This document shows, piece after piece, positions 1-64,000 of a DNA stretch of 64,000 nucleotides. Position numbers and translations under genes: made by a program. Source of the stretch: Terriglobia bacterium (GTDB lineage Bacteria; Acidobacteriota; Terriglobia; Acidiferrales; UBA7541); NCBI GenBank assembly GCA_963695545.1, contig OY968796.1, positions 2,944,001 through 3,008,000 of the forward strand, given 5' to 3'. The notes under the pieces are model-generated. The model saw only the letters and a list, made by a program, of their open reading frames with translations, was not told the origin of the DNA and ran no database searches. How positions within the stretch are numbered: position 1 is the first letter of the stretch; each line of letters opens with the position of its first letter.

Positions 1-1556
1 TTGCTGATGTCCACGCGCTCGAAGCGGAACGCGAGGTTGCCGGTTTTCTGCTGCACCAGCAGCGTGATCTCATCGAGATACGCCGAGAACAGCAAAAACG
101 CCGCCAGCGCCGCCGAGCCGATCGCGTATCCCTTCGTCAACGCCTTGGTCGTGTTGCCCACCGAATCCAATCGGTCCGTGCGCTTGCGCACTTCTTCCGG
201 CGCGCCCGACATTTCGATAATCCCGCCGGCGTTGTCCGTGATCGGACCGAACGTGTCCATCGCCAGAATGTACGCCGCGGTAGACAACATCCCCATCGTG
301 GCGATCGCCGTGCCGTACAATCCCGCGCCGCGCGTGCCCGGCAGCGCCATGCGTCCGCAGTAATACGATCCAAGAATCGCGGCCGAGATCGCAATCACTG
401 GCATCGCCGTGCACTCCATCGAGACCGCAATCCCCGCGATAATGTTCGTCGCCGCGCCTGTCACCGACGCCTTCGCGATCGAAAGCACCGGCCTATACCG
501 GTACTCCGTGTAGTACTGCGTGATCCACACGAACACAAAACTGTTCACGATCCCGATTACGCCCGCCGCGAAGAACCACAAATTGTTTTGCAGCAAATAG
601 CGCACGGCCACGTAAAATCCCGCCGTCGCCAGAATCGATGTCGCCAGGTACCCGCGATTCAGCGCCGCCAGCGGATCTTCGCCGTCATTCTTCAAGCGCA
701 CGATCCAAATTCCCACCACCGACGCCACCAACCCAAACGCGCGCGCCACAAGCGGAAAGAAAATCCCCAGAATCCCGAATTTTCCGAACAGCGCCACGCC
801 CAGAATCATCGCGCCGATATTTTCCGCCGCGGTCGATTCAAACAAATCGGCGCCGCGACCCGCGCAATCGCCCACGTTGTCGCCCACCAAATCCGCGATC
901 ACCGCCGGATTGCGCGGATCGTCTTCGGGTATTCCCGCTTCCACTTTGCCCACCAGGTCCGCGCCCACGTCCGCGGCCTTGGTGTAAATCCCGCCGCCCA
1001 GTTGCGCGAACAGCGCCACGAAACTCGCGCCGAATCCGAATCCCACGATCTCGTACGGCACGCCCATGGGATTGCGCATTCCGCCGAAGCCGATAAAAAT
1101 CAGCCCCACACCCAGCAGGGAGAGCGCCACCACGGAAAGTCCCGTCACCGCTCCGCCGCGCAGCGCCAATTGCAGCGCGCGGTTCAAACTCGTGCGCGCG
1201 GCGCTCGCCGCGCGCAAATTCGCGCGAATCGAAACGAACATCCCCGAAAATCCCGCCAGACCCGAACACACCGCGCCGGCGAAGAACGAAATCACCGTCA
1301 TCCACGCCAGCTGACTTCCCTTGGTGAAATAGTAAAAAAAGAACAGCAGAATCGCCAGCAGCAAACTCATCCCATAAATTGTCTTGTACTGGCGCTTCAT
1401 GAAGGCTTCGGCGCCTTCCTTGATGGCTTCCGCGATTGCTTGCATGGCCGCCGTGCCCGTGTCCGCCGCCAGCACTTCCCGCGCGAACAGCGCCGCGATC
1501 CCCAGCGACGCCACGCTTACGGCCATGAAGAACCAGACCCATCCTGTAACCGACAT
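1..1556 (-). CDS. hppA: Membrane-bound H+-translocating pyrophosphatase, K+-independent type (runs off the left edge)
   Basis: Minus-strand frame, absent from the ORF track because it has no stop in the window. Starts at ATG 1556 with GGAGG upstream. Reads MSVTGWVWFF...GGGIYTKAADVGADLVGKVEAGIPEDDPRNPAVIADLVGDNVGDCAG...DSVGNTTKALTKGYAIGSAAL, the canonical mPPase motifs. Confidence 0.96.
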   Translation of the reverse strand, partial: MSVTGWVWFFMAVSVASLGIAALFAREVLAADTGTAAMQAIAEAIKEGAEAFMKRQYKTIYGMSLLLAILLFFFYYFTKGSQLAWMTVISFFAGAVCSGLAGFSGMFVSIRANLRAASAARTSLNRALQLALRGGAVTGLSVVALSLLGVGLIFIGFGGMRNPMGVPYEIVGFGFGASFVALFAQLGGGIYTKAADVGADLVGKVEAGIPEDDPRNPAVIADLVGDNVGDCAGRGADLFESTAAENIGAMILGVALFGKFGILGIFFPLVARAFGLVASVVGIWIVRLKNDGEDPLAALNRGYLATSILATAGFYVAVRYLLQNNLWFFAAGVIGIVNSFVFVWITQYYTEYRYRPVLSIAKASVTGAATNIIAGIAVSMECTAMPVIAISAAILGSYYCGRMALPGTRGAGLYGTAIATMGMLSTAAYILAMDTFGPITDNAGGIIEMSGAPEEVRKRTDRLDSVGNTTKALTKGYAIGSAALAAFLLFSAYLDEITLLVQQKTGNLAFRFERVDIS

Positions 1557-1834
1557 GAATCCTCCGCTGCCGAATCTCGTCAGGAATCCTTGCAGGTGAG
1601 ATCGTAACCAAAAACCAACTCAAGGCTTATAGCAGGCCCCTCGGCAGCGGTCAATACAGCGCAGCCACAGTTTCACAGATCGAAACAGCGCAGAACGAAC
1701 GCTTTGCGGACGCCGCGTCGATTTACGAGGCCTGGAGGCGCGCGGCCTGTGGCCAAGTTCCACGATCAAGCCGGGATTCGCGCGGGCGCATGGCGCTCGG
1801 CTCTGGTAAAATCTCGGCTCCCTTCCCGGGTGCT

Positions 1835-2482
1835 ATGCGTTTAGTGAGAATCTTCTATCGGCGCGTTGTTCCTTGGCTGGAAGCCTTGGTCCTGGCTACC
1901 GGCGGCGTGGGAATGTGCGTGGCCGGATTCATCGATTCGGCCACTCCGTTGCCTCCGGTGGTCCTCGATATTTTGCTGATCGAAGTCTCCATGAAGCGCC
2001 CAGTTCGCATGCCCTATTACGTTCTGATGACCGTGATTGGCTCGGTGCTCGGCGGCGTGCTCCTCTATGTTCTGGCGCGCAAAGGGGAACAGGCCTTCAT
2101 CAAGAAGAGCACCGGGGCTCGCGGAGAAAAAATCCGGAGTTGGGTAGCGCGCAACGGCTTTCTTGCGGTTCTGCTGGGAGCGCTGATGCCGCCGCCGATG
2201 CCTTTCAAGGCCGTGATTCTGGCTGCCGGCGTGGCCGAGATGCCGCTGCGGCCGTTTATTTTCTCGCTGACGCTGGCGCGCGTGATTCGTTTCTCCCTCG
2301 AAGGTTACCTGGCGGTAAGATTCGGCGCGGCCGCGCTCCCATACCTTCGGGAACACAAAATCGCGGGAACATTCTGGTGCGTGGTCATTGCGCTTGCGCT
2401 CTACTTGGCGATGCGCCTCGCCATGCGGCCCAACAAAGAAGAGCGAGCCGCCGAAGAACTGGCCGCCGCGCGGAAGAAGTAG
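1835..2482 (+). CDS. YqaA/DedA (VTT / SNARE-associated) family membrane protein
   Basis: Hydrophobic ORF with DSATPLPP, GSVLGG..LY..AR.G and PPPMPFK...LAAG...M...F....LAR..RF patterns typical of DedA/YqaA. Confidence 0.8.
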   Translation: MRLVRIFYRRVVPWLEALVLATGGVGMCVAGFIDSATPLPPVVLDILLIEVSMKRPVRMPYYVLMTVIGSVLGGVLLYVLARKGEQAFIKKSTGARGEKIRSWVARNGFLAVLLGALMPPPMPFKAVILAAGVAEMPLRPFIFSLTLARVIRFSLEGYLAVRFGAAALPYLREHKIAGTFWCVVIALALYLAMRLAMRPNKEERAAEELAAARKK

Positions 2483-2511
2483 CGCGCGCCGTCGTTCCGT
2501 CCCGCCTCATC

Positions 2512-3594
2512 TTACTTTTCCCCGCCGCTCTCCTCACCGATCGCCTCGCCGGAGCTCGCCGTGTTGAATAGAAATTTCTCCTGCGTCACTTGATTGCTCG
2601 CGTCCACGTCAATCTCCGCGAACACGTTCCGCTCCGCGCGCGGCCCCGTATCGAATCGCAGATCGCGCAGCATCACGCGATGCCCATCACCCAGACCCTC
2701 GACGCGCGCCAAAGGGAACCGCGCGAATTTCAGGAACGCCGCGCCCACATCGCTCTGCTGTGCCGCTTCGAGCGCCGGCGATGCCTCCGCCTTATAGAAC
2801 ACCCGCGCTGATTCCGGATCGAAGGTCGCGCCCGCCGCGAACGACACATCGACCTCGTCGATCGTGTCGTCGGTATCGACTACGCCCGACCACGCGAGCG
2901 GCGACGCCGATTGCGGAAATGCCTCAGCCGTGTTGGCCGCTTCGCCGTGATACTCGCGCGCCGCAATCATCGCCGTTGCGCGCTTCTGCAGAATCAGCCG
3001 CCCGCTGCAGAACGCCGCGACCAGCGCCAGCGCCACCACCGCGCCCCGATCGACCGACTTCCGCTTCGACTTCGCGCCAATTTCCTCCGTGATCATCCGG
3101 AATAACGCGGGCACCAAAAGTCCCGCCAGCAGCAGAAACAGAATCCACGGATCAAGCGATGCCGTCAGATCCCACGCGAACCATCGCGCGCTAAAGGGCC
3201 ACAGCAATTTCACCCCGTAGCTATTCGTCAGATCGAGCAGCACATGCAACCCGCCGCCCGCCAGCGCCGCAAAAAACGCCGGCGCGAACCGCAAGGAATT
3301 TGTAGGGGCGGAGCTTGCCTCCGCCCGGTTTTGCCCCACGGGCTTGCCAAGTCGCCGCCCGATCACAACGAACGTCGCCGCGATCAGCGCGGCCAGAACC
3401 ACGATGCCCACCAGCGAATCCGTCGCCGTGCGATGCGCTTCCAGAAACATCCGCGCGCCGCCGAACACCGATAGCCAATCGAGCTCCGGCGCGAGCCCCG
3501 CCGTCACGATTATCGGCAGCGCCAGCGGCGTCACGCGCTTAAACCCGCAACGCGCGAGCGCCACCGAAGCCAGCACCTGCGTAATCGGTTCCAT
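2512..3594 (-). CDS. Inner-membrane metal-dependent hydrolase (YdjM-like)
   Basis: MEPITQ...APELDW...HRTATDS...LHVLLDLTNSYGVKLLWPFS and a C-terminal FARFP...RDLRF segment match the family layout. The start was moved to ATG 3594. Confidence 0.8.
   Translation of the reverse strand: MEPITQVLASVALARCGFKRVTPLALPIIVTAGLAPELDWLSVFGGARMFLEAHRTATDSLVGIVVLAALIAATFVVIGRRLGKPVGQNRAEASSAPTNSLRFAPAFFAALAGGGLHVLLDLTNSYGVKLLWPFSARWFAWDLTASLDPWILFLLLAGLLVPALFRMITEEIGAKSKRKSVDRGAVVALALVAAFCSGRLILQKRATAMIAAREYHGEAANTAEAFPQSASPLAWSGVVDTDDTIDEVDVSFAAGATFDPESARVFYKAEASPALEAAQQSDVGAAFLKFARFPLARVEGLGDGHRVMLRDLRFDTGPRAERNVFAEIDVDASNQVTQEKFLFNTASSGEAIGEESGGEK
3302..3326 (+). repeat. GTAG-type REP-like palindrome inside a CDS
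   Basis: GTAG-GGGCGGAG-CTTGC-CTCCGCCC: GTAG tetranucleotide followed by a perfect 8-bp stem. Confidence 0.6.
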
Positions 3595-3660
3595 CTCGCT
3601 TGAGGTTATCTCATAAGTGGCTTGCGTTCGTGCAAGTTCCGCTCCACGCTGTTGAAATTG

Positions 3661-6169
<2,509 letters not shown>

Positions 6170-6206
6170 GTCGCGCCGGAACTGAGCAAGAACGCATCGA
6201 ACCCGC

Positions 6207-7742
6207 ATGGCCGATCCGCAAGTGCTCATCGTGGGAGCCGGGCCAACTGGCCTCGTTCTGGCATTGTGGCTCGCGAAAGCCGGAATCCCGCTCCGCATCA
6301 TCGACAAAACGGACGCGCCGGGAACCACCTCGCGCGCCATTGTCATGCACGCGAGGAACCTCGAATTTTACCGTCAGTTGGGCATCGAGCGCTTTGCCAT
6401 CGATGGAGGCATTGAAGTCACGGCACTCAATCTTTGGCTGCGAGCTAAGCATGTCGCGCGCGTCTCCTTCGGCGAGCTCGGAATCAAGATCAGCGCTTAT
6501 CCCTACGCGCTGATTTTCACTCAGGATCTGCAAGAGCAGATGCTCGTCGAGCAATTGAAACTCGCCGGCGTAAACGTTGAACGCGAAACCGAGTTGGTCG
6601 ATTTCACATTCGATGGAAACGGCGTCAGCGCCGAGATACGCAAGAAATCCGGTGAGCGCGAAATTGTGAAGGCCGCCTACATCGCCGGCTGCGATGGCGG
6701 ACACTCGACAGTGCGCGAAAAGCTCGGGATTGATTTTCCCGGCGGAGACTACGCGGACACGTTTTACGTAGCCGACATTCGAGCGAGCGGCCCAGCCGTC
6801 AACGGCGATATGAATATCGCGCTCGATGAAGCCGATTTCCTTGCGATCTTCCCGATGAAAGGCGAAGGGAAAGCGCGCCTGGTTGGCGCGGTGCGGAAGG
6901 AACTGCAAGAAAAAAGAGATTTGCGTTGGGACGACGTGAGCCCCGTGATTCTTCGCGACCTCAAGATGAACGTCGAAGAGGTGAATTGGTTCTCAACCTA
7001 TCGCGTGCATCACCGTGTGGCAGCGCATTTTCAAAAGCAGAGAGCTTTCTTGCTGGGCGACGCCGCTCACGTGCACAGTCCCGTGGGCGGACAGGGGATG
7101 AATACCGGCATCGGCGACGCCGTAAATTTGGCGTGGAAATTGGCGGCTGTGCTGCAAGGAAATTCCGGCGTGGCGCTGCTTGAATCCTACGAATCGGAAC
7201 GCATCGCGTTCGCGCGGCGTCTGGTGGCCACTACGGATCGCGCTTTTTCTTTCGTCTCGGCGCGCGGGCGATTCGCGACGCAAATTCGGATTCGCATCGT
7301 GCCGCGATTGCTGCCCTTCCTTTTCGGATTCGCCGCCATGCGCCGTTTTCTGTTCCGGACGATTTCGCAAATCGCGATCAAATACTCCCAAAGTCCTTTA
7401 AGCCACGGACCAGCTGGAACGATTCGAGGCGGCGAGCGGTTGCCGTGGGTCCAGTTCACGGATGCCGGCGGCAAAACCACGGATAATTTCTCGAGCTTGG
7501 CGACGCGAGCGTGGCAGGTACATTGCTATGGCGATGCGGCGCCGGCGCTAAAAGCGATGTGCGACGCGCGCGCACTGCAACTCGAAATATTTCCGTGGAG
7601 CAGCGACGCGAAAGAAGCAGGCTTGAGAAAAAACGCCGCGTACGTCGTCCGGCCCGATGGATATATCGCCATCGCGGACCGCGATGCCGACCCGGCGAAA
7701 ATTTCCGCGTACCTCGATAGGTGGATGACGCCCGTCAATTAG
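6207..7742 (+). CDS. FAD-dependent aromatic-ring monooxygenase (PheA/TfdB/MhpA-like)
   Basis: IVGAGPTG, GCDGGHSTVR, LLGDAAHVHSPVGGQGMNTGIGDAVNLAWKLA and C-terminal VRPDGYIA. Confidence 0.9.
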   Translation: MADPQVLIVGAGPTGLVLALWLAKAGIPLRIIDKTDAPGTTSRAIVMHARNLEFYRQLGIERFAIDGGIEVTALNLWLRAKHVARVSFGELGIKISAYPYALIFTQDLQEQMLVEQLKLAGVNVERETELVDFTFDGNGVSAEIRKKSGEREIVKAAYIAGCDGGHSTVREKLGIDFPGGDYADTFYVADIRASGPAVNGDMNIALDEADFLAIFPMKGEGKARLVGAVRKELQEKRDLRWDDVSPVILRDLKMNVEEVNWFSTYRVHHRVAAHFQKQRAFLLGDAAHVHSPVGGQGMNTGIGDAVNLAWKLAAVLQGNSGVALLESYESERIAFARRLVATTDRAFSFVSARGRFATQIRIRIVPRLLPFLFGFAAMRRFLFRTISQIAIKYSQSPLSHGPAGTIRGGERLPWVQFTDAGGKTTDNFSSLATRAWQVHCYGDAAPALKAMCDARALQLEIFPWSSDAKEAGLRKNAAYVVRPDGYIAIADRDADPAKISAYLDRWMTPVN

Positions 7743-8049
7743 TCGGCGGCGGATCGTACGTGCCCATGGGGACCGAGCCGCGGCAGCGCCAGATGCGTTC
7801 CGCCGAAAGCACCAGGCCGCGGCGAATGCCGAATCTTTGCACCACGGCGACCGAATAGTGCGAGCACGTCGGGTTGTAGCGGCAACGAATCACCGAGTGC
7901 AAATGCGGACTGACATGCTCCTGATAAAGGTGGACCGCCGACACATATATATCGGCGGTCCACTGCCGCGAAGGGGCGCGGCAACTATCGAATGTAGCCG
8001 TTGCAATTAAGACGGCTATACAGGCCAGATAGGTTTCAGGCCGTTTCAG
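7735..8049 (-). CDS. yidD: Membrane protein insertion efficiency factor YidD (start uncertain, possibly CTG)
   Basis: YQ..VSP.....CRYNPTCSHYS..VQRFG...G..L...RIWRC......G.YDP.P signature. Confidence 0.8.
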   Translation of the reverse strand: MKRPETYLACIAVLIATATFDSCRAPSRQWTADIYVSAVHLYQEHVSPHLHSVIRCRYNPTCSHYSVAVVQRFGIRRGLVLSAERIWRCRGSVPMGTYDPPPTN

Positions 8050-8426
8050 GGATTGCCGCAGCTCGGGCACTTGGGCAGTCCTTGCATGCGCTTCTTGCCG
8101 CAGCTGCACACCACCAGTTCGCCCTTCGGCCGAATGATCAAATAGATCACCAGTCCGATCAGGCCGGTGAAGAGCACGATCACCGGCCACAGAATGGGAT
8201 TTTCCATGCCGCGCGCCGTGGCATCGTTTTTCACCCAGAGGAAAATCGCGACGTTGATGCCGATGACCACGGCCAGGAAAATCAAGGACCCAACGCAGCC
8301 GAGACCTGCGCAGGCGCTGGCGCCGGCCATGCCGTTATCGTTCATTTGCAGAAACAGCGCCGCCGCAAGCAGGGGAGTGCAGTGCGCGAGCGAAAAGCGT
8401 TTCATCTTGTTTGCTGGATCGGGCAT
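8046..8426 (-). CDS. Small membrane protein with PLDc_N-like TM hairpin and C-terminal zinc ribbon
   Basis: WVKNDATARGMENPILWPVIVLFTGLIGLVIYLIIRP followed by CSCG...CPSCG. GGAG upstream. Confidence 0.75.
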   Translation of the reverse strand: MPDPANKMKRFSLAHCTPLLAAALFLQMNDNGMAGASACAGLGCVGSLIFLAVVIGINVAIFLWVKNDATARGMENPILWPVIVLFTGLIGLVIYLIIRPKGELVVCSCGKKRMQGLPKCPSCGNP

Positions 8427-8780
8427 GAGACGTTTCCTCCGACGAACGTTTCTTTTTATCCGGCCTCGCTACCGAACGCGATCACCGCACGACCGCAACC
8501 GCTCGGCCTGTTTGGCCCGTGGGGTGGCGGGAGAATACCACTGGTTGTGGCCGTCGCAAAGCGCGAAATCGCTTTGGGTAAGCGCGCGCTCGGATCCGCC
8601 CCAGGCGTTCGGAGCGACACGATATATTTACGTGCGCGCGACGCTTGCAAACGATCGCGTTCCGTCCTAGGATGCGGCGCACTGACTAGCCTCACAGGGG
8701 GCAAACATCGCCGCCCGATTTGGAGGCGCGACTGGCGCCGTTTGAAATAAGCGCGCGCGGGCCGTTTGCGAGGAGGAAAC

Positions 8781-9548
8781 ATGTTCTGCACGCGATGTGG
8801 CACGTCGGTTCCCGAAGGCGCGGGTTTCTGCACGACTTGCGGCAATCCGATGCAGGCGAATCAACCTGCTCCGCCACCGCCGGTTTATCAGGCGCCGCCC
8901 CCTCCTCCTCCGGTTTATCAGGCACCGCCGACTCCGCCGCCCGTGTATCAGGCGCCGCCGCCGGTGTCTCAAGCGCCGACGCCGGTCTATCAGGCGCCAC
9001 CTCCTCCACCGCCGCCGGTGCAGCTGAAGGCGACTCCGCCGATGGGATACACGCCGACGCAGCCAATGGTGGTGGCGCAATTGCCGTACGCGGGATTCTG
9101 GAAACGATGCTGGGCGTATCTCATCGACTCGTTGATCCTCGGCGTGGTGTTCGCGCTGTTTGCCATCGTTGTGTTTCTGGTGATTGGCGGAGGCGCGCTG
9201 ATTTCGGGCAGCGAGAATGCCCAGGATTTTGCCGCGGCACTTGGAGTGGCGGCGATTCTTATGATTGTTTTCGCGTACCTCGCGCTGATCGTGGTGGTGT
9301 GGCTGTACTTCGCGAAAATGGAAAGTTCCGAGAAGCAGGCCACCATCGGTAAAAAGATGCTGGGCATTTACGTCACCGACGTGAACGGACAGCGGCTCAC
9401 GTTTGGCCGCGCCTCCGGCCGCTTCTTCGCGAAAATTATCACGAACTTAATTCCAGCGGGCATCGGCTGGATCATGGCGGGATTCACCGAGAAGAAGCAG
9501 GCGTTGCACGACATGATCGCGGGCACGCTGGTTTGGCGCCGGCAATAA
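8781..9548 (+). CDS. RDD family protein with N-terminal zinc ribbon and Pro-rich repeat linker
   Basis: MFCTRCG...FCTTCG, then PPPVYQA repeats, then YAGFWKR..AYLID...QATIGKK.LGI.V.D..G.R...KQALHDMIAGTLV. AGGAGG RBS. Confidence 0.9.
   Translation: MFCTRCGTSVPEGAGFCTTCGNPMQANQPAPPPPVYQAPPPPPPVYQAPPTPPPVYQAPPPVSQAPTPVYQAPPPPPPPVQLKATPPMGYTPTQPMVVAQLPYAGFWKRCWAYLIDSLILGVVFALFAIVVFLVIGGGALISGSENAQDFAAALGVAAILMIVFAYLALIVVVWLYFAKMESSEKQATIGKKMLGIYVTDVNGQRLTFGRASGRFFAKIITNLIPAGIGWIMAGFTEKKQALHDMIAGTLVWRRQ
8868..9020 (+). repeat. Intragenic repeat encoding ~5 (P)nVYQA units
   Basis: CCGGT(T/G/C)TATCAGGC-like units separated by variable-length proline codon runs. Confidence 0.8.
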
Positions 9549-9567
9549 CCGAAAAAGTCTCCTTCAC

Positions 9568-9657
9568 GACTCGACTTTCTTCAACTGAACTCGACTTTCT
9601 TCGAGTCAACTCCACTGAGTTCAAATCGATTCAACTGAGTTCGAGTCGATTCAACTG
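9568..9657. repeat. Degenerate 5-bp-period array (18 units) between convergent genes
   Basis: gactc gactt tcttc aactg aactc gactt tcttc gagtc aactc cactg agttc aaatc gattc aactg agttc gagtc gattc aactg, with a 20-bp higher-order period. Confidence 0.8.
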
Positions 9658-11048
9658 TTGAGGTCGAACGTCTGGCGATAGGCCGGAAGCACGACCTTCC
9701 ACTTCGGTCCCATCTTCGATTCAATCAGAGTTTTTAACGCTTGCGATGCGGCGGGCTCGCCGTGCGTTAGATAGGTGGTGCGCGGCGGCGCGGGCATGCC
9801 TCCGAGCCAGCGCAGGATTTCGCCGCGATCGGCGTGCGCGGAAAATTGGCCGAGGTTGACGACTTCGGCCTTCACCGCGACGTCCTGGCCGAGCAGGCGC
9901 ACGGATTTCGCGCCGTCTTGAAGCTGGCGGCCGGTGGTGCCTTCGGCTTGATAGCCGACAAGCAGGACGGCGTTGCGCGCGTCGGGCAGGCGCTGCACGA
10001 GGTGATGCATCACGCGGCCGCCGGTGGCCATGCCGCTGGCGGAAACGATGATGGCAGGCGTTTTCACGGCGTTGATTTGCTTCGATTCCTGAACGCTGCG
10101 CGTGAGATGCAGAGTGTGCGCATCGAGCGGATTGCCGAGGAGCGCGTCCTTGGCGAATTGCGCGCCCTGATCTTCACGATGCGCAAGATAAAGGCTGGTG
10201 ACGCTGATGGCCATGGGGCTATCGACATAGACGGGCAAGCGCGGAATGCGGCCGGAGTCTTCGAGTTGCCGCGTGATGTACATAATACTTTGCGTGCGGT
10301 CGACCGCGAACGCCGGAATCACAATTACGCCGCCGCGCTTGGCAACGCGATTGATAACATCGCCGATGGCGACGTCGGCGGGATCGGTGGGGTGATCGCG
10401 ATCGCCGTAGGTGGATTCGCAGAGCAGGACGTCGCAATTCGGCGGCGGCTCGGGAGTTTTCAGGATCAGATTGTTGTAGCGACCGATGTCGCCGGAGAAC
10501 ATAACCGTGGTGGTGCGGCCGTTTTCGGTGATGGTGAGTTCGATGTTGGTTGAGCCGAGGATGTGGGCGGCATCGCGAAGGCGCACCGTGAATTGCGGAC
10601 TGGTGGTGGAAACGCCTTCGCGCGGAATCGGCTTCAGGGCGGCGAGCACGGGCGCGACTTGTTCGTGCGTATAGAGAGGTAGCGGCGGATGGTGCCGGCT
10701 CTTTCCCATGCGCGCGTCGTCCTGCGCGTCTTCTTCCATGATGTGCGCGGAATCGGGCAGCAGGATGTTGACGAGCTCGATGGTGGCGGGATCGGCGAAG
10801 ATCGGGCCGCGATAGCCATCGCGCACAAGACACGGCAGCCAGCCGGTGTGATCGAGATGCGCGTGCGTGAGCACGACGAAGTCGATGGTGGAGACATCGA
10901 GCGGCTGGTGATCCCAATTGCGCTGGCGCAATTCGCGCGGGCCTTGAAATAGGCCGCAATCGAGAAGCAGTTTCTTGCCGGCTGCTTCGACCAGATATTT
11001 CGATCCTGTTACGGTGCCTGCTGCTCCGAGAAAGGTGATGTTGGCCAT
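9651..11048 (-). CDS. MBL-fold beta-CASP RNA-processing ribonuclease (Ysh1/CPSF-like)
   Basis: FLGAAGTVTGS, LDCG, THAHLDHTG, AHILGS, FSGDIG, ESTYGDR, PAFAVDR, SASGM..GGRV.HH, FSAHAD, THGE. Confidence 0.93.
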   Translation of the reverse strand: MANITFLGAAGTVTGSKYLVEAAGKKLLLDCGLFQGPRELRQRNWDHQPLDVSTIDFVVLTHAHLDHTGWLPCLVRDGYRGPIFADPATIELVNILLPDSAHIMEEDAQDDARMGKSRHHPPLPLYTHEQVAPVLAALKPIPREGVSTTSPQFTVRLRDAAHILGSTNIELTITENGRTTTVMFSGDIGRYNNLILKTPEPPPNCDVLLCESTYGDRDHPTDPADVAIGDVINRVAKRGGVIVIPAFAVDRTQSIMYITRQLEDSGRIPRLPVYVDSPMAISVTSLYLAHREDQGAQFAKDALLGNPLDAHTLHLTRSVQESKQINAVKTPAIIVSASGMATGGRVMHHLVQRLPDARNAVLLVGYQAEGTTGRQLQDGAKSVRLLGQDVAVKAEVVNLGQFSAHADRGEILRWLGGMPAPPRTTYLTHGEPAASQALKTLIESKMGPKWKVVLPAYRQTFDLNS

Positions 11049-11150
11049 AGGCGGCGGATTGTACTCGAAATCGCGGGGGATTTCGCAGGCGAGTGTTCTC
11101 GATGGCAACGCGTTCGCGCGAAGGCTGCGGCGGCGCGGCGAGAGTCGCGG

Positions 11151-11156
11151 TATAAT
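11151..11156 (+). promoter_or_regulatory. -10 box for rnpB
   Basis: TATAAT ending 6 nt before the first base of the P1 helix (11163). Confidence 0.65.
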
Positions 11157-11162
11157 CGGCGC

Positions 11163-11709
11163 GGCGGGCAGGCCGGGCGATCGCTGGGTTGGTTTCTTAG
11201 CAATAGGGAACTGGCCGGGAGGAAAGTCCGGACACCGTGGACTCGGGCCGCAAGGTCCGAACCTAAGGGCAACGCGCCTGGTAACGCCAGGGCGCCGGGC
11301 CGCAGAAATCGGGCGCGCAATGCGCGCCTGGGCGGAACGGCGACGGACAGTGCCACAGAAAATAAACCGCCGGTGCGGCGTTTCGGTGACGGCCGGGAGG
11401 AAAAACCTCTCGGAGGTCGCTATCAAAAATAGACGACGCGCATGGTAAGGGTGAAACGGTGGGGTAAGAGCCCACCGCGTCTCGAGAGATCGAGACGGCA
11501 CGGAAAACCCCGCGTGGTGCAAGGCCAAATAGGAGGGGAGGGCCGGCCCGGCCCGCAAGCGACGCATTCTTCGGAATGCGACGCCGTGACCCTCGGGTAG
11601 GCTGCTGGAGCCCGCGTGCGAATGCGGGCCTAGAGGAATGATTGCCACGGCGTGCGATTCTTTAGGGGATCGCGCGCCGCACAAAATCCGGCTTACAGGC
11701 CTGTCCGCC
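11163..11709 (+). ncRNA. rnpB: RNase P RNA (bacterial type A, expanded, ~547 nt)
   Basis: GAGGAAAGTCCGG (CR-I), AGTGCCACAGAAA, GGGTGAAACGGTGGGGTAAGAGCCCACCG, GCAAGGCCAAATAGG, TAGAGGAATGA and ACAAAATCCGGCTTA (CR-V). The ends GGCGGGCAGGCC / GGCCTGTCCGCC pair as P1. Confidence 0.96.
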
Positions 11710-11815
11710 ATCTTCTTTCGCCTCGGTTGAGGTTTGCTCCCGCGCGTTTCTTTTGTCCCCGATGTGTGCCGGCTGCGGGCGAAATCTTGCTTGCGAAACT
11801 CCATTTTGCTGGGGA

Positions 11816-12267
11816 GGGGGGTACACCCCCGGGTATGTTTTGCGTAAGAGCGGCAAACACAGGACTTGCAGGAAAAGAGTGACGAAGAGTGCGCAAGAGA
11901 TTGAAAACAGTCGGTTTGCGGACGTTTATTTTCAACGAGATGCGCACTCTTTTGCAGTCGACTGAACAGCAATGGCTTAGAGCTGCGGATATATACGCGT
12001 GAGTGCACTTTGATCGAATTGTATCGATGAAATTTGGTAGGGGGAGTAGGGCGAGAGGAAGCAAGCCTGCCTGAAGGTTGGCAGGCTTCGCCCACAGGCG
12101 CGGAAAATTCGCGAGCGCCGGAAGCGAGCCAGGCGCGGCAAGTTGGCGATGTGGCCTGCGGCGAGGGTACGCGTTTGCAGTTCATACCGAACGGTAGCAC
12201 AGCCATAGCGTACGTGTCAATAATAACATGTGGGTTATTCGAAAAGTCTGTGGAAATTCATTCGAAA
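11816..12267 (-). repeat. Dispersed intergenic element family 1, copy B
   Basis: Reverse complement matches copy C at 37/39 nt in the upstream box and 30/31 nt in the core TGCAAAAGAGTGCG(C/T)ATCTCGTTGAAAATAA. Also shares ATCGATACAAT and an AAAACATACC(C)GGGGGT end. Confidence 0.88.
12191..12220 (-). promoter_or_regulatory. sigma70-type promoter at the head of element copy B
   Basis: Minus strand TTGACA (12220-12215), 18 bp, extended -10 TGc-TACCGT (12196-12191). Confidence 0.65.
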
Positions 12268-12495
12268 TGTGGCGGGAAGCGAATCTGGAAAGCGAACTCA
12301 CCATCCTTTGCTTCGCAAAAGATGAACCGCCCTCGGGCCAAAGGCTGATCCACCCGCCATTACTCAATTTCGAGTGTTCAATTTTGCTCATCCTGCATGT
12401 GGTCAATTTTGGTCATCTAGACGGGTTTGTCCCACGGGTCTACGATTGCCGGGCGCTGGGCAAGTTTTCTGAGTTGATTGAAGGAGCACACCCGA

Positions 12496-13167
12496 ATGCC
12501 GAGTAAGCGCAGTCTCGGTGTCAGTCACGCAGCTCTCCGCAAAAAGTTCCGCAACGGGATGACTTATCGGAATTACCGAGACAAGGAGGTCGTCTTTTCG
12601 CAGGGGGATCCGGCTGATTCTGTTTTCTACGTCGAAAGCGGGACGGTAAAGCTGACGGCGGTTTCTACTCGAAAGAAAGCCATAATCGCCATCCTACAGC
12701 GAGGCAGTTTTTTTGGCGAAGGAAGTCTAACCGGGCAAGCTCTACGGATTTGCACGGCGAGATCAATTGGGCAATCCAACGTCATTCGACTGCAAAAGCA
12801 GAGGATGGCTCGCGTGCTCAAGAGAGACCCGCGCTTTGCAGCGCTGTTCGTCGGATATTTACTTTCGCGGGTGGTTCGAATCGAGGAAGACCTGATCGAT
12901 CAATTCTTCAATTTCAGCGAAAGGCGATTGGCGCGGGTTCTGTTGTTGTTTGGCGAAATAACCAAGGAATCGAAGTCGGATTCCCCTCTGAAGGTGAGCC
13001 AATCAACCCTGGCGGAGATGGTTGGTACCACCCGCCCGCGGGTAAGTAAATTCATGAACGAGTTTAAGAGGAAGGGCTTGGTCAGTTACAACGGAGGCTT
13101 GCAAATAAATAGCGCACTGCTCATAGCGTTCCTAGAAAATCGCCCGATGTCCGTCAAGAGATCATAG
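12496..13167 (+). CDS. Crp/Fnr family transcriptional regulator
   Basis: cNMP-binding domain (VFSQGDPADSVFYVESG.VKL...GSFFGEG) and HTH (SQSTLAEMVGTTRPRVSKFMNEFKRKG). AAGGAG RBS. Confidence 0.92.
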   Translation: MPSKRSLGVSHAALRKKFRNGMTYRNYRDKEVVFSQGDPADSVFYVESGTVKLTAVSTRKKAIIAILQRGSFFGEGSLTGQALRICTARSIGQSNVIRLQKQRMARVLKRDPRFAALFVGYLLSRVVRIEEDLIDQFFNFSERRLARVLLLFGEITKESKSDSPLKVSQSTLAEMVGTTRPRVSKFMNEFKRKGLVSYNGGLQINSALLIAFLENRPMSVKRS

Positions 13168-13215
13168 GTCCAGCCAGGTGGTCCCGGCTTTTCACACCAT
13201 GACCGTCGGACCGCG

Positions 13216-13590
13216 ATGCAGTGGAGTCAAGAGATGAAAATACAACACCAAACAAAAAAGGGAATATCTGCCGTGCCCTGTCCTACGTGTGGCGTCGCTG
13301 CCGGGAAGCGCTGCGTTCTGATCGCGGGCGGCCCACGAAACGAGCCACACTGGAACCGAAGGATCGCGGCGGCTGATGTTGTGGAAAAAGAAGAGGATTC
13401 GAACTCACCGATGAGACTCCGAAACGTGCCCTTCGCCCAAAAGAATAGAAGAGAGAAAAAATCGGACGCTGCATTCTTGGCGCTAATAGCCCGGGTGAGA
13501 AAGGAACTTGCGAGACCGCTGCTTACGAAGTCAGTCAGAGAGAGACGGCGGCAGAGGGACAGATCGAATCATGGAACGCAGATTAGTTGA
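13216..13590 (+). CDS. Small basic protein with putative CxxC-x7-C-x11-H zinc finger
   Basis: AVPCPTCGVAAGKRCVLIAGGPRNEPHWNRR. The start may be 13234. Confidence 0.55.
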   Translation: MQWSQEMKIQHQTKKGISAVPCPTCGVAAGKRCVLIAGGPRNEPHWNRRIAAADVVEKEEDSNSPMRLRNVPFAQKNRREKKSDAAFLALIARVRKELARPLLTKSVRERRRQRDRSNHGTQIS

Positions 13591-14386
13591 GCTTCGACAG
13601 CCCGGCTTTGAGGGATGGGTGTGCAGTGAGTGTGGGCACGTGTTCATAACGATGTTGGATTGCGTTCCCACTGGTCTGACGCTGGACGAGATTATCGGCC
13701 ATTTCAAAGTGCTGCGAGAGCAGGCTTTCGCCAAGCATCGGTGCCCGAGTTCTTGGGAAAGCCGAGGTTATCGAGAGACTGAAGTGGAAATCAGCAAAGC
13801 GAAAGCTGAACGCATGGGTTTGGACGGGTGGCCTGACCCGCCGAACAGTCAGTCTGCGCCGTATGAAAATCGCTCAGGCGTGATGGCGATGCCACACCAA
13901 ATCAACGCGAAGGAAGAGGAGAGGGTTTGTGCCGCCAAGGAGTATTGCGAAGGGTACGCCTACGGGGTTTGTGAGGGACGACGGTGTTCGGCGCCCAAAG
14001 CTGACGCAGGCCAACCTTCGTATCGAGCTGGATTCGCCAGGGGCGTCACCGCCGCGCAACGGACCAGACAGGGCGAATCATCCGCGGCGGGCGGCTCAAA
14101 AGATATCGCCTCTGACGCAGTTCGCCGTCCGGGGGACGATCGTAGGCCGCTGGCCCAAACTCTTACGGAAGAGCAGTCGAACGGAGGGCAATTCCCGCAG
14201 CGTGGTATCGGGGCGAGCGCAGAAAAAGGGTGGCAAGATATTTTACTGGAGCTGTACCGTCGCCTCCTATTGTTTGAAGACTTAGCCATTCTTGCAGCAG
14301 AGGAAGAGGCGGCGATCGAAGTCGTCCGCGCTGGAATCGTTAAGCGCCTCGCGAAAACCTGCGTGGTGCTGCCTATACCGGGATAA
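13571..14386 (+). CDS. Hypothetical protein; N-terminal ~60 aa is a CxxC...HxC module homologous to 60809-61021
   Basis: RRLVELRQPGFEGWVCSECGHVF...TLDEI...REQAFAKHRC. The remainder is low-complexity and may be several fused or decayed small ORFs. Confidence 0.5.
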   Translation: MERRLVELRQPGFEGWVCSECGHVFITMLDCVPTGLTLDEIIGHFKVLREQAFAKHRCPSSWESRGYRETEVEISKAKAERMGLDGWPDPPNSQSAPYENRSGVMAMPHQINAKEEERVCAAKEYCEGYAYGVCEGRRCSAPKADAGQPSYRAGFARGVTAAQRTRQGESSAAGGSKDIASDAVRRPGDDRRPLAQTLTEEQSNGGQFPQRGIGASAEKGWQDILLELYRRLLLFEDLAILAAEEEAAIEVVRAGIVKRLAKTCVVLPIPG

Positions 14387-14654
14387 TTTCCCTGCAACAG
14401 CAATGCAACGAGCCCGAGTGAGGCGCCGCCTCCGTCATTGCATGGGTCACAGTTCCAAAGAAAGCGACGGAAATTGTGACGTACCTTCAGGCTTTGGCGC
14501 GTCGTGTGACGCGCTGGATGAGAAAAGATGCCAGCCTGGGGCCCGGCGCGGCGAGGGCGGCCTCGGAGGCGTGCGGCGGGAATGCGTGAAGCCTCGTGTC
14601 GCCGTTACGGGGCTCAAAGAAAACATTTGGGGAGGGTGGGGCGGGTCGGCCTAC

Positions 14655-14684
14655 GCAGAGCTTACGCCCTGGGCTAAGCTCTGC
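14655..14684. repeat. REP-like hairpin
   Basis: GCAGAGCTTA-c-GCCC-t-GGGC-TAAGCTCTGC near-perfect palindrome. Confidence 0.6.
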
Positions 14685-14812
14685 CGCCCCTGCGGCGCTT
14701 GTCATCGAGTGGGGAGCGCGATTTTGGCCTGTAATGTCTGGGTGGTGAGTTGGTGTTGCGGGCTGACGCGAACGCGAATGAGTTGGCGCGGTTTCCCGCA
14801 TGAAGACAAGAT

Positions 14813-14835
14813 GGAGGCCTGAAGGCCTCCGCTAC
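14813..14835 (-). repeat. GTAG-type REP-like palindrome
   Basis: Minus strand GTAGC-GGAGGCC-TTCA-GGCCTCC. Confidence 0.6.
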
Positions 14836-14868
14836 GTAAACCTCGGCGATCGTGCCAAAGATTTACCG

Positions 14869-14983
14869 GGCGGGTGGTACACGCTTCCGCGAGCTTGAGC
14901 ATTTTCGGTCTCGGCGCGCGGGTTACACCACTAGCCATCTCTACGTTGGAGTAACATTGCGCGTCAAAGGCTGCGCCGCGCGC
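14869..14983 (+). repeat. Repeat family 2 (~115 bp), copy 1
   Basis: Aligns without gaps to 16357-16472 (shared ATTTTCGGTCTCGGCGCGCGG, TTGGAGTA, TTGCGCGTCAAAGG). Confidence 0.85.
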
Positions 14984-15079
14984 TTGGCTGGAGGCTTGAA
15001 AACTTACAAAGTCAGATGTAAATTATCGGCCGCTTGGGAGGTCGAAACGCAAATTCCGGCTCAGATCATTGTCAGCGCA

Positions 15080-15544
15080 GTGTCGTGGCTCGTGGCGATG
15101 TCTTTCGCGGCCGTGTGGGGCGCGCACCTCTACCAAACGACGGTTCTCTTTCCGGCGTGGGTCTCTGAGCTTCCGAAATCCCTGATCGAATGGCTCGCGA
15201 CTCCGTATTCGATGAGGGTTCCCGGATTTTACCGAAGGGTTCTGGGCGTCCTTTATACCTTCGCGACGATCGCGGTGATTGTCGCGGTCGTGACGGGCCT
15301 GCGAATGCGGCTGGGCCTGGGGATCGCAGGCGTTTGCGGGCTTATCCACCTAGCGCTGAACTTGCTGATCTTCCTACCTACGAACCTGAAGCTCGGCCTT
15401 GACCCCGGGGGACCCGGCGCATCGAGTCTCGATCCGCAGGTGGTTAAGATGCTGGTCCGACGGTGGGGCGGATGGAACTTCGTGCGTCTCGGCGTCGAGA
15501 CGGCAGGATTGATCGCGGCGCTCTTCGCGGTCAAAGCTTCATAG
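15080..15544 (+). CDS. DUF1772/anthrone-oxygenase-like membrane protein (start uncertain)
   Basis: GAHLYQTTVLFPAW...FLPTN.KL...RRWGGWNFVR pattern with four hydrophobic segments. Confidence 0.6.
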   Translation: MSWLVAMSFAAVWGAHLYQTTVLFPAWVSELPKSLIEWLATPYSMRVPGFYRRVLGVLYTFATIAVIVAVVTGLRMRLGLGIAGVCGLIHLALNLLIFLPTNLKLGLDPGGPGASSLDPQVVKMLVRRWGGWNFVRLGVETAGLIAALFAVKAS

Positions 15545-15595
15545 AGAAACATCTGATTGACGATCGTCCCAGATGCCAAGTCCGGACGAACGGGG

Positions 15596-15677
15596 TAGGT
15601 CCTGATACGTCGGATTTCAGGACATCTGCCGTGGCCGCGGATTCCACTTCTCCGGTTGGCGCATTAGTCAGGCGCTA
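15596..15677 (+). repeat. Repeat family 3 (~72-82 bp, IR-bounded), copy A
   Basis: TAGgtCCTGAT...GTCAGGcgCTA ends. Core 15601-15672 aligns without gaps to 17026-17097 (49/72 by hand). Confidence 0.7.
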
Positions 15678-15778
15678 AGCAGGCCGCCCCCATGGAAAAT
15701 GAGGTTTGCGCGTGACTGGCACCGGGATTCAGAGTAGATTCCGTGCCTTCCGGGAACCCGCAAACCGAGGAGAAAAAG

Positions 15779-16270
15779 ATGAAATATACGATTCGTCTTG
15801 CATGTGCGGTTGTTGCTTTTGCGGCAGTAACCATCCCTGTCCATGCGCAAATGAAATACTCTTGGACCACGCATTGCGCGACGACCCCTATATTCCAAAC
15901 TGTGCCTGCAAGTGAACACGGAGGCGTTCAGATCCAGGTCGCGTTGGGACCAATAGAAACATGCAGCGTCACGGGAAGCATGGGTGCAACGCCAATCAAA
16001 GAGAGCGAGTATGCCAACTACAATGAACTCGTGGGAAACCAAGTCAGAATATGGGGTGTGAAGGTGATGACGTTAGCCACTGGCGACAAGGTTTATGCCA
16101 TATACGGGGGTGTTCGGAATATCTCACAGACAACCTACACCCAGACCTATCAGATAACGGGCGGCACCGGCAAGATGCAAGGCATCAAAGGTTCCGGCGT
16201 ATGCACGAGCACCAACGCCGCTGACATGAGCGCGACCTCATCGTGCACCGGTTCCTACACACTCCCTTAA
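15779..16270 (+). CDS. Secreted beta-barrel protein, allene-oxide-cyclase/dirigent-like
   Basis: Signal peptide MKYTIRLACAVVAFAAVTIPVHA and YQITGGTGKMQGIKGSG motif. GAGGAG RBS; lower GC than the backbone. Confidence 0.7.
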   Translation: MKYTIRLACAVVAFAAVTIPVHAQMKYSWTTHCATTPIFQTVPASEHGGVQIQVALGPIETCSVTGSMGATPIKESEYANYNELVGNQVRIWGVKVMTLATGDKVYAIYGGVRNISQTTYTQTYQITGGTGKMQGIKGSGVCTSTNAADMSATSSCTGSYTLP

Positions 16271-16345
16271 GCGCCTGACTACCTGGATCGGTGAGGAGCA
16301 CTACGAAGCTGGCACCTTTGGCGACTCGTCCGACGATCAGGCTGA
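16268..16345 (-). repeat. Repeat family 3, inverted copy D
   Basis: Reverse complement begins CCTGATCGTCGGA and ends TAGTCAGGCGCT, matching both ends of copy A. 16270-16281 is a perfect 12-bp inverse of 15665-15676. Confidence 0.65.
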
Positions 16346-16356
16346 TCGTTCGTCGC

Positions 16357-16472
16357 GGCGGGCGGCGCATCCTTCCGTGAGCGTGTGGATTTTCGGTCTC
16401 GGCGCGCGGATGATGCCGCTGGCGAGCTTCACCTTGGAGTAGTGTTGCGCGTCAAAGGCCGCGCGACCCGCC
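16357..16472 (+). repeat. Repeat family 2, copy 2 (imperfect terminal IRs)
   Basis: Left end GGCGGGCGGCGCATCCTT versus reverse complement of right end GGCGGGTCGCGCGGCCTT. Confidence 0.85.
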
Positions 16473-16507
16473 AGTAGACGCAGTTTACTAAAGAAAAGGA
16501 GATTTCT

Positions 16508-16996
16508 ATGACACCCCAAGCCATCGATCTGCACATCAATCCATCCGACGAGACCATACGTCTCGGCCCGCTCGCGGTGCGCTTCTTGCTTACCGGAGAC
16601 AACTCGACGGGCAGCGTCGCAGCATTTGAGCTCATGGTACCGGGCGCGCAGCGCCTGATGGCTCCGGCGCACAGCCACGATCATTACGAGGAGACAATCT
16701 ACGGCATCGAAGGAACGTTGACCTGGACTGTGAACGGAAAGCAGATTGACGTCGGGCCGGGGCAGGCACTCTGCATTCCGCGAGGCGCCATCCACCGGTT
16801 CGACAACAACGGCAGCCAGGACGTGAAGGCGCTCTGCGTGATCACGCCAGCCGCGCTAGGTCCGCAGTTCTTCCGCGAGTCTGCCGAGGCAATCAACGCG
16901 GCGGCAGGTGGTCCGCCGGACCGAGCAAAGATGGCGGAGATCATGCGTCGCCACGGCCTCACTCCGGCTCCGCCCCCGCCGCCGCCCCAGGCGTAG
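16508..16996 (+). CDS. Cupin-domain protein (quercetin dioxygenase-like)
   Basis: PAHSHDHYEETIYGIEG and IPRGAIHRFDN cupin motifs. AAGGAG RBS. Confidence 0.9.
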   Translation: MTPQAIDLHINPSDETIRLGPLAVRFLLTGDNSTGSVAAFELMVPGAQRLMAPAHSHDHYEETIYGIEGTLTWTVNGKQIDVGPGQALCIPRGAIHRFDNNGSQDVKALCVITPAALGPQFFRESAEAINAAAGGPPDRAKMAEIMRRHGLTPAPPPPPPQA

Positions 16997-17025
16997 CGCC
17001 GGCAACTCGGTTGCGATTCCATTAG

Positions 17026-17102
17026 TCTGGTAAGTCGGATAACCGGACATCTCCGGAACCCGTGGATTTCGTTCGTACGGTAAGCGCGTTTATCAGGGGT
17101 TG
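17026..17102 (+). repeat. Repeat family 3, copy B
   Basis: TCTGGTAAGTCGGAT..GGACATCT...GCGCGTTTATCAGG, a gapless match to copy A. Confidence 0.7.
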
Positions 17103-17164
17103 ACCGAGACCGGTTCGCATTGCGACGGTTCAGATTGCTGGACGACAGGTGTACATTGCCTTTC

Positions 17165-17365
17165 GTGACTAGGGACGACTGGTGGATTGCGGCGAAGATA
17201 CTTGTCGGCCTGCCTGTGCTGTTCTACGTCGTGCTATCGGTTCATGAGCGGCAAAGGGAGATATGGCGAAAACCGAAGAGAAAGGTACTAATTGCTTTCA
17301 TCGTTGCCTGGAGTTTAGTTTTGTGTTTCGCTGCGCTCGTTTTTGCTTGGAAGGCTCTTCGATAG
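17165..17365 (+). CDS. Small two-TM membrane protein
   Basis: AT-rich ORF with two hydrophobic helices around a basic loop, lying between family-3 copies B and C. Confidence 0.5.
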   Translation: MTRDDWWIAAKILVGLPVLFYVVLSVHERQREIWRKPKRKVLIAFIVAWSLVLCFAALVFAWKALR

Positions 17366-17384
17366 AAGAGTCATGTCCCTACTT

Positions 17385-17423
17385 GGAGCCACCTCTCCGG
17401 TTACCGCGTTTATCAGGAGCTAG
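17385..17423 (+). repeat. Repeat family 3, 3' half copy C
   Basis: CGGTTACCGCGTTTATCAGG (17398-17417) matches CGGTAAGCGCGTTTATCAGG (17078-17097) at 18/20. CCAC.TCTCCGGTT is shared with copy A; ends ATCAGGagCTAG. Confidence 0.65.
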
Positions 17424-17500
17424 GTCGGCGAAGCCTATGCAGAGAAACGGCGCGCAGCCATATCGACGATATGATCGACGATATGGGAGACTTATATTCC

Positions 17501-18523
17501 ATGAAGAAAATTGGCTTCCTCTCGTTCGGTCATTGGGCGCCTTCACCGCAGTCACGAACGCAATCGGCGAGCGACGCGCTGCTGCAATCCATTGACATCG
17601 CCGTGGAGGCCGAGCGCCTCGGAATGGACGGTGCGTACTTTCGCGTTCATCACTTCGCGCAGCAACTGGCATCACCTTTTCCACTGCTCGCGGCGGTGGG
17701 TGCTAAGACTCGAAGGATTGAGATTGGCACCGCAGTGATCGATATGAGGTATGAAAATCCTCATTACATGGCGGAGGACGCTGGGTCCGCGGACCTGATC
17801 TCTGGCGGGCGACTCCAGTTGGGAATCAGCCGCGGTTCGCCCGAGCAAGTGATCGATGGTTGGCGCTATTTTGGCTATCAACCGATTAAAGGCGAGGACG
17901 ACGAAGGCATGGGCCGAAGACATGCCGAAGAGTTTCTTGAGTTGCTACGCGGAAAGGGCTTCGCTCAGCCTAACCCACGTCCGATGTTTGCCAATCCTCC
18001 GGGACTCCTGCGTCTTGAGCCATACTCTGCGGGATTGCGCGATCGAATTTGGTGGGGGTCGGCTTCCAACGCGACAGCGGTATGGGCCGCGAAGCTGGGA
18101 ATGAACCTGCAGTCGTCAACACTGAAATTCGACGAGACCGGCGAGCCGCTGCACATCCAACAGGCCGCACAGATTCGCGCCTTTCGCGCGGCCTGGAAGG
18201 ATGCGGGTCACAAGCGCACGCCGCGCATTTCTGTTAGCCGGAGTATTTTTGCGTTGGTTGATGACCGTGATCGCCGCTATTTCGGACGAGGCTCCGAGGA
18301 GGAGGACAAAATCGGATTCCTTGACGAAAATACGCGGGCGATCTTCGGTCGCAGCTACGCTGCCGAGCCAGATATTCTGATCGAGCAGCTTAGGGGAGAC
18401 CAGGCGATCGCTGAGGCTGACACGCTGTTGCTAACCATTCCGAATCAACTAGGTGTCGCGTATAACGCGCACGTGATGGAGGCAATTCTGACTACCGTCG
18501 CTCCAGCCCTCGGTTGGCGCTAA
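17501..18523 (+). CDS. LLM-class flavin-dependent oxidoreductase (luciferase-like monooxygenase)
   Basis: MKKIGFLSFGHW...AERLGMDGAYFRVHHF...IEIGTAVIDMRYENP...GRLQLGISRG. Confidence 0.92.
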   Translation: MKKIGFLSFGHWAPSPQSRTQSASDALLQSIDIAVEAERLGMDGAYFRVHHFAQQLASPFPLLAAVGAKTRRIEIGTAVIDMRYENPHYMAEDAGSADLISGGRLQLGISRGSPEQVIDGWRYFGYQPIKGEDDEGMGRRHAEEFLELLRGKGFAQPNPRPMFANPPGLLRLEPYSAGLRDRIWWGSASNATAVWAAKLGMNLQSSTLKFDETGEPLHIQQAAQIRAFRAAWKDAGHKRTPRISVSRSIFALVDDRDRRYFGRGSEEEDKIGFLDENTRAIFGRSYAAEPDILIEQLRGDQAIAEADTLLLTIPNQLGVAYNAHVMEAILTTVAPALGWR

Positions 18524-18543
18524 ATCGCCGCCAGATTTGCCGG

Positions 18544-18654
18544 GGCGGGCGGCGCAGCCTTCCGTGAGCGTGTGCAGTTGCGGTTGCCGCGCGCGGATGA
18601 TGCTACTTGCGACCTTCATCCTGGGCAACATTGCGCGTCAAATGCCGCGCCGCC
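18544..18654 (+). repeat. Repeat family 2, copy 3
   Basis: GGCGGGCGGCGCAGCCTTCCGTGAGCGTGTG...GCGCGCGGATGATGC...TTGCGCGTCAAA, with a one-base gap relative to copy 2. Confidence 0.85.
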
Positions 18655-19015
18655 TTAAATCATCTCAGTGCGCCGCCGGTTGCGGCGGCATGTACGAAGG
18701 AATCGGGCCCGGCGTCAGCGTGCCCAGATTGCGCGTCGCGTTGCGCGGCGCAAAAGTGTAGTCGCCGTTCGGGTCGTCGCCGGCGATTGTTCTCCCCCGC
18801 CCGCCGAATGTCTTCGCTCTCACCCGTCTCCCGCGGCGTACAATGCGGCCACTCGCTACACCCAGGGCGATCAGCCAGCATTCGACGCAAGACGGCCAGA
18901 GAGTGTGCACAGAGCGACTGGATGCGTGCGATGCTGTAGCTTGGTGGACGAATCGGGCGACGATGTGGGAACGTAGGGCCGAGGGCGACGAATTGAGAGA
19001 GAGGGAGGCGTCAAG

Positions 19016-20131
19016 ATGCGATTGCGCTGTGTTTGCGGTTTCTTGGTTGCGTTGGCGGTCGCGCCGGCGGCATTTGCGGATGGGACGATTCGGTATACGT
19101 CGAGCGTGAAATTCGGGCCGATCGTGGCCGCGCTGGCGGCCACGCAGGCGGCGCATGGGAATGGCTCGATCAATGTGACGCCGCCGCAGGCCCCATCGGT
19201 GACCATGCACTTAAAGGGCGACACGATGGAACAGGACGGGGGCGCGTTCACTGGGATTTACGATTCAAAGACGGGGCAGATCACGCTGATCGATCCCAAG
19301 CGCAAAATTTTTGCGACGTCGAGTTTGAAAGATTTGGTCGACCAGCTGGTTGCGTCTCTGCCGGCGCAGCGGCCGCTGCCGCCGCAGGCGCAAGTGTTTT
19401 TGAAATCGATCACCACGACGTTCGCTTCGCAGAAAACCGGGCGGACCGGGATGACATTGGGCCTCGAGACCGAGGAAACCGAGATGACGTTTTCTGTGAA
19501 TATAACTTTGCCGCCGGGTTTGCTGCCGCCGATGCCGAACACGCCGTTTCAACCGGGCGCGCCGATAACTCTTCTGAAGATCGTGTTCGACATCTGGAAT
19601 CCCACGGCGGCAGAGATGGCGCGGGTACCGGCGCTCGGCGAGATCGCGAGCTATTGGTCGGATCAATCGTCGATGAACGGCGATTTCGCGGGCGTGGTCA
19701 CGGAGGTGCAGAAAGCGCTCGCGAAGTATCCGGGGCTCGGCGCCGCGCTTCCGGCCATGATGGCGGACTCGTTCAAGAACAAGAGGGGGACATTGAAATG
19801 TGATGTCGGAGTGTACGCGCCGGTGCTCGCGCAGATTGCTCCGATGATGAAGGCGCACGGCGTGGCGGATTTCGATCCGAATGCCGCGGTGGTGGATTTC
19901 ACCGTGGAGGCCACGGAGGTGTCGAGCGAGCCGATTGACGACGCGGTGTTCAAAGTGCCCGGCGACTATCACGCGACTCCGTTTGCTGATTTTCTCCGGC
20001 CCGGGAGCGCGACGAAAACCGGGCGGCTTGGGGGATTCAGCGCGCATGCTGGGGGTGGCAGCATGCAGATGGATCGCGGCATGTCGAGCGAACCGGCAGA
20101 CGAGTATGAGTTTGGACGCCGGCCGTTCTGA
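19016..20131 (+). CDS. Secreted hypothetical protein (DUF4412-like)
   Basis: Signal peptide ending AAFA, I.D.KTG.ITLIDP..K and EVSSEPIDDAVFKVPGDY. GGAGG RBS. Confidence 0.7.
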   Translation: MRLRCVCGFLVALAVAPAAFADGTIRYTSSVKFGPIVAALAATQAAHGNGSINVTPPQAPSVTMHLKGDTMEQDGGAFTGIYDSKTGQITLIDPKRKIFATSSLKDLVDQLVASLPAQRPLPPQAQVFLKSITTTFASQKTGRTGMTLGLETEETEMTFSVNITLPPGLLPPMPNTPFQPGAPITLLKIVFDIWNPTAAEMARVPALGEIASYWSDQSSMNGDFAGVVTEVQKALAKYPGLGAALPAMMADSFKNKRGTLKCDVGVYAPVLAQIAPMMKAHGVADFDPNAAVVDFTVEATEVSSEPIDDAVFKVPGDYHATPFADFLRPGSATKTGRLGGFSAHAGGGSMQMDRGMSSEPADEYEFGRRPF

Positions 20132-20188
20132 CGGCGTCGCGAGGCGCGTTAAGTTGCAGGCGTGGCGAGATTCGAGAGGCGCGAAAAC

Positions 20189-21181
20189 GTGAGGGCCGCG
20201 ATTTTTACGGCGGGGCGCGCGACGGCTGGGCGGTTCGTCGAAATCGAGAACCTTCCGCGTCCGCAAGTGAAGGCCGGGTACGTTTTGCTGCGCGTGGTTG
20301 CGTGTGGAGTTTGCCGCACGGATCTGCACATTGTCGAAGGCGATTTGCCGGCGATTCAGCCCAGGCTGATCCCCGGTCATCAGATCGTGGGCGAAGTGAC
20401 GGAGGGTGCGACGCCGGAGTTGCCGGTGGGAACGCGCGTGGGCGTTTCGTGGATGGGCGGCGTGGATGGCGAGTGCTGGTATTGCCGGCACGCGATGGAA
20501 AATTTGTGCGACAAGCCGACGTTTACCGGGTACACGGTGAACGGCGGGTACGCGGAGTATGCGTTGGTGCGCGCGGATTTCACGTATCCGTTGCCGCCCG
20601 GTTTGGACGACGTTCATGCCGCGCCGTTGCTTTGCGCGGGGATCATCGGGTTCCGCAGTTTGCGCGTGGCGGGGATCGAGCGCGGCGAGCGCGTGGGACT
20701 TTTTGGCTTCGGCAGCTCCGCGAGCTTGGCGATCGCGATTTTGCAATCGTGGAAATGCGAAGTGTATGTGGTGACGCGAGGCGAGTCGCATCGCAAATCG
20801 GCGGCGGCGCTCGGAGCGACGTGGGTCGGCGCGGAGGACGCGAAGCCGCCGGTGGAATTCGACCGCGCCGTGACCTTCGCGCCGAGCGGGAAGGTGGTGG
20901 TGAGCGCGCTCGCGAGTTTGCGCAGAGGCGGCGTGGTGGCGATCAATGCGATTCATCTGGATCAGATGCCCGCCTTCGATTACGACAAACTACTTTGGGG
21001 CGAGCGGCAGATTCGCAGCGTGGCCAACATGACGCGGCAGGACGCGCGCGATTTTCTGAAAATTGCGAAGGAACTGAATATTCGCCCGCGCGTCACGCCG
21101 TTTCCGCTCGACGATGCAAACAGCGCGCTTCTTGCCGTGAAACAAGAGAGCGCAGATGGATCGGCTGTGATCGTGCTGTGA
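20189..21181 (+). CDS. Zinc-binding alcohol dehydrogenase (MDR, AdhP-like)
   Basis: CGVCRTDLH, IPGHQIVG, GECWYC...ENLC, APLLCAG, GLFGFG. Confidence 0.92.
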   Translation: MRAAIFTAGRATAGRFVEIENLPRPQVKAGYVLLRVVACGVCRTDLHIVEGDLPAIQPRLIPGHQIVGEVTEGATPELPVGTRVGVSWMGGVDGECWYCRHAMENLCDKPTFTGYTVNGGYAEYALVRADFTYPLPPGLDDVHAAPLLCAGIIGFRSLRVAGIERGERVGLFGFGSSASLAIAILQSWKCEVYVVTRGESHRKSAAALGATWVGAEDAKPPVEFDRAVTFAPSGKVVVSALASLRRGGVVAINAIHLDQMPAFDYDKLLWGERQIRSVANMTRQDARDFLKIAKELNIRPRVTPFPLDDANSALLAVKQESADGSAVIVL

Positions 21182-21353
21182 AGATCGAGCTGAGACTTCC
21201 AAAATCATTTCTCGGTTGGCGCGCGATGTAAATATGAAGGACACTTTTTGCGGGCGCCAAGGCTCGCCGCGATCTCACGGGTATTTTCCCCACGCTTCTA
21301 CATGATCTCCTTGATTGCTGGTTCTCCTCTGCGACGATAGCGTGTAAGGCGAG

Positions 21354-21986
21354 ATGAAAGAACACACGCGGATCGGAAGAGGTGTTTTCACGAAATGGAT
21401 TTTTGTTGTCTGCCTTGCGGGCGCGACGTTCTGCGGCAGCGCGAATGCCAGGAGGGTTGCGGCGCGGACAGAGACGCGGGCGAACGCCGACGGCGATGCG
21501 AGCCAGGACGCGAGTAAAATTCAGGTGCGCAACAACGCCGCCAGTTTGCTGTACGGTCTGCTTGGCGATGAGAAAAGCGTGGACAAGATCCTGCTCATCA
21601 AACACCCGCGCACGGGCTTGAAGCGCGTGATTAAGGCGATTTCAAAAACGGCGGGCGACGGCCAGGACCAGTTGGACGCATTGGCGAAAGACGATAAGAC
21701 GCTCGATTTGCACGCGCTCGAACTTCCGCCCGGCGAAATGGCCACGCGCGACGCCATTCGCAAGACTGACGAGCATGATTTGATTTTTTCCTGGGGCGTG
21801 AAGTTCGATATGGACCTGCTGCTTTCGCAGACCGACGCGCTGAACTATGGCTCGCATCTGGCGAAAATCGCGGCGGACAATTCCACTTCGCCCGAGCAGC
21901 AAAAACAATTTCACGCGCTCGACGTCGCGCTGAACGCGATGTTCAACCGGGTCGTGGCGAATATTCGCGCCCTCCCGGCAAAATAG
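21354..21986 (+). CDS. Secreted helical hypothetical protein
   Basis: N-terminal hydrophobic signal and backbone-like codon usage; no family recognised. Confidence 0.7.
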   Translation: MKEHTRIGRGVFTKWIFVVCLAGATFCGSANARRVAARTETRANADGDASQDASKIQVRNNAASLLYGLLGDEKSVDKILLIKHPRTGLKRVIKAISKTAGDGQDQLDALAKDDKTLDLHALELPPGEMATRDAIRKTDEHDLIFSWGVKFDMDLLLSQTDALNYGSHLAKIAADNSTSPEQQKQFHALDVALNAMFNRVVANIRALPAK

Positions 21987-22114
21987 CACCGAGTCGCACC
22001 GCGGAAGAGAGAGTCAAAAACCGCATCCGCGAAAACGAAGGCGCGAAGTCCGCGTCGCAGGCCCCGCCTTGCGGTGCACCATCCCGCGATTGACGCTTCT
22101 TGGCGGGCGCGATG

Positions 22115-22339
22115 TTACGCGCTGGCGGCTTCTTTTTCGGCGCCGGCGACGGTAACGGCTTTGATTTCGAGGCCGTTCTTATTCATATCGAAGCGCTGCT
22201 TGCGATCCAATTTCTTGACGAATTCGCGCGTGGCCTTGGCAACTGCGCCGGGAAGGCTCGAGGCGTCGACCTTGACGGTCGATCCCGCGTCAGAATTGCT
22301 GCGATCCTGATAGTGGAATGAAACTTCGAAGGTTTTCAT
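22115..22339 (-). CDS. Small hypothetical protein (74 aa)
   Basis: ATG with GGAGAG RBS and protein-like composition. Confidence 0.7.
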   Translation of the reverse strand: MKTFEVSFHYQDRSNSDAGSTVKVDASSLPGAVAKATREFVKKLDRKQRFDMNKNGLEIKAVTVAGAEKEAASA

Positions 22340-22491
22340 GTTCTCTCCATTCGTGTTTTGCGCCTCTCGATTTCCCTGGGCTTGATCTCGTTGCGCCTAT
22401 GCAGATTCGATGATAACCCGCGGGACGAGAGTACTCAAATGCGCAACGCAATCGCGCGTCGAGTCCGGGCCCGGATTCCGACGGCAGCGCG

Positions 22492-22968
22492 CTAGTTCTC
22501 TTTTATCTTCACCACGATGTAGCGGATGGAACCTCCGGGGGCGACGATCATCTGGTGCGGCGTTCCGGCCATGATGTGGATGATGTCGCCCTTCGAGATG
22601 GGTTGCGGATGACCGCCGGCGACGCCGGAGCCACGCGTTTCGCCGTCGGCGCCGGTTTGGGCGTCGACCACCGTGCCGCCGGTGACTTCGGTTGCGGCGC
22701 CGTCGACGACGATCATGATGTCGTCAAAGTGGGCGTGGACTTCGCCGCCGCCGCTTTTGGTGCGCACGGAGAGCGCGAGCGAGTGAGTTCCGGCGTCGAA
22801 CAGCTTATTCGTGGCGCTGCCGGAGAATTGCATTTGAGCGTTGTCGATCAATGTTGCGAGCTGTGTCTGGATGTCTTGCGACGCGAAATAGTCTGTGCGG
22901 CTGGGGGCTTGCCCGGCGGCCGCGAAAGCGAAAATTGCGAGTGCGGCGAAACTGAAAATATGTTTCAT
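22492..22968 (-). CDS. Secreted cupin-domain protein
   Basis: Signal peptide MKHIFSFAALAIFAFAAAG, GEVHAHFDDIMIVVDG and GDIIHIMAGTPHQ. AGGAG RBS. Confidence 0.85.
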   Translation of the reverse strand: MKHIFSFAALAIFAFAAAGQAPSRTDYFASQDIQTQLATLIDNAQMQFSGSATNKLFDAGTHSLALSVRTKSGGGEVHAHFDDIMIVVDGAATEVTGGTVVDAQTGADGETRGSGVAGGHPQPISKGDIIHIMAGTPHQMIVAPGGSIRYIVVKIKEN

Positions 22969-23021
22969 TGTCGATCTCCTCTTAGTTCTCGTGGCCGGTG
23001 TCGTTAAAATCAAGGATCGCG

Positions 23022-25118
23022 TCAGTTGCTCGATCCGGCGGGGGCGGGCTGCGACGGTTTCGCGGGCGCGCTCGGCGCGCCGCTTTGCGCGGAATGCGGC
23101 GCTCGCGGCACCTGCTGAATTAGCCAGCGGACAACTTCCCAGCCGCCGGCGTAGTTGTCGAAACCCTCCATGTTCGGCTTGCGGCCGTCGGTGTACTCGT
23201 TGTAGACCCACGGATCGATGACGGCGAAGACTGTGCCTTTGCCGTATTTCGCGCTGGCCATCACGTTGACGCCGTTGTAGGTGAGCACGGCCTTGGCGTT
23301 TCCGGAGAGCGAAAGATCGGTTGTGTCTTTCATGAAAAGCGTGTGGGCGGATTGGAAGACCGGGCCGCCGGCGGCCACGGGAATTTTGCCTTTGTCGTGG
23401 GGTTCGTAGTCGAGCATGTGGAATCTGGTGACGTTTTCAAATTGGATGCCGAAAGGTTTGCCGAGGCGGCACAGGCCGGGAATATCGGTGTTGAGCGGAT
23501 CGTTCGTCATGATCACGAGCACGCCGCCTTGCTTCACCCACGCGGCAATCTGCGCGACATCGGTCGGCTGAATGTAATGCGGATGCGGATTCCAAAGCGG
23601 AACGTCGGGCGGCACCACGACGTAGATATTGGCGTGCGCGAGATTTTTCAGCGTTGGCGCGGTTGCAAGCGTATCGGTGGTAACGCCGTAGGTGCGGAAA
23701 ATATGGTTGAAGAACGAATAGCCCGAGTTGGATTTGTCGTTAATCTTATAGTGGAACGGAACCATTTGTCCTGACGCGTCTTTGCGCATCTGGCTATTGA
23801 ACCAGCCGTCGAACAGCGCGGTTTCACCTTTGCCCAACGCGCCGAGCGGCGCCCTTTCCATCGCCACGCTGGCCATCAGAAACGCGCCGATGCCTTTGGG
23901 GTCGTTGTCGATCACCGGCGTGGTGACGTAATAGTGATAGCTATCCGCGCGCGACATATCGCCGGCGAGGCTCACGCCCTTAACCGTGCTGGTGAGCGTG
24001 ATCGAACCATCAGCGCCCACCTTGACGAATTGTTTCAGGATGCCTTGATAGGCGCGCGCGGCGTTGTCGGAATAACGCGCGGGCAAATAGCCGAGGTGCA
24101 CGCCTTTCTCGAGCGCGTACGTAAACATGCACGCGGCGGAAGATTCAAGATAGTTGCCGGGCGCGTTCGGCTGGTCGGTCACTTGATACCAGAGACCTGT
24201 CGCAGGGTCCTGATAGCGAACGATGGCGGCGGCCAGGCGATTCAGAATCGCGAGAAGTTTCGCGCGGCCGGGATCGTTGGGCGCGTAGTAGGGAATCGTA
24301 TCGACCAACGCCATCATGTACCAGCCCATGGAGCGCGACCAGAAAATCGGCGAATCACCTGTGGTTTTATCGGCCCATGGTTGCAGATGCGCTTCGTCCC
24401 AGCCGTGATAGAGCAGGCCGGTCTTCGGATCGCGCGCGTGCATTTCGCTGACCGCAAATTGCCTGGTGATGTCCTCAAAATCCTGCGGCTCGTTGAACGT
24501 GTGCGCATATTCCGCGTAGAACGGCTCGGCCATGTACAAGCCGTCGAGCCACATCTCCTGCGGATATTTATCTTTGTGCCAGAACACGCCCTCCGGCGTG
24601 CGCGGCTGCTGCGCGAGTTGATCGCGCAGGAGCGTCGCCGCGTTGTAATAGCGCACATCCTGCGTCACGGCGTAGAGCAAGAGCAGTTGATGCCCAAGGC
24701 GAACGTCGTCGAGAGCGAATTCCTGCGAACCGTCGTGGGGATTGTAAGTGCGGATGGAGGTTCCGTCGGGCGAAAGGAATTGATCGACCGAAGATTTGAT
24801 GTACTTGAAATAATCGCCGTCAGCCGTGTCGTACCAAACGGCTTCCACGCCGGTGAGCAGCGTGCCCATCTCATAATTCCACACCCAATTCGCGCCCGGC
24901 GGTGCGAAGCGGCCATCAGGCCATCGCGCGATGGTGGAATTCGCCATGCGTTGCGACCACGGCAGATCCTGCGCGTGCGCGCCGAGCGAGGAGCACGCGC
25001 CAAACAAAACGAGCGCCGCGATCCCCGCGGCGAACGCGCCCACGCGATGCTTTCCGTGCGGCTGAGTGGCGGCGGGAGAGACATCAGAACAGGGAACCGA
25101 TCGATTGCCGAGAGTCAT
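23022..25118 (-). CDS. Unsaturated rhamnogalacturonyl hydrolase (GH105/GH88) with C-terminal DUF4350-like domain
   Basis: WNYEMG, FWHKDKYP..MWLDGLYMAEPF, GLLYHGWDE, FWSRSMGW, GLWYQV, NYLESSA. Start uncertain. Confidence 0.92.
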   Translation of the reverse strand: MTLGNRSVPCSDVSPAATQPHGKHRVGAFAAGIAALVLFGACSSLGAHAQDLPWSQRMANSTIARWPDGRFAPPGANWVWNYEMGTLLTGVEAVWYDTADGDYFKYIKSSVDQFLSPDGTSIRTYNPHDGSQEFALDDVRLGHQLLLLYAVTQDVRYYNAATLLRDQLAQQPRTPEGVFWHKDKYPQEMWLDGLYMAEPFYAEYAHTFNEPQDFEDITRQFAVSEMHARDPKTGLLYHGWDEAHLQPWADKTTGDSPIFWSRSMGWYMMALVDTIPYYAPNDPGRAKLLAILNRLAAAIVRYQDPATGLWYQVTDQPNAPGNYLESSAACMFTYALEKGVHLGYLPARYSDNAARAYQGILKQFVKVGADGSITLTSTVKGVSLAGDMSRADSYHYYVTTPVIDNDPKGIGAFLMASVAMERAPLGALGKGETALFDGWFNSQMRKDASGQMVPFHYKINDKSNSGYSFFNHIFRTYGVTTDTLATAPTLKNLAHANIYVVVPPDVPLWNPHPHYIQPTDVAQIAAWVKQGGVLVIMTNDPLNTDIPGLCRLGKPFGIQFENVTRFHMLDYEPHDKGKIPVAAGGPVFQSAHTLFMKDTTDLSLSGNAKAVLTYNGVNVMASAKYGKGTVFAVIDPWVYNEYTDGRKPNMEGFDNYAGGWEVVRWLIQQVPRAPHSAQSGAPSAPAKPSQPAPAGSSN

Positions 25119-25358
25119 CGTGGACGCTCCCAAAACGAAAGTGGCCGGACACCGGAACATCAGTTTCAAACGAGCCAATCGTTTCTATCAGAAACGGCGG
25201 CGCATGTCTCGGGCGTTCTGGACGCGCGTCCCGGCATGTGGGACGCGCGCGCCCGACGCGCGCGCCGTTCGCGCGAGCGTCGATTCTGCGCCGGCGCGGC
25301 GAACACCTGTCCCTTCGGACAGTCCGCGTCCGCCCCGCGCACTTGCGCTCTCGTACCA

Positions 25359-25387
25359 TTGACCCTGCCTAGACCTCTATCTAGCAT
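25359..25387 (+). promoter_or_regulatory. Candidate sigma70 promoter for the PilZ genes
   Basis: TTGACC, 17 bp, TAGCAT. Confidence 0.5.
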
Positions 25388-25490
25388 CGACGCAGTGAAT
25401 CTTGCGCCCAGATCCGGCGCAGCTACGATCTCGCGCTCCCCGGAGGCAATCGACCGGGCCGGCGAGACCCGCAGCGGTCCACGAGGTTCC

Positions 25491-25841
25491 ATGCCCCACT
25501 CCATGCCCAAAACCGAATTCGTCGAAACGCGATTGCGCGGCCGCGAGAAGCGCAGAGGCGTGCGCATGAATTCGCGCGTGCCCGTGTCGATCGAGTGGCA
25601 AAGCGCCTCCGGCGCAGCGTGCCAGGAGGCCGTACACACTCGCGTTGTAGGGCCCTACGGCTGCCTGCTGGTTCTGCCGGTCGAGATCACCGTCGAGCAG
25701 GCAGTCCGCGTAACCAACCTGACCAGCCAGCGCACCAACGAAGCGATGGTCGTATGGCGGGGCCACAAACAATCCGATGGCTGGGAGCTGGGGATCGAGC
25801 TGATCGAACCGGAAATGGACTTCTGGGGGGTAGAGCTATGA
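25491..25841 (+). CDS. PilZ-domain protein 1
   Basis: EKRRGVR (RxxxR), then TRVVGPYGCLL...AMVVW...LGIEL...FWG. Confidence 0.75.
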   Translation: MPHSMPKTEFVETRLRGREKRRGVRMNSRVPVSIEWQSASGAACQEAVHTRVVGPYGCLLVLPVEITVEQAVRVTNLTSQRTNEAMVVWRGHKQSDGWELGIELIEPEMDFWGVEL

Positions 25842-26212
25842 GCGAGTCCAAAGGAAAAGGCGCGGGAAAAGGCTCCGCGGTTCGCCTCGAAGAGCGCCGC
25901 CGCAGCCAGCGCGTGGTGATTCGCATGCCCGTGACCTTGCAGGTGATCCTCGCGGATCAGACCGTAACATTCGCCGCGCACACCGTGGCCGTGAACGACG
26001 AAGGCGCCATGCTGGCCTCCCCGCGAACTCTCGCCGTGGATACGCAACTCCAGATCACCAACGATCGCACGCGACAGCACGCCACCGCTCGCGTCACGCG
26101 CACGCCGCCCGACAGCAGCGAAGGATTTCTGATTCCCGTGGAATTCGTTTCCCCCGCGATCGGTTTTTGGCAGATCAGTTTCCCGCCGAAGGATTGGAAG
26201 CCGGTAGACTGA
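25838..26212 (+). CDS. PilZ-domain protein 2
   Basis: ATGA overlap with the previous gene. ERRRSQRV...TVAVNDEGAML...ARV...VEF....FWQISFPP.DW. Confidence 0.8.
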   Translation: MSESKGKGAGKGSAVRLEERRRSQRVVIRMPVTLQVILADQTVTFAAHTVAVNDEGAMLASPRTLAVDTQLQITNDRTRQHATARVTRTPPDSSEGFLIPVEFVSPAIGFWQISFPPKDWKPVD

Positions 26213-26413
26213 TGGTGTTCCGCTGTCCCGCGGCGCAGGCTCCTCGCGGCCTATTTCCCGCCGAACGCGACGGGGAGTTTCAAATGCGCACTTCGCCCGC
26301 GCTCCGCACTTGCCTTCGCGCCGCGGCGCGCTAGAATCGTTTTCCCCTTCCGAAGCTCGATCGCTCGCACCCCCCTTCCTGCGCGCGTGAAAAATAATCC
26401 GTGGAGGAAAATC

Positions 26414-26758
26414 ATGGATGCGCAAGAACGGCGTCGCGAGACGCGCGTGGACGTGCGGATTCCGCTGCGATTCCGGCCCATCGCCAGCCCGCACGTGCCG
26501 GAGCAAAAAGCCGATTCGGAGAACGTCTCGCCGCTCGGCGTTTATTTCACCACCGATTATCCGCTGAAAGTGGGAGTGGTGATCGTGCTCTGGATGACCA
26601 TGCCGGCGCAGGTCACCGCGAGCGTCGCGCGCGATGTGCGCTGCCTCGCGCGCGTGGTGCACGTCGAACCCACCGGGCGCTTGGTCAGAAAAGTGGGAGT
26701 CGGCCTGCGCATCGAAGAGTTCGCCAACGTCGCGATGTCCGAACGCTGGGCGAGCTGA
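26414..26758 (+). CDS. PilZ-domain protein 3
   Basis: ERRRETR and ENVSPLGVYF (RxxxR plus NxSxxG), ARVVHVE...GVGLRI. GGAGG RBS; TTGCCT-16-TAGAAT upstream. Confidence 0.85.
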   Translation: MDAQERRRETRVDVRIPLRFRPIASPHVPEQKADSENVSPLGVYFTTDYPLKVGVVIVLWMTMPAQVTASVARDVRCLARVVHVEPTGRLVRKVGVGLRIEEFANVAMSERWAS

Positions 26759-26808
26759 TCGAAATTATCGAGCCATCGTTCTGGTCGAGCGGGATCGGCG
26801 GGCGAGTA

Positions 26809-29274
26809 TCAGTGCGCCTTCGCGGGCGCGCTTGCCCCGATGGTGAACGTCACTTTGGCGCTCGTCGCGTTGTCGAATTCGTCGAACACGCGCACCGCCA
26901 GTGTGTGCTCGCCGGGCGCAAGGTTTCCCGCAAGCGTCCAATCGAAGTGTTCCTGCGCCGCGTCGTTTAGCTCGCCGACGGGCCGCACCAAAATCCAGTC
27001 GCTTGCGTCCAGACTGTATTGCGCGCGCGCGATCGAACTGCCCGGGTCGCTCGCGTCGAAGCGAATGCGCGCCGTGCCCGCGGCCGATCCTGACGAGCCG
27101 GCCACCAGATCCGCCGCGAGTCCGGTCACGATCGGCGGCGTGTTGTCCACCAGAAAGCGATCCGATTCGCGCTCGGCGGTCAGTGCGTCGGCCGGAGGAT
27201 TCGATGGCGCATCCGACGCCACGATTTTTAAATAGTAAGCGCCGTCGGGCATCGTCGATGTGTCCCAGGAATAATACCGCTGGTCGATTTTATCTTTCAG
27301 CAGCATCCAATTCGTCTCGCCCTCGCCGCGGTAGTAGACCGAAAATTCCAGCGTGTCGTCGTTATCGTCTTCCGCGCTCCAAAGCACGGATTGATAGCCC
27401 TTTTGACGAAAACCCTGCGGCGCCACCTCGAAGCGCGCATTCATTCCTTGGTTCGTCACGTTCTCGAATGCGAGCGAAGGCGAGTTGGGCGACGTCGGCA
27501 TGCGCAATTGCACCGGCATTGGTCCCGCGCCGATGCCTCCGCCGCCTCCCACCGTCGCCGGTCCCTGCACGCGCACGCCGGGTTCTTGCATCGCCACCGA
27601 ATCGATCACCGGCGCAATATTTTTCGGCAAATACGCCACGCTCACCCACGCGACTTGTGGAGACGCCGCGGCGGCCGTTCCCATGCCGCGTTTCAAAACC
27701 GCTTTCCATTGGATGAAGCGCGCCGCAGGGCAGTCCACCGTTTGCCCGGACGCATCCGAGTACGGACCCGACCACGCGCTCCAATTATCGTCGGGCGTCG
27801 ATGTGTTCCCCGAGCGCGCATACAATTCCACGCGCGCGCCCGCACCCGAAGAATGTCCGCTCGCTCCTTCGCCCCACCACGATATCCGCCCCCAATGCGA
27901 AAAATTCCGCGCGTCGAACGCCTGCGATTCAAACGTGCCTTCGGCCGCGTCGTCCGGCCCGAGCGAGAAAACCTTCCCAGGATTCGCGGTGGCCAGATAA
28001 ACCGCGCCGCTTGGCGCCGTGGCCAGCCCCGTCACCTGCTCCGAAGCCGTCTTGGCGATCTCGGAGAAAACCTGCTCGCCGTCGAGTTCGAGCACCGCGC
28101 CGTGATTGCCCGTGCCCAGCAGCAGATCGCCCGATTGCGCGCGCCCCAGGCTGTAAACCAGCAATTCGTGCGAACTCCACAACTCGGTCGGCGAGCCATC
28201 GGGCGCGATGCGATACACCGCGCTCGACGTCAGCGTCGGAAACGGAACGAACGCCAGCGCCTGATTCTGCGCCACTGCCGTCAGCGCGGCTTCCGCGGCC
28301 GGCGACTCGTCGCTGGAAAACGTCAGCGTCGGCGCGACGTTCTGTTGCGTTGTGGCTTGCGGCAAAGCAAAACCCGGCAGCGGTTGCGTGATGCGCGGCT
28401 TCTCGCCGATGGCCGCGGCGTAAATGCTGCCGTCCTTCGGATCGACCAGCAGCGCGGTCACTTCCTTCTTGTCCGTCTCGTACAGCACGAACGCGCGGCG
28501 CCCGGTGTGTTCGGGCGCGGGAATTGCAGAGCCGGCCACCTTTGCCGACGCGGGCTCGGCCGGCTCCACAGGCGGCGCGGCTTTCGGAATGCGCAAAATG
28601 CGGCCGTTCGGTTCGGTGCCGGCGATCACATTGCCGCTGCCATCGAGCGCCAGCGCGCGGATGTGCATTTCGTCGCCCGAATAAAAAAGTTGGCTTGTCC
28701 CGTCGGGCGCGACAGCGAAAATTTTCCCCGAATCGCCGGTCGCCACGTAAAGAGTTCCGTCCGAATCGAGCGCCAGATCCCAGATGTATTTGGTCTTCGG
28801 ATCGAAGAACACCGAGCTTTGTCCCGAGGGCGTGACCTTATACACCTTGCCGTCCGGCGATGTCGCCACGTAAAGATTGTCGTGCGCGTCGATGGCCAGC
28901 GCCTGCGCGGTCATTTCGGCCGACTCAAAAACTTTCGTGGCCTTTCCTTGCGCATCGAAGCGCACGACTTTCGCGCTCGATCCGCCGGCGGCGTATAGAT
29001 TTCCTTTGGAATCGAAGCGCAGCGCCCACAGGTAAGCGAGGTTCGCGTCGCCAAAATCGGCAAAGCGCGGGGCCAGTTCAAGCTTCCCGTCGCTGCGCAT
29101 GGCCACGCCGTGCGCTTCGCCTTTCTCAAATTCGTCGTAGCGCGATTGCCGCCAAAATCGCGTGTGCTCGGCCGCGAGCGGCAGAGTTCCGCAAATCAAA
29201 AGCAATCCCAGCGCGGCCAGAGCCGCGGCCCGGCCGCGCGCGTTACCTATTGGAAGCTTCATCGATCGTCTCAT
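26809..29274 (-). CDS. Large secreted beta-propeller + Ig/Fn3-like domain protein
   Basis: Signal peptide, repeated xWxLxxDxxGxLYxATGxxGKI-type blades, R.GNT..PD..WS.WS and C-terminal YSWDT..MPDG.Y.LKIVASD. Confidence 0.8.
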   Translation of the reverse strand: MRRSMKLPIGNARGRAAALAALGLLLICGTLPLAAEHTRFWRQSRYDEFEKGEAHGVAMRSDGKLELAPRFADFGDANLAYLWALRFDSKGNLYAAGGSSAKVVRFDAQGKATKVFESAEMTAQALAIDAHDNLYVATSPDGKVYKVTPSGQSSVFFDPKTKYIWDLALDSDGTLYVATGDSGKIFAVAPDGTSQLFYSGDEMHIRALALDGSGNVIAGTEPNGRILRIPKAAPPVEPAEPASAKVAGSAIPAPEHTGRRAFVLYETDKKEVTALLVDPKDGSIYAAAIGEKPRITQPLPGFALPQATTQQNVAPTLTFSSDESPAAEAALTAVAQNQALAFVPFPTLTSSAVYRIAPDGSPTELWSSHELLVYSLGRAQSGDLLLGTGNHGAVLELDGEQVFSEIAKTASEQVTGLATAPSGAVYLATANPGKVFSLGPDDAAEGTFESQAFDARNFSHWGRISWWGEGASGHSSGAGARVELYARSGNTSTPDDNWSAWSGPYSDASGQTVDCPAARFIQWKAVLKRGMGTAAAASPQVAWVSVAYLPKNIAPVIDSVAMQEPGVRVQGPATVGGGGGIGAGPMPVQLRMPTSPNSPSLAFENVTNQGMNARFEVAPQGFRQKGYQSVLWSAEDDNDDTLEFSVYYRGEGETNWMLLKDKIDQRYYSWDTSTMPDGAYYLKIVASDAPSNPPADALTAERESDRFLVDNTPPIVTGLAADLVAGSSGSAAGTARIRFDASDPGSSIARAQYSLDASDWILVRPVGELNDAAQEHFDWTLAGNLAPGEHTLAVRVFDEFDNATSAKVTFTIGASAPAKAH

Positions 29275-29333
29275 CAAAATCCTCACTGGGGTCTCGCGCG
29301 GAGCCTGACGAGCGCCCGCGGAAAAGCACGCGC

Positions 29334-31178
29334 TCATCGAATGCGAATCGAAATCGTCGTCGATCCGGAAACCACTTCCTCCATCGGCACGGACCATTCG
29401 CCGGCGGTCGAATCGTGCAGCGTGAGCGCCGTGCCCGTGCCCGGCCGCCCGTCGAGCACGTTCATCTCGTCGAGCGGCGCGTTCGGCAGAATCTTGTCCT
29501 CGATCAAGAGCGTCGGATTGGTGTCCAGCAGCGCGACGTACAGAAAATTGTCGCGCCGCTCGCGGTTCAGCGTGGCGATCAGTTGCTCGAGGCTGTTCAA
29601 TCGGCCCAGCCCCGTGGCCGCGAACGGATTCGTGCGCCGATCGAGCGTCGAGGAGTCGCTCACCAGAATTTGCATCGTCGTGCCCGGCGTCGCTTGCGGC
29701 GGAATCGTGATGGCCACGTCGCGAATCACCGCCGGGCCGCGATACGGATGCAGCAGCACCTTGATGCCCACCGATTCGCCCGGCTGCGCCTCGGTTTTTT
29801 CCGCCCACGCGCCGGCGATCGTGGCCATGCGCCGGTCCGGCAGGCTCTCAAGACTCAGATGAATGTCGTGGATGTGCGGCAATTCATAGGGGTTTGAGAA
29901 AACTTCCGCGAACGCACTCTGCACCGTGGCCGCCACGTACGCGCCGTCGGGAATCAGTGCATCCGTCGGAGCGAACATGTGATCGAGATGCACGGCCGTG
30001 TGGCCGTCGATATCGATCGTGGCCGTCAGACGCAGCGTGGTGCCTTCGCTGTACACCGCGTTCTGCGTCAATCCGTTCAGCGTCGCCAGTCCCACCAGGA
30101 TCGGCGTCAGCTTGGGGTCCGAGGCCACCTCGAAATGAAATTCCTTTTTTCCGCCGGGCGTCGAAAGCTCCAGTTCCACCGGCACCATCGCCGCCGTCGC
30201 GCCCAGGCGCCCGGAAATTTCGCTCACCACGTCGCTATCGATCGTGCCGATCGCGCCGCCCACGTTCACGATTTTCGTGGACTCATATTCGGAAGCCAGC
30301 GTGGTCACCACACGCGCGCGCGCCATCGGCAGCGATATCGAGCCGAAACCAAAAAGCGGATGGCCGCACGCGAACACGCGATCGCTCACGATCATCGTCA
30401 CCGTGCACGCCGCGTCGATCGAAAGGTCGCCCTTGATCAGCGTCACCCCGACCATGTCGCCCGGCACAATTTTCGCGTCGTCCGGTTGCGCCGCGGCCGT
30501 GCCGCCCTGCACCGATTCCAGGCCGAATTGCGCCATCTGCCCCGAATACGCGCGAACCGATTCGGCGCTGAATCCGGAAAATACCAGCGGCGCGGCGATC
30601 GGCTCCAGAAAATCGCCTTGAGCGTCCGTAGCAGCGCGCGCGGAAACCCATTGGCGCGGCAAATCGTAGTGCTGGTTATTGTCCACCTCGGGCCGCGACG
30701 CGCCACCACCAGCGTCAGCCGAACCGCTGCCGGCCGCCGGAGTCGCTACCGGAGCCTCTGTTGGAGCGGCGCTCAGCATATTTTGGATCGGCGTCACGCC
30801 CGCGAGCGGCTCCTTCGAGAACACCCCAAGTTTCAGCGAAAGCGCCCCCGCAAGTTTTCCCTCGATATAAACCGGGCTGCCGCTCATCCCTGCGACGACG
30901 CCCGTGTGCTCGACTTTCGGCCCCTTCAACTGCACAAGAATAATGTCCTGCTTCGGCCCCAGAAAATTTGGCAACACCCCGATCACATCCAGGTCCATCG
31001 ATTCGATCTGATCCCCCGCGAAGATCGTGTAGGCCACGCCCGTCATCCCCGGTTTCACCTGAGCGAGCGGAAAAATGTCCGGCGCATCGCCAGCGGCAAG
31101 AGACAGTGCGCCGCCCGCGAGAAGCGCCACGAGAAAAAGTGAACGAGCGGCGCGTGAACCGAATCGAACCTTGTGCAT
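29334..31178 (-). CDS. SpoIVB peptidase S55-domain secreted protein
   Basis: GVVAGMSGSPVYIEGKLAGALS...GVTPI S55 motif, V.ACGHP.FG.G and a signal peptide. Confidence 0.88.
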   Translation of the reverse strand: MHKVRFGSRAARSLFLVALLAGGALSLAAGDAPDIFPLAQVKPGMTGVAYTIFAGDQIESMDLDVIGVLPNFLGPKQDIILVQLKGPKVEHTGVVAGMSGSPVYIEGKLAGALSLKLGVFSKEPLAGVTPIQNMLSAAPTEAPVATPAAGSGSADAGGGASRPEVDNNQHYDLPRQWVSARAATDAQGDFLEPIAAPLVFSGFSAESVRAYSGQMAQFGLESVQGGTAAAQPDDAKIVPGDMVGVTLIKGDLSIDAACTVTMIVSDRVFACGHPLFGFGSISLPMARARVVTTLASEYESTKIVNVGGAIGTIDSDVVSEISGRLGATAAMVPVELELSTPGGKKEFHFEVASDPKLTPILVGLATLNGLTQNAVYSEGTTLRLTATIDIDGHTAVHLDHMFAPTDALIPDGAYVAATVQSAFAEVFSNPYELPHIHDIHLSLESLPDRRMATIAGAWAEKTEAQPGESVGIKVLLHPYRGPAVIRDVAITIPPQATPGTTMQILVSDSSTLDRRTNPFAATGLGRLNSLEQLIATLNRERRDNFLYVALLDTNPTLLIEDKILPNAPLDEMNVLDGRPGTGTALTLHDSTAGEWSVPMEEVVSGSTTISIRIR

Positions 31179-31384
31179 GATTTGAATAATTCTAACGAGA
31201 CGCATGAATCACCGATGATACCGCGCGCGTTAAGCGCGAATCAAATGCGCGGCCCACCGGAGTTCCAGGAGTTGTTCCGGCGCACAAACACAGATGCGCG
31301 CGGCGTTCGCGGCGTTGCCGGGGCGGACGCGTCCGCGCTGGATTTCCCCCGTGGCCAAACGAGATATCCTCCCGACGAGCCCCG

Positions 31385-31806
31385 TTTCGAATGAATTTCC
31401 ACAGCCTATTCGAATAACCCACAAGTAATCGTTGACTGCTAGTTTGCAAGTCTGCTATCATTCAGCATGAGTTGCAAACGCCCGCCCTCGCCCCTGTCAG
31501 GGTCCCGGCCCATTCCTCGGGCGTCGGGGTTTCCGCATGCAGGAGCCGGAGCCTGCCTGCCGGCAGGCAGGCTTGTCTCCGCCCGCTTTTCCATCCCTGC
31601 CAAACATGATCGATACAATCCAATCGAGCCGCACTTATCTGCGCAAAAGTGCCCCTCCAACCCTTTTATTTTCAGCGGATTGCAAAAGAGTGCGTATCTC
31701 GTTGAAAATAATCGCGATCAAGTGGCTTTATCTTCACACTCATCCGCACTCTTTCGCCGCATCCACTTTATTTTCAATATTTTAACAAAAACATACCGGG
31801 GGTATA
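31385..31806 (+). repeat. Dispersed intergenic element family 1, copy C
   Basis: Matches copy B as described there. Contains the palindrome GCCTGCCTGCCGGCAGGCAGGC (31551-31572) and the hairpin AAAGAGTGCG...CGCACTCTTT (31685-31754). Confidence 0.88.
31432..31461 (+). promoter_or_regulatory. sigma70-type promoter at the head of element copy C
   Basis: TTGACT, 18 bp, extended -10 TGc-TATCAT. Confidence 0.7.
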
Positions 31807-32003
31807 TATACGTCTCACCGACCGCCGACCTAAGACATTACTTGAAGTTTGCGCGCCTCTACCCGGAAACCTCGGCCCATCAATCCCTTACGGCGCCTCA
31901 TTCGCGGCGACGCGATCGCCGCAGCGCGAGCAGCGCCAGCAACTCGCCAATGCCACTCGCCCCGCCCGCAGAGCCACCCGCGCGGCATGCTAAGATTCCC
32001 GCC

Positions 32004-33296
32004 GTGGCAAAACAGAAGATTTTCCCCGCGAAGAAAATCTCCGGCGCCGTCGAAGTGCCCGGCGATAAATCCATCTCGCACCGCTACGCAATTCTGGCCT
32101 CGCTCGCCAGCGGCGCAAGCGAGATCGCGCATTTCTCCGCCGCGGACGATTGCCGCCGCACCCTCGAATGTTTCCGGCGCCTCGGAATCGAGATCGAGCA
32201 GCGCGGCGATCTGGTGCGCGTCGGCGGAGCGCGCCCCGAAGGCTTGCGCGCGCCGCGCCGCACGCTCGATGCCGGCAATTCCGGCACCACCATGCGTTTG
32301 CTCGCAGGCGTGCTCGTGGGCCAGGCCTTTAGCTCGAAGCTCGATGGCGATGGTTCGCTCCGCCGCCGCCCCATGCGCCGCGTGATCGACCCGCTCACGC
32401 AAATGGGAGCGAAAATTCACGCGCGCGACGGCGGCACGGCGCCGCTTGAAATCGAAGGCGCGGTGCTGCGCGCGATCGAATACAAATTGCCGGTGGCCAG
32501 CGCTCAAGTGAAGTCCGCCGTGCTGCTGGCGGGCCTTTTCGCCGACGGCGTGACGTCCGTGATCGAAGATATTCCCACGCGCGATCACACCGAATTGGCG
32601 CTCGAAGAATTTGGCGCCGAAATACTTCGCGAAGGCCACGCGATTCGCCTCGAGGGCCATCCGTCGCTCGAAGGGCGAAAACTCACTGTGCCCGGCGATC
32701 TTTCCTCCGCGGCTTTTTTTCTCGCGGCGGCGCTGATTTTGCCCGGCTCGACGCTTGCCGTGCACGACGTTGGCTTGAACCCCACGCGCACCGCGGTGCT
32801 CGATGCTTTCGCGCGCATGGGCGGCGCCGTGCAGGCGATTTCCGTGCGCAGCGCCGGCGGCGAATTGGTCGGCGATCTTTCCGCGCACCACGCGCCGCTC
32901 GAAGGTGGCGTGATCGAAGGCCCGATGATCGCGCAATTGATCGACGAACTGCCGGTGCTCGCCGCTCTTGGTCCTTACACCGAGCAGGGAATCGAGATTC
33001 GCGGCGCGGAAGAGTTGCGAGTGAAGGAAAGCGATCGCATCGGCGCACTCGTTGAAAATCTGCGCCGCATGGGCGCTACGGTCGAGGAGCGCCCGGATGG
33101 CCTGCGCGTCGAAGGCCGCCGCGCGGGCCGTTTGCACGGCGCGACCATCGAGACGCGCGGCGATCATCGCATGGCCATGGCGTTTGCCGTGGCCGCGCTC
33201 GGCGCCGAAGGACCGACGGTGATCGAAGACGCGCAGTGCGCCGCGGTATCGTATCCGGATTTCTTCGCGACGCTGGAAAGATTGGTCGAGCGCTAA
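32004..33296 (+). CDS. aroA: 3-phosphoshikimate 1-carboxyvinyltransferase (EPSP synthase, class II)
   Basis: VPGDKSISHR, LDAGNSGTTMR, SLRRRPM.R, ASAQVKSA, RDHTE, ELRVKESDR, GDHRMAM. Confidence 0.97.
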   Translation: MAKQKIFPAKKISGAVEVPGDKSISHRYAILASLASGASEIAHFSAADDCRRTLECFRRLGIEIEQRGDLVRVGGARPEGLRAPRRTLDAGNSGTTMRLLAGVLVGQAFSSKLDGDGSLRRRPMRRVIDPLTQMGAKIHARDGGTAPLEIEGAVLRAIEYKLPVASAQVKSAVLLAGLFADGVTSVIEDIPTRDHTELALEEFGAEILREGHAIRLEGHPSLEGRKLTVPGDLSSAAFFLAAALILPGSTLAVHDVGLNPTRTAVLDAFARMGGAVQAISVRSAGGELVGDLSAHHAPLEGGVIEGPMIAQLIDELPVLAALGPYTEQGIEIRGAEELRVKESDRIGALVENLRRMGATVEERPDGLRVEGRRAGRLHGATIETRGDHRMAMAFAVAALGAEGPTVIEDAQCAAVSYPDFFATLERLVER

Positions 33297-33383
33297 GCTC
33301 GCCGTGATCAACGCGCGGTAAGTTCGCGCGGAACGCTGAACGCCATGCGCGCGCATTTTGTCGCGCGTTAGCGCGTGGCGCGC

Positions 33384-34748
33384 TCAGCTTCCTTTGCGCA
33401 GATTGATGTCGCCGTAGGTTGTGCGCACGTGAATCGTTGGGCCGTGCGTGCCCGCTTGGCCAACGAGCGACGATCGATCGTCGTCTTTGTGCGTCGCAAT
33501 GCCGGGAAATTCGCTGTCCACGTCGCCGGAATCCGACACCGCGTCGATTTGAAAATTCGATTGCGCCGGCAGCGTCACGGAAACATCGCCGGAACCATCG
33601 GTGATGTTCACCGGCTGGCGCGGCTGCTGCGCGAAGCGCACGTCGACGTCGCCATCATGATCGTCGATGTCGATGCTGCCCGCGATGTTTTCGATCACCA
33701 CGTCGCTTTTTTGCGTGGTCACGCTCACGGCGCCGGAGGAATTTTCGATATTCAGATCGCCCGAATCGAGCTCGAGCGTTCCGGCGAGCGCGCTCACGGT
33801 CAGATTGGCGTGCTTGGAACTCAAACGCGCGCCCTTGGCGATTTCAGAAAGGTGAATCGGCCCGTAATATTCGCCGTCGATCGCCACTTCGCCTTGCACG
33901 CTCGAAATCGAGACTTCATCGCCCTTGCCGGAGAGCTGCACATTGCCCGCGACGCCCGTGATGCGCACGTCGCCATGGTCGGTCGATGCGGTGACGTCAG
34001 CTCCGGCGTCGCGGATATCGAGATCGCCCTTGTGCGTCGTCGCTTCGAGCGTGCCGGCCACGCCGGCAACCACCACGTCGCCCTGCTGCGTTGCCGCCGA
34101 AATGGATGCGTGCTGCGGAACGTGCACATCGAGATCCGTGTCCATTCGGCCCGAGTCCGATCCTTGCTGTTGCGGTTCGACCTCGAAACTTCCGTCGTGA
34201 TTGTCCACGATGATGAAGTGCACGGCGTCAGCGCGCGATTGCGCGTCGCTTTGCCTCAGCTCGTTCACCGTTTTCTTCACCGTCACCAAAATTTCCGCGC
34301 GTTCTTCCGCGTGCACCGAAATATCGCCGCGCACATTCGAGATTTCGATGCGCGCATTCGCCGGAACCGCCTGCGGCGAACTGACCTGTTCGGTGAAAAC
34401 GTATGGATTGCCGAAGTTCACGGCCCAAAAATCCGCGTCGCCCAGCCGCTCGCGCACTTTGGAGATTCCACCGGCCACCGCCACGAGCAAAAGAATCGCG
34501 ATGATCAGGAAAATATCGCCGCCGCTCACGATGCGCGGCGCGGGAGCATCCGGTCCCGCGCGCTGCGCCACCAGATAGTCGATCAGCCGCGCCACGCCCA
34601 GCAGGATCAGCAGCAACGGCCACCAGCGCAGCACCGCATTCCAGAGCTCGAACACAGGGTAGAAATTTTGAATCAGGAACAACGCGCCCAAGACAACCAG
34701 CACCAGGCCGCCAAAAATCGAGTTTCTGCCGCGGCGTTGTTCGCTCAT
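33384..34748 (-). CDS. DUF4097 (LiaG-like adhesin beta-strand repeat) protein with N-terminal LiaI/LiaF-like TM region
   Basis: GGLVLVVLGALFL...WWPLLLILLG followed by many (T/S)xxGDV/I repeats, ending RTTYGDINLRK. Confidence 0.85.
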   Translation of the reverse strand: MSEQRRGRNSIFGGLVLVVLGALFLIQNFYPVFELWNAVLRWWPLLLILLGVARLIDYLVAQRAGPDAPAPRIVSGGDIFLIIAILLLVAVAGGISKVRERLGDADFWAVNFGNPYVFTEQVSSPQAVPANARIEISNVRGDISVHAEERAEILVTVKKTVNELRQSDAQSRADAVHFIIVDNHDGSFEVEPQQQGSDSGRMDTDLDVHVPQHASISAATQQGDVVVAGVAGTLEATTHKGDLDIRDAGADVTASTDHGDVRITGVAGNVQLSGKGDEVSISSVQGEVAIDGEYYGPIHLSEIAKGARLSSKHANLTVSALAGTLELDSGDLNIENSSGAVSVTTQKSDVVIENIAGSIDIDDHDGDVDVRFAQQPRQPVNITDGSGDVSVTLPAQSNFQIDAVSDSGDVDSEFPGIATHKDDDRSSLVGQAGTHGPTIHVRTTYGDINLRKGS

Positions 34749-34802
34749 GACCGCTTGTCCGTCACATCGCGCATACGATTTCGTCCATCCTTGACTACGA
34801 AT

Positions 34803-35021
34803 CTACGACTTCGAGCTCACGTGCCCTTCGGTCGAAGCCAGCGACGCGGCCAGCTTCATGCCGCCGACCGCAAGAAGAATCACGGGCCACAAACGGCCGA
34901 AGCTCAGGCCGGGAACCATTTGGTCGAGCAGAAAAAGAACACCCACGGTGATCAGAATCACCGGGCCCATCAATCGATTCGTCGAACATCGTTGGCACTT
35001 GCATTCAACCTTGTCGGACAT
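34803..35021 (-). CDS. Small LiaI/LiaF-like (DUF5668) membrane protein
   Basis: CKCQRC...MGPVILITVGVLFLL.....RLWPVILLAVG. Confidence 0.8.
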   Translation of the reverse strand: MSDKVECKCQRCSTNRLMGPVILITVGVLFLLDQMVPGLSFGRLWPVILLAVGGMKLAASLASTEGHVSSKS

Positions 35022-35075
35022 CCGAGCCGTCCCTCCGAATTTCGGCGCTGCGCCAGCGCCGGCCGGTCGATTTCT

Positions 35076-35786
35076 TCAGCGCCGGTTCTTCAACACTTGC
35101 CACAGCCCCAGCGCGATCAGGATCAGCGGCCAGCCGTGCGCAACCACGCGATCGGCATCCAGCCAGCCGAGATTGTCCGCCAGAAAAATCGCGCCGATCA
35201 CGATCAAGATCACCGGGAGAACCAGACGCGGCCGCCGATCGGACGCGGGCGCGTCCGCGGGGGCGGCGACGGGCAGCACGCTCGGCGATTGCTCCGCGGC
35301 GGGCGCGTCCGTCGGCACAAAGCCGCTCGATTGCGCCGGCGCGGGCGATCGCGCGGGCCCCGCCGATTGCCCGGGCGCGGCAACAGGGAACGCGTACGCC
35401 TCTCGATCGCGCAGGTGCATTGCCGTGACGCACGCTTCGATCGGCATGTACACAACGAAGAAAGAGATCAGCAAACTGTACAGGACGTGTTGCGAACCGG
35501 CGGAATCGGCGGTGACCAACCCCACGAAGATCGCCACGTAAATCAGCGCCTTGGTGTACTCGCGATTGTAGACCGCTCCGAGTCCGGGAATGAGTCCCAA
35601 GAAGAATGCCGCGACAGGAGAGTGTTGGCTTGCGCGCGCGGCCGGCGGCTGCGTTACCAGCGCCGCCAGACACGGCTCGCAATAGTGCATTCCCCGAACG
35701 CTGCGCGTGCACTCCGCGCAAAGCGCTTTTCCGCAATTCCGGCAGTACGCGGTGGCGTCCGCGTCGGGATGTACTGCGCATTTCAT
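35076..35786 (-). CDS. B-box zinc finger + DUF5668 membrane protein
   Basis: MKCAVHP...YCRNCGKALCAEC...YCEPC, LIPGLGAVYN and C-terminal WPLILIALG. Confidence 0.85.
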   Translation of the reverse strand: MKCAVHPDADATAYCRNCGKALCAECTRSVRGMHYCEPCLAALVTQPPAARASQHSPVAAFFLGLIPGLGAVYNREYTKALIYVAIFVGLVTADSAGSQHVLYSLLISFFVVYMPIEACVTAMHLRDREAYAFPVAAPGQSAGPARSPAPAQSSGFVPTDAPAAEQSPSVLPVAAPADAPASDRRPRLVLPVILIVIGAIFLADNLGWLDADRVVAHGWPLILIALGLWQVLKNRR

Positions 35787-36553
35787 AGCACGCTCCTCGG
35801 ATTAATTCCCGGAACGAGGGTCGCCGCTTCGGCCGCGGCGCGGCGCATTAGATTGATCGGGTGACTCGCGCGGCTCGGATCGCGAGGCCCGAGGGACGGA
35901 GTGACGTGCGGAGCGATTTCGGTTTGGCCGGGAGCTTGCCGCTGCGCGGGTTTCGGCTGCGGCGCGGAATCGGGTGCCTGCTGGCCCTCGAATGCGGATT
36001 GAATCTCGTAGACCACGCGCGAATCCGAGACGTACTTCGTGCCGCGCGCGTAGATCAAATGACCCTGGCGATTCGCCTCGCGATAGATGCTCGCCGGCTG
36101 AAGTTCGGCCACCGTCGGCTGGCGCCACCTGATGCCGAGCGCGTGCGAGACCACCACCACCGAGATCAACACCGCCGCCGCGCCGTATGCGAACTGTGGC
36201 TGCGCGATTGCGGAGAGCCAATCGAACCACCCGCGCTCCGAATCCGCGGGCCGCGTGGCCGGAACCGTGGGCCTGGCAGCGGGAATGGACGCCACGCCGT
36301 GCTTCGCGTCGCGCGCGCCGATCGTGCGATCCAGAATCGAGCGCACCAGCTCGGGCGGCTCTTCAAGCAAAGCCATGCCGCGCATTTCGCTGACGGTTGC
36401 GCCGACGCGCGCCGAAAGCGCGGCGCAAGCCGAGCAGCCAGCGCGATGCCGCTCGAAAGCCGCCAGTTCGTCCGCTGCGAGCAAGCCATCGGCGAAATCC
36501 GAAAGCCGCTCTTCGGTTTCGGCGCAGGCCCAGGTTGTGTGATCAGCAGCCAT
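35783..36553 (-). CDS. Anti-sigma factor, zf-HC2 family
   Basis: C...EERLSDF.DG.L......ERH...CSAC (HxxxCxxC) plus one TM helix, directly after the ECF sigma gene. Confidence 0.85.
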   Translation of the reverse strand: MAADHTTWACAETEERLSDFADGLLAADELAAFERHRAGCSACAALSARVGATVSEMRGMALLEEPPELVRSILDRTIGARDAKHGVASIPAARPTVPATRPADSERGWFDWLSAIAQPQFAYGAAAVLISVVVVSHALGIRWRQPTVAELQPASIYREANRQGHLIYARGTKYVSDSRVVYEIQSAFEGQQAPDSAPQPKPAQRQAPGQTEIAPHVTPSLGPRDPSRASHPINLMRRAAAEAATLVPGINPRSVL

Positions 36554-36562
36554 AATATTGTC

Positions 36563-37174
36563 CTATTGCGCGCGAACTCCCATTTGCTCGAGCAGCCGCG
36601 CAAGTTCGATACGCCCGCGATTGATCCGCGATTTCACGGTTCCCTCAGGCACAGACAACACTTGTTGAATCTCGCGATAATCGTAGCCTTGCAGGTCGCG
36701 AAGGATCACGGCCTCGCGCAGCTCGGGCGACATTTTCCCCAGCGCGATTTGCAGATGCCGCTGAAGCTCGCCGTGCTCGGCGATCTGGTCCGGCCGGCGG
36801 CCGGCGGAAGGTTTTTCTTCCACGGGCGAGACCTCGTCGTCGATCGAATCGGTGATGCGATCGCGTTTGGTCCGGCGGTAATTGTCGATCAATAAATTTC
36901 GCGTCACGCTGGTCATCCACGCGGTGAATGCGCCTTGCGCCGAGCTGTAGCTGCCGAGCGTGCGAAAGACCTTCACGAAAACATCCTGCGTGAGGTCTTC
37001 CGCGGCGTGCCGATCGCCGGTGAATCGGTAACACAGGTTGTAAACGCGCCGCGTATGCGTTTGCACGAGTTGTTCCCAGGCCGAGTTCTCGCCTCGCAGG
37101 CACTGCTGGACCAGTTGGTTGTCTGGCTCCAACGCAGCTTCCGCCTCGATCGAGCTCGGCTCCTCGGTCTCCAC
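36563..37174 (-). CDS. ECF RNA polymerase sigma factor (sigma70 group 4, SigW/RpoE-like)
   Basis: Region 2 AEDLTQDVFVKVF...F.AWM..VTRNLLID and region 4 REAVILRDLQGYDYREI..VL.VPEGTVKSRINRGR. Start placed at GTG 37174 behind an ECF-type promoter. Confidence 0.92.
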   Translation of the reverse strand: METEEPSSIEAEAALEPDNQLVQQCLRGENSAWEQLVQTHTRRVYNLCYRFTGDRHAAEDLTQDVFVKVFRTLGSYSSAQGAFTAWMTSVTRNLLIDNYRRTKRDRITDSIDDEVSPVEEKPSAGRRPDQIAEHGELQRHLQIALGKMSPELREAVILRDLQGYDYREIQQVLSVPEGTVKSRINRGRIELARLLEQMGVRAQ

Positions 37175-37181
37175 TGAATGT

Positions 37182-37207
37182 AACGCAGGCTGCGCCCGAA
37201 ATGTTCC
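37182..37207 (-). promoter_or_regulatory. Candidate autoregulatory ECF promoter
   Basis: Minus strand GGAAC, 17 bp, CGTT, ending 7 nt before the in-frame GTG. Confidence 0.6.
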
Positions 37208-37406
37208 CTTGGCAATCGGCTTGCTCGGGCATGCGCAGGGCGCGAATGCCCGCATCTTAGTCTCGGCGGCGGGAGGTGACAAGGCGCGCGGGGGCTCCTC
37301 TAGCGTGGGCCACGCCCGAATCGCCCTAGGCGAACTGCTCATGGATCGGGAGATATCGCCGGTCCGCTCGTGCCCAGCGCAATCGGCGATCGATTCAGAA
37401 CGTTCG

Positions 37407-37685
37407 CTACGAAGCGCTCTCCGCGGAAGTGGGGTCGATCATGCCGCGTATCACAGATACGGAGTCGGCGGGAAAGCCCCCGCGGCGCGCGTGCTCGCGA
37501 ATGGCTTCAGCATCCGGCGCGATATACACGCAATAAATCTTGTCGTCGGTGACAAAGCTTTCAACCCACTGCACCTGGGGAAGGGAGCGCAAGACACTGC
37601 AAGACTTCTCGGAAATGGCTTGAAGCTCGGCGGCGCTGAACTTACCCGCGCCGGGAATTACGCGTTCGATGATGAACTTCGGCAT
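37407..37685 (-). CDS. DUF4242-domain protein (SCO4226-like)
   Basis: MPKFIIERVIPGAG...QWVESFVTDDKIYCVYIAPD.EAIREHARRGGFPAD. GAGGAG RBS. Confidence 0.88.
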   Translation of the reverse strand: MPKFIIERVIPGAGKFSAAELQAISEKSCSVLRSLPQVQWVESFVTDDKIYCVYIAPDAEAIREHARRGGFPADSVSVIRGMIDPTSAESAS

Positions 37686-37921
37686 GGCGATCTCCTCTCG
37701 AACGATTCAATCGGAATTTTTCTGAGCCCGAAAAGTGGCATCATTGTACGCGCATCTTGCCCATTCGCAACGCTCTAAAGTAATTGCATCGGGGGCGAGT
37801 GCCGAAGCCCGACATCCGACGGGGCAATCGCCGGCGGTGTGTGATCTGCCCCTTTCGGAAAGCCGCCGCGAGAGCATGTCGCTCGCCAGGAAACTGAGCC
37901 ATCACCGGGAGGGCTGATTCC

Positions 37922-37951
37922 TTGACACCCGGCCGGGCGAGCGGATACGCT
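37922..37951 (+). promoter_or_regulatory. Candidate sigma70 promoter
   Basis: TTGACA, 18 bp, TACGCT, ending 8 nt before ATG 37960. Confidence 0.5.
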
Positions 37952-37959
37952 CCGGGCCG

Positions 37960-39078
37960 ATGCGTAGTTGGCTTCGTAAGTCCCTTCTTGTGGTCCTTGT
38001 GGTCGTGGTGTTGGCGGCGCTGGCCTACCGCTCCAGGCGCGCCTTTCACATCGGCAATTTCAATTGGTCGAAGCTGGGGCATGCGGTGGCGCATGCCAAT
38101 CTTTGGCTGCTGCTGCTCTCGATCATTGCGATCTACGCCTGTTACGCAATCCGCGCGTTTCGCTGGAAATGTTTCTGCCGCCATCTGGGCGAATCGAGTT
38201 TCTGGGGCGTTTACGGCGGCACGATTATCGGATTCGCCTCGATCTTTCTCCTGGGCCGCGCCGGAGAGCCGGTGCGGCCGCTGATCCTCGCGCGCAAAAC
38301 GCGCTTTTCGGTTTCCAGCCAGTTTGGCATTTACGTTCTTGAGCGCCTGTTTGATTTCGCCACTTCAGCCGTGATGGCTGGAGTGGTTCTTGCAATTTTT
38401 ACCAGGCAGCTTTCCACTGCCGGCGCCGACGAAGCCTGGGTGGTCAAAGCGCGCGCGAGCGGCGGCATCTTGCTCGCGGGACTCCTGGGCCTCGCGGCCA
38501 TGCTCGCGTATTACCGTCTCCACGGCGCGAACGCGATCGACCGGAGGCTTGGAGGCTGGCGCCGCGCCGGAGGATGGCGCGGGCGCGTAGCCGCGCAGTT
38601 CACCGGCTTTAGCGAAGGGCTGCAAGCGATTCGCGATCTACGCGATTTGGGCGTAGCCGGATTGTTATCGCTGGTGCACTGGATGCTCGTCGCGTGCATT
38701 TATCTTTGGGTGATGCGCAGCCTCGGCGAATCCTTCGCTGGATTGAATTACCCGAGCGCCGTGCTTCTGCTTGCCGTCACCATGCTTGGCTCGCTGCTCC
38801 AGCTCCCGGGCGTCGGCGGAGGCGCGCAGGTCGCGAGCTTCATCGCGCTCACGCAGATCTTCGGCGTCGATCCTGAACCGGCCGCGGCCGCGGCGATCGT
38901 GTTGTGGCTCGTCACGTTCGCGGCCTCCACGCTGGCCGGTGTTCCGCTGTTGATCCGCGAAGGGTGGTCCATGGGCGAGCTGCGGCGTCTCGCGCGATCG
39001 GAAAAGGACGCAGAGGAAATCGGCGAGCACGTCGGCGTTGGCGCCAGCACAGGTCCGGACGGAGGCAGCGCGCGGTGA
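37960..39078 (+). CDS. Lysylphosphatidylglycerol synthase TM-domain / flippase-like protein (UPF0104)
   Basis: IRAFRW, GRAGEPVRP, ERLFD, PGVGG motifs; multi-TM. Confidence 0.85.
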   Translation: MRSWLRKSLLVVLVVVVLAALAYRSRRAFHIGNFNWSKLGHAVAHANLWLLLLSIIAIYACYAIRAFRWKCFCRHLGESSFWGVYGGTIIGFASIFLLGRAGEPVRPLILARKTRFSVSSQFGIYVLERLFDFATSAVMAGVVLAIFTRQLSTAGADEAWVVKARASGGILLAGLLGLAAMLAYYRLHGANAIDRRLGGWRRAGGWRGRVAAQFTGFSEGLQAIRDLRDLGVAGLLSLVHWMLVACIYLWVMRSLGESFAGLNYPSAVLLLAVTMLGSLLQLPGVGGGAQVASFIALTQIFGVDPEPAAAAAIVLWLVTFAASTLAGVPLLIREGWSMGELRRLARSEKDAEEIGEHVGVGASTGPDGGSAR

Positions 39079-39539
39079 AGTGCCCGTTCTGCTTTCATTC
39101 CGACGACAAGGTGATCGACTCGCGCGAGGGCAAGTCGGGGGATCTGATTCGCCGCCGCCGCGAATGCATCAAGTGCGGCCGCCGCTTCACCACCTACGAG
39201 CGCGTCGACGAAATCCCCTACATGGTCATCAAGAAGGATGGCCGCCGCGAGCGCTTCGAGCGGCAGAAAATTCTGCAAGGCCTGCTGCGATCGTGCGAAA
39301 AGCGCCCCGTGCCGACGACCAAGCTTGAATCCCTGGTCGACGAGGTGGAGCGCTTCGTCAACGAAGCCCCGCAACGCGAGCGCGCCACCAAAGAAATCGG
39401 CGAGCTGCTCATGAAGCATCTCAAGAAGCTCGACAAAGTCGCCTACGTGCGCTTCGCCTCTGTCTATCTCGATTTCAAAGATGTGAAAGAATTCATGGCC
39501 GAATTGAAAGGCCTGATGAAGGAGCGCGGCCGCCACTGA
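39075..39539 (+). CDS. nrdR: Transcriptional repressor NrdR
   Basis: KCPFC....KVIDSR......IRRRRECIKCGRRFTTYE, ATP-cone VIKKDGRRERF and DKVAYVRFASVY. Confidence 0.97.
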   Translation: MKCPFCFHSDDKVIDSREGKSGDLIRRRRECIKCGRRFTTYERVDEIPYMVIKKDGRRERFERQKILQGLLRSCEKRPVPTTKLESLVDEVERFVNEAPQRERATKEIGELLMKHLKKLDKVAYVRFASVYLDFKDVKEFMAELKGLMKERGRH

Positions 39540-39608
39540 CGGGCTTGTCTGCTCGGACGGGACCCCGCGTGGTCTCGTCAGAAACGGCGACACACTTCCA
39601 GTTTCCGT

Positions 39609-40055
39609 TTAGATTTCGGAATCCGTAAAAAGAGTCTCAGTGCCGGGGAGCCAGCGAGTGTGAACAGCAGCTTGTTTGTGGCGAGCCGTCCGTGCAGGAA
39701 TCGCAGCGCGGCAGAGATGCACTTTCGATTTGGGCAGTTTCTCGACAGCCATCCAACGTCGATCCCGGTAAACCAGTATCGATGACCAGTCCAATTTTGG
39801 CTGCCCGTCCTGATAGCCCTTAGGGTACGCGAAGCCCCCGCCCGCAATCCATCGCGCTTGGTGTGGCGTTTCCCAGTGAGAGCACGCACCAACCAACAGC
39901 ACCCACTCGCCGCGCGTGGGCTTGTCATCGTGCCGCTTTGTGAATTCGTCCGCCAGGACGGCTAACGCTGTGCGCCAAAAGTCCCGGTCATCGTCCGCGC
40001 CCAGGTTGGGCTCGACGGATTCAAAGGGACAGGTCGGACTTTCGTGGGCGTCCAT
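39609..40055 (-). CDS. Hypothetical protein, lower GC, possibly frameshifted near the 3' end
   Basis: 148-aa Trp-rich ORF filling the nrdR-GNAT gap; no family recognised. Confidence 0.5.
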   Translation of the reverse strand: MDAHESPTCPFESVEPNLGADDDRDFWRTALAVLADEFTKRHDDKPTRGEWVLLVGACSHWETPHQARWIAGGGFAYPKGYQDGQPKLDWSSILVYRDRRWMAVEKLPKSKVHLCRAAIPARTARHKQAAVHTRWLPGTETLFTDSEI

Positions 40056-40121
40056 GAAACTAATCGAAAGAAAGATCGTAAATCAGTTCTGAGAGAAAAC
40101 CAATCTACATCGGCATGCGCT

Positions 40122-41114
40122 TCAGGCCGCTTGCCACACGCCGGCGGCGAAAGTTTTCACGGTGCGAAATCCAAACTGTTCATAGAGGCGCGCGGCCTGG
40201 CGGTTCGATGCCGTCACGGTGAGCGAGAGCGCCGTATAGCGATGCGCGACGAGTGCCTGAATCGAGGCGGTCAGCATGCGCGAGCCGAGGCCGTGGCTTT
40301 GATATCCGGGCATCACGCAAATTTGAGTGGTGTGCGCCACGCCGGGCGCCACAGTCGAAGTCAAAACAATTCCCGCGAGCTCCGTCGTGTAGGGCGCGCG
40401 CAGCACGAACGATGCTTCGGGATAAAATAATCCGCATCCGGGTAACACGATGATGTTCTTCAGAAATTTCAGCGCGCCGGATTCGCTGCGGTATTGATCG
40501 TTGATCTCGCCGTCGACGTGATTCGCATACGCGAGCTGGATCAATCGCGCGGAGGCGTTCAGATGGCGCTGCTCCCAGCGCTCGAGCACAAACCCAGCGC
40601 CGATGCCATCGCCCGCCGCGCCCCGCGCATGCGGCGCTGAAGCGCTCGCGCCGCCAGTGTGATTCGCTGCCGCGTCCTTCAGATCGAGCAACATGAAATT
40701 CCGCGTCGAAATGCGGAAACCGTGAAAGGCCAGCGCGGGATCGAGAGGGCAGCCGAAAGGCATCAACTGCGCTTCAATGCGCGAGATTTGCGGCAACGCG
40801 CGCAGCGTGCCCAGAACGTCGCCCAGAAGTTGCTTGGCGAGCTCCTCTTGCGGGAAGCGCTGCGAAACGTAAAGTCCGCCGACCAGGCCCTTGTGTTCTT
40901 CGATAACGTAAAACGTGTAGCCCGCCGGCTCGCCGTTTTCGAGCACCGCCGCGCCCGCAAGCGATCGCGCGTCAACAAAGCGCCGGATCACCTCGATCGA
41001 GTTGCGATAGTCCCAGTGCAGTTCCTCGCGCCAGAAGCGCGCCTCTTCCTGCAGCAGCGGCTCGAGTTGCCGCGCGTTCATCTGGCGCAGGTCGACAATC
41101 GCCATAGTGGCCAT
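40122..41114 (-). CDS. Tandem GNAT-family N-acetyltransferase
   Basis: Two GNAT folds; ICVMPGYQSHGLGSRML and LTVTASNRQAARLYEQFGF. Confidence 0.88.
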   Translation of the reverse strand: MATMAIVDLRQMNARQLEPLLQEEARFWREELHWDYRNSIEVIRRFVDARSLAGAAVLENGEPAGYTFYVIEEHKGLVGGLYVSQRFPQEELAKQLLGDVLGTLRALPQISRIEAQLMPFGCPLDPALAFHGFRISTRNFMLLDLKDAAANHTGGASASAPHARGAAGDGIGAGFVLERWEQRHLNASARLIQLAYANHVDGEINDQYRSESGALKFLKNIIVLPGCGLFYPEASFVLRAPYTTELAGIVLTSTVAPGVAHTTQICVMPGYQSHGLGSRMLTASIQALVAHRYTALSLTVTASNRQAARLYEQFGFRTVKTFAAGVWQAA

Positions 41115-41456
41115 AAGCAAGCCGCGCGGCGGCGCGCGACGTTACCACTATCCTACTTCACCGCGCGCGAACTTGTGAATCCCCTCGGGTTCCGGGCGGA
41201 AGCTCGCGGCGAAGTCGGATCGGCGGCGGCGTGCCGCTAAAATGCCCGTCCCCCGGGCATGCGCTCGGCGCGGACGCGTTGACTTCATTGCACATCTCGA
41301 AAAAAGTTCGCTACGCGCCGCCGGTTCAGCCAGAGCATCTGTGTTACCATTCGCTCAGTTGCCGATTGCGCCCGACCGGGTGTCGCGGATCGAACTCCCG
41401 GCGCGGAGGGGAACGGCCGTGGGGCCCGCAAGGCCCTCAAACGAGCCGCCGAATGC

Positions 41457-42395
41457 ATGGGCTTCATCTCCGAAATTCAGTATCCGACTCGCTGGTATTC
41501 CAAGTTGTTGGCCGCGGTGCTGGCGCTCGCGTTTTTCTGGTTCGTGGCCACGCTGGCGATTTCGGGATTTATTTTGTACCGCATTGTTTCGCCGGCGCCC
41601 AGCCAGACGAATCTTGACTTCAGTAATTTCCCCGGTCATCCCGAAGATATGACGTATCAGGTGCGCGGCGAAGGCAGCCGCGACGGTTGGTTTTTCCCCG
41701 GCCGCGAGAATGCGCCGACCATCGTGCTGTGCCCCGGCTACCAGCAGAATCGCGGCGAACTGCTTACGCTCGCTTCGGCCTTGCAATATCACGAATACAA
41801 CGTTTTCCTTTTCGATTTTTCGGGCCAGGGCACAAGTCCCGGCCGGTCGTTGCTTGGCTATCGCGAAACCGTGGAGCTCAAGGCGGTGATCGATGCCCTG
41901 GCGCAACGCGACGACGTGGACCGCTCGCATTTCGGTCTGTGGGGCACCAACATGGGCGGCTACGCCGCGATGGCCGAGGCTGAATCCGATCCGCGCGTGG
42001 CGGCGTTCGCCGTGGAATCCGTGTACGATCGGCCCGAAGAGGAACTCGATCTTCTTGTTTCGCGCTCGGGCCTCGGCGCCATGCCGTTAATCACACGCGC
42101 GACGCACTGGGATTTCGATTTGCTCGCGCGCGACTACCGCGGCACGCCGCCGCTATCGACCGGACTCGGGCGCCTTGCGGACGTGCCGAAACTTTATATC
42201 GAAGCCGCCGATGAACCGGAACTTTCCGAGAGCACGCACGATCTCTTCGTGAACTCCCCCGATCCCAGCCAAGAGGCGGTTATCGCGCGCGGCAATTATG
42301 TCAGCATGCTCGACGACGACAAGCACAGCTACGAAAACCGCCTCGTCAGTTTTTTCCTTACCAACTTGCCGCCAGCAAGCCGCGCTCACCGCTAA
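41457..42395 (+). CDS. Membrane-anchored alpha/beta-hydrolase-fold protein with atypical nucleophile elbow
   Basis: GWFFPG, YNVFLFDFSGQG.S, G.RE..EL and GLWGTNMGG at the GxSxG position. Confidence 0.82.
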   Translation: MGFISEIQYPTRWYSKLLAAVLALAFFWFVATLAISGFILYRIVSPAPSQTNLDFSNFPGHPEDMTYQVRGEGSRDGWFFPGRENAPTIVLCPGYQQNRGELLTLASALQYHEYNVFLFDFSGQGTSPGRSLLGYRETVELKAVIDALAQRDDVDRSHFGLWGTNMGGYAAMAEAESDPRVAAFAVESVYDRPEEELDLLVSRSGLGAMPLITRATHWDFDLLARDYRGTPPLSTGLGRLADVPKLYIEAADEPELSESTHDLFVNSPDPSQEAVIARGNYVSMLDDDKHSYENRLVSFFLTNLPPASRAHR

Positions 42396-42486
42396 TCGCC
42401 CGCGCAGCGCCGTCCGTTCGCAAAACGGAGACGCGACACGGCGCGGCGCTGGAATACTGGCGTTGCTCTCCTACATAATGCCCCGC

Positions 42487-43443
42487 ATGCGGGAGCGCCT
42501 GGAAGTTGCGGCAGCGTGGCTATTCTTGAAGGCGCTGCGGATTTTGCCCCGGCCGCTCGCGCGCGTGGTGGGCGCTTGGATCGCGCGCCTGCTGTTTTCT
42601 CTGAGGCCGCCGCTGCGCCGCGTGGCGCTGGAAAATTTGCGCTTCGCGTTTCCGGATTGGTCCGACCCGCAGCGCCGCGGCGTGATTCGCGGAATGGTTC
42701 GGCAAATCGGCTGGCTGGCGGCGGAGTTCGCGCATCTCCCGTCGCTCAATCGCCGGAATCTCGAGCGCGTGATCCTGCTGGACGATCTCGAAAATTTTCG
42801 CGCGGCCCTGGCGCGAGGAAAAGGCGTGCTGTTTCTCACCGGGCACATGAGCGCCTGGGAATTGGGCCCATACGCGCACGCCTTGCACGAAGCGCCGCTG
42901 CATTTCCTGGTCCGCGCGGTGGACAACTCCCGCGTGGACGCACTTATTGAGCGCTATCGTTGCGCCAGCGGCAACACGCCGATCGATAAGAATGAAGCGG
43001 CGCGCGCGGTCCTGCGTGTTCTCCGTGCCAACGGCGTCGTCGGCATTCTGGCGGACCACAACGCGTCGCGCTTGGAAGGTGTGTTCGTCAATTTTTTCGG
43101 AGCCCCCGCGTGCAGCACCGCGGGCCTCGCGCGTTTCGCCTTGCACACCGGCGCCGCCGTGGTGCCCGCGTTCGTAAGTTGGGACGCCGCCATCGCCAAA
43201 TATCGACTCGCCTATCAGCCGGCGCTGGAAATCGTGCGCACCGGCGACGAGACGGCCGACGTCATCGCGAATACCCAGCGCTTCATGGAAATCGTCGAAG
43301 CCCACGTGCGGCGCTATCCCGACCAATGGCTTTGGGTGCATCGGCGCTGGAGAGAACGCCCCGCGGGCGAGAACGCCTCGATTTACGACGCGCGCCCGGC
43401 GGCAAACACAACAACGACAACGACGACCACGACGAAAAACTGA
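42487..43443 (+). CDS. lpxL: Lipid A late acyltransferase (LpxL/HtrB family)
   Basis: R..ALENL..AFP, GKGVLFLTGHMSAWE, ILADH, FVNFFG, PDQWLWVHRRW. Poly-Thr C-terminal tail. Confidence 0.85.
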   Translation: MRERLEVAAAWLFLKALRILPRPLARVVGAWIARLLFSLRPPLRRVALENLRFAFPDWSDPQRRGVIRGMVRQIGWLAAEFAHLPSLNRRNLERVILLDDLENFRAALARGKGVLFLTGHMSAWELGPYAHALHEAPLHFLVRAVDNSRVDALIERYRCASGNTPIDKNEAARAVLRVLRANGVVGILADHNASRLEGVFVNFFGAPACSTAGLARFALHTGAAVVPAFVSWDAAIAKYRLAYQPALEIVRTGDETADVIANTQRFMEIVEAHVRRYPDQWLWVHRRWRERPAGENASIYDARPAANTTTTTTTTTKN

Positions 43444-43473
43444 CCGCTGATCCGCGCGTACCGGAGGACGATC

Positions 43474-43800
43474 ATGAGCGACGCAGAATTCTTCGAGCTT
43501 TCGGAACTACGACGACGCCAGACGGCCGCTGGTAAATCGTACTTTGAATTTCTGCGAAATGCCGCGATGAGCGCCGGCGTTTACGTCGTCTCACCCGGCG
43601 GCTCGGATACGCAAACGCCGCATCGCGAAGATGAACTGTATTATGTAGTCCGCGGACGTGCTCGCATGCGTGCCGGAGCGGAAGAGAGAGTCGTGAACAC
43701 GGGTAGCGTGATCTACGTCGCCGCGGGCGTAGAACACCGCTTCCACGATGTCGAAGAGGAATTGACCGTGCTCGTGTTCTTTGCCCCTCCGGAAAGTTAG
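43474..43800 (+). CDS. Cupin-domain protein
   Basis: DTQTPHREDELYYVVRG and YVAAGVEHRFHD. GGAGG RBS. Confidence 0.88.
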   Translation: MSDAEFFELSELRRRQTAAGKSYFEFLRNAAMSAGVYVVSPGGSDTQTPHREDELYYVVRGRARMRAGAEERVVNTGSVIYVAAGVEHRFHDVEEELTVLVFFAPPES

Positions 43801-43865
43801 GCGCGCAGAACGCGCGTTTCTAAGAATCCTTTGCGAGGAATCGAACGAAGAAGAGAGGTCACGCC

Positions 43866-44882
43866 ATGCCGACCGCAGCAGAACTCGCCAAACATTTGAA
43901 TTGCCGGTTGATCGGAGAATCCGTGCGCATTTCCGGCGTGGCCGCTCCCGAAACCGCCGGCGCCGAAGATTTGATTTATCTCGATGCGCCTCGTCAGGCC
44001 AGCCGCGGCGCGGCTTCGGCCGCACGCTGCGCAATCGTTGCGCCGGGCGTGGAGCTTGCGGGCAAAACGCTGATCGAATCGTCCACGCCGAAACTCGATT
44101 TTGCGCGGGCCGCCGCATTGATTCTGACCGCGCCGCGCATCGCGCAGGGAATTCACGCCCGCGCCGTGGTCGCGCCCACTGCGAAGCTCGGACTCGGCGT
44201 TCGCGTTGGGCCGTTTGCGGTCATCGAAGAGGACGCGGTCGTCGGTGCGAGCTCTGAGGTCGGCGCTCATTGCGTGATCGGCCGCGGCGCGCGCCTTGGC
44301 GATCGCTGCCGCTTGTATCCCCGTGTGACCCTCTATCCCGGCGCGCGAATCGGCGCGAACGTAATCATTCACGCCGGCGCGGTGATTGGTTCCGACGGCT
44401 TCGGCTACGTTCCGGACAGCGACGGAAAATATTGGAAATTCCCGCAGACCGGCGAAGTTGAAATCGGCGACGACGTGGAAATCGGCGCCAACACCACAAT
44501 CGACCGCGGCTCGCTTGGCCGCACGGAAGTCGCCCGAGGCACCAAGATCGACAACCTCGTACAGATCGGCCATAACGTGCGCATCGGCGAGCACTCCGTC
44601 GTCGCCGCCCAGGCGGGAATCGCCGGTTCCTCGGTCCTGGGCCGGCGCGTCGTGATCGGCGGCCAAGTGGGAATCGCGGACAACTGCACAATCGAAGATG
44701 GCGCCATCGTTGGTGCGCAAGGCGGCGTCCCGTCGAACAAGAGATTGCCGGGTGGCCGGGTCTATTGGGGCACTCCGGCTCGGCCCATCGAAGATATTCT
44801 GGAGCAATACGCCTGGCTCGGCCGCCTGCCTGGGCTTGCCGAGCGCCTGAAGGCGCTGGAAATGAAAAATTCTGCGGATTAG
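43866..44882 (+). CDS. lpxD: UDP-3-O-(3-hydroxyacyl)glucosamine N-acyltransferase
   Basis: Hexapeptide repeats, [35 protein letters not shown]. Confidence 0.96.
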
Positions 44883-44983
44883 CGCTCCCGCGTGACGCTA
44901 TGTGGAGTAAACGTTTCCATGAATTGGGCTTTTTGGTTGGCCCGGACCTGTAACCTTTTCTCCCAAATTTTGTATAATCCGGG

Positions 44984-45012
44984 TTGACCGCTCGCCCAAA
45001 CCCCCCGATAAT
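44984..45012 (+). promoter_or_regulatory. Candidate sigma70 promoter for the hopanoid operon
   Basis: TTGACC, 17 bp, GATAAT. A separate TATAAT lies at 44973-44978. Confidence 0.5.
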
Positions 45013-45201
45013 ATTGCTGTCAGTACCATGCTTCCCGGCGCCGGGAGCGGACTCGTGGGTGCGGGTCTGTGAATGGCTATTGGGCCCCAAAAGAAAAATC
45101 GGGGGAATGCGAGAGCACCGGGTACAGGTATTTGTGAAGCCAGTGTACTTGCAGGGCCCTCCGATGCATCTCAACCTTGGGACGGAGAGTCTAATTAAGC
45201 T

Positions 45202-47250
45202 ATGGCGGTAGGAGCGAGAATCGGCCTCGACCCGGTGCCATCCGGGGGACAACGCGGCGTTGAATCCGCGCCCGCGCTTGAACGCCTGCAGGAGGCGATT
45301 GAGCGGGGCGTCGACTATTTGCTCTCGATTCAGGCGCCGGAAGGTTACTGGCTCGGCGAACTCGAAGCCGATACCACGCTTGAATCCGACTACATCTTCT
45401 ATCTCAACGTTTTAGGCAAGGCCGATCCCCTGCGCGTCTCGAAGCTCGCGAATTACGTGCAGCAACGCCAGCTTGATGACGGCGGCTGGAACATTTACGA
45501 AGGCGGGCCCTCCGAATTAAACGCCACGATCAAAGCCTACGTGGCTTTGAAACTCGCTGGCCATTCCTCCGATGCGCCGCACATGCGCCAGGCGCGCGAG
45601 CGCGTCCATGCCCTGGGCGGATTCGAGCACGCGAATTCCTACACACGCTTTTATCTGGCTCTGGTCGGCGCCGTGGAATGGGATGTTGTCCCCGCTGTGC
45701 CGCCTGAGCTGATGCTCCTGCCGAATTGGTTCGCCGTGAATATCTACGAGATGTCGTCGTGGACGCGCGGCATCGTGATTCCTCTCGCGATACTTTACGC
45801 GCGCAAGCCGGAATGGAAACTCGATCGCCCGCTCGGCATCGAGGAACTCTTTCGCAATCCCGAGAATAAATCCGCGGCGCTCGCATGGAGCGATCGCCTC
45901 ATCAGTTGGCGCAATTTCTTCCTGGCGCTCGATCGTGCCTACAAACTTTACGAACGCTTGCCTTGGAAGCCGCTGCACAATCGCGCCGTGCGCCAGGCCA
46001 ACGCCTGGCTGCTCGAGCACCTCGAGCGCAGCGACGGTCTCGGCGCCATTTACCCCGCGATGATGAACGCGATTTTCGCGCTGGTCGCCATGGGCCACGC
46101 GCCCGACGATCCGCTCACCATGCGCGAAATTGGGCAGCTCGCGCGATTTGAAATCGAGGAAGAAGACACCATTCGCGTGCAGCCATGCACCTCGCCGGTT
46201 TGGGACGCGGCCATCGCATTGGTCGCGCTTGAAGAGGCTGGCTTGCCGCCCGACCACCCCGCGCTGGTGCGCGCCGCGGATTGGCTGCTGGGAAGACAAA
46301 TTGTCGGCACGGGCGATTGGATGGTGAAGAATCGCGACGCCGCGCCCGCCGGCTGGGCCTTCGAGTTCCGCAACGATTTCTATCCAGACGTAGACGACAC
46401 CGCATTCGTGCTCATGGCGCTTCAGAGCGTGGATTTCCCGGAGAAAGAGCGCATGGAAGCCGCAGTGCGCGGCGGCATCGCGTGGCTTGTCTCCATGCAG
46501 AATCGCGATGGCGGCTGGGGCGCGTTTGACCGCGACAACGATCGCGCGTTCTTGACCGAAATTCCCTTCGCCGACCACAACGCCATGATCGATCCTTCCA
46601 CTGCCGACGTCACCGCGCGCGTGGTCGAATGCCTGGGCCGCTACGGCTGGCCCGGCGCGCATCCGGTGTTACAGCGCGCGATCGCTTTCCTCCGTAAAGA
46701 TCAGACCGACGATGGTTCCTGGTACGGCCGCTGGGGCGTCAACTATGTCTATGGCACAAGCGGCGTGTTGCGCGCGCTTGAGACACTCACGCTCACCGCG
46801 CAGGAATATTGCCAGCGGGCGGTCTCGTGGCTGCGCTCCGTGCAAAATCCCGATGGCGGTTTCGGCGAAACGGCTGCGTCCTATGCGGACGCTTCGCTCA
46901 AGGGCAAAGGTCCGAGCACGCCTTCGCAAACCGCCTGGGGACTGATCGGCCTGCTGGCTGCCGGCAAGACGCACGATTCCGCGCCCGGCCCCGTGGCCGA
47001 TTCTTCCGTGCGGCGTGCCGTGAGTCATTTGGTCGAGACGCAAAATTCCGATGGCTCGTGGGATGAAAACGAGACCACCGGCACAGGTTTTCCGCGCGTC
47101 TTCTACTTGAAATATCATTTGTATCGCGATTACTTCCCGCTGTACGCGCTGGCCCGCTTTCGCAACATGGAGCAGCAGAGCGGAACTTTTTGCGCCTTGC
47201 ATGTCGAGCCGGAATCGCTCGGCCTGCAATCACGCGCCCGGAGCAATTGA
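45202..47250 (+). CDS. shc: Squalene-hopene cyclase
   Basis: YPDVDDTA (DxDD), multiple QW repeats (Q..DGGW), SPVWD, WYGRWGVNYVYGT, TGTGFPRVFYLKY. Confidence 0.97.
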   Translation: MAVGARIGLDPVPSGGQRGVESAPALERLQEAIERGVDYLLSIQAPEGYWLGELEADTTLESDYIFYLNVLGKADPLRVSKLANYVQQRQLDDGGWNIYEGGPSELNATIKAYVALKLAGHSSDAPHMRQARERVHALGGFEHANSYTRFYLALVGAVEWDVVPAVPPELMLLPNWFAVNIYEMSSWTRGIVIPLAILYARKPEWKLDRPLGIEELFRNPENKSAALAWSDRLISWRNFFLALDRAYKLYERLPWKPLHNRAVRQANAWLLEHLERSDGLGAIYPAMMNAIFALVAMGHAPDDPLTMREIGQLARFEIEEEDTIRVQPCTSPVWDAAIALVALEEAGLPPDHPALVRAADWLLGRQIVGTGDWMVKNRDAAPAGWAFEFRNDFYPDVDDTAFVLMALQSVDFPEKERMEAAVRGGIAWLVSMQNRDGGWGAFDRDNDRAFLTEIPFADHNAMIDPSTADVTARVVECLGRYGWPGAHPVLQRAIAFLRKDQTDDGSWYGRWGVNYVYGTSGVLRALETLTLTAQEYCQRAVSWLRSVQNPDGGFGETAASYADASLKGKGPSTPSQTAWGLIGLLAAGKTHDSAPGPVADSSVRRAVSHLVETQNSDGSWDENETTGTGFPRVFYLKYHLYRDYFPLYALARFRNMEQQSGTFCALHVEPESLGLQSRARSN

Positions 47251-48407
47251 TGAGATATCCGCTGAAGATGACCACGAATCTGGCGAAGTACATCGCCAAG
47301 AATCGCTTCAAAGGCAAAGAGAAATTCCCGATGGTGCTGATGCTCGAGCCACTGCACGCCTGCAACTTGACGTGCACGGGCTGCGGCCGCATCCGCGAAT
47401 ATAAATCCACCATCAGTGAAATTCTCACCGTCGAGGAATGCCTGGCCGCGGTGGATAGCTCGGGCGCGCCGGTCGTCTCCATCTGCGGCGGCGAACCGAT
47501 GATCTATCCGGAAATCGGTCGCCTCACGCGCGAAATTCTGGATCGCGGCCGGCACATCATCCTCTGCACGAATGGAATGTTCATTCGCAAGCGCCTGCAT
47601 GAGTTCAAGCCGAGCTCCAGCTTTTTCTGGAACGTGCATTTGGACGGCATGGAGCGCACGCACGATCTGTGCGTCGAAAAAGACGGCGTTTTCCGCGATG
47701 CCGTTGAGGGCATCAAGGCAGCCAAGGCCGCCGGCTTCCTGGTTTGCTCGAACACCACAATTTACAAGGAAACCGATCTCGAAGAAGTCGCCGAGCTCTA
47801 TTCCTTCCTCGATGGCCTCGGCGTCGATGGCTACATGGTTTCGCCCGCGTACGGTTACAGCTCCGTGCAAACCAAAGACATCTTCATGTCGCGCGAGGAC
47901 GTGCGCGAAAAATTCCGCGCCGCGCTCGAATTGCTCGGCAAATACAACCTGATGGTTTCGCCGATCTATCTCGATTTCCTGCGCGGCGAACGCGAACTCG
48001 ATTGCACGGCCTGGGGCACGCCCACATTTAATCCCCGCGGCTGGAAAGGTCCGTGCTACCTGATCACCGATCAACACCACGCGTCGTATCAGGAACTGGT
48101 TGACAACACCGACTGGTCGAAATACGGACCCGGCAACGATCCGCGCTGCGCCGATTGCATGATGCATGTCGGCTTCGAGCCTTCCCCGATTCTGGGCGCG
48201 CACCGCCGCCTCGGCGACACCTGGAGAATGTTCAAGTGGCAGATGAGCGGGCGCATGGGCGGCCGACATTTTTCCGATAGCCGCGACAACGGCCATTCCA
48301 CAGGTTCAAATGGCGGCGCGGGCACCGGCGTTAGCGGAATGATTCCGCCGCCTCCGGCGCGGCCCGAGGAATTGGTTTCCGCCGACGGGAGTTTGCGAGT
48401 GCTATGA
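47250..48407 (+). CDS. hpnH: Adenosyl-hopene transferase (radical SAM)
   Basis: FPMVLMLEPLHACNLTCTGCG (CxxxCxxC), CTAWG.PT, PCYL, DPRCADCMMHVGFEP; directly after shc. Confidence 0.92.
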   Translation: MRYPLKMTTNLAKYIAKNRFKGKEKFPMVLMLEPLHACNLTCTGCGRIREYKSTISEILTVEECLAAVDSSGAPVVSICGGEPMIYPEIGRLTREILDRGRHIILCTNGMFIRKRLHEFKPSSSFFWNVHLDGMERTHDLCVEKDGVFRDAVEGIKAAKAAGFLVCSNTTIYKETDLEEVAELYSFLDGLGVDGYMVSPAYGYSSVQTKDIFMSREDVREKFRAALELLGKYNLMVSPIYLDFLRGERELDCTAWGTPTFNPRGWKGPCYLITDQHHASYQELVDNTDWSKYGPGNDPRCADCMMHVGFEPSPILGAHRRLGDTWRMFKWQMSGRMGGRHFSDSRDNGHSTGSNGGAGTGVSGMIPPPPARPEELVSADGSLRVL

Positions 48408-49432
48408 CCACGCTGGTCACAGGCGCAACCGGTTTTCTCGGCAGCCACGTCGCGCTGCAACTCCTCGCGCGCGGCGAGAAAAACGTGCGCGTACTCGTGC
48501 GGCCATCGAGCGATCTTCGCGCGCTCGCCGGCCTCGCTGTCGAGCGCGTCACCGGCGACCTGCGCGATCCCGCTTCGCTCGATCGCGCGCTCGCGGGCGT
48601 CGAACGCGTCTATCACGTCGCCGCGGATTACCGATTGTGGGCGCGCGATCCGCGCGAAATTTACGAATCGAATGTCACCGGCACGCGCAATCTTCTCGCC
48701 GCAGCGCGTCGCGCGGGCGTCGCGCGCATCGTGTACACAAGCACCGTCGCCACAATCGCCGTTCCCAGCGCGGGGCCGCTTCCGAATGAGAATACGGAAG
48801 CGCGCCTGACGGACATGATCGGCGCGTACAAGCGCTCGAAGTTTCTCGCCGAGCAGGAAGTTCTGGCGGCTGCGCGCGAAGGCTTGCCCGTGGTGATCGT
48901 GAATCCGACCACGCCCGTCGGCCCCGGCGATTGGAAGCCCACGCCGACCGGCAAGATCATCGTCGATTTTCTGAATGGCCGAATGCCCGCGTACGTCGAT
49001 ACCGGCCTGAATTTCGTCGCTGTCGAAGACGCTGCCGCCGGACACCTGCTGGCGGCTGAGCGTGGCCGCCTCGGCGAGCGCTATCTGCTCGGCGGCGAGA
49101 ATCTTTCGTTGCGCGAATTGCTCGAAGGTTTGGCCCACGTGAGCGGCCGCCCGGCGCCGCGATTCCGCGTGCCGATCGCCGTTGCGTTCGCCGCGGCCTA
49201 CGCCGATACGCTCGTCGCACGCCTCACCGGTCGCGAGCCGCAAATTCCGATCGATGGCGTGCGCATCGCGCGCCACCGCATGTTCGTCGATTGCAGCAAG
49301 GCCGTGCGCGAGTTGGGCTTTGCGCCGGGCCCCGTCGCCGCGGCGCTGGACCGCGCGGTCCGCTGGTATGAAGGCAACGGTTACGTCGCGGAAATCGGCG
49401 GCGAGCGATTGCAACGCGCGCACGCAGCCTGA
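48404..49432 (+). CDS. hpnA: Hopanoid-associated sugar epimerase
   Basis: VTGATGFLG, HVAADYRLWA, YKRSKFLAE, GPGDWKPTPTG. Confidence 0.93.
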   Translation: MTTLVTGATGFLGSHVALQLLARGEKNVRVLVRPSSDLRALAGLAVERVTGDLRDPASLDRALAGVERVYHVAADYRLWARDPREIYESNVTGTRNLLAAARRAGVARIVYTSTVATIAVPSAGPLPNENTEARLTDMIGAYKRSKFLAEQEVLAAAREGLPVVIVNPTTPVGPGDWKPTPTGKIIVDFLNGRMPAYVDTGLNFVAVEDAAAGHLLAAERGRLGERYLLGGENLSLRELLEGLAHVSGRPAPRFRVPIAVAFAAAYADTLVARLTGREPQIPIDGVRIARHRMFVDCSKAVRELGFAPGPVAAALDRAVRWYEGNGYVAEIGGERLQRAHAA

Positions 49433-49504
49433 GCGCGAGCGCCAACGAATTTGTTTTTGGGCCCAGGGAAGTTTGGGCCAGGCCCGAAGAAGCCGGAGGA
49501 AGCG

Positions 49505-50263
49505 ATGAGGGCGGTTGTCACGTTTGCGGTGAATGCGGAGTTCGCTCCGTGGCGGCGATTGCGAGAATTTCGTCGCGTTCGATCCGCCGCGCCGGTGTGG
49601 TACGAATATTCCGCGGCAGAAGGGCTTAAGGTGCGAGTGGTGCTGACGGGAATGGGCGAAAGTCTGGCGCGTTTGGCGGCGAGAGAAGCTCTTGCTGACG
49701 GCGCGGACGTTTGCATTTCGTCCGGCCTGGCGGGAGGATTGCGCGCGGGGCAGCGCACTGGGGATATTCTGGTGGCCCAGGTCGTCGTGAAAGATCGCGA
49801 GCCGGTGGCCGTAGCGAGCGATCCCGATCTCGTCGCGCTGGCTGCGGAATGCGGCGCGCGGCAAGCCGCCCGCTTCGTCACCTGCAAGGAAATCGTGGCT
49901 CGCGCCGCCGATAAAAAGCGTTTGGGCGATCGAGCGGACGCGGTTGAAATGGAAAGTCTCGCGGTGCTGGCCGAAGCCGCCGTGCGCGGCGTGCCGGCAG
50001 TTGCCGTTCGCGCGATTGCGGACACCGTGGATTTCGATCTGCCGTTCGACTTCTCGAAAGCGCGCGGCGCCGATGGTCAGATTCGCACGAGCCGCGTGTT
50101 CGCCGCCGTCGCGTTGCGGCCGCAGCGCATTCCCGCGCTCATGCGCCTGGCCGGAGATTGCCGGCGCGCGTCGCGCGGTTTGGCGCAATTTCTGGATGCG
50201 TACACGGGCTCTCTCTTGGAACGCTACAAAGGCGCGAAATCAGAATTGTTGGCGACCACATGA
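49505..50263 (+). CDS. hpnG: Hopanoid-associated nucleoside phosphorylase/nucleosidase
   Basis: TGMG, SSGLAGGL, AVEMES, VRAIAD (PNP/MTAN fold) in hopanoid context. Confidence 0.8.
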   Translation: MRAVVTFAVNAEFAPWRRLREFRRVRSAAPVWYEYSAAEGLKVRVVLTGMGESLARLAAREALADGADVCISSGLAGGLRAGQRTGDILVAQVVVKDREPVAVASDPDLVALAAECGARQAARFVTCKEIVARAADKKRLGDRADAVEMESLAVLAEAAVRGVPAVAVRAIADTVDFDLPFDFSKARGADGQIRTSRVFAAVALRPQRIPALMRLAGDCRRASRGLAQFLDAYTGSLLERYKGAKSELLATT

Positions 50264-51366
50264 CGGAAGCCGTAGCCACGCACAACCCGCAGAATGCGGC
50301 GCTTGATTTCGGCGGCGCCGGAATGCGCGCGGCCGTGTATCGCGGCGCGGGTCGCGTGGTGGTCGAACCTGTACCCGTGCCTGAAATTTCCGCGGGCGAA
50401 ATCCTGATTCACGTCGCGGCCTGCGGCATCTGTGGCACCGACGTCAAAAAAATTCAGCACGGTTTCGTCGCGCCGCCGCAGATTTTCGGGCACGAAGCGG
50501 CCGGCACGGTCGTCGCGGTGGGCGAAGGCGTGGAGCGCTGGAAGCTTGGCGATCGGGTAGTTGGTTTTCACCACGTTCCTTGTGGTAACTGTTTTTATTG
50601 CACGCGTCGTCTATTTTCCCAGTGTCCGGCGTATAAGAAAGTAGGATTGACGGCTGGATTCACGCCAAACGGCGGTGGCTTCGCGGAATATGTGCGTGCC
50701 ATGCCCTGGGTGGTCGAGCGAGGCCTGCTGCGCATTCCGGACGAGGTCACGTTTGAAGAGGCCACGTTCGTCGAGCCGGTCAACACGTGCTTGAAAGCCG
50801 TCGAAGGCGCGCGTGTGGCAGCCGGCGAAACAGTTTTGGTGATGGGCCAGGGCCCGATCGGACTTCTGCTGATGCTTCTTGCGAAATTAAAGGGAGCTAC
50901 CGTGCTCGCGAGCGATCCGATGCCCGAGCGGCGCGCGAAAAGCGTGCAGCTTGGCGCCGCGGCGGCATTCGATCCGAACGAAAAGCGACTCTCCGCGCAA
51001 GTTCGCGAGTGGACCGATGGCCGCGGCGCTGACGCCGTTCTCGTCGCCGTGCCGATTCCCGCGGCGCTCACCGAAGGATTGTCCGTCGCGCGGCCCGGCG
51101 GACGCGTGCTGCTGTTCGCGCAAAACGATCCTAAGATGCGCATCGAATTTCCGGCCGCGGAAGTCGGCGTCGAGGAGAAAGAAATTCTAGGCAGCTACAG
51201 CGCCGCGATCGACCGCCAAAGCGAGGCGGCCGAACTGGTCTTCTCGCGGCGTTTGCCGGTGCGCGAGTTGATATCTCATCGTTTTCCGCTTGCGCAGTTT
51301 ACCGAGGCGCTTGATCTCGCATCTAATCCTAGGGGAGACTCTTTGAAGGTCGTTGTACTGCCATGA
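50260..51366 (+). CDS. Zn-dependent MDR dehydrogenase 1 (polyol/threonine dehydrogenase-like)
   Basis: CGICGTD, FGHEAAG, PCGNCFYC......QC, GQGPIG. ATGA overlaps on both sides. Confidence 0.9.
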   Translation: MTEAVATHNPQNAALDFGGAGMRAAVYRGAGRVVVEPVPVPEISAGEILIHVAACGICGTDVKKIQHGFVAPPQIFGHEAAGTVVAVGEGVERWKLGDRVVGFHHVPCGNCFYCTRRLFSQCPAYKKVGLTAGFTPNGGGFAEYVRAMPWVVERGLLRIPDEVTFEEATFVEPVNTCLKAVEGARVAAGETVLVMGQGPIGLLLMLLAKLKGATVLASDPMPERRAKSVQLGAAAAFDPNEKRLSAQVREWTDGRGADAVLVAVPIPAALTEGLSVARPGGRVLLFAQNDPKMRIEFPAAEVGVEEKEILGSYSAAIDRQSEAAELVFSRRLPVRELISHRFPLAQFTEALDLASNPRGDSLKVVVLP

Positions 51367-52430
51367 GCACAGCCACCTCTACTTCGATCGGACACATGAC
51401 CGCCGCTGTTCTGCGCGGCCGGGAAGACGTGCGCATCGAGCGCGTCGAAATTCCCGACATCGGCGCCGACGAAGCCCTGGTGCGCGTCAAGGTCGCGCTG
51501 ACCTGCGGCACCGATCTCAAAGTCTGGCGCCAGGGATTCCACGAGCGCATGATCACGCCGCCCGCGCTCTTCGGACACGAATGGGCCGGCGTCGTCGAGC
51601 GCGTTGGTCCCGACGTGCCCGATTGGGTGCGTCCCGGCTTGCGCGTCACCGCCGGGAATTCCGCGCCGTGCTACCGCTGCTTCTATTGTTTGCGCGGCCA
51701 GCAAAATTTGTGCGAAGACCTGGTGTTCAACAACGGCGCCTACGCCGAGTACGTTCGCGTGCCCGGCCGCATTGTGCGCGAAAATCTTTTGGAAATTCCC
51801 GAGAATGTTTCCTATCGCGATGCCGCTCTGGTCGAGCCGCTGGCCTGCGTCCTGCGCGGCATCGATGAAACCGGCGTGCGCTCCGGAGACACTGCGGCGC
51901 TGATCGGCTGCGGCCCGCTCGGACTTATGTTCGTCCGCTTGCTCTCCGCGCGTGGAGTCGGCGTTTTGGCCGTCGCCAAACACGCCAGCCAAGCTGAAGC
52001 GGCTCGCCGCATGGGCGCGACCGTCGCGTTCGTGTCCGGCCAAATGGAAGATCCCGTCGCCGAGGTTCGCCGCAAGACCGGCGCGCGTCGCGGCGCCGAC
52101 GCCGTAATCGAAGCCGTGGGCACGCCCGCCACCTGGGAATGGGCCGTGCAGATGGTGCGCCGCGGCGGCACCGTAAATCTTTTCGGCGGCTGCCCGCGCG
52201 GCAGCAAAATTTCGCTCGATCCGACGGCGCTGCACTACTCCGAGATCACAATCAAATCGTCGTTCCACCATACGCCGCAATTCGTGCGCGAGGCGCTTGA
52301 AACCATCGCTCGCGGCGAAATCAGCGCCGACGATTTTGTGAATCGGGAAACTCCGCTCGCCGATCTCCCGCAGTTGTTCGCGCGCATGAGGGATCGCAAG
52401 GGCGAGATGAAAGTCGCCATCATTCCCTGA
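51363..52430 (+). CDS. Zn-dependent MDR dehydrogenase 2
   Basis: TCGTDLK, FGHEWAG, PCYRCFYC......LC, GCGPLG. Confidence 0.9.
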   Translation: MSTATSTSIGHMTAAVLRGREDVRIERVEIPDIGADEALVRVKVALTCGTDLKVWRQGFHERMITPPALFGHEWAGVVERVGPDVPDWVRPGLRVTAGNSAPCYRCFYCLRGQQNLCEDLVFNNGAYAEYVRVPGRIVRENLLEIPENVSYRDAALVEPLACVLRGIDETGVRSGDTAALIGCGPLGLMFVRLLSARGVGVLAVAKHASQAEAARRMGATVAFVSGQMEDPVAEVRRKTGARRGADAVIEAVGTPATWEWAVQMVRRGGTVNLFGGCPRGSKISLDPTALHYSEITIKSSFHHTPQFVREALETIARGEISADDFVNRETPLADLPQLFARMRDRKGEMKVAIIP

Positions 52431-52509
52431 TTTGCGTCACGGCGCGCGGCACGCGCTCGGGGATTTTGTTCTGTCGCAGTCGGCACACTGTCACCGTTTT
52501 CCGCAAAAC

Positions 52510-54495
52510 ATGTCTTCCTCCGCCATCGAGAAACTCGAAATCGCGCGCCGCTTGCCGCCCGAGGGCTGCTCGGTCGAAGAGGCCGAGGCTTACACGCGCC
52601 ATCTCGCGCGCCATCACTACGAAAATTTCAGTGTGGTCTCGTGGCTCCTGCCGCGCCGCTTGCATCAGCATTTTTACAACGTGTACGCCTATTGCCGCTG
52701 GTCCGACGATCTGGCCGACGAGATTCCCGATCACGCGCAAGCTCTCGCCGCGCTCGAGGATTGGGAAATCATGTTGCGCCGCTGCTATGCGGGCGAAACC
52801 GCTCATCCCGTTTTCATCGCGCTTGCACCCACGATTCGCGCCTGCGAAATTCCCATCGAGCCCTTCGCCGATTTGCTTGCAGCGTTTCGCCAGGATCAAA
52901 CCGTCTCTCGCTACGCCACCTGGAACGACGTGCTCGGTTACTGCCGCTATTCCGCGAATCCGGTTGGCCGCCTCGTGCTCTATTTGTGCGGCTACCGCGA
53001 CGCCGAGCGCCAAGCACTTTCTGACGCCACTTGCACCGCGCTGCAACTCGCGAATTTCTGGCAGGACGTCGCGCGCGATCTCGAGAAACACCGAATCTAC
53101 ATTCCGCTCGATCTCCTCGCGCGCCATGGTCTTTCCGCCGAAGATATTGAAGCGCGCCGCTTCGACGATCGCTACGTGAAATTGATGCACGAGCTCATCG
53201 CGCGCACACGCCAACTCTTCGCCGAAGGCTTGCCACTCGCGAATCTTCTCGATCCAGATTTGCGCGTCGATATCGAACTCTTCAGCCGCGGAGGCATGGG
53301 GGTGCTCGATGCGATCGAAACCTCGGGTTACGACACCCTGCACCGCCGCCCGTCGATCGGCCGCGGCGCGAAGTTCGCGTTGCTCGCGCGCGCGCTCGCC
53401 GGCCGCGCGGTTTCTCCGGTGCGCCGCAGGTCCGCGCCAACTCCCGCTGCAGCAGCCGCCGCGCTTCCGACTACCGCATCCGAGCCCGGCCGCCCGGTAC
53501 TTGTTCCGACGCCCGCGCAGATGGGCGCCGCGTCCGCCGCGCCAACCGCCAAGAGCGCCGCGGATCTCCGCGAGATCGCGCGCTCCTACGCCGATTGCCG
53601 AGAAGTCGCCCGCGCAGCCTCCAGCAATTTCTACTATGCGTTCTATCTTCTCCCGCGCCACAAGCGCGACGCGCTCTGCGCGCTCTACGCCTTCATGCGC
53701 CTGGTGGACGACGTTTCCGACACGCCCGGCGATCTCGCGGCCAAGCGCGCAGGTCTCGCGCGCTGGCGAGCCGCGCTCGATGCCGCCGTTGCCGGCGATC
53801 CATCAGCGCATCCGGTTTTGCCCGCGCTCGCCGATACGCTCGAGCGCTTCCAAATCCCGCCGCGCTATTTTCACGATCTGATTTCCGGCGCGGAAATGGA
53901 TTTGACCGTCGGCGCCTACGCCACCTTCGACCGCCTGCGCGAATATTGTTATCGCGTGGCCGGCACGGTCGGCCTTACGTGTCTGCATGTTTTCGGCTTC
54001 ACCGATCCGCGTGCGCCCGATCGCGCCGAATCGCTGGGCATCGCGTTTCAATTGACCAACATCCTGCGCGACGTCCGCAGCGACCTCGAATCGGGGCGCG
54101 TCTACCTCCCGCAGGAAGATCTCGATCGATTCGGCGTCTCAACCGGCGAGCTCATCGGCGAAACCATCACGCCCGGTCTGCGCGCGTTGATGGAATTTGA
54201 AGTCGCGCGCGCCTGGTCGTTCTATCGCGAAGGCGAGCCGCTCGTGCGCCTGGTCGATCGCGATAGCCGCGCCGCGCTCTGGGCGCTGGTGCGCACGTAC
54301 AGCAGTTTGCTCGCGCGCATAGAAGCCCGCGGCTTTGACGTTTTTTCCACGCGCACGCGCCTCACCACGGCGGAAAAAGCCGGCATCCTGGTGCGCGCGC
54401 GCTTTGGCTGGTTCTCCCAACAAAATGTCCTCGAAGAGCGTGATCGTGATCGGCGGCGGCCTGGCGGGACTTTCCGCGGGCGTCGCGCTGGCTGA
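52510..54495 (+). CDS. hpnC-hpnD: Fused HpnC (hydroxysqualene synthase) - HpnD (presqualene diphosphate synthase)
   Basis: N-half HYENFSV.S..LP...YCRWSDDLADE...LQLANFWQD; Ala/Pro linker; C-half NFYYAF..LP...RLVDDVSD...FQLTNILRDV...GRVYLP. One uninterrupted ORF. Confidence 0.9.
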   Translation: MSSSAIEKLEIARRLPPEGCSVEEAEAYTRHLARHHYENFSVVSWLLPRRLHQHFYNVYAYCRWSDDLADEIPDHAQALAALEDWEIMLRRCYAGETAHPVFIALAPTIRACEIPIEPFADLLAAFRQDQTVSRYATWNDVLGYCRYSANPVGRLVLYLCGYRDAERQALSDATCTALQLANFWQDVARDLEKHRIYIPLDLLARHGLSAEDIEARRFDDRYVKLMHELIARTRQLFAEGLPLANLLDPDLRVDIELFSRGGMGVLDAIETSGYDTLHRRPSIGRGAKFALLARALAGRAVSPVRRRSAPTPAAAAAALPTTASEPGRPVLVPTPAQMGAASAAPTAKSAADLREIARSYADCREVARAASSNFYYAFYLLPRHKRDALCALYAFMRLVDDVSDTPGDLAAKRAGLARWRAALDAAVAGDPSAHPVLPALADTLERFQIPPRYFHDLISGAEMDLTVGAYATFDRLREYCYRVAGTVGLTCLHVFGFTDPRAPDRAESLGIAFQLTNILRDVRSDLESGRVYLPQEDLDRFGVSTGELIGETITPGLRALMEFEVARAWSFYREGEPLVRLVDRDSRAALWALVRTYSSLLARIEARGFDVFSTRTRLTTAEKAGILVRARFGWFSQQNVLEERDRDRRRPGGTFRGRRAG

Positions 54496-55876
54496 GGCCG
54501 GCTTTCGCGTCCGGTTGTACGAGAAGCGTCCGCACCTGGGCGGCCGCGCTGCCTCGTACGTTTTGCCCGGCGGCGAACACGTCGACAATTGCCAGCACGT
54601 CACGCTGGGTTGCTGCACGAATCTTGCGGATTTTTATCGCCGCGTCGGCGCCGCCGGAAAAATTCAATTCTTCGATCGTTTGGTCTTCGCCGATTCCACC
54701 GGGCGCCGCGGCACCATGGAAGCCTCTTCGCTCGCGCCGCCCATGCACATGGCCGGATCGTTCGCCGCGTTTCCGTTGCTCGATTGGCGCGATAAGCGCG
54801 CCATTGCGAACGCGCTCGTAGCCATCGCGCGCTCTGGCGGCCGTCCCGACGACGCAAACGGAAACGGAAACGGAAACGGCGGCGTCTCCATGCTCGATTG
54901 GCTGCGTCGCCGCGGCCAAACCGAAGCCGCGATCGCGCGCTTCTGGGGTGTGGTCCTGGTCAGCGCGCTCGATGAAGAGCTCGCGCGCACCGACGCGCAC
55001 TACGGCATCGATGTTTTCTGGAAAGCGTTTCTCGCAAATCGCTCCGGCTATCGCGTCGGCATTCCGTCGGTTCCGCTCGGCGATCTCTACGGCGGTTGCC
55101 TCGCCGCGATCGAGCGGCGGGGCGGGGAAGCGCGGCTTCGAGCCGCGGTACGCGGAATCGCGATCGAAGATGGCCGCGCCGCCGGCGTCGAATTTGAAAA
55201 CGGCGCGCGCGAAGTTGCCGATCACTACGTCGTCGCCGTGCCGCACGAAGCCTTGCCGTCGCTCTTGCCCGCGCCTGTCGTCGAGCGCCACGCCGAGTTT
55301 CGCAATCTCAGCCGTTTGCGCTCATCCCCAATCACCGGCGTGCACCTGTGGCTCGATCGCGAAGTGATGTCCGAACCGTTTTTGACCGTGGTCGATCGCA
55401 CCACGCAATGGATTTTCAACAAGACGCTGCTTTCCGAATCCGCCGCCAACGGATCGAACGGCGCAAACGGAGCAAGCGGCGCGCGCCAATATCTGCAGCT
55501 CGTGATCAGCGCGTCCTACGATTTAATCCCACGCTCGCGCCAGGAAATCCTCGCGCTCGCGTGGCGCGAACTCTGCGAAGTCGTGCCCGCGGCGCGTGAA
55601 GCGCGCGTGGTGAAAGGCGCGGTGATCAAAGAAACCGCGGCGACGTTTTCGCCCGAGCCCGGCTGCGATCGCTGGCGCCCCGCGCAATCGAGTCCCATCG
55701 CGAATCTCTATCTCGCCGGCGATTGGACCGCCACCGGCTGGCCGGCCACGATGGAAGGCGCCGTGCGCAGCGGCTATCTCGCCGCCGAGGCCATTCTCGC
55801 CGCCGCAGGAGCCCCTGCGCGCCTTCTGCGCGCCGAATTGCCCACCGAGGGCCTGTCGCGCTGGTGGGCGGGATAG
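54425..55876 (+). CDS. hpnE: Hydroxysqualene dehydroxylase
   Basis: VIGGGLAGL, LGGRA.S, DNCQHV.LG, LAGDWTATGWPATMEGAVRSG. Overlaps the hpnC-hpnD end by 71 nt. Confidence 0.93.
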   Translation: MSSKSVIVIGGGLAGLSAGVALAEAGFRVRLYEKRPHLGGRAASYVLPGGEHVDNCQHVTLGCCTNLADFYRRVGAAGKIQFFDRLVFADSTGRRGTMEASSLAPPMHMAGSFAAFPLLDWRDKRAIANALVAIARSGGRPDDANGNGNGNGGVSMLDWLRRRGQTEAAIARFWGVVLVSALDEELARTDAHYGIDVFWKAFLANRSGYRVGIPSVPLGDLYGGCLAAIERRGGEARLRAAVRGIAIEDGRAAGVEFENGAREVADHYVVAVPHEALPSLLPAPVVERHAEFRNLSRLRSSPITGVHLWLDREVMSEPFLTVVDRTTQWIFNKTLLSESAANGSNGANGASGARQYLQLVISASYDLIPRSRQEILALAWRELCEVVPAAREARVVKGAVIKETAATFSPEPGCDRWRPAQSSPIANLYLAGDWTATGWPATMEGAVRSGYLAAEAILAAAGAPARLLRAELPTEGLSRWWAG

Positions 55877-55993
55877 TGACGCATGACGCCGCTCGCGGAA
55901 TCGCGTCAGCGTTGGCGTTTGCGCGGAAACTTCGCTTTTTCATGTTCTTTCGCGCTGCATAGCGTATGATGGGGTATCCCCCCGGAGGTTTTC

Positions 55994-56455
55994 TTGGACC
56001 GGAAGTATAAGCAGCACGGCTACATGTCTGACGACAAGCCGAAAAAACAGGAAAAAAAACCGCCGCACGATGGCCGCCCGCGTCAGGAGCAGTTTGGACC
56101 GCGCACACCGCGGATGGTCGGCACGGTTTCGCGCATGCGCTGCTCGAATTGCGGCGCTGTGCTCCAGGCCAATGTCGATCCGAACGCGAAGTGCCCGCGC
56201 TGCGCCTTCGATCTTCACTGCTGCAAACAGTGCCGCTTTTTCGATAGCGCCGCGCGCTTCGAGTGCATGCAGCCCGTGGTCGAGCAAATTGCGCGCAAAG
56301 ACGTGAAGAACGATTGCGCGCTTTACGAATTCCGCACCACGATTGAAAAGGACACCGCTCCGGCCGCGGCACAAGCCTCGCCCTCGGCGCCGACTTCCAG
56401 CCCTTCGCGCCCGCACGATGCGCGCCGCGCCTTCGACGACCTCTTCAAGAAGTAG
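55994..56455 (+). CDS. Cys-rich putative metal-binding protein
   Basis: CSNC...CPRC..DLHCCKQCRFFD....EC...NDC and C-terminal AFDDLFKK. TTG start with GGAGG. Confidence 0.75.
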   Translation: MDRKYKQHGYMSDDKPKKQEKKPPHDGRPRQEQFGPRTPRMVGTVSRMRCSNCGAVLQANVDPNAKCPRCAFDLHCCKQCRFFDSAARFECMQPVVEQIARKDVKNDCALYEFRTTIEKDTAPAAAQASPSAPTSSPSRPHDARRAFDDLFKK

Positions 56456-56495
56456 CCGCAGCTTCGCTGTTCAGCACCAAATTGTTCTCAGAGGA

Positions 56496-57434
56496 TCAAC
56501 GCGGAGGATTTGGGAATAGCGTCGGCTCTCGCGCCGGCTCGCTCGCGATCGCATCAAGCGAAGGATAATGATGCCGCAACGTCTCCGGCACTTTCACTTT
56601 CGCGCCGGTCAATAGCTCGATCAATTCCAGCGCGTTCACCACGCCTTTTCCGAGAAAATGATTATTGGTGATCACGTAGGTGTCGCCGGAGTGCTCCGCC
56701 ACTTTTTCGATGCGCGCGGCCCACGGCGCAAGCTCTTCCTGGCTGTAAAGGTAGTTGTATCGCTCCGCTGGCGGCGTTGCCGGGTCGTCGCTGAACCAGG
56801 TGTCGTAGCGCCGTCCGTGCAGACGAACATATCCGATGTTTCCCGTCGCGCGCCCAGAAGGCCGAATCGAGCGCCCAATCACCGGCTGATCGATATTGCA
56901 GAATCCCACGCCGCGCTCGGCCAGCATCGCGTAAAACTCTTTCTCGTTCCACGAAGCGTGCCGCACTTCCACCACCAGCGGAAAATCCGCAAATCGCGTC
57001 AGTATATTTTCCAGCTGCGCGTCATTCTCCGCCGTGCGATGAAACGAATATGGAAATTGCAGCAGCACCGCGCCCAATTTTCCCGCGCGTCGCAGCGGCT
57101 CAAATCCCTCGCGCACCGCGCGCTCGTCTTCGGCGGTCGCTCCGGATTCGTGCGTGAATTTCTGCCAGAGCTTTGCCGTGAATAAAAATCGCGGATTTGC
57201 CGCTACGCGCTCCACCCACTGCGCCCCCAGTTCCGGCCGCAACGGTTGGTAAAACGAAGTATTGATCTCGATGGTGTCGAAATATTCCGCCAGGTAAGTA
57301 GCTTCGTGAAATCCGCGCGGCCTCCGCGCCGGATAGACCACTCCGTTCCAATCGTCGTACGACCAGCCCGCTGGACCGACGCGGATCGTGCGCAGAGGCC
57401 GTTCGATGCGAGATTTCGGTTCCGATCGCGGCAT
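56496..57434 (-). CDS. DUF72 family protein
   Basis: GPAGWSY.DW, F.TIEINTSFY, LLQFP, EVRH.SW, YVRLHGR, Y.YLYS, NNH. Confidence 0.92.
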   Translation of the reverse strand: MPRSEPKSRIERPLRTIRVGPAGWSYDDWNGVVYPARRPRGFHEATYLAEYFDTIEINTSFYQPLRPELGAQWVERVAANPRFLFTAKLWQKFTHESGATAEDERAVREGFEPLRRAGKLGAVLLQFPYSFHRTAENDAQLENILTRFADFPLVVEVRHASWNEKEFYAMLAERGVGFCNIDQPVIGRSIRPSGRATGNIGYVRLHGRRYDTWFSDDPATPPAERYNYLYSQEELAPWAARIEKVAEHSGDTYVITNNHFLGKGVVNALELIELLTGAKVKVPETLRHHYPSLDAIASEPAREPTLFPNPPR

Positions 57435-57517
57435 TCGCGCGCACCCAGGAATCCGCATGTTATCATCCTGCCGCTGGGTGGCCCCTATCGAACGGGTCGT
57501 CGAAAGAGGCATATCTC

Positions 57518-59707
57518 ATGTTGCGCTCCAAACTGTCTCGCGCGCGAATCGCGCTCTGTCTTGGCACTGGCGCGATAATCGCGGTTGCCGCTCTCGCACA
57601 ATCGAGCAATCAATCCGGTCCGCCGCCCACGCCGCGCCACGACGTCACCGAAGCCTTCTTCGGCCAAACCGTCACCGATCCCTATCGCTGGCTCGAGAAC
57701 TGGCATGACGCCGACGTCGCGGCGTGGTTCAAGGCTCAGAACGACTACACGCGCGCCGCGCTGGCCGCCATTCCCGGCCGCGAAAAGTTCCTCGCGCGGG
57801 TTAAGGAGCTCGATACCGAGAACACGGGCGTGCGCAGCGCGCAGGTTTGGGGTGGCAAGATTTTTTACCTCAAGACCGCAGCCGGCGCCAATAATGCCAA
57901 GCTGTTTGTCGAGGATTCCGCCGGCTCGCCCGAGCGCTTGCTCATCGATCCCGAGCAGCTCACGAAAGACGGCGTGCATTACTCGATCGACTACTTTGCG
58001 CCTTCGCTCGACGGTGCGCTCGTGGCTTACGGAATTTCTCCCGGTGGATCCGAAGAGAGCGTGATTCACGTCCTCGAAACCGCCACCGGCAAGCAGTTGG
58101 CAGACGCGATTGACCGCTGCCGTTTTGGCGGAGTTCAATGGCTGCCGGGCGACAAATCGTTCCTCTACAACCGGCTCCAGAAGCTCACTCCAGACATGCC
58201 CAGCACTGCTTTTGAACAGCGCAGTCGTGTGTATCTCCACGAACTGGGCCAAGATCCCGATAGCGATCGCTTCGTGTTCGGCTACGGATATTCCGACGAC
58301 CTAAAGATCGCTGATGTCGACCTGAGTTTCGGTTTGTTCTCCCCCGCGTCGCCGTACATTTTCGGAATCGTGGCGCACGGTACGCAAAGAGAACAGACCG
58401 CCCACTACGTTCCGCTCGACGAACTGAACTCGCCGGCCATCAAGTGGAAAAAGCTCTTCGACGTCGAAGACGACGTGGTGAACTTCGACGTCCATCATGA
58501 CGACGTCTACCTGATCTCGCACAAGCGAAGCCCGCGCTATGACGTTGTCCGTGCCAGCCTCAAAAGTCCGGATCTCGAGCACGCGCCCGTCGTTGTGCCC
58601 GCAAGCGAATCCGTGATCCTGGAGGCCGACGTCGCCACGGACGGAATCTACATTCGCGATCTCGACGGCGGAATCGGGCGCATCCGGCGCCTCTCGTACG
58701 ACGGGCGAATCGAATCGATACCCGTGGCCGAAGGGCAATCCGTCACGGATATTTCGGTCACGCCAAGCGAGGCTGGTGCGCTGATCCACGTCGCCTCGTG
58801 GACCACCTCGCCGAAATGGCTGGCGTACGACGCACAACGCAAGACCTCGAGCGATACCGGAATTCAACCGCCGTCACCCATCGATACGTCGGCCTTTGAA
58901 TCCGTCGAAGTAAAGGCCAAGAGCGCCGACGGAACAATGGTTCCGCTCTCCATTATCCGCGCCAAGAACATCGTGTTGGATGGCACTCATCCCACTCATT
59001 TGGTCGGATACGGCGCCTATGGTATCTCCATGGATCCGGCGTTCGCGCCGTATCGGGTGGCTTGGCTCGAGCGCGGAGGCGTGATCGCCGTCGCCCACGT
59101 TCGCGGCGGCGGAGAATACGGGCAGGAGTGGTATCACGCGGGCTACAAGCTGACAAAGCAGCACACCATCGATGACTTCATCGCCTGCGCCCAATATCTG
59201 ATTAAAAACAAATACACCAGTCCCGCACACCTTTCCGGTGAAGGAACCAGCGCCGGCGGAATTCTGATCGGAGGCGCCATCACGCAGCGCCCCGATCTGT
59301 TTGCCGGAGCGCTGATCCGCGTTGGTCTCTCTGACGCGCTCCGCGCGGAGTTCACGCCGAATGGCCCGCCGAACATCGCCGAGTTCGGCACCGTCACCGA
59401 TCCCGATGGCTTCAAAGGTCTCTACGCGATGGACGCGTATCAGCACGTCAAAGACGGCGTGGCGTACCCGGGCGTTCTGTTGACCGCCGGAATCAACGAT
59501 CCGCGCGTCGATCCCTCGCAGCCCGCGAAGATGACGGCGCGTTTGCAGGCCGCGACTTCGAGCCATAGACCGATTCTGCTTCGCGTGAACTACGACGCGG
59601 GCCACGGTTTTGGTTCTACGCGAGCGCAGAACGACTTGGAGTATGCCGACGAAATGTCGTTCTTGCTTTGGCAGGACGGCGATCCGGAATTTCAGCCGGC
59701 ACACTAA
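57518..59707 (+). CDS. Secreted prolyl oligopeptidase (S9A)
   Basis: Signal peptide, DPYRWLE, VRGGGEYG, GTSAGG nucleophile, NDPRV, AGHG. Confidence 0.95.
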   Translation: MLRSKLSRARIALCLGTGAIIAVAALAQSSNQSGPPPTPRHDVTEAFFGQTVTDPYRWLENWHDADVAAWFKAQNDYTRAALAAIPGREKFLARVKELDTENTGVRSAQVWGGKIFYLKTAAGANNAKLFVEDSAGSPERLLIDPEQLTKDGVHYSIDYFAPSLDGALVAYGISPGGSEESVIHVLETATGKQLADAIDRCRFGGVQWLPGDKSFLYNRLQKLTPDMPSTAFEQRSRVYLHELGQDPDSDRFVFGYGYSDDLKIADVDLSFGLFSPASPYIFGIVAHGTQREQTAHYVPLDELNSPAIKWKKLFDVEDDVVNFDVHHDDVYLISHKRSPRYDVVRASLKSPDLEHAPVVVPASESVILEADVATDGIYIRDLDGGIGRIRRLSYDGRIESIPVAEGQSVTDISVTPSEAGALIHVASWTTSPKWLAYDAQRKTSSDTGIQPPSPIDTSAFESVEVKAKSADGTMVPLSIIRAKNIVLDGTHPTHLVGYGAYGISMDPAFAPYRVAWLERGGVIAVAHVRGGGEYGQEWYHAGYKLTKQHTIDDFIACAQYLIKNKYTSPAHLSGEGTSAGGILIGGAITQRPDLFAGALIRVGLSDALRAEFTPNGPPNIAEFGTVTDPDGFKGLYAMDAYQHVKDGVAYPGVLLTAGINDPRVDPSQPAKMTARLQAATSSHRPILLRVNYDAGHGFGSTRAQNDLEYADEMSFLLWQDGDPEFQPAH

Positions 59708-59875
59708 CACGATCGTGGGGCGGGCGATTGGGATCTCGCATTCGCCCGCAGCACACCATTCGCGGGGCTTCGTTTGCGTGGTTCCCGCACCGGTGCTACG
59801 CTAACCTCAATGATGCGTCTCCGGTTCCATCCGCGAGTCGCTGTCCCGGTCCATCCACCCGTAGGAAGGTGCCCC

Positions 59876-60226
59876 GTGAAATTTTCCATCAGCTACAGAA
59901 ACGTCGAATGGCATGAGCCTGTCGAATTGGTCGCCGAGCGAGCCGTCGCGAAGCTCGCTAAACTGCTGCAGCACTACCAACCTGACTTGGTTCAGTTGCA
60001 CGCGTGCATGGAACGCGTTCGCGGCAAGGACGAATTTAAATTTTCCGTGAGTCTCGCTCTTCCCTCAGCCACTTTGCATGCTACGGGTACGGCGCGCGGC
60101 ATCGCTCCCGCCGTGCGCCTCACGTTTGCCGAAATCGAAACGCAATTGAAGAAGCACACCTCGCTGCTGCGCCACGATTACCAATGGAAGCGCAAGCGAC
60201 GGCAGCCGCGCGAAGCGGTCGCCTAA
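59876..60226 (+). CDS. hpf: HPF/RaiA family ribosome-associated protein (short form)
   Basis: ~116 aa with the S30AE/HPF pattern (ISYRNVE...KLAKLL...L.LPSATLHA...F.EIE.QLKKH). GTG start with GGAAGG. Confidence 0.7.
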   Translation: MKFSISYRNVEWHEPVELVAERAVAKLAKLLQHYQPDLVQLHACMERVRGKDEFKFSVSLALPSATLHATGTARGIAPAVRLTFAEIETQLKKHTSLLRHDYQWKRKRRQPREAVA

Positions 60227-60348
60227 TTCTCCCCGCGCTGTGCGGCGCTAACGCGTTACAACTCGCGCGTTTTCGTTTGCGGAGGCGAGGCGCGTGGCGT
60301 GCATAACTCGGCGCAAATTCTCGGCAAACAGTGTGTCGGCGGCGGCCG
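60160..60348 (+). repeat. Left copy of ~190-bp diverged direct repeat (intact hpf 3' end + decayed glycosidase 5' end)
   Basis: Matches 62127-62316, e.g. CTCGCTGCTGCGCCACG, GCCGCGCGAAGCGGTCGCCTAATTCTCCCC, CGCGCGTTTTCGT, GCATAACTCGGCG. Confidence 0.9.
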
Positions 60349-60404
60349 ACTGTTGCGGGGGGTACGAACCGCGCTGGAAGTGCGTCAATGCTCGGCCGGG
60401 TATT

Positions 60405-60608
60405 TCAAGCTTCTGGAAGGCGCGCCGAAGGAGGATTGAATCTGGCCACAATCTGGTTGGCGCGCTGGCTAAAGACGGCGTATTCGCCGGGCGAATGCGC
60501 TTGAAGTTCTCGGATCCTGACCTCGGCGGATTGCAGGTCTCGAGCGGCTTCAACCCATTCGAAATTCGCGGCGTCGGTTTTCCTCAGAATGTCGAAGGCG
60601 AGCTCCAT
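60405..60608 (-). CDS. Small hypothetical protein
   Basis: MELAFDILRK....FEWVEAA.DL..A..RI.EL....PGEYAVF; GAAAGG upstream. Confidence 0.7.
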   Translation of the reverse strand: MELAFDILRKTDAANFEWVEAARDLQSAEVRIRELQAHSPGEYAVFSQRANQIVARFNPPSARLPEA

Positions 60609-60808
60609 CTCGGCACCTTTCCGTAACAAGCTGGACTGGGTGCGATGCACAGGACTCGAAACTGTTTCCGAGTCTTACGAGCCAGCCGTCCCCTCGGCCA
60701 TAATTCGATGATCGAAAAATTCTTGGTCGCTTCTAAATCGCCCTTTGAAGAGCAGCCGCCTTGCGCGTGTGCGGGGATCGCACGGCATCCCGCGTGCTGG
60801 TGACGAGG

Positions 60809-61021
60809 CTAGAGGGGAGGCTTCCCCGATTTCGGGTGCGCTGCGCATACATGGGCTGTGAACTCCTTGTCGCGGTCCCGTTCGTACTGCGCCATCATCT
60901 CGTCAAATGTGCCGCCACTGACCGGGCCCCGCGGGTTGAACATCCACGCGCATTCGGAGCAAGCCCAGCCTTGGAAATTCCGGCCTTCGACCCACACCAT
61001 TTTGCGGTTCCCCGTCACCAT
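60809..61021 (-). CDS. Small CxxC...HxC putative Zn-binding protein
   Basis: RKMVWVEGRNFQGWACSECAWMF...TFDEM...RDKEFTAHVC; homologous to the N-terminus of ORF 13571. Confidence 0.75.
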   Translation of the reverse strand: MVTGNRKMVWVEGRNFQGWACSECAWMFNPRGPVSGGTFDEMMAQYERDRDKEFTAHVCAAHPKSGKPPL

Positions 61022-61246
61022 CGCGCACCCCAAGCTTTGGCGTAGTTACGCTTCTCTGAAAAACGGCGTGGTACTGCTCGTCGCCGCCGCTAGGCTGATC
61101 GCCGCTCGTCTCATTTCTCCGAGCGAGATTCCGTATTAATCCCCGTTTATTGAATTCACCTGAGAACCAAAGTAAACGCGCACGCGCTAGAGATTAGCGA
61201 TGGGAAGAGGCTCTGTCTGTGGGGTATCCAACGGTGGCAAGAATTA

Positions 61247-62002
61247 TTATCGCAATCCGAGGTCGTCCTCGGACTGCCGAATGACCGCGTAACATTCGCA
61301 GGCGGCGTTCTGGAGTTTCCTGCGGTTCACAACTTTCACCGCACCTCGCACGTATTCGATCATGCCGCTTTTCTGCAGAACGCCCGCGGCCACGCTCACC
61401 GTGGATCGGTCCGTGCCCATCATGGTCGCAATGAAATCGTGGGTGATCGGAAGCAGCCCCAAGAGCACCCGATCCTGAGTCATCAGCAGCCACCGCGCAA
61501 GACGCTGCTGGATATTGTGCAGCCGATTGCACGCCGCGGTCTGCGCAACTTGCATCCCTTGCAGCGCTGCGTGCCTGCCCAAGATCGTGCGCAATCGCGG
61601 AGCCGACAGCAGAATCCGCTCCACCGCGCTTCCCGCGATTCGAGAGCCATCGCCGCCGACTTGAACGATCTCGCGCACCGGGCTTCTGCTCAAGCCGACT
61701 GCCAATCCCGCCCCGACACAGCCCTCGTTCCCCACCACGCCTACTTCCACGGTTCGACCGTCGTTGGTCACGACCACCTGAGAAATCATTCCCCGGTTCG
61801 GGAAATAGATGAACTCGAGTTTCTGACCGGGCTCGTGAAGACTAAGATGATCCGGCAAATCGACGTATGTCAATTCAGGGCGCATCAAATGGTATTCATG
61901 ATCGGGCGTCGCCAACAGCGCCTTATTGCTTACCGGCTTGCCATCGATAGTGGTCCGTTCGCCCGATCGTGTGGCTGAAGTGTTTTTTCGACTCATGACC
62001 AT
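61247..62002 (-). CDS. Crp/Fnr family transcriptional regulator
   Basis: N..LL..., IYFP..GMIS, VEVGVVGNEG.VG, QTAACNRLH...QRLARWLL, LPITHDFIA.MMG..R..VS.AA..LQ..G.I.Y.RG, CECY. Confidence 0.93.
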   Translation of the reverse strand: MVMSRKNTSATRSGERTTIDGKPVSNKALLATPDHEYHLMRPELTYVDLPDHLSLHEPGQKLEFIYFPNRGMISQVVVTNDGRTVEVGVVGNEGCVGAGLAVGLSRSPVREIVQVGGDGSRIAGSAVERILLSAPRLRTILGRHAALQGMQVAQTAACNRLHNIQQRLARWLLMTQDRVLLGLLPITHDFIATMMGTDRSTVSVAAGVLQKSGMIEYVRGAVKVVNRRKLQNAACECYAVIRQSEDDLGLR

Positions 62003-62091
62003 CCTGGATGGCGCGAAAGTGCCTTGCCACCATTCGGCGAAACTTCGCTGGCTCTGAGAGCCAATTTCAATTCAAGCAGAAAACCGGTCAA

Positions 62092-62119
62092 TGATCTGTG
62101 CGAAATGGAACATAGATCA
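62092..62119. promoter_or_regulatory. Palindrome upstream of the crp-like gene, candidate operator
   Basis: TGATCTGTG-N10-CATAGATCA (8/9 inverted match). Confidence 0.45.
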
Positions 62120-62126
62120 AAAACAA

Positions 62127-62316
62127 CTCGCTGCTGCGCCACGGTTATCAACGGAAACGCACGCGCAGGGCGGCCGCGCGAAGCGGTCGCCTAATTCTCC
62201 CCTCGCTCGAGGACGCTAACGCGCTACAATACGCGCGTTTTCGTATGTGGAGGCGGAGCCTTTGGCGCGCATAACTCGGCGTAAATTTCTGGCGAATAGT
62301 GCGTCGGCCGCCGCCG
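62127..62316 (+). repeat. Right copy of ~190-bp direct repeat (decayed hpf 3' end + intact glycosidase start)
   Basis: Matches 60160-60348 as described there. Confidence 0.9.
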
Positions 62317-63875
62317 GAGCGATCGCGCTCGGCGCTTCGCCGTGGCCCGCACGCGCTTGGGCGCAAACTGTAGCGACCGGTCCCGATCTCACCGGCTTCG
62401 CGCCGCCGGAATTTACCACCGACAACGCCGCGCTCGACGCCTCTTATCGACACGCGCTCAAAGTTCTCGCGAGCAACGTCACGACCGTTCTCAAATTCCC
62501 CGATCCCGTTTTGATCGAAGGCAGCGTGTACCGCGGCGTTTGGCTCGAGTGCGCCCCGCAGGAAGGATTGGTCTATAGCCAGATCGCTCCCGCGCTGGGG
62601 TTCGCCAATCATCGCGTGTTTTTCGAGACGCAACGCGACGACGGCTACATTGCGTGCGACGTGAAGCCCGACGTTCTCGGCACAGGGCAAATCCAGATGG
62701 TCGTGCCCATCGCGGCGACGGCTCTCGATCTGTTCGAGACGTTCGGCGATTCCGCTTTTCTCGAAGATGCCTACGAATCGTGCGCGCGCTGGGACGCCTG
62801 GCTTGTGCGCTATCGCAACACGCGCGGCACCGGCCTCTGCGAAGGCTTCTGCACTTACGATACTGGCCAGGACAACAGTCCGCGCTGGAAAGGCATGCCG
62901 AATCGCTGTGCGGACGATGACGCTCGGCTGTGTCCCTCGGCGCCGGGCTTGCCGCGTCTCTGTCCCGATTTATCGGCGACTGTATTTGGAGGCCGCGTGG
63001 CTCTCGCGAAAATGGCGCGCATTCTCGGAAAGAACTCCGAAGCGGATGATTGGGATGCGCGGGCCGCGGCGATTCGCAAACTGATTCTCGATCGCCTGTA
63101 CGTTCCTGAAGACGCGTGCTTTTATGATTTGGATTCCGACAATAAATTCGTGCGCGTTCGCGGTGACGCCATGATTCGCGTGCTCGGCGAGCACGTGGTG
63201 GATTCAACGCTCTTTGAAGAAATTTATCGCAAGCAGATTCACAATCCCGATGCGTTCTGGGCGCCGTACCCGCTCCCTTCCATCGCGCTCGACGATTCTT
63301 CGTTCGTGCGGCCGATTCCGCGCAACTCCTGGGGCGGCGCGAGCCAGGCGCTGACGGCGTTGCGCGCGCCGCGGTGGATGGAATTCTACGGCAAGCCGGC
63401 CGATCTCGCGCACTTGATGGATCGCTGGGTAGACGCGATCGTGCGCTCGGGCGATTTTTATCAGCAACTGGATCCACTGAGCGGCGAATGCACGAAGGCC
63501 GGAGATCCCGGCGGATATTCGCCGGCGGCGCTTGTGCTGCTGGATTTCGTATGGCGGCTCTACGGCGTGCGCAAAGTGGGTGAGAGCATCGAGTGGAATT
63601 GCCGGCCGCCGGCGAACTCCGCGAAGACCGTGGCGACGATCAAGACTCCGCGCGGAACGGCGCAGTTGCAACATGCGAGCGATGGCTCCGCACTCACTTT
63701 GGCGGGCAAGCCGGTGCTGCGCGTGTTTGGCGCGGCGCGCATCGTCACCGACCTGGACGGGAAGCCAACGGCGATCGCGGGAACTTCGGATGCGGCCGTC
63801 GACGTGCGTTTAGTCTGGCCGAACGGGAAACATCGCAAGATCGCGATCGCGCCGAACGCGACGCAGGCGATTTAA
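62262..63875 (+). CDS. Tat-exported (alpha/alpha)6 glycoside hydrolase (MGH1/GH63-trehalase-like)
   Basis: Twin-arginine signal ITRRKFLA, DTGQDNSPRW, PDL.A, FYDLD, F.APYPLPS. TTG start after GGAGG. Confidence 0.8.
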   Translation: MARITRRKFLANSASAAAGAIALGASPWPARAWAQTVATGPDLTGFAPPEFTTDNAALDASYRHALKVLASNVTTVLKFPDPVLIEGSVYRGVWLECAPQEGLVYSQIAPALGFANHRVFFETQRDDGYIACDVKPDVLGTGQIQMVVPIAATALDLFETFGDSAFLEDAYESCARWDAWLVRYRNTRGTGLCEGFCTYDTGQDNSPRWKGMPNRCADDDARLCPSAPGLPRLCPDLSATVFGGRVALAKMARILGKNSEADDWDARAAAIRKLILDRLYVPEDACFYDLDSDNKFVRVRGDAMIRVLGEHVVDSTLFEEIYRKQIHNPDAFWAPYPLPSIALDDSSFVRPIPRNSWGGASQALTALRAPRWMEFYGKPADLAHLMDRWVDAIVRSGDFYQQLDPLSGECTKAGDPGGYSPAALVLLDFVWRLYGVRKVGESIEWNCRPPANSAKTVATIKTPRGTAQLQHASDGSALTLAGKPVLRVFGAARIVTDLDGKPTAIAGTSDAAVDVRLVWPNGKHRKIAIAPNATQAI

Positions 63876-64000
63876 GCATCGCGCGCGACCAGTGGCGAAC
63901 TTCTGCATCAACGGCGAATTCCATCGTAGCTAATTCTCGAACGTTGAGCGCGAGCCGGCGGGAGTTGGCGCGGAGACGTTGGTCGTGACCGGAGTTTCGA

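Follow-up and report, generated by a model that had tools for sequence, protein, structure and literature searches.

The repeat which occurs in three copies within the window, i.e. the whole stretch of 64,000 nucleotides analysed here, belongs to a family of about 112 oriented and evenly spaced cassettes in the source chromosome (G000), a single 4.16-Mb contig containing the window. At more than 100 sites this short repeat appears to set the strand bias of its surroundings, over some 30 kb, in a chromosome showing no skew signal at dnaA. We place roughly even confidence in the reading that the cassettes are dispersed terminase-loading (pac-like) sites with a chimeric small terminase of their own. 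With somewhat more reserve we advance the wider claim that more than 100 such evenly spaced and oriented cassettes, together with a small terminase (TerS) that combines a zinc finger with a TerL-docking tail repeatedly borrowed from a domesticated phage head, amount in these soil Acidobacteria (Ca. Acidiferrales) to a programmed, chromosome-wide and self-spreading exchange of DNA in which transfer or break-primed replication has replaced the strand bias of oriC. Either of the two leading readings, the second being that of auxiliary replication origins, would come as a surprise, namely programmed starts for the packaging of host DNA or a bacterial chromosome with many origins. For gene transfer agents (GTAs), near-random packaging is the prevailing view. 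The cassette map would predict the ends of particle DNA or the peaks of replication in an abundant soil lineage. No description of the element was found in the literature searched, mostly main texts of openly available articles; the part of PMC5900883 that treats prophages and insertion sequences of Acidobacteria does not mention it.

The sequence-only reading had located three copies with a common order of modules in the window, and both their places and this order are confirmed in the sequence (Table 1). Alignment of copies B and C reproduces the reported identity of 37 out of 39 positions in the upstream box and of 30 out of 31 in the core, and a TTGAC(A/T) element with a spacer of 17 or 18 bp matches, as judged by sequence consensus, at the same position in A, B and C. 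The long hairpin ascribed to the core exists in B and C but not in A, which is devoid of the AAGAGTGCG arm. The GCCTGCC..GGCAGGC palindrome is present as well, but as an optional insert which also matches places outside the cassette list. Beyond the features then described we observe an ATG or GTG just past the -10 box, an open frame, a DnaA-like box, an even spacing of the copies, a flip of strand bias and a zinc-finger gene.

Table 1. Positions of cassette modules and associated features (window numbering unless G000 is given).
Feature	Position	Strand	Remark
Copy A, whole cassette	3649..3925	+	short subfamily without inverted arm
Copy A, degenerate DnaA-like box	3649-3657	+	
Copy A, TTCGAA boxes	3662-3667, 3733-3738	+	
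Copy A, promoter TTGACA-17-TATACT	-35 3682-3687, -10 3705-3710	+	predicted from consensus match
Copy A, leaderless GTG	3716	+	frame open, continues into ligA
Copy A, A-tract repeats	near 3828-3838 and 3880-3889	+	
Copy A, G-run end	3909-3925	+	
Copy B, whole cassette	11816..12267	-	
Copy B, upstream module	12238..12266	-	TTCGAA 12261-12266, DnaA-like box 12248-12256, TTCGAA 12238-12243
Copy B, sigma-70-type promoter	12191..12220	-	TTGACA (12220-12215), 18 bp, TACCGT (12196-12191); predicted from consensus match
Copy B, leaderless frame from ATG 12185	11816..12185	-	open across repeats and G-run; product not conserved
Copy B, optional REP-like palindrome	12065..12086	-	in variable segment; counterpart in copy C 31550-31573
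Copy B, repeat core	11854..11972	-	four A-tract repeats and inverted pair; putative protein-binding (pac-like) role
Copy B, A-tract repeats	R1 11962-11972, R2 11925-11934, R3 11901-11910, R4 11854-11863	-	R2 inverted
Copy B, inverted pair	11943-11951 / 11885-11893	-	
Copy B, G-run end	11816..11834	-	
Copy C, whole cassette	31385..31809	+	
Copy C, boxes	TTCGAA 31386-31391, DnaA-like box 31396-31404, TTCGAA 31409-31414	+	
Copy C, promoter TTGACT-18-TATCAT	-35 31432-31437, -10 31456-31461	+	predicted
Copy C, start codon ATG	31467	+	
Copy C, repeats	31664-31776	+	
Copy C, G-run	31796-31809	+	
DNA absent from G003 and G004 at site C	31323..31980	+	approximate, ~650 bp; cassette plus unique flanks
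Origin-like GC-skew flip	7500..8500	.	approximate place; copies A and B both point at it (2-kb profiles)
rnpB (RNase P class A)	11165-11711	+	Rfam match
Phage-head cluster	G000:C1:3384000-3413000 (L039, L040)		~30 kb; TerL, major head protein, lytic transglycosylase
Small gene of head cluster	G000, spanning tail match 3,395,096-3,395,170		102-aa ORF
Optional 20-bp motif	G000 463810, 640082, 2975812, 3196788, 3611010, 3868868, 3936286		sites with the motif

Copies A and B are no artefact of long-read assembly since short-read contigs, stemming from four soil runs of one study and perhaps from the source sample itself, reproduce them: with 0 differences these contigs cover copy A (3300-4802) and part of copy B (11927-12665). 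The frames of the three copies run in phase into ligA (A), a gene encoding an MBL-fold protein (B) and aroA (C), that of copy B crossing rnpB in antisense before it enters the MBL-fold beta-CASP gene (9651-11048). An in-frame fusion to host genes was nevertheless rejected as a general property, as 17 of 56 cassettes are in phase genome-wide, chance being one third. Next to cassette B lies a region with a gene of the Crp/Fnr family (12375-13745) which gives DNA matches of 76-84% at two places in G016, a member of another genus, and no match of that size in congeners. This segment is, by its sequence, probably a recent acquisition.

The earlier guess of a high copy number in the genome is borne out. 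BLAST and iterated nhmmer retrieve 90 3' cores from G000, and a model of the 5' module, which also recovers the family of 90, adds a second subfamily whose core consists of two to four tandem repeats with a period of 39 bp. The resulting catalogue of 112 holds 84 full cassettes, 22 of the second subfamily or represented by the 5' module only, and 6 for which the 3' core was the sole basis of entry; a weakly scoring 5' module was tolerated in one copy on account of its repeats, and one match at E 0.93 was dropped. The cassettes are divided 56/56 between the strands. Their gaps have a coefficient of variation of 0.57, compared with 0.99 in 20,000 uniform draws (minimum 0.71) and 0.98-1.01 in 10,000 draws from the 1,646 intergenic spacers (minimum 0.71), and pairs less than 20 kb apart are depleted (21 versus about 60 expected). 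The cores are on average 66% identical, nearest neighbours 80%, which marks the family as old. Local copying was rejected since the most similar copy lies at a median distance of 1.09 Mb, as at random. G000 yields 50 matches to a strict promoter pattern, and two congeners yield 29 and 33. Across the order, 34 of 121 genomes show the pattern at least once; reversed as a control, it matches once.

Throughout the family the order of elements is DnaA-like and TTCGAA boxes, promoter, leaderless start, variable segment, A-tract repeats and G-run. Each cassette carries one to three TTCGAA palindromes, and 143 of the 153 (T/A)TTCGAATA sites in G000 lie at cassettes. Control by LexA is not supported: the boxes of the cassettes are spaced 9-10 and, as far as TTCGAATA is concerned, near-confined to them, whereas the lexA promoter has ATTC-N7-ATTC. 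The latter is found upstream of a lexA-like gene near G000:C1:2228518 and resembles GTTC-N7-GTTC, which we take to be the corresponding box of Acidobacteria. The predicted promoter has the form TTGAC-17/18-TAnnnT and, according to a rule of our own, is followed 3-6 bases past the -10 box by ATG or GTG in 95 of 112 cassettes. Of the 92 copies with a defined G-run end, 83 have no stop codon between this start and the G-run; in the same set, the other sense frames are open in 5 and 12 copies, compared with 2-3 for antisense frames and 4.6 for shuffled sequences. Among the open copies, 33 pass through the conserved core in one phase and 25 in another; hence, it is the open frame which is kept and not a peptide, and judged from its sequence the putative cassette transcript looks like a translated leader. 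The variable segment often contains REP-like palindromes. In the core, four A-tract repeats, one of them inverted, are combined with a near-invariant inverted pair at fixed spacing, the commonest distances among 74 cores being 37 for R1-R2, 24-25 for R2-R3, 40 for R3-R4 and 60-61 for the arms. The terminal TAC-(C/G)-G-run-TRTA form is present 55 times in the genome, 55/55 at cassettes. A G-run motif beside dnaA was discarded as a chance occurrence, being present in G000 only out of 6 genomes aligned.

The conserved stems had been taken to indicate a structured non-coding RNA, a proposal to which the stems themselves lend no support. In the 74 cores (score >100, out of 90) which formed the test set, compensatory changes number 1 in the outer stem and 25 in the inner stem, with 1.1 and 24.3, respectively, expected from independent columns. 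Covariation is thus at chance level, A-C mismatches (141) outnumber G-U pairs (56), and RNAalifold provides no consensus structure for these cores. The strongest couplings between columns are subfamily markers. The near invariance of the arms limits the power of the outer-stem comparison; the inner stem varies freely without covarying. Single copies do fold well (z -5.8 for copy B; mean over 40 cores -2.9 in sense and -2.2 in antisense), on both strands since the core is an inverted repeat. As the sequence-only reading had surmised, no known Rfam family is concerned: rnpB is the sole match in the window, two matches at E 2-4 are ascribed to chance, and 6 further loci yield 0 matches at E 0.1. 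A multi-copy RNA with the long hairpin as its working part, which would account for the conserved promoter position, the near-invariant inverted arms and the folding of single copies, is therefore very improbable, the more so as copy A and the subfamily with the 39-bp period are devoid of the hairpin and the putative 5' end coincides with a start codon whose frame is under selection. The cassette is probably not an RNA gene. Conceivably, the CCCH protein described below could bind the hairpin in the nascent RNA; CCCH fingers often bind RNA.

That the repeat is a dispersed, non-autonomous mobile element agrees both with its 112 copies and with the existence of filled and empty sites between species, and at ligA, aroA and rnpB, the sites singled out beforehand, occupancy differs between genomes. 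At site A, G003 has a copy of another subfamily, and none is found in G001, G002, G004 and G005. At site B, beside rnpB, this subfamily is absent from 5/5 congeners, G004 possessing a related repeat array. G003 and G004 have no cassette at site C, and the DNA they lack there exceeds the conserved core; neither a clear terminal inverted repeat nor a clear target duplication is seen, the empty sites being about 80% diverged and a degenerate likeness of 15 bp at this site being of doubtful meaning. The three window copies share no inverted pair from end to end, their 5' and 3' modules being unrelated. Comparison with 312 kb of G003 was possible at 7 G000 sites. Three of them are empty there and the other 4 carry a cassette on the same strand, at least 3 of these cassettes belonging to another subfamily; hence, sites persist and their content is exchanged. 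In the flanks of the 90 copies there is no common integrase, att or replication gene, the sole common gene at the same position being the zinc-finger ORF. The cassette models give 1 weak match among 120 pattern loci and 0 at 80 TerL loci (viral collections), and the phage and plasmid records searched contain no match. In one further genome (G024, locus L010) a tyrosine-recombinase-like frame, recognised by eye, directly follows the 3' end of rnpB, which suggests rnpB as an integration site there.

The cassettes are surrounded by a strand bias, which we determined as GC skew at fourfold synonymous positions, using our own gene calls and genes of either strand. Between -6 and +2 kb the cassette strand has an excess of C (-0.3); the skew passes through zero near +4 kb, and an excess of G (+0.17) is reached at +10 to +13 kb, in a like manner for both gene strands. 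Negative skew is observed for 105 of 112 cassettes (null mean 56, maximum 69), and of 78 origin-like flips, 64 lie within 10 kb of a cassette that points at them (null mean 20, maximum 33), the flip being located at a median of 3.8 kb downstream (10-90% range 2.3-6.5 kb); 14 flips lack a cassette and 43 cassettes lack a flip of that size. The shift mainly concerns G versus C, in all 12 contexts, and extends to 10 kb upstream of the promoter. Within the window, a single flip near 8 kb is the target of both A and B, and the C-rich zone of copy C is followed by no clear G-rich arm. Skew strength does not differ between open and closed frames (83 versus 9, P 0.53), and no flip exists at the small-terminase gene of the phage-head cluster; both results count against the packaging reading discussed below. 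In relatives the skew follows each genome's own copies. Using the kernel fitted to G000, and with neighbouring genes not being independent, orthologue skew in G001 (111 genes) loads 0.83+-0.16 on its own cassettes and 0.09+-0.10 on those of G000, while in G003 (160 genes) the loadings are 0.77+-0.11 and 0.49+-0.12, respectively. At site C, empty in G003, the sign is reversed (aroA -0.21 versus +0.29).

One explanation for such a pattern would be that the cassettes are selfish, non-autonomous mobile promoters of the MITE or REPIN kind, whose open frame avoids Rho polarity on neighbouring genes, whose skew is a by-product of strong transcription, R-loops or supercoiling, and whose zinc-finger gene is a passenger or regulator. 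The filled and empty sites would suit it, as would the REP-like palindromes in or beside copies, the REP-associated transposase-like genes near some of them and the first downstream gene lying on the same strand for 79 of 112 cassettes. We consider it unlikely. Terminal inverted repeats or a clear target duplication are missing, and the frames are as open where the next gene is on the opposite strand (25/27) as where it is not (58/65). Moreover, the skew reaches far upstream, is alike on both gene strands and barely tracks gene layout (a tie of the flip to the first opposing gene was rejected at rho 0.19, P 0.08), and both the terminase tail and the even spacing would be left without explanation. 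As to the transposase-like ORFs, which we presume to be of the REP-associated family, they are located near 1,198.8 kb and 1,475.7 kb in G000, 1-2 kb from three closely related cassettes. Palindromes of the GTAG type of REP are abundant in many G000 spacers and, in the window, at 3300-3335.

More serious, albeit still rather unlikely in our judgement, is the possibility that the cassettes are auxiliary or parasitic replication origins which, like iteron replicons, combine a DnaA box, methylation-like palindromes, a promoter, iterons and a small initiator gene, and in which cassette transcription would open the duplex or prime bidirectional forks a few kb downstream, be it during normal growth or in a Bartonella-like amplification feeding particles. 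The polarity of the flips is that of an origin, and G000 displays no chromosome-wide skew and no flip at dnaA, with scans for dif, KOPS and gene orientation revealing no replichore signal although dnaA and its boxes are intact. The even spacing resembles origin interference, and a model running from origin to origin alone accounts for 40% of the skew variance. In addition, the DnaA-like box, CTGTGGA(A/T)A in either orientation, is likely the DnaA box of the lineage, since it is conserved upstream of dnaA in 6/6 genomes aligned. Exact copies lie at cassettes in 32 of 69 cases in G000, 49 of 92 cassettes contain it with at most one mismatch, and the general DnaA consensus is met in 43 of 92 cassettes compared with 4.7% of control spacers. 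Bartonella, according to the part of PMC2697382 dealing with it, couples run-off replication to its GTA. The presence of a DnaA box, however, does not predict skew (P 0.95), and the dnaA region retains conserved DnaA boxes. Further points against origins are the position of the flip, 2-8 kb away from the cassette instead of at it, and the inequality of the arms (-0.33 on the cassette side versus +0.17), the stronger of which fades by about 20 kb even in long inter-cassette gaps, these being flat in the middle. Cross-validated R2 is 0.40/0.49 for finite-range models and 0.35/0.42 for origin-to-origin models, a small advantage. Finally, the small protein carries a terminase-type tail and matches no initiator family, and G022 combines many cassettes with little skew. 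By analogy with Bartonella, as far as PMC2697382 describes it, packaging and origin readings can be combined.

A possible link to packaging is the gene found behind some cassettes. Four of those in G000 lead via a ribosome-binding site into an ORF of 139-170 aa with a CCCH finger and a helical hairpin; most cassettes have no such gene. Its profile matches 2,010 clusters, and the protein matches no Pfam, PHROG or Rep family. Homologues occur in genomes labelled Ca. Acidiferrales or Acidobacteria gp2, in relatives mostly behind the same layout (37 of 65 loci match the cassette models), and none is present in the viral contigs searched. The structure model (pLDDT 73, pTM 0.43) contains the helical hairpin, and a fold search with it finds generic helical hairpins at best (Z 6.9), with no viral match at E 0.001. 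The tail of three of the G000 zinc-finger proteins matches a small gene in a phage-head cluster (Table 1), the TerL and major head protein of which are assigned by PHROG, its portal, for which the library contains no match, presumably being the gene of fitting size and place. The cluster is conserved and single-copy, about half of the searched family genomes possessing it; among 41 genomes, TerL occurs once in 15 and the major head protein once in 14, with capsid identities of 55-92%. The small gene is 9 kb from TerL in G000, and homologues are located directly upstream of TerL in G008, G015 and G020; its Atlas look-alikes include tailed-phage proteins and, at 0.92, DUF5681. REP pairs occupy nearly every spacer of the cluster, which also harbours an IS3-like ORF pair at 3,400-3,401 kb and a tRNA-like stretch near 3,387.3 kb.

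When the 3,224 predicted G000 proteins are scored with a profile of 24 zinc-finger tails taken from other genomes, the top places go to the three zinc-finger proteins and the small gene of the cluster (scores 16-22), the next protein reaching 5.9. In TerL loci, taking the best of several ORFs per locus and with the loci being related, the ORF upstream of TerL outscores each of the 6,435 control ORF ends in 17 of the 64 usable loci (of 80) and exceeds the 99th percentile in 25 of them; the TerL contigs from viral collections may be pieces of host genomes instead of free phages. Tails match within the same genome in G000, G003 and G020, not in the G008 and G015 copies examined, and a second tail type is likewise common to both kinds of gene (L422 and L470 versus L376 and L381). 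In lambda and P22, TerL is bound by the C-terminal end of TerS, whose middle part forms a helical hairpin, as stated in the relevant part of PMC9611059. A predicted complex of TerL with the tail reaches 0.57 versus 0.00 for the best control, a mark which 116 of the 157 solved pairs and 2 of the 215 mismatched ones attain, with 18 of the solved and both of the mismatched pairs at or below 0.60; contact agreement is at least 56% and partner pLDDT at least 49. This model weakly supports a docking of the tail to TerL. By sequence, the zinc-finger protein has a TerL-docking-type tail in common with the TerS recognised by position.

On these grounds we suggest that the zinc-finger protein is a chimeric small terminase, supplied in trans by the few full copies, which would bind the A-tract repeats and dock TerL through its tail. 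The strong promoter and the translated leader would keep RNA polymerase moving through the repeats, shielded from Rho. The motor may then cut at a variable point a few kb downstream of the cassette, and packaging would run back across it, carrying both flanks along. In recipients, homologous recombination could spread the cassette or swap its subfamily, and the skew might be left by strand-specific handling of fragments or by replication primed from cut ends. Sites may interfere with one another over 20-30 kb, which would account for the even spacing. Analogies are offered by the coupling of terminase loading to transcription in T7-like phages, for which the literature searched gave no confirmation, and by the single-strand uptake of GTA DNA.

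Several observations speak against packaging. Zinc-finger gene and TerL do not co-occur above chance: in 24 family genomes, counted by hand, the former is present in 14, the latter in 13 and both in 6 (7.6 expected); ten genomes gave no match in a search with a TerL alignment run without positive control. The pac cuts of known phages fall near the site, at least as treated in part of PMC9611059, and the literature searched holds no precedent for a cut 2-8 kb away. The packaging reading does not account for the first arrival of a copy at a new site. Relatives, whose skew was taken from stretches of 100-400 kb, are divided. With a standard deviation of skew of 0.23 in G000 as reference, G022 (0.09; many cassettes, no head cluster found) and G016 (0.07; head cluster, no cassette) fit the packaging reading, and G015, with zinc finger and head cluster, reaches 0.25. 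G018 (0.24-0.26; no head found), G017 (0.24; head cluster, no cassette found) and G021 (0.19; neither found) do not fit unless the helper has been lost, is unassembled or external, the cassettes are too diverged or the blocks arise from rearrangement. The G018 assembly (100% complete, 90 contigs) comprises 12 zinc-finger matches, with neither TerL nor capsid found. G001, with few cassettes, has a broken TerL and a standard deviation of 0.16, and skew is still present at 4/4 of its cassettes. Skew blocks of 20-40 kb without a model-detected cassette are visible in G017:C3:1000-1300 kb and G021:C3:1-200 kb.

Compared with known systems, the cassette seems to work like a pac/TerS module and, judged by its features, to be no member of PICIs or MITEs. 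With the headful pac sites and small terminases of P22 and SPP1/SF6, as covered in part of PMC9611059, it shares a putative DNA-binding head, a predicted helical hairpin, a tail of the TerL-binding type and AT-rich repeats beside the gene. It differs by a CCCH zinc finger in place of a helix-turn-helix, by some 112 chromosomal sites, most of them without the gene, and by a cut that would occur kilobases away. A comparison can also be made with PICIs such as SaPIs, satellites that redirect the helper's motor with their own TerS, and with lateral transduction. A small element with a TerS-like protein that would direct a motor to itself and to flanking host DNA is the common trait, whereas the cassette has no integrase, replication genes or att site, measures 0.3-0.9 kb and exists in more than 100 copies; its likely helper would be the resident conserved head cluster. 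BaGTA of Bartonella, in the portion of PMC2697382 concerned, likewise unites a conserved single-copy head cluster with chromosomal sites that would bias the host DNA packaged, but there it is one phage-derived origin, and here about 112 oriented sites with a putative dedicated adaptor. MITEs, REPINs and putative mobile promoters, the last as presented in part of PMC3575422, are also short, intergenic, promoter-bearing repeats polymorphic between species, from which the cassette, where neither terminal inverted repeats nor a clear target duplication were found, is set apart by its even spacing, selected open frame and oriented skew. The iteron replicons P1, F and lambda ori share with the cassette a DnaA box, repeated palindromes, a promoter, repeats in a translated frame, a small gene downstream and origin-like skew; the cassette, in contrast, is chromosomal and non-autonomous, the zinc-finger ORF in the Rep position of that layout matches no Rep family, no Rep domain was found, and its flip is displaced by kilobases.

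Two minor observations concern G000 itself. In some cassettes, copy C included, an additional 20-bp motif containing a short inverted repeat lies 15-40 bp past the G-run; its sites are given in Table 1. Furthermore, G000:C1:1707117-1708068 contains a tandem pair of 130-aa ORFs with 81% DNA identity.
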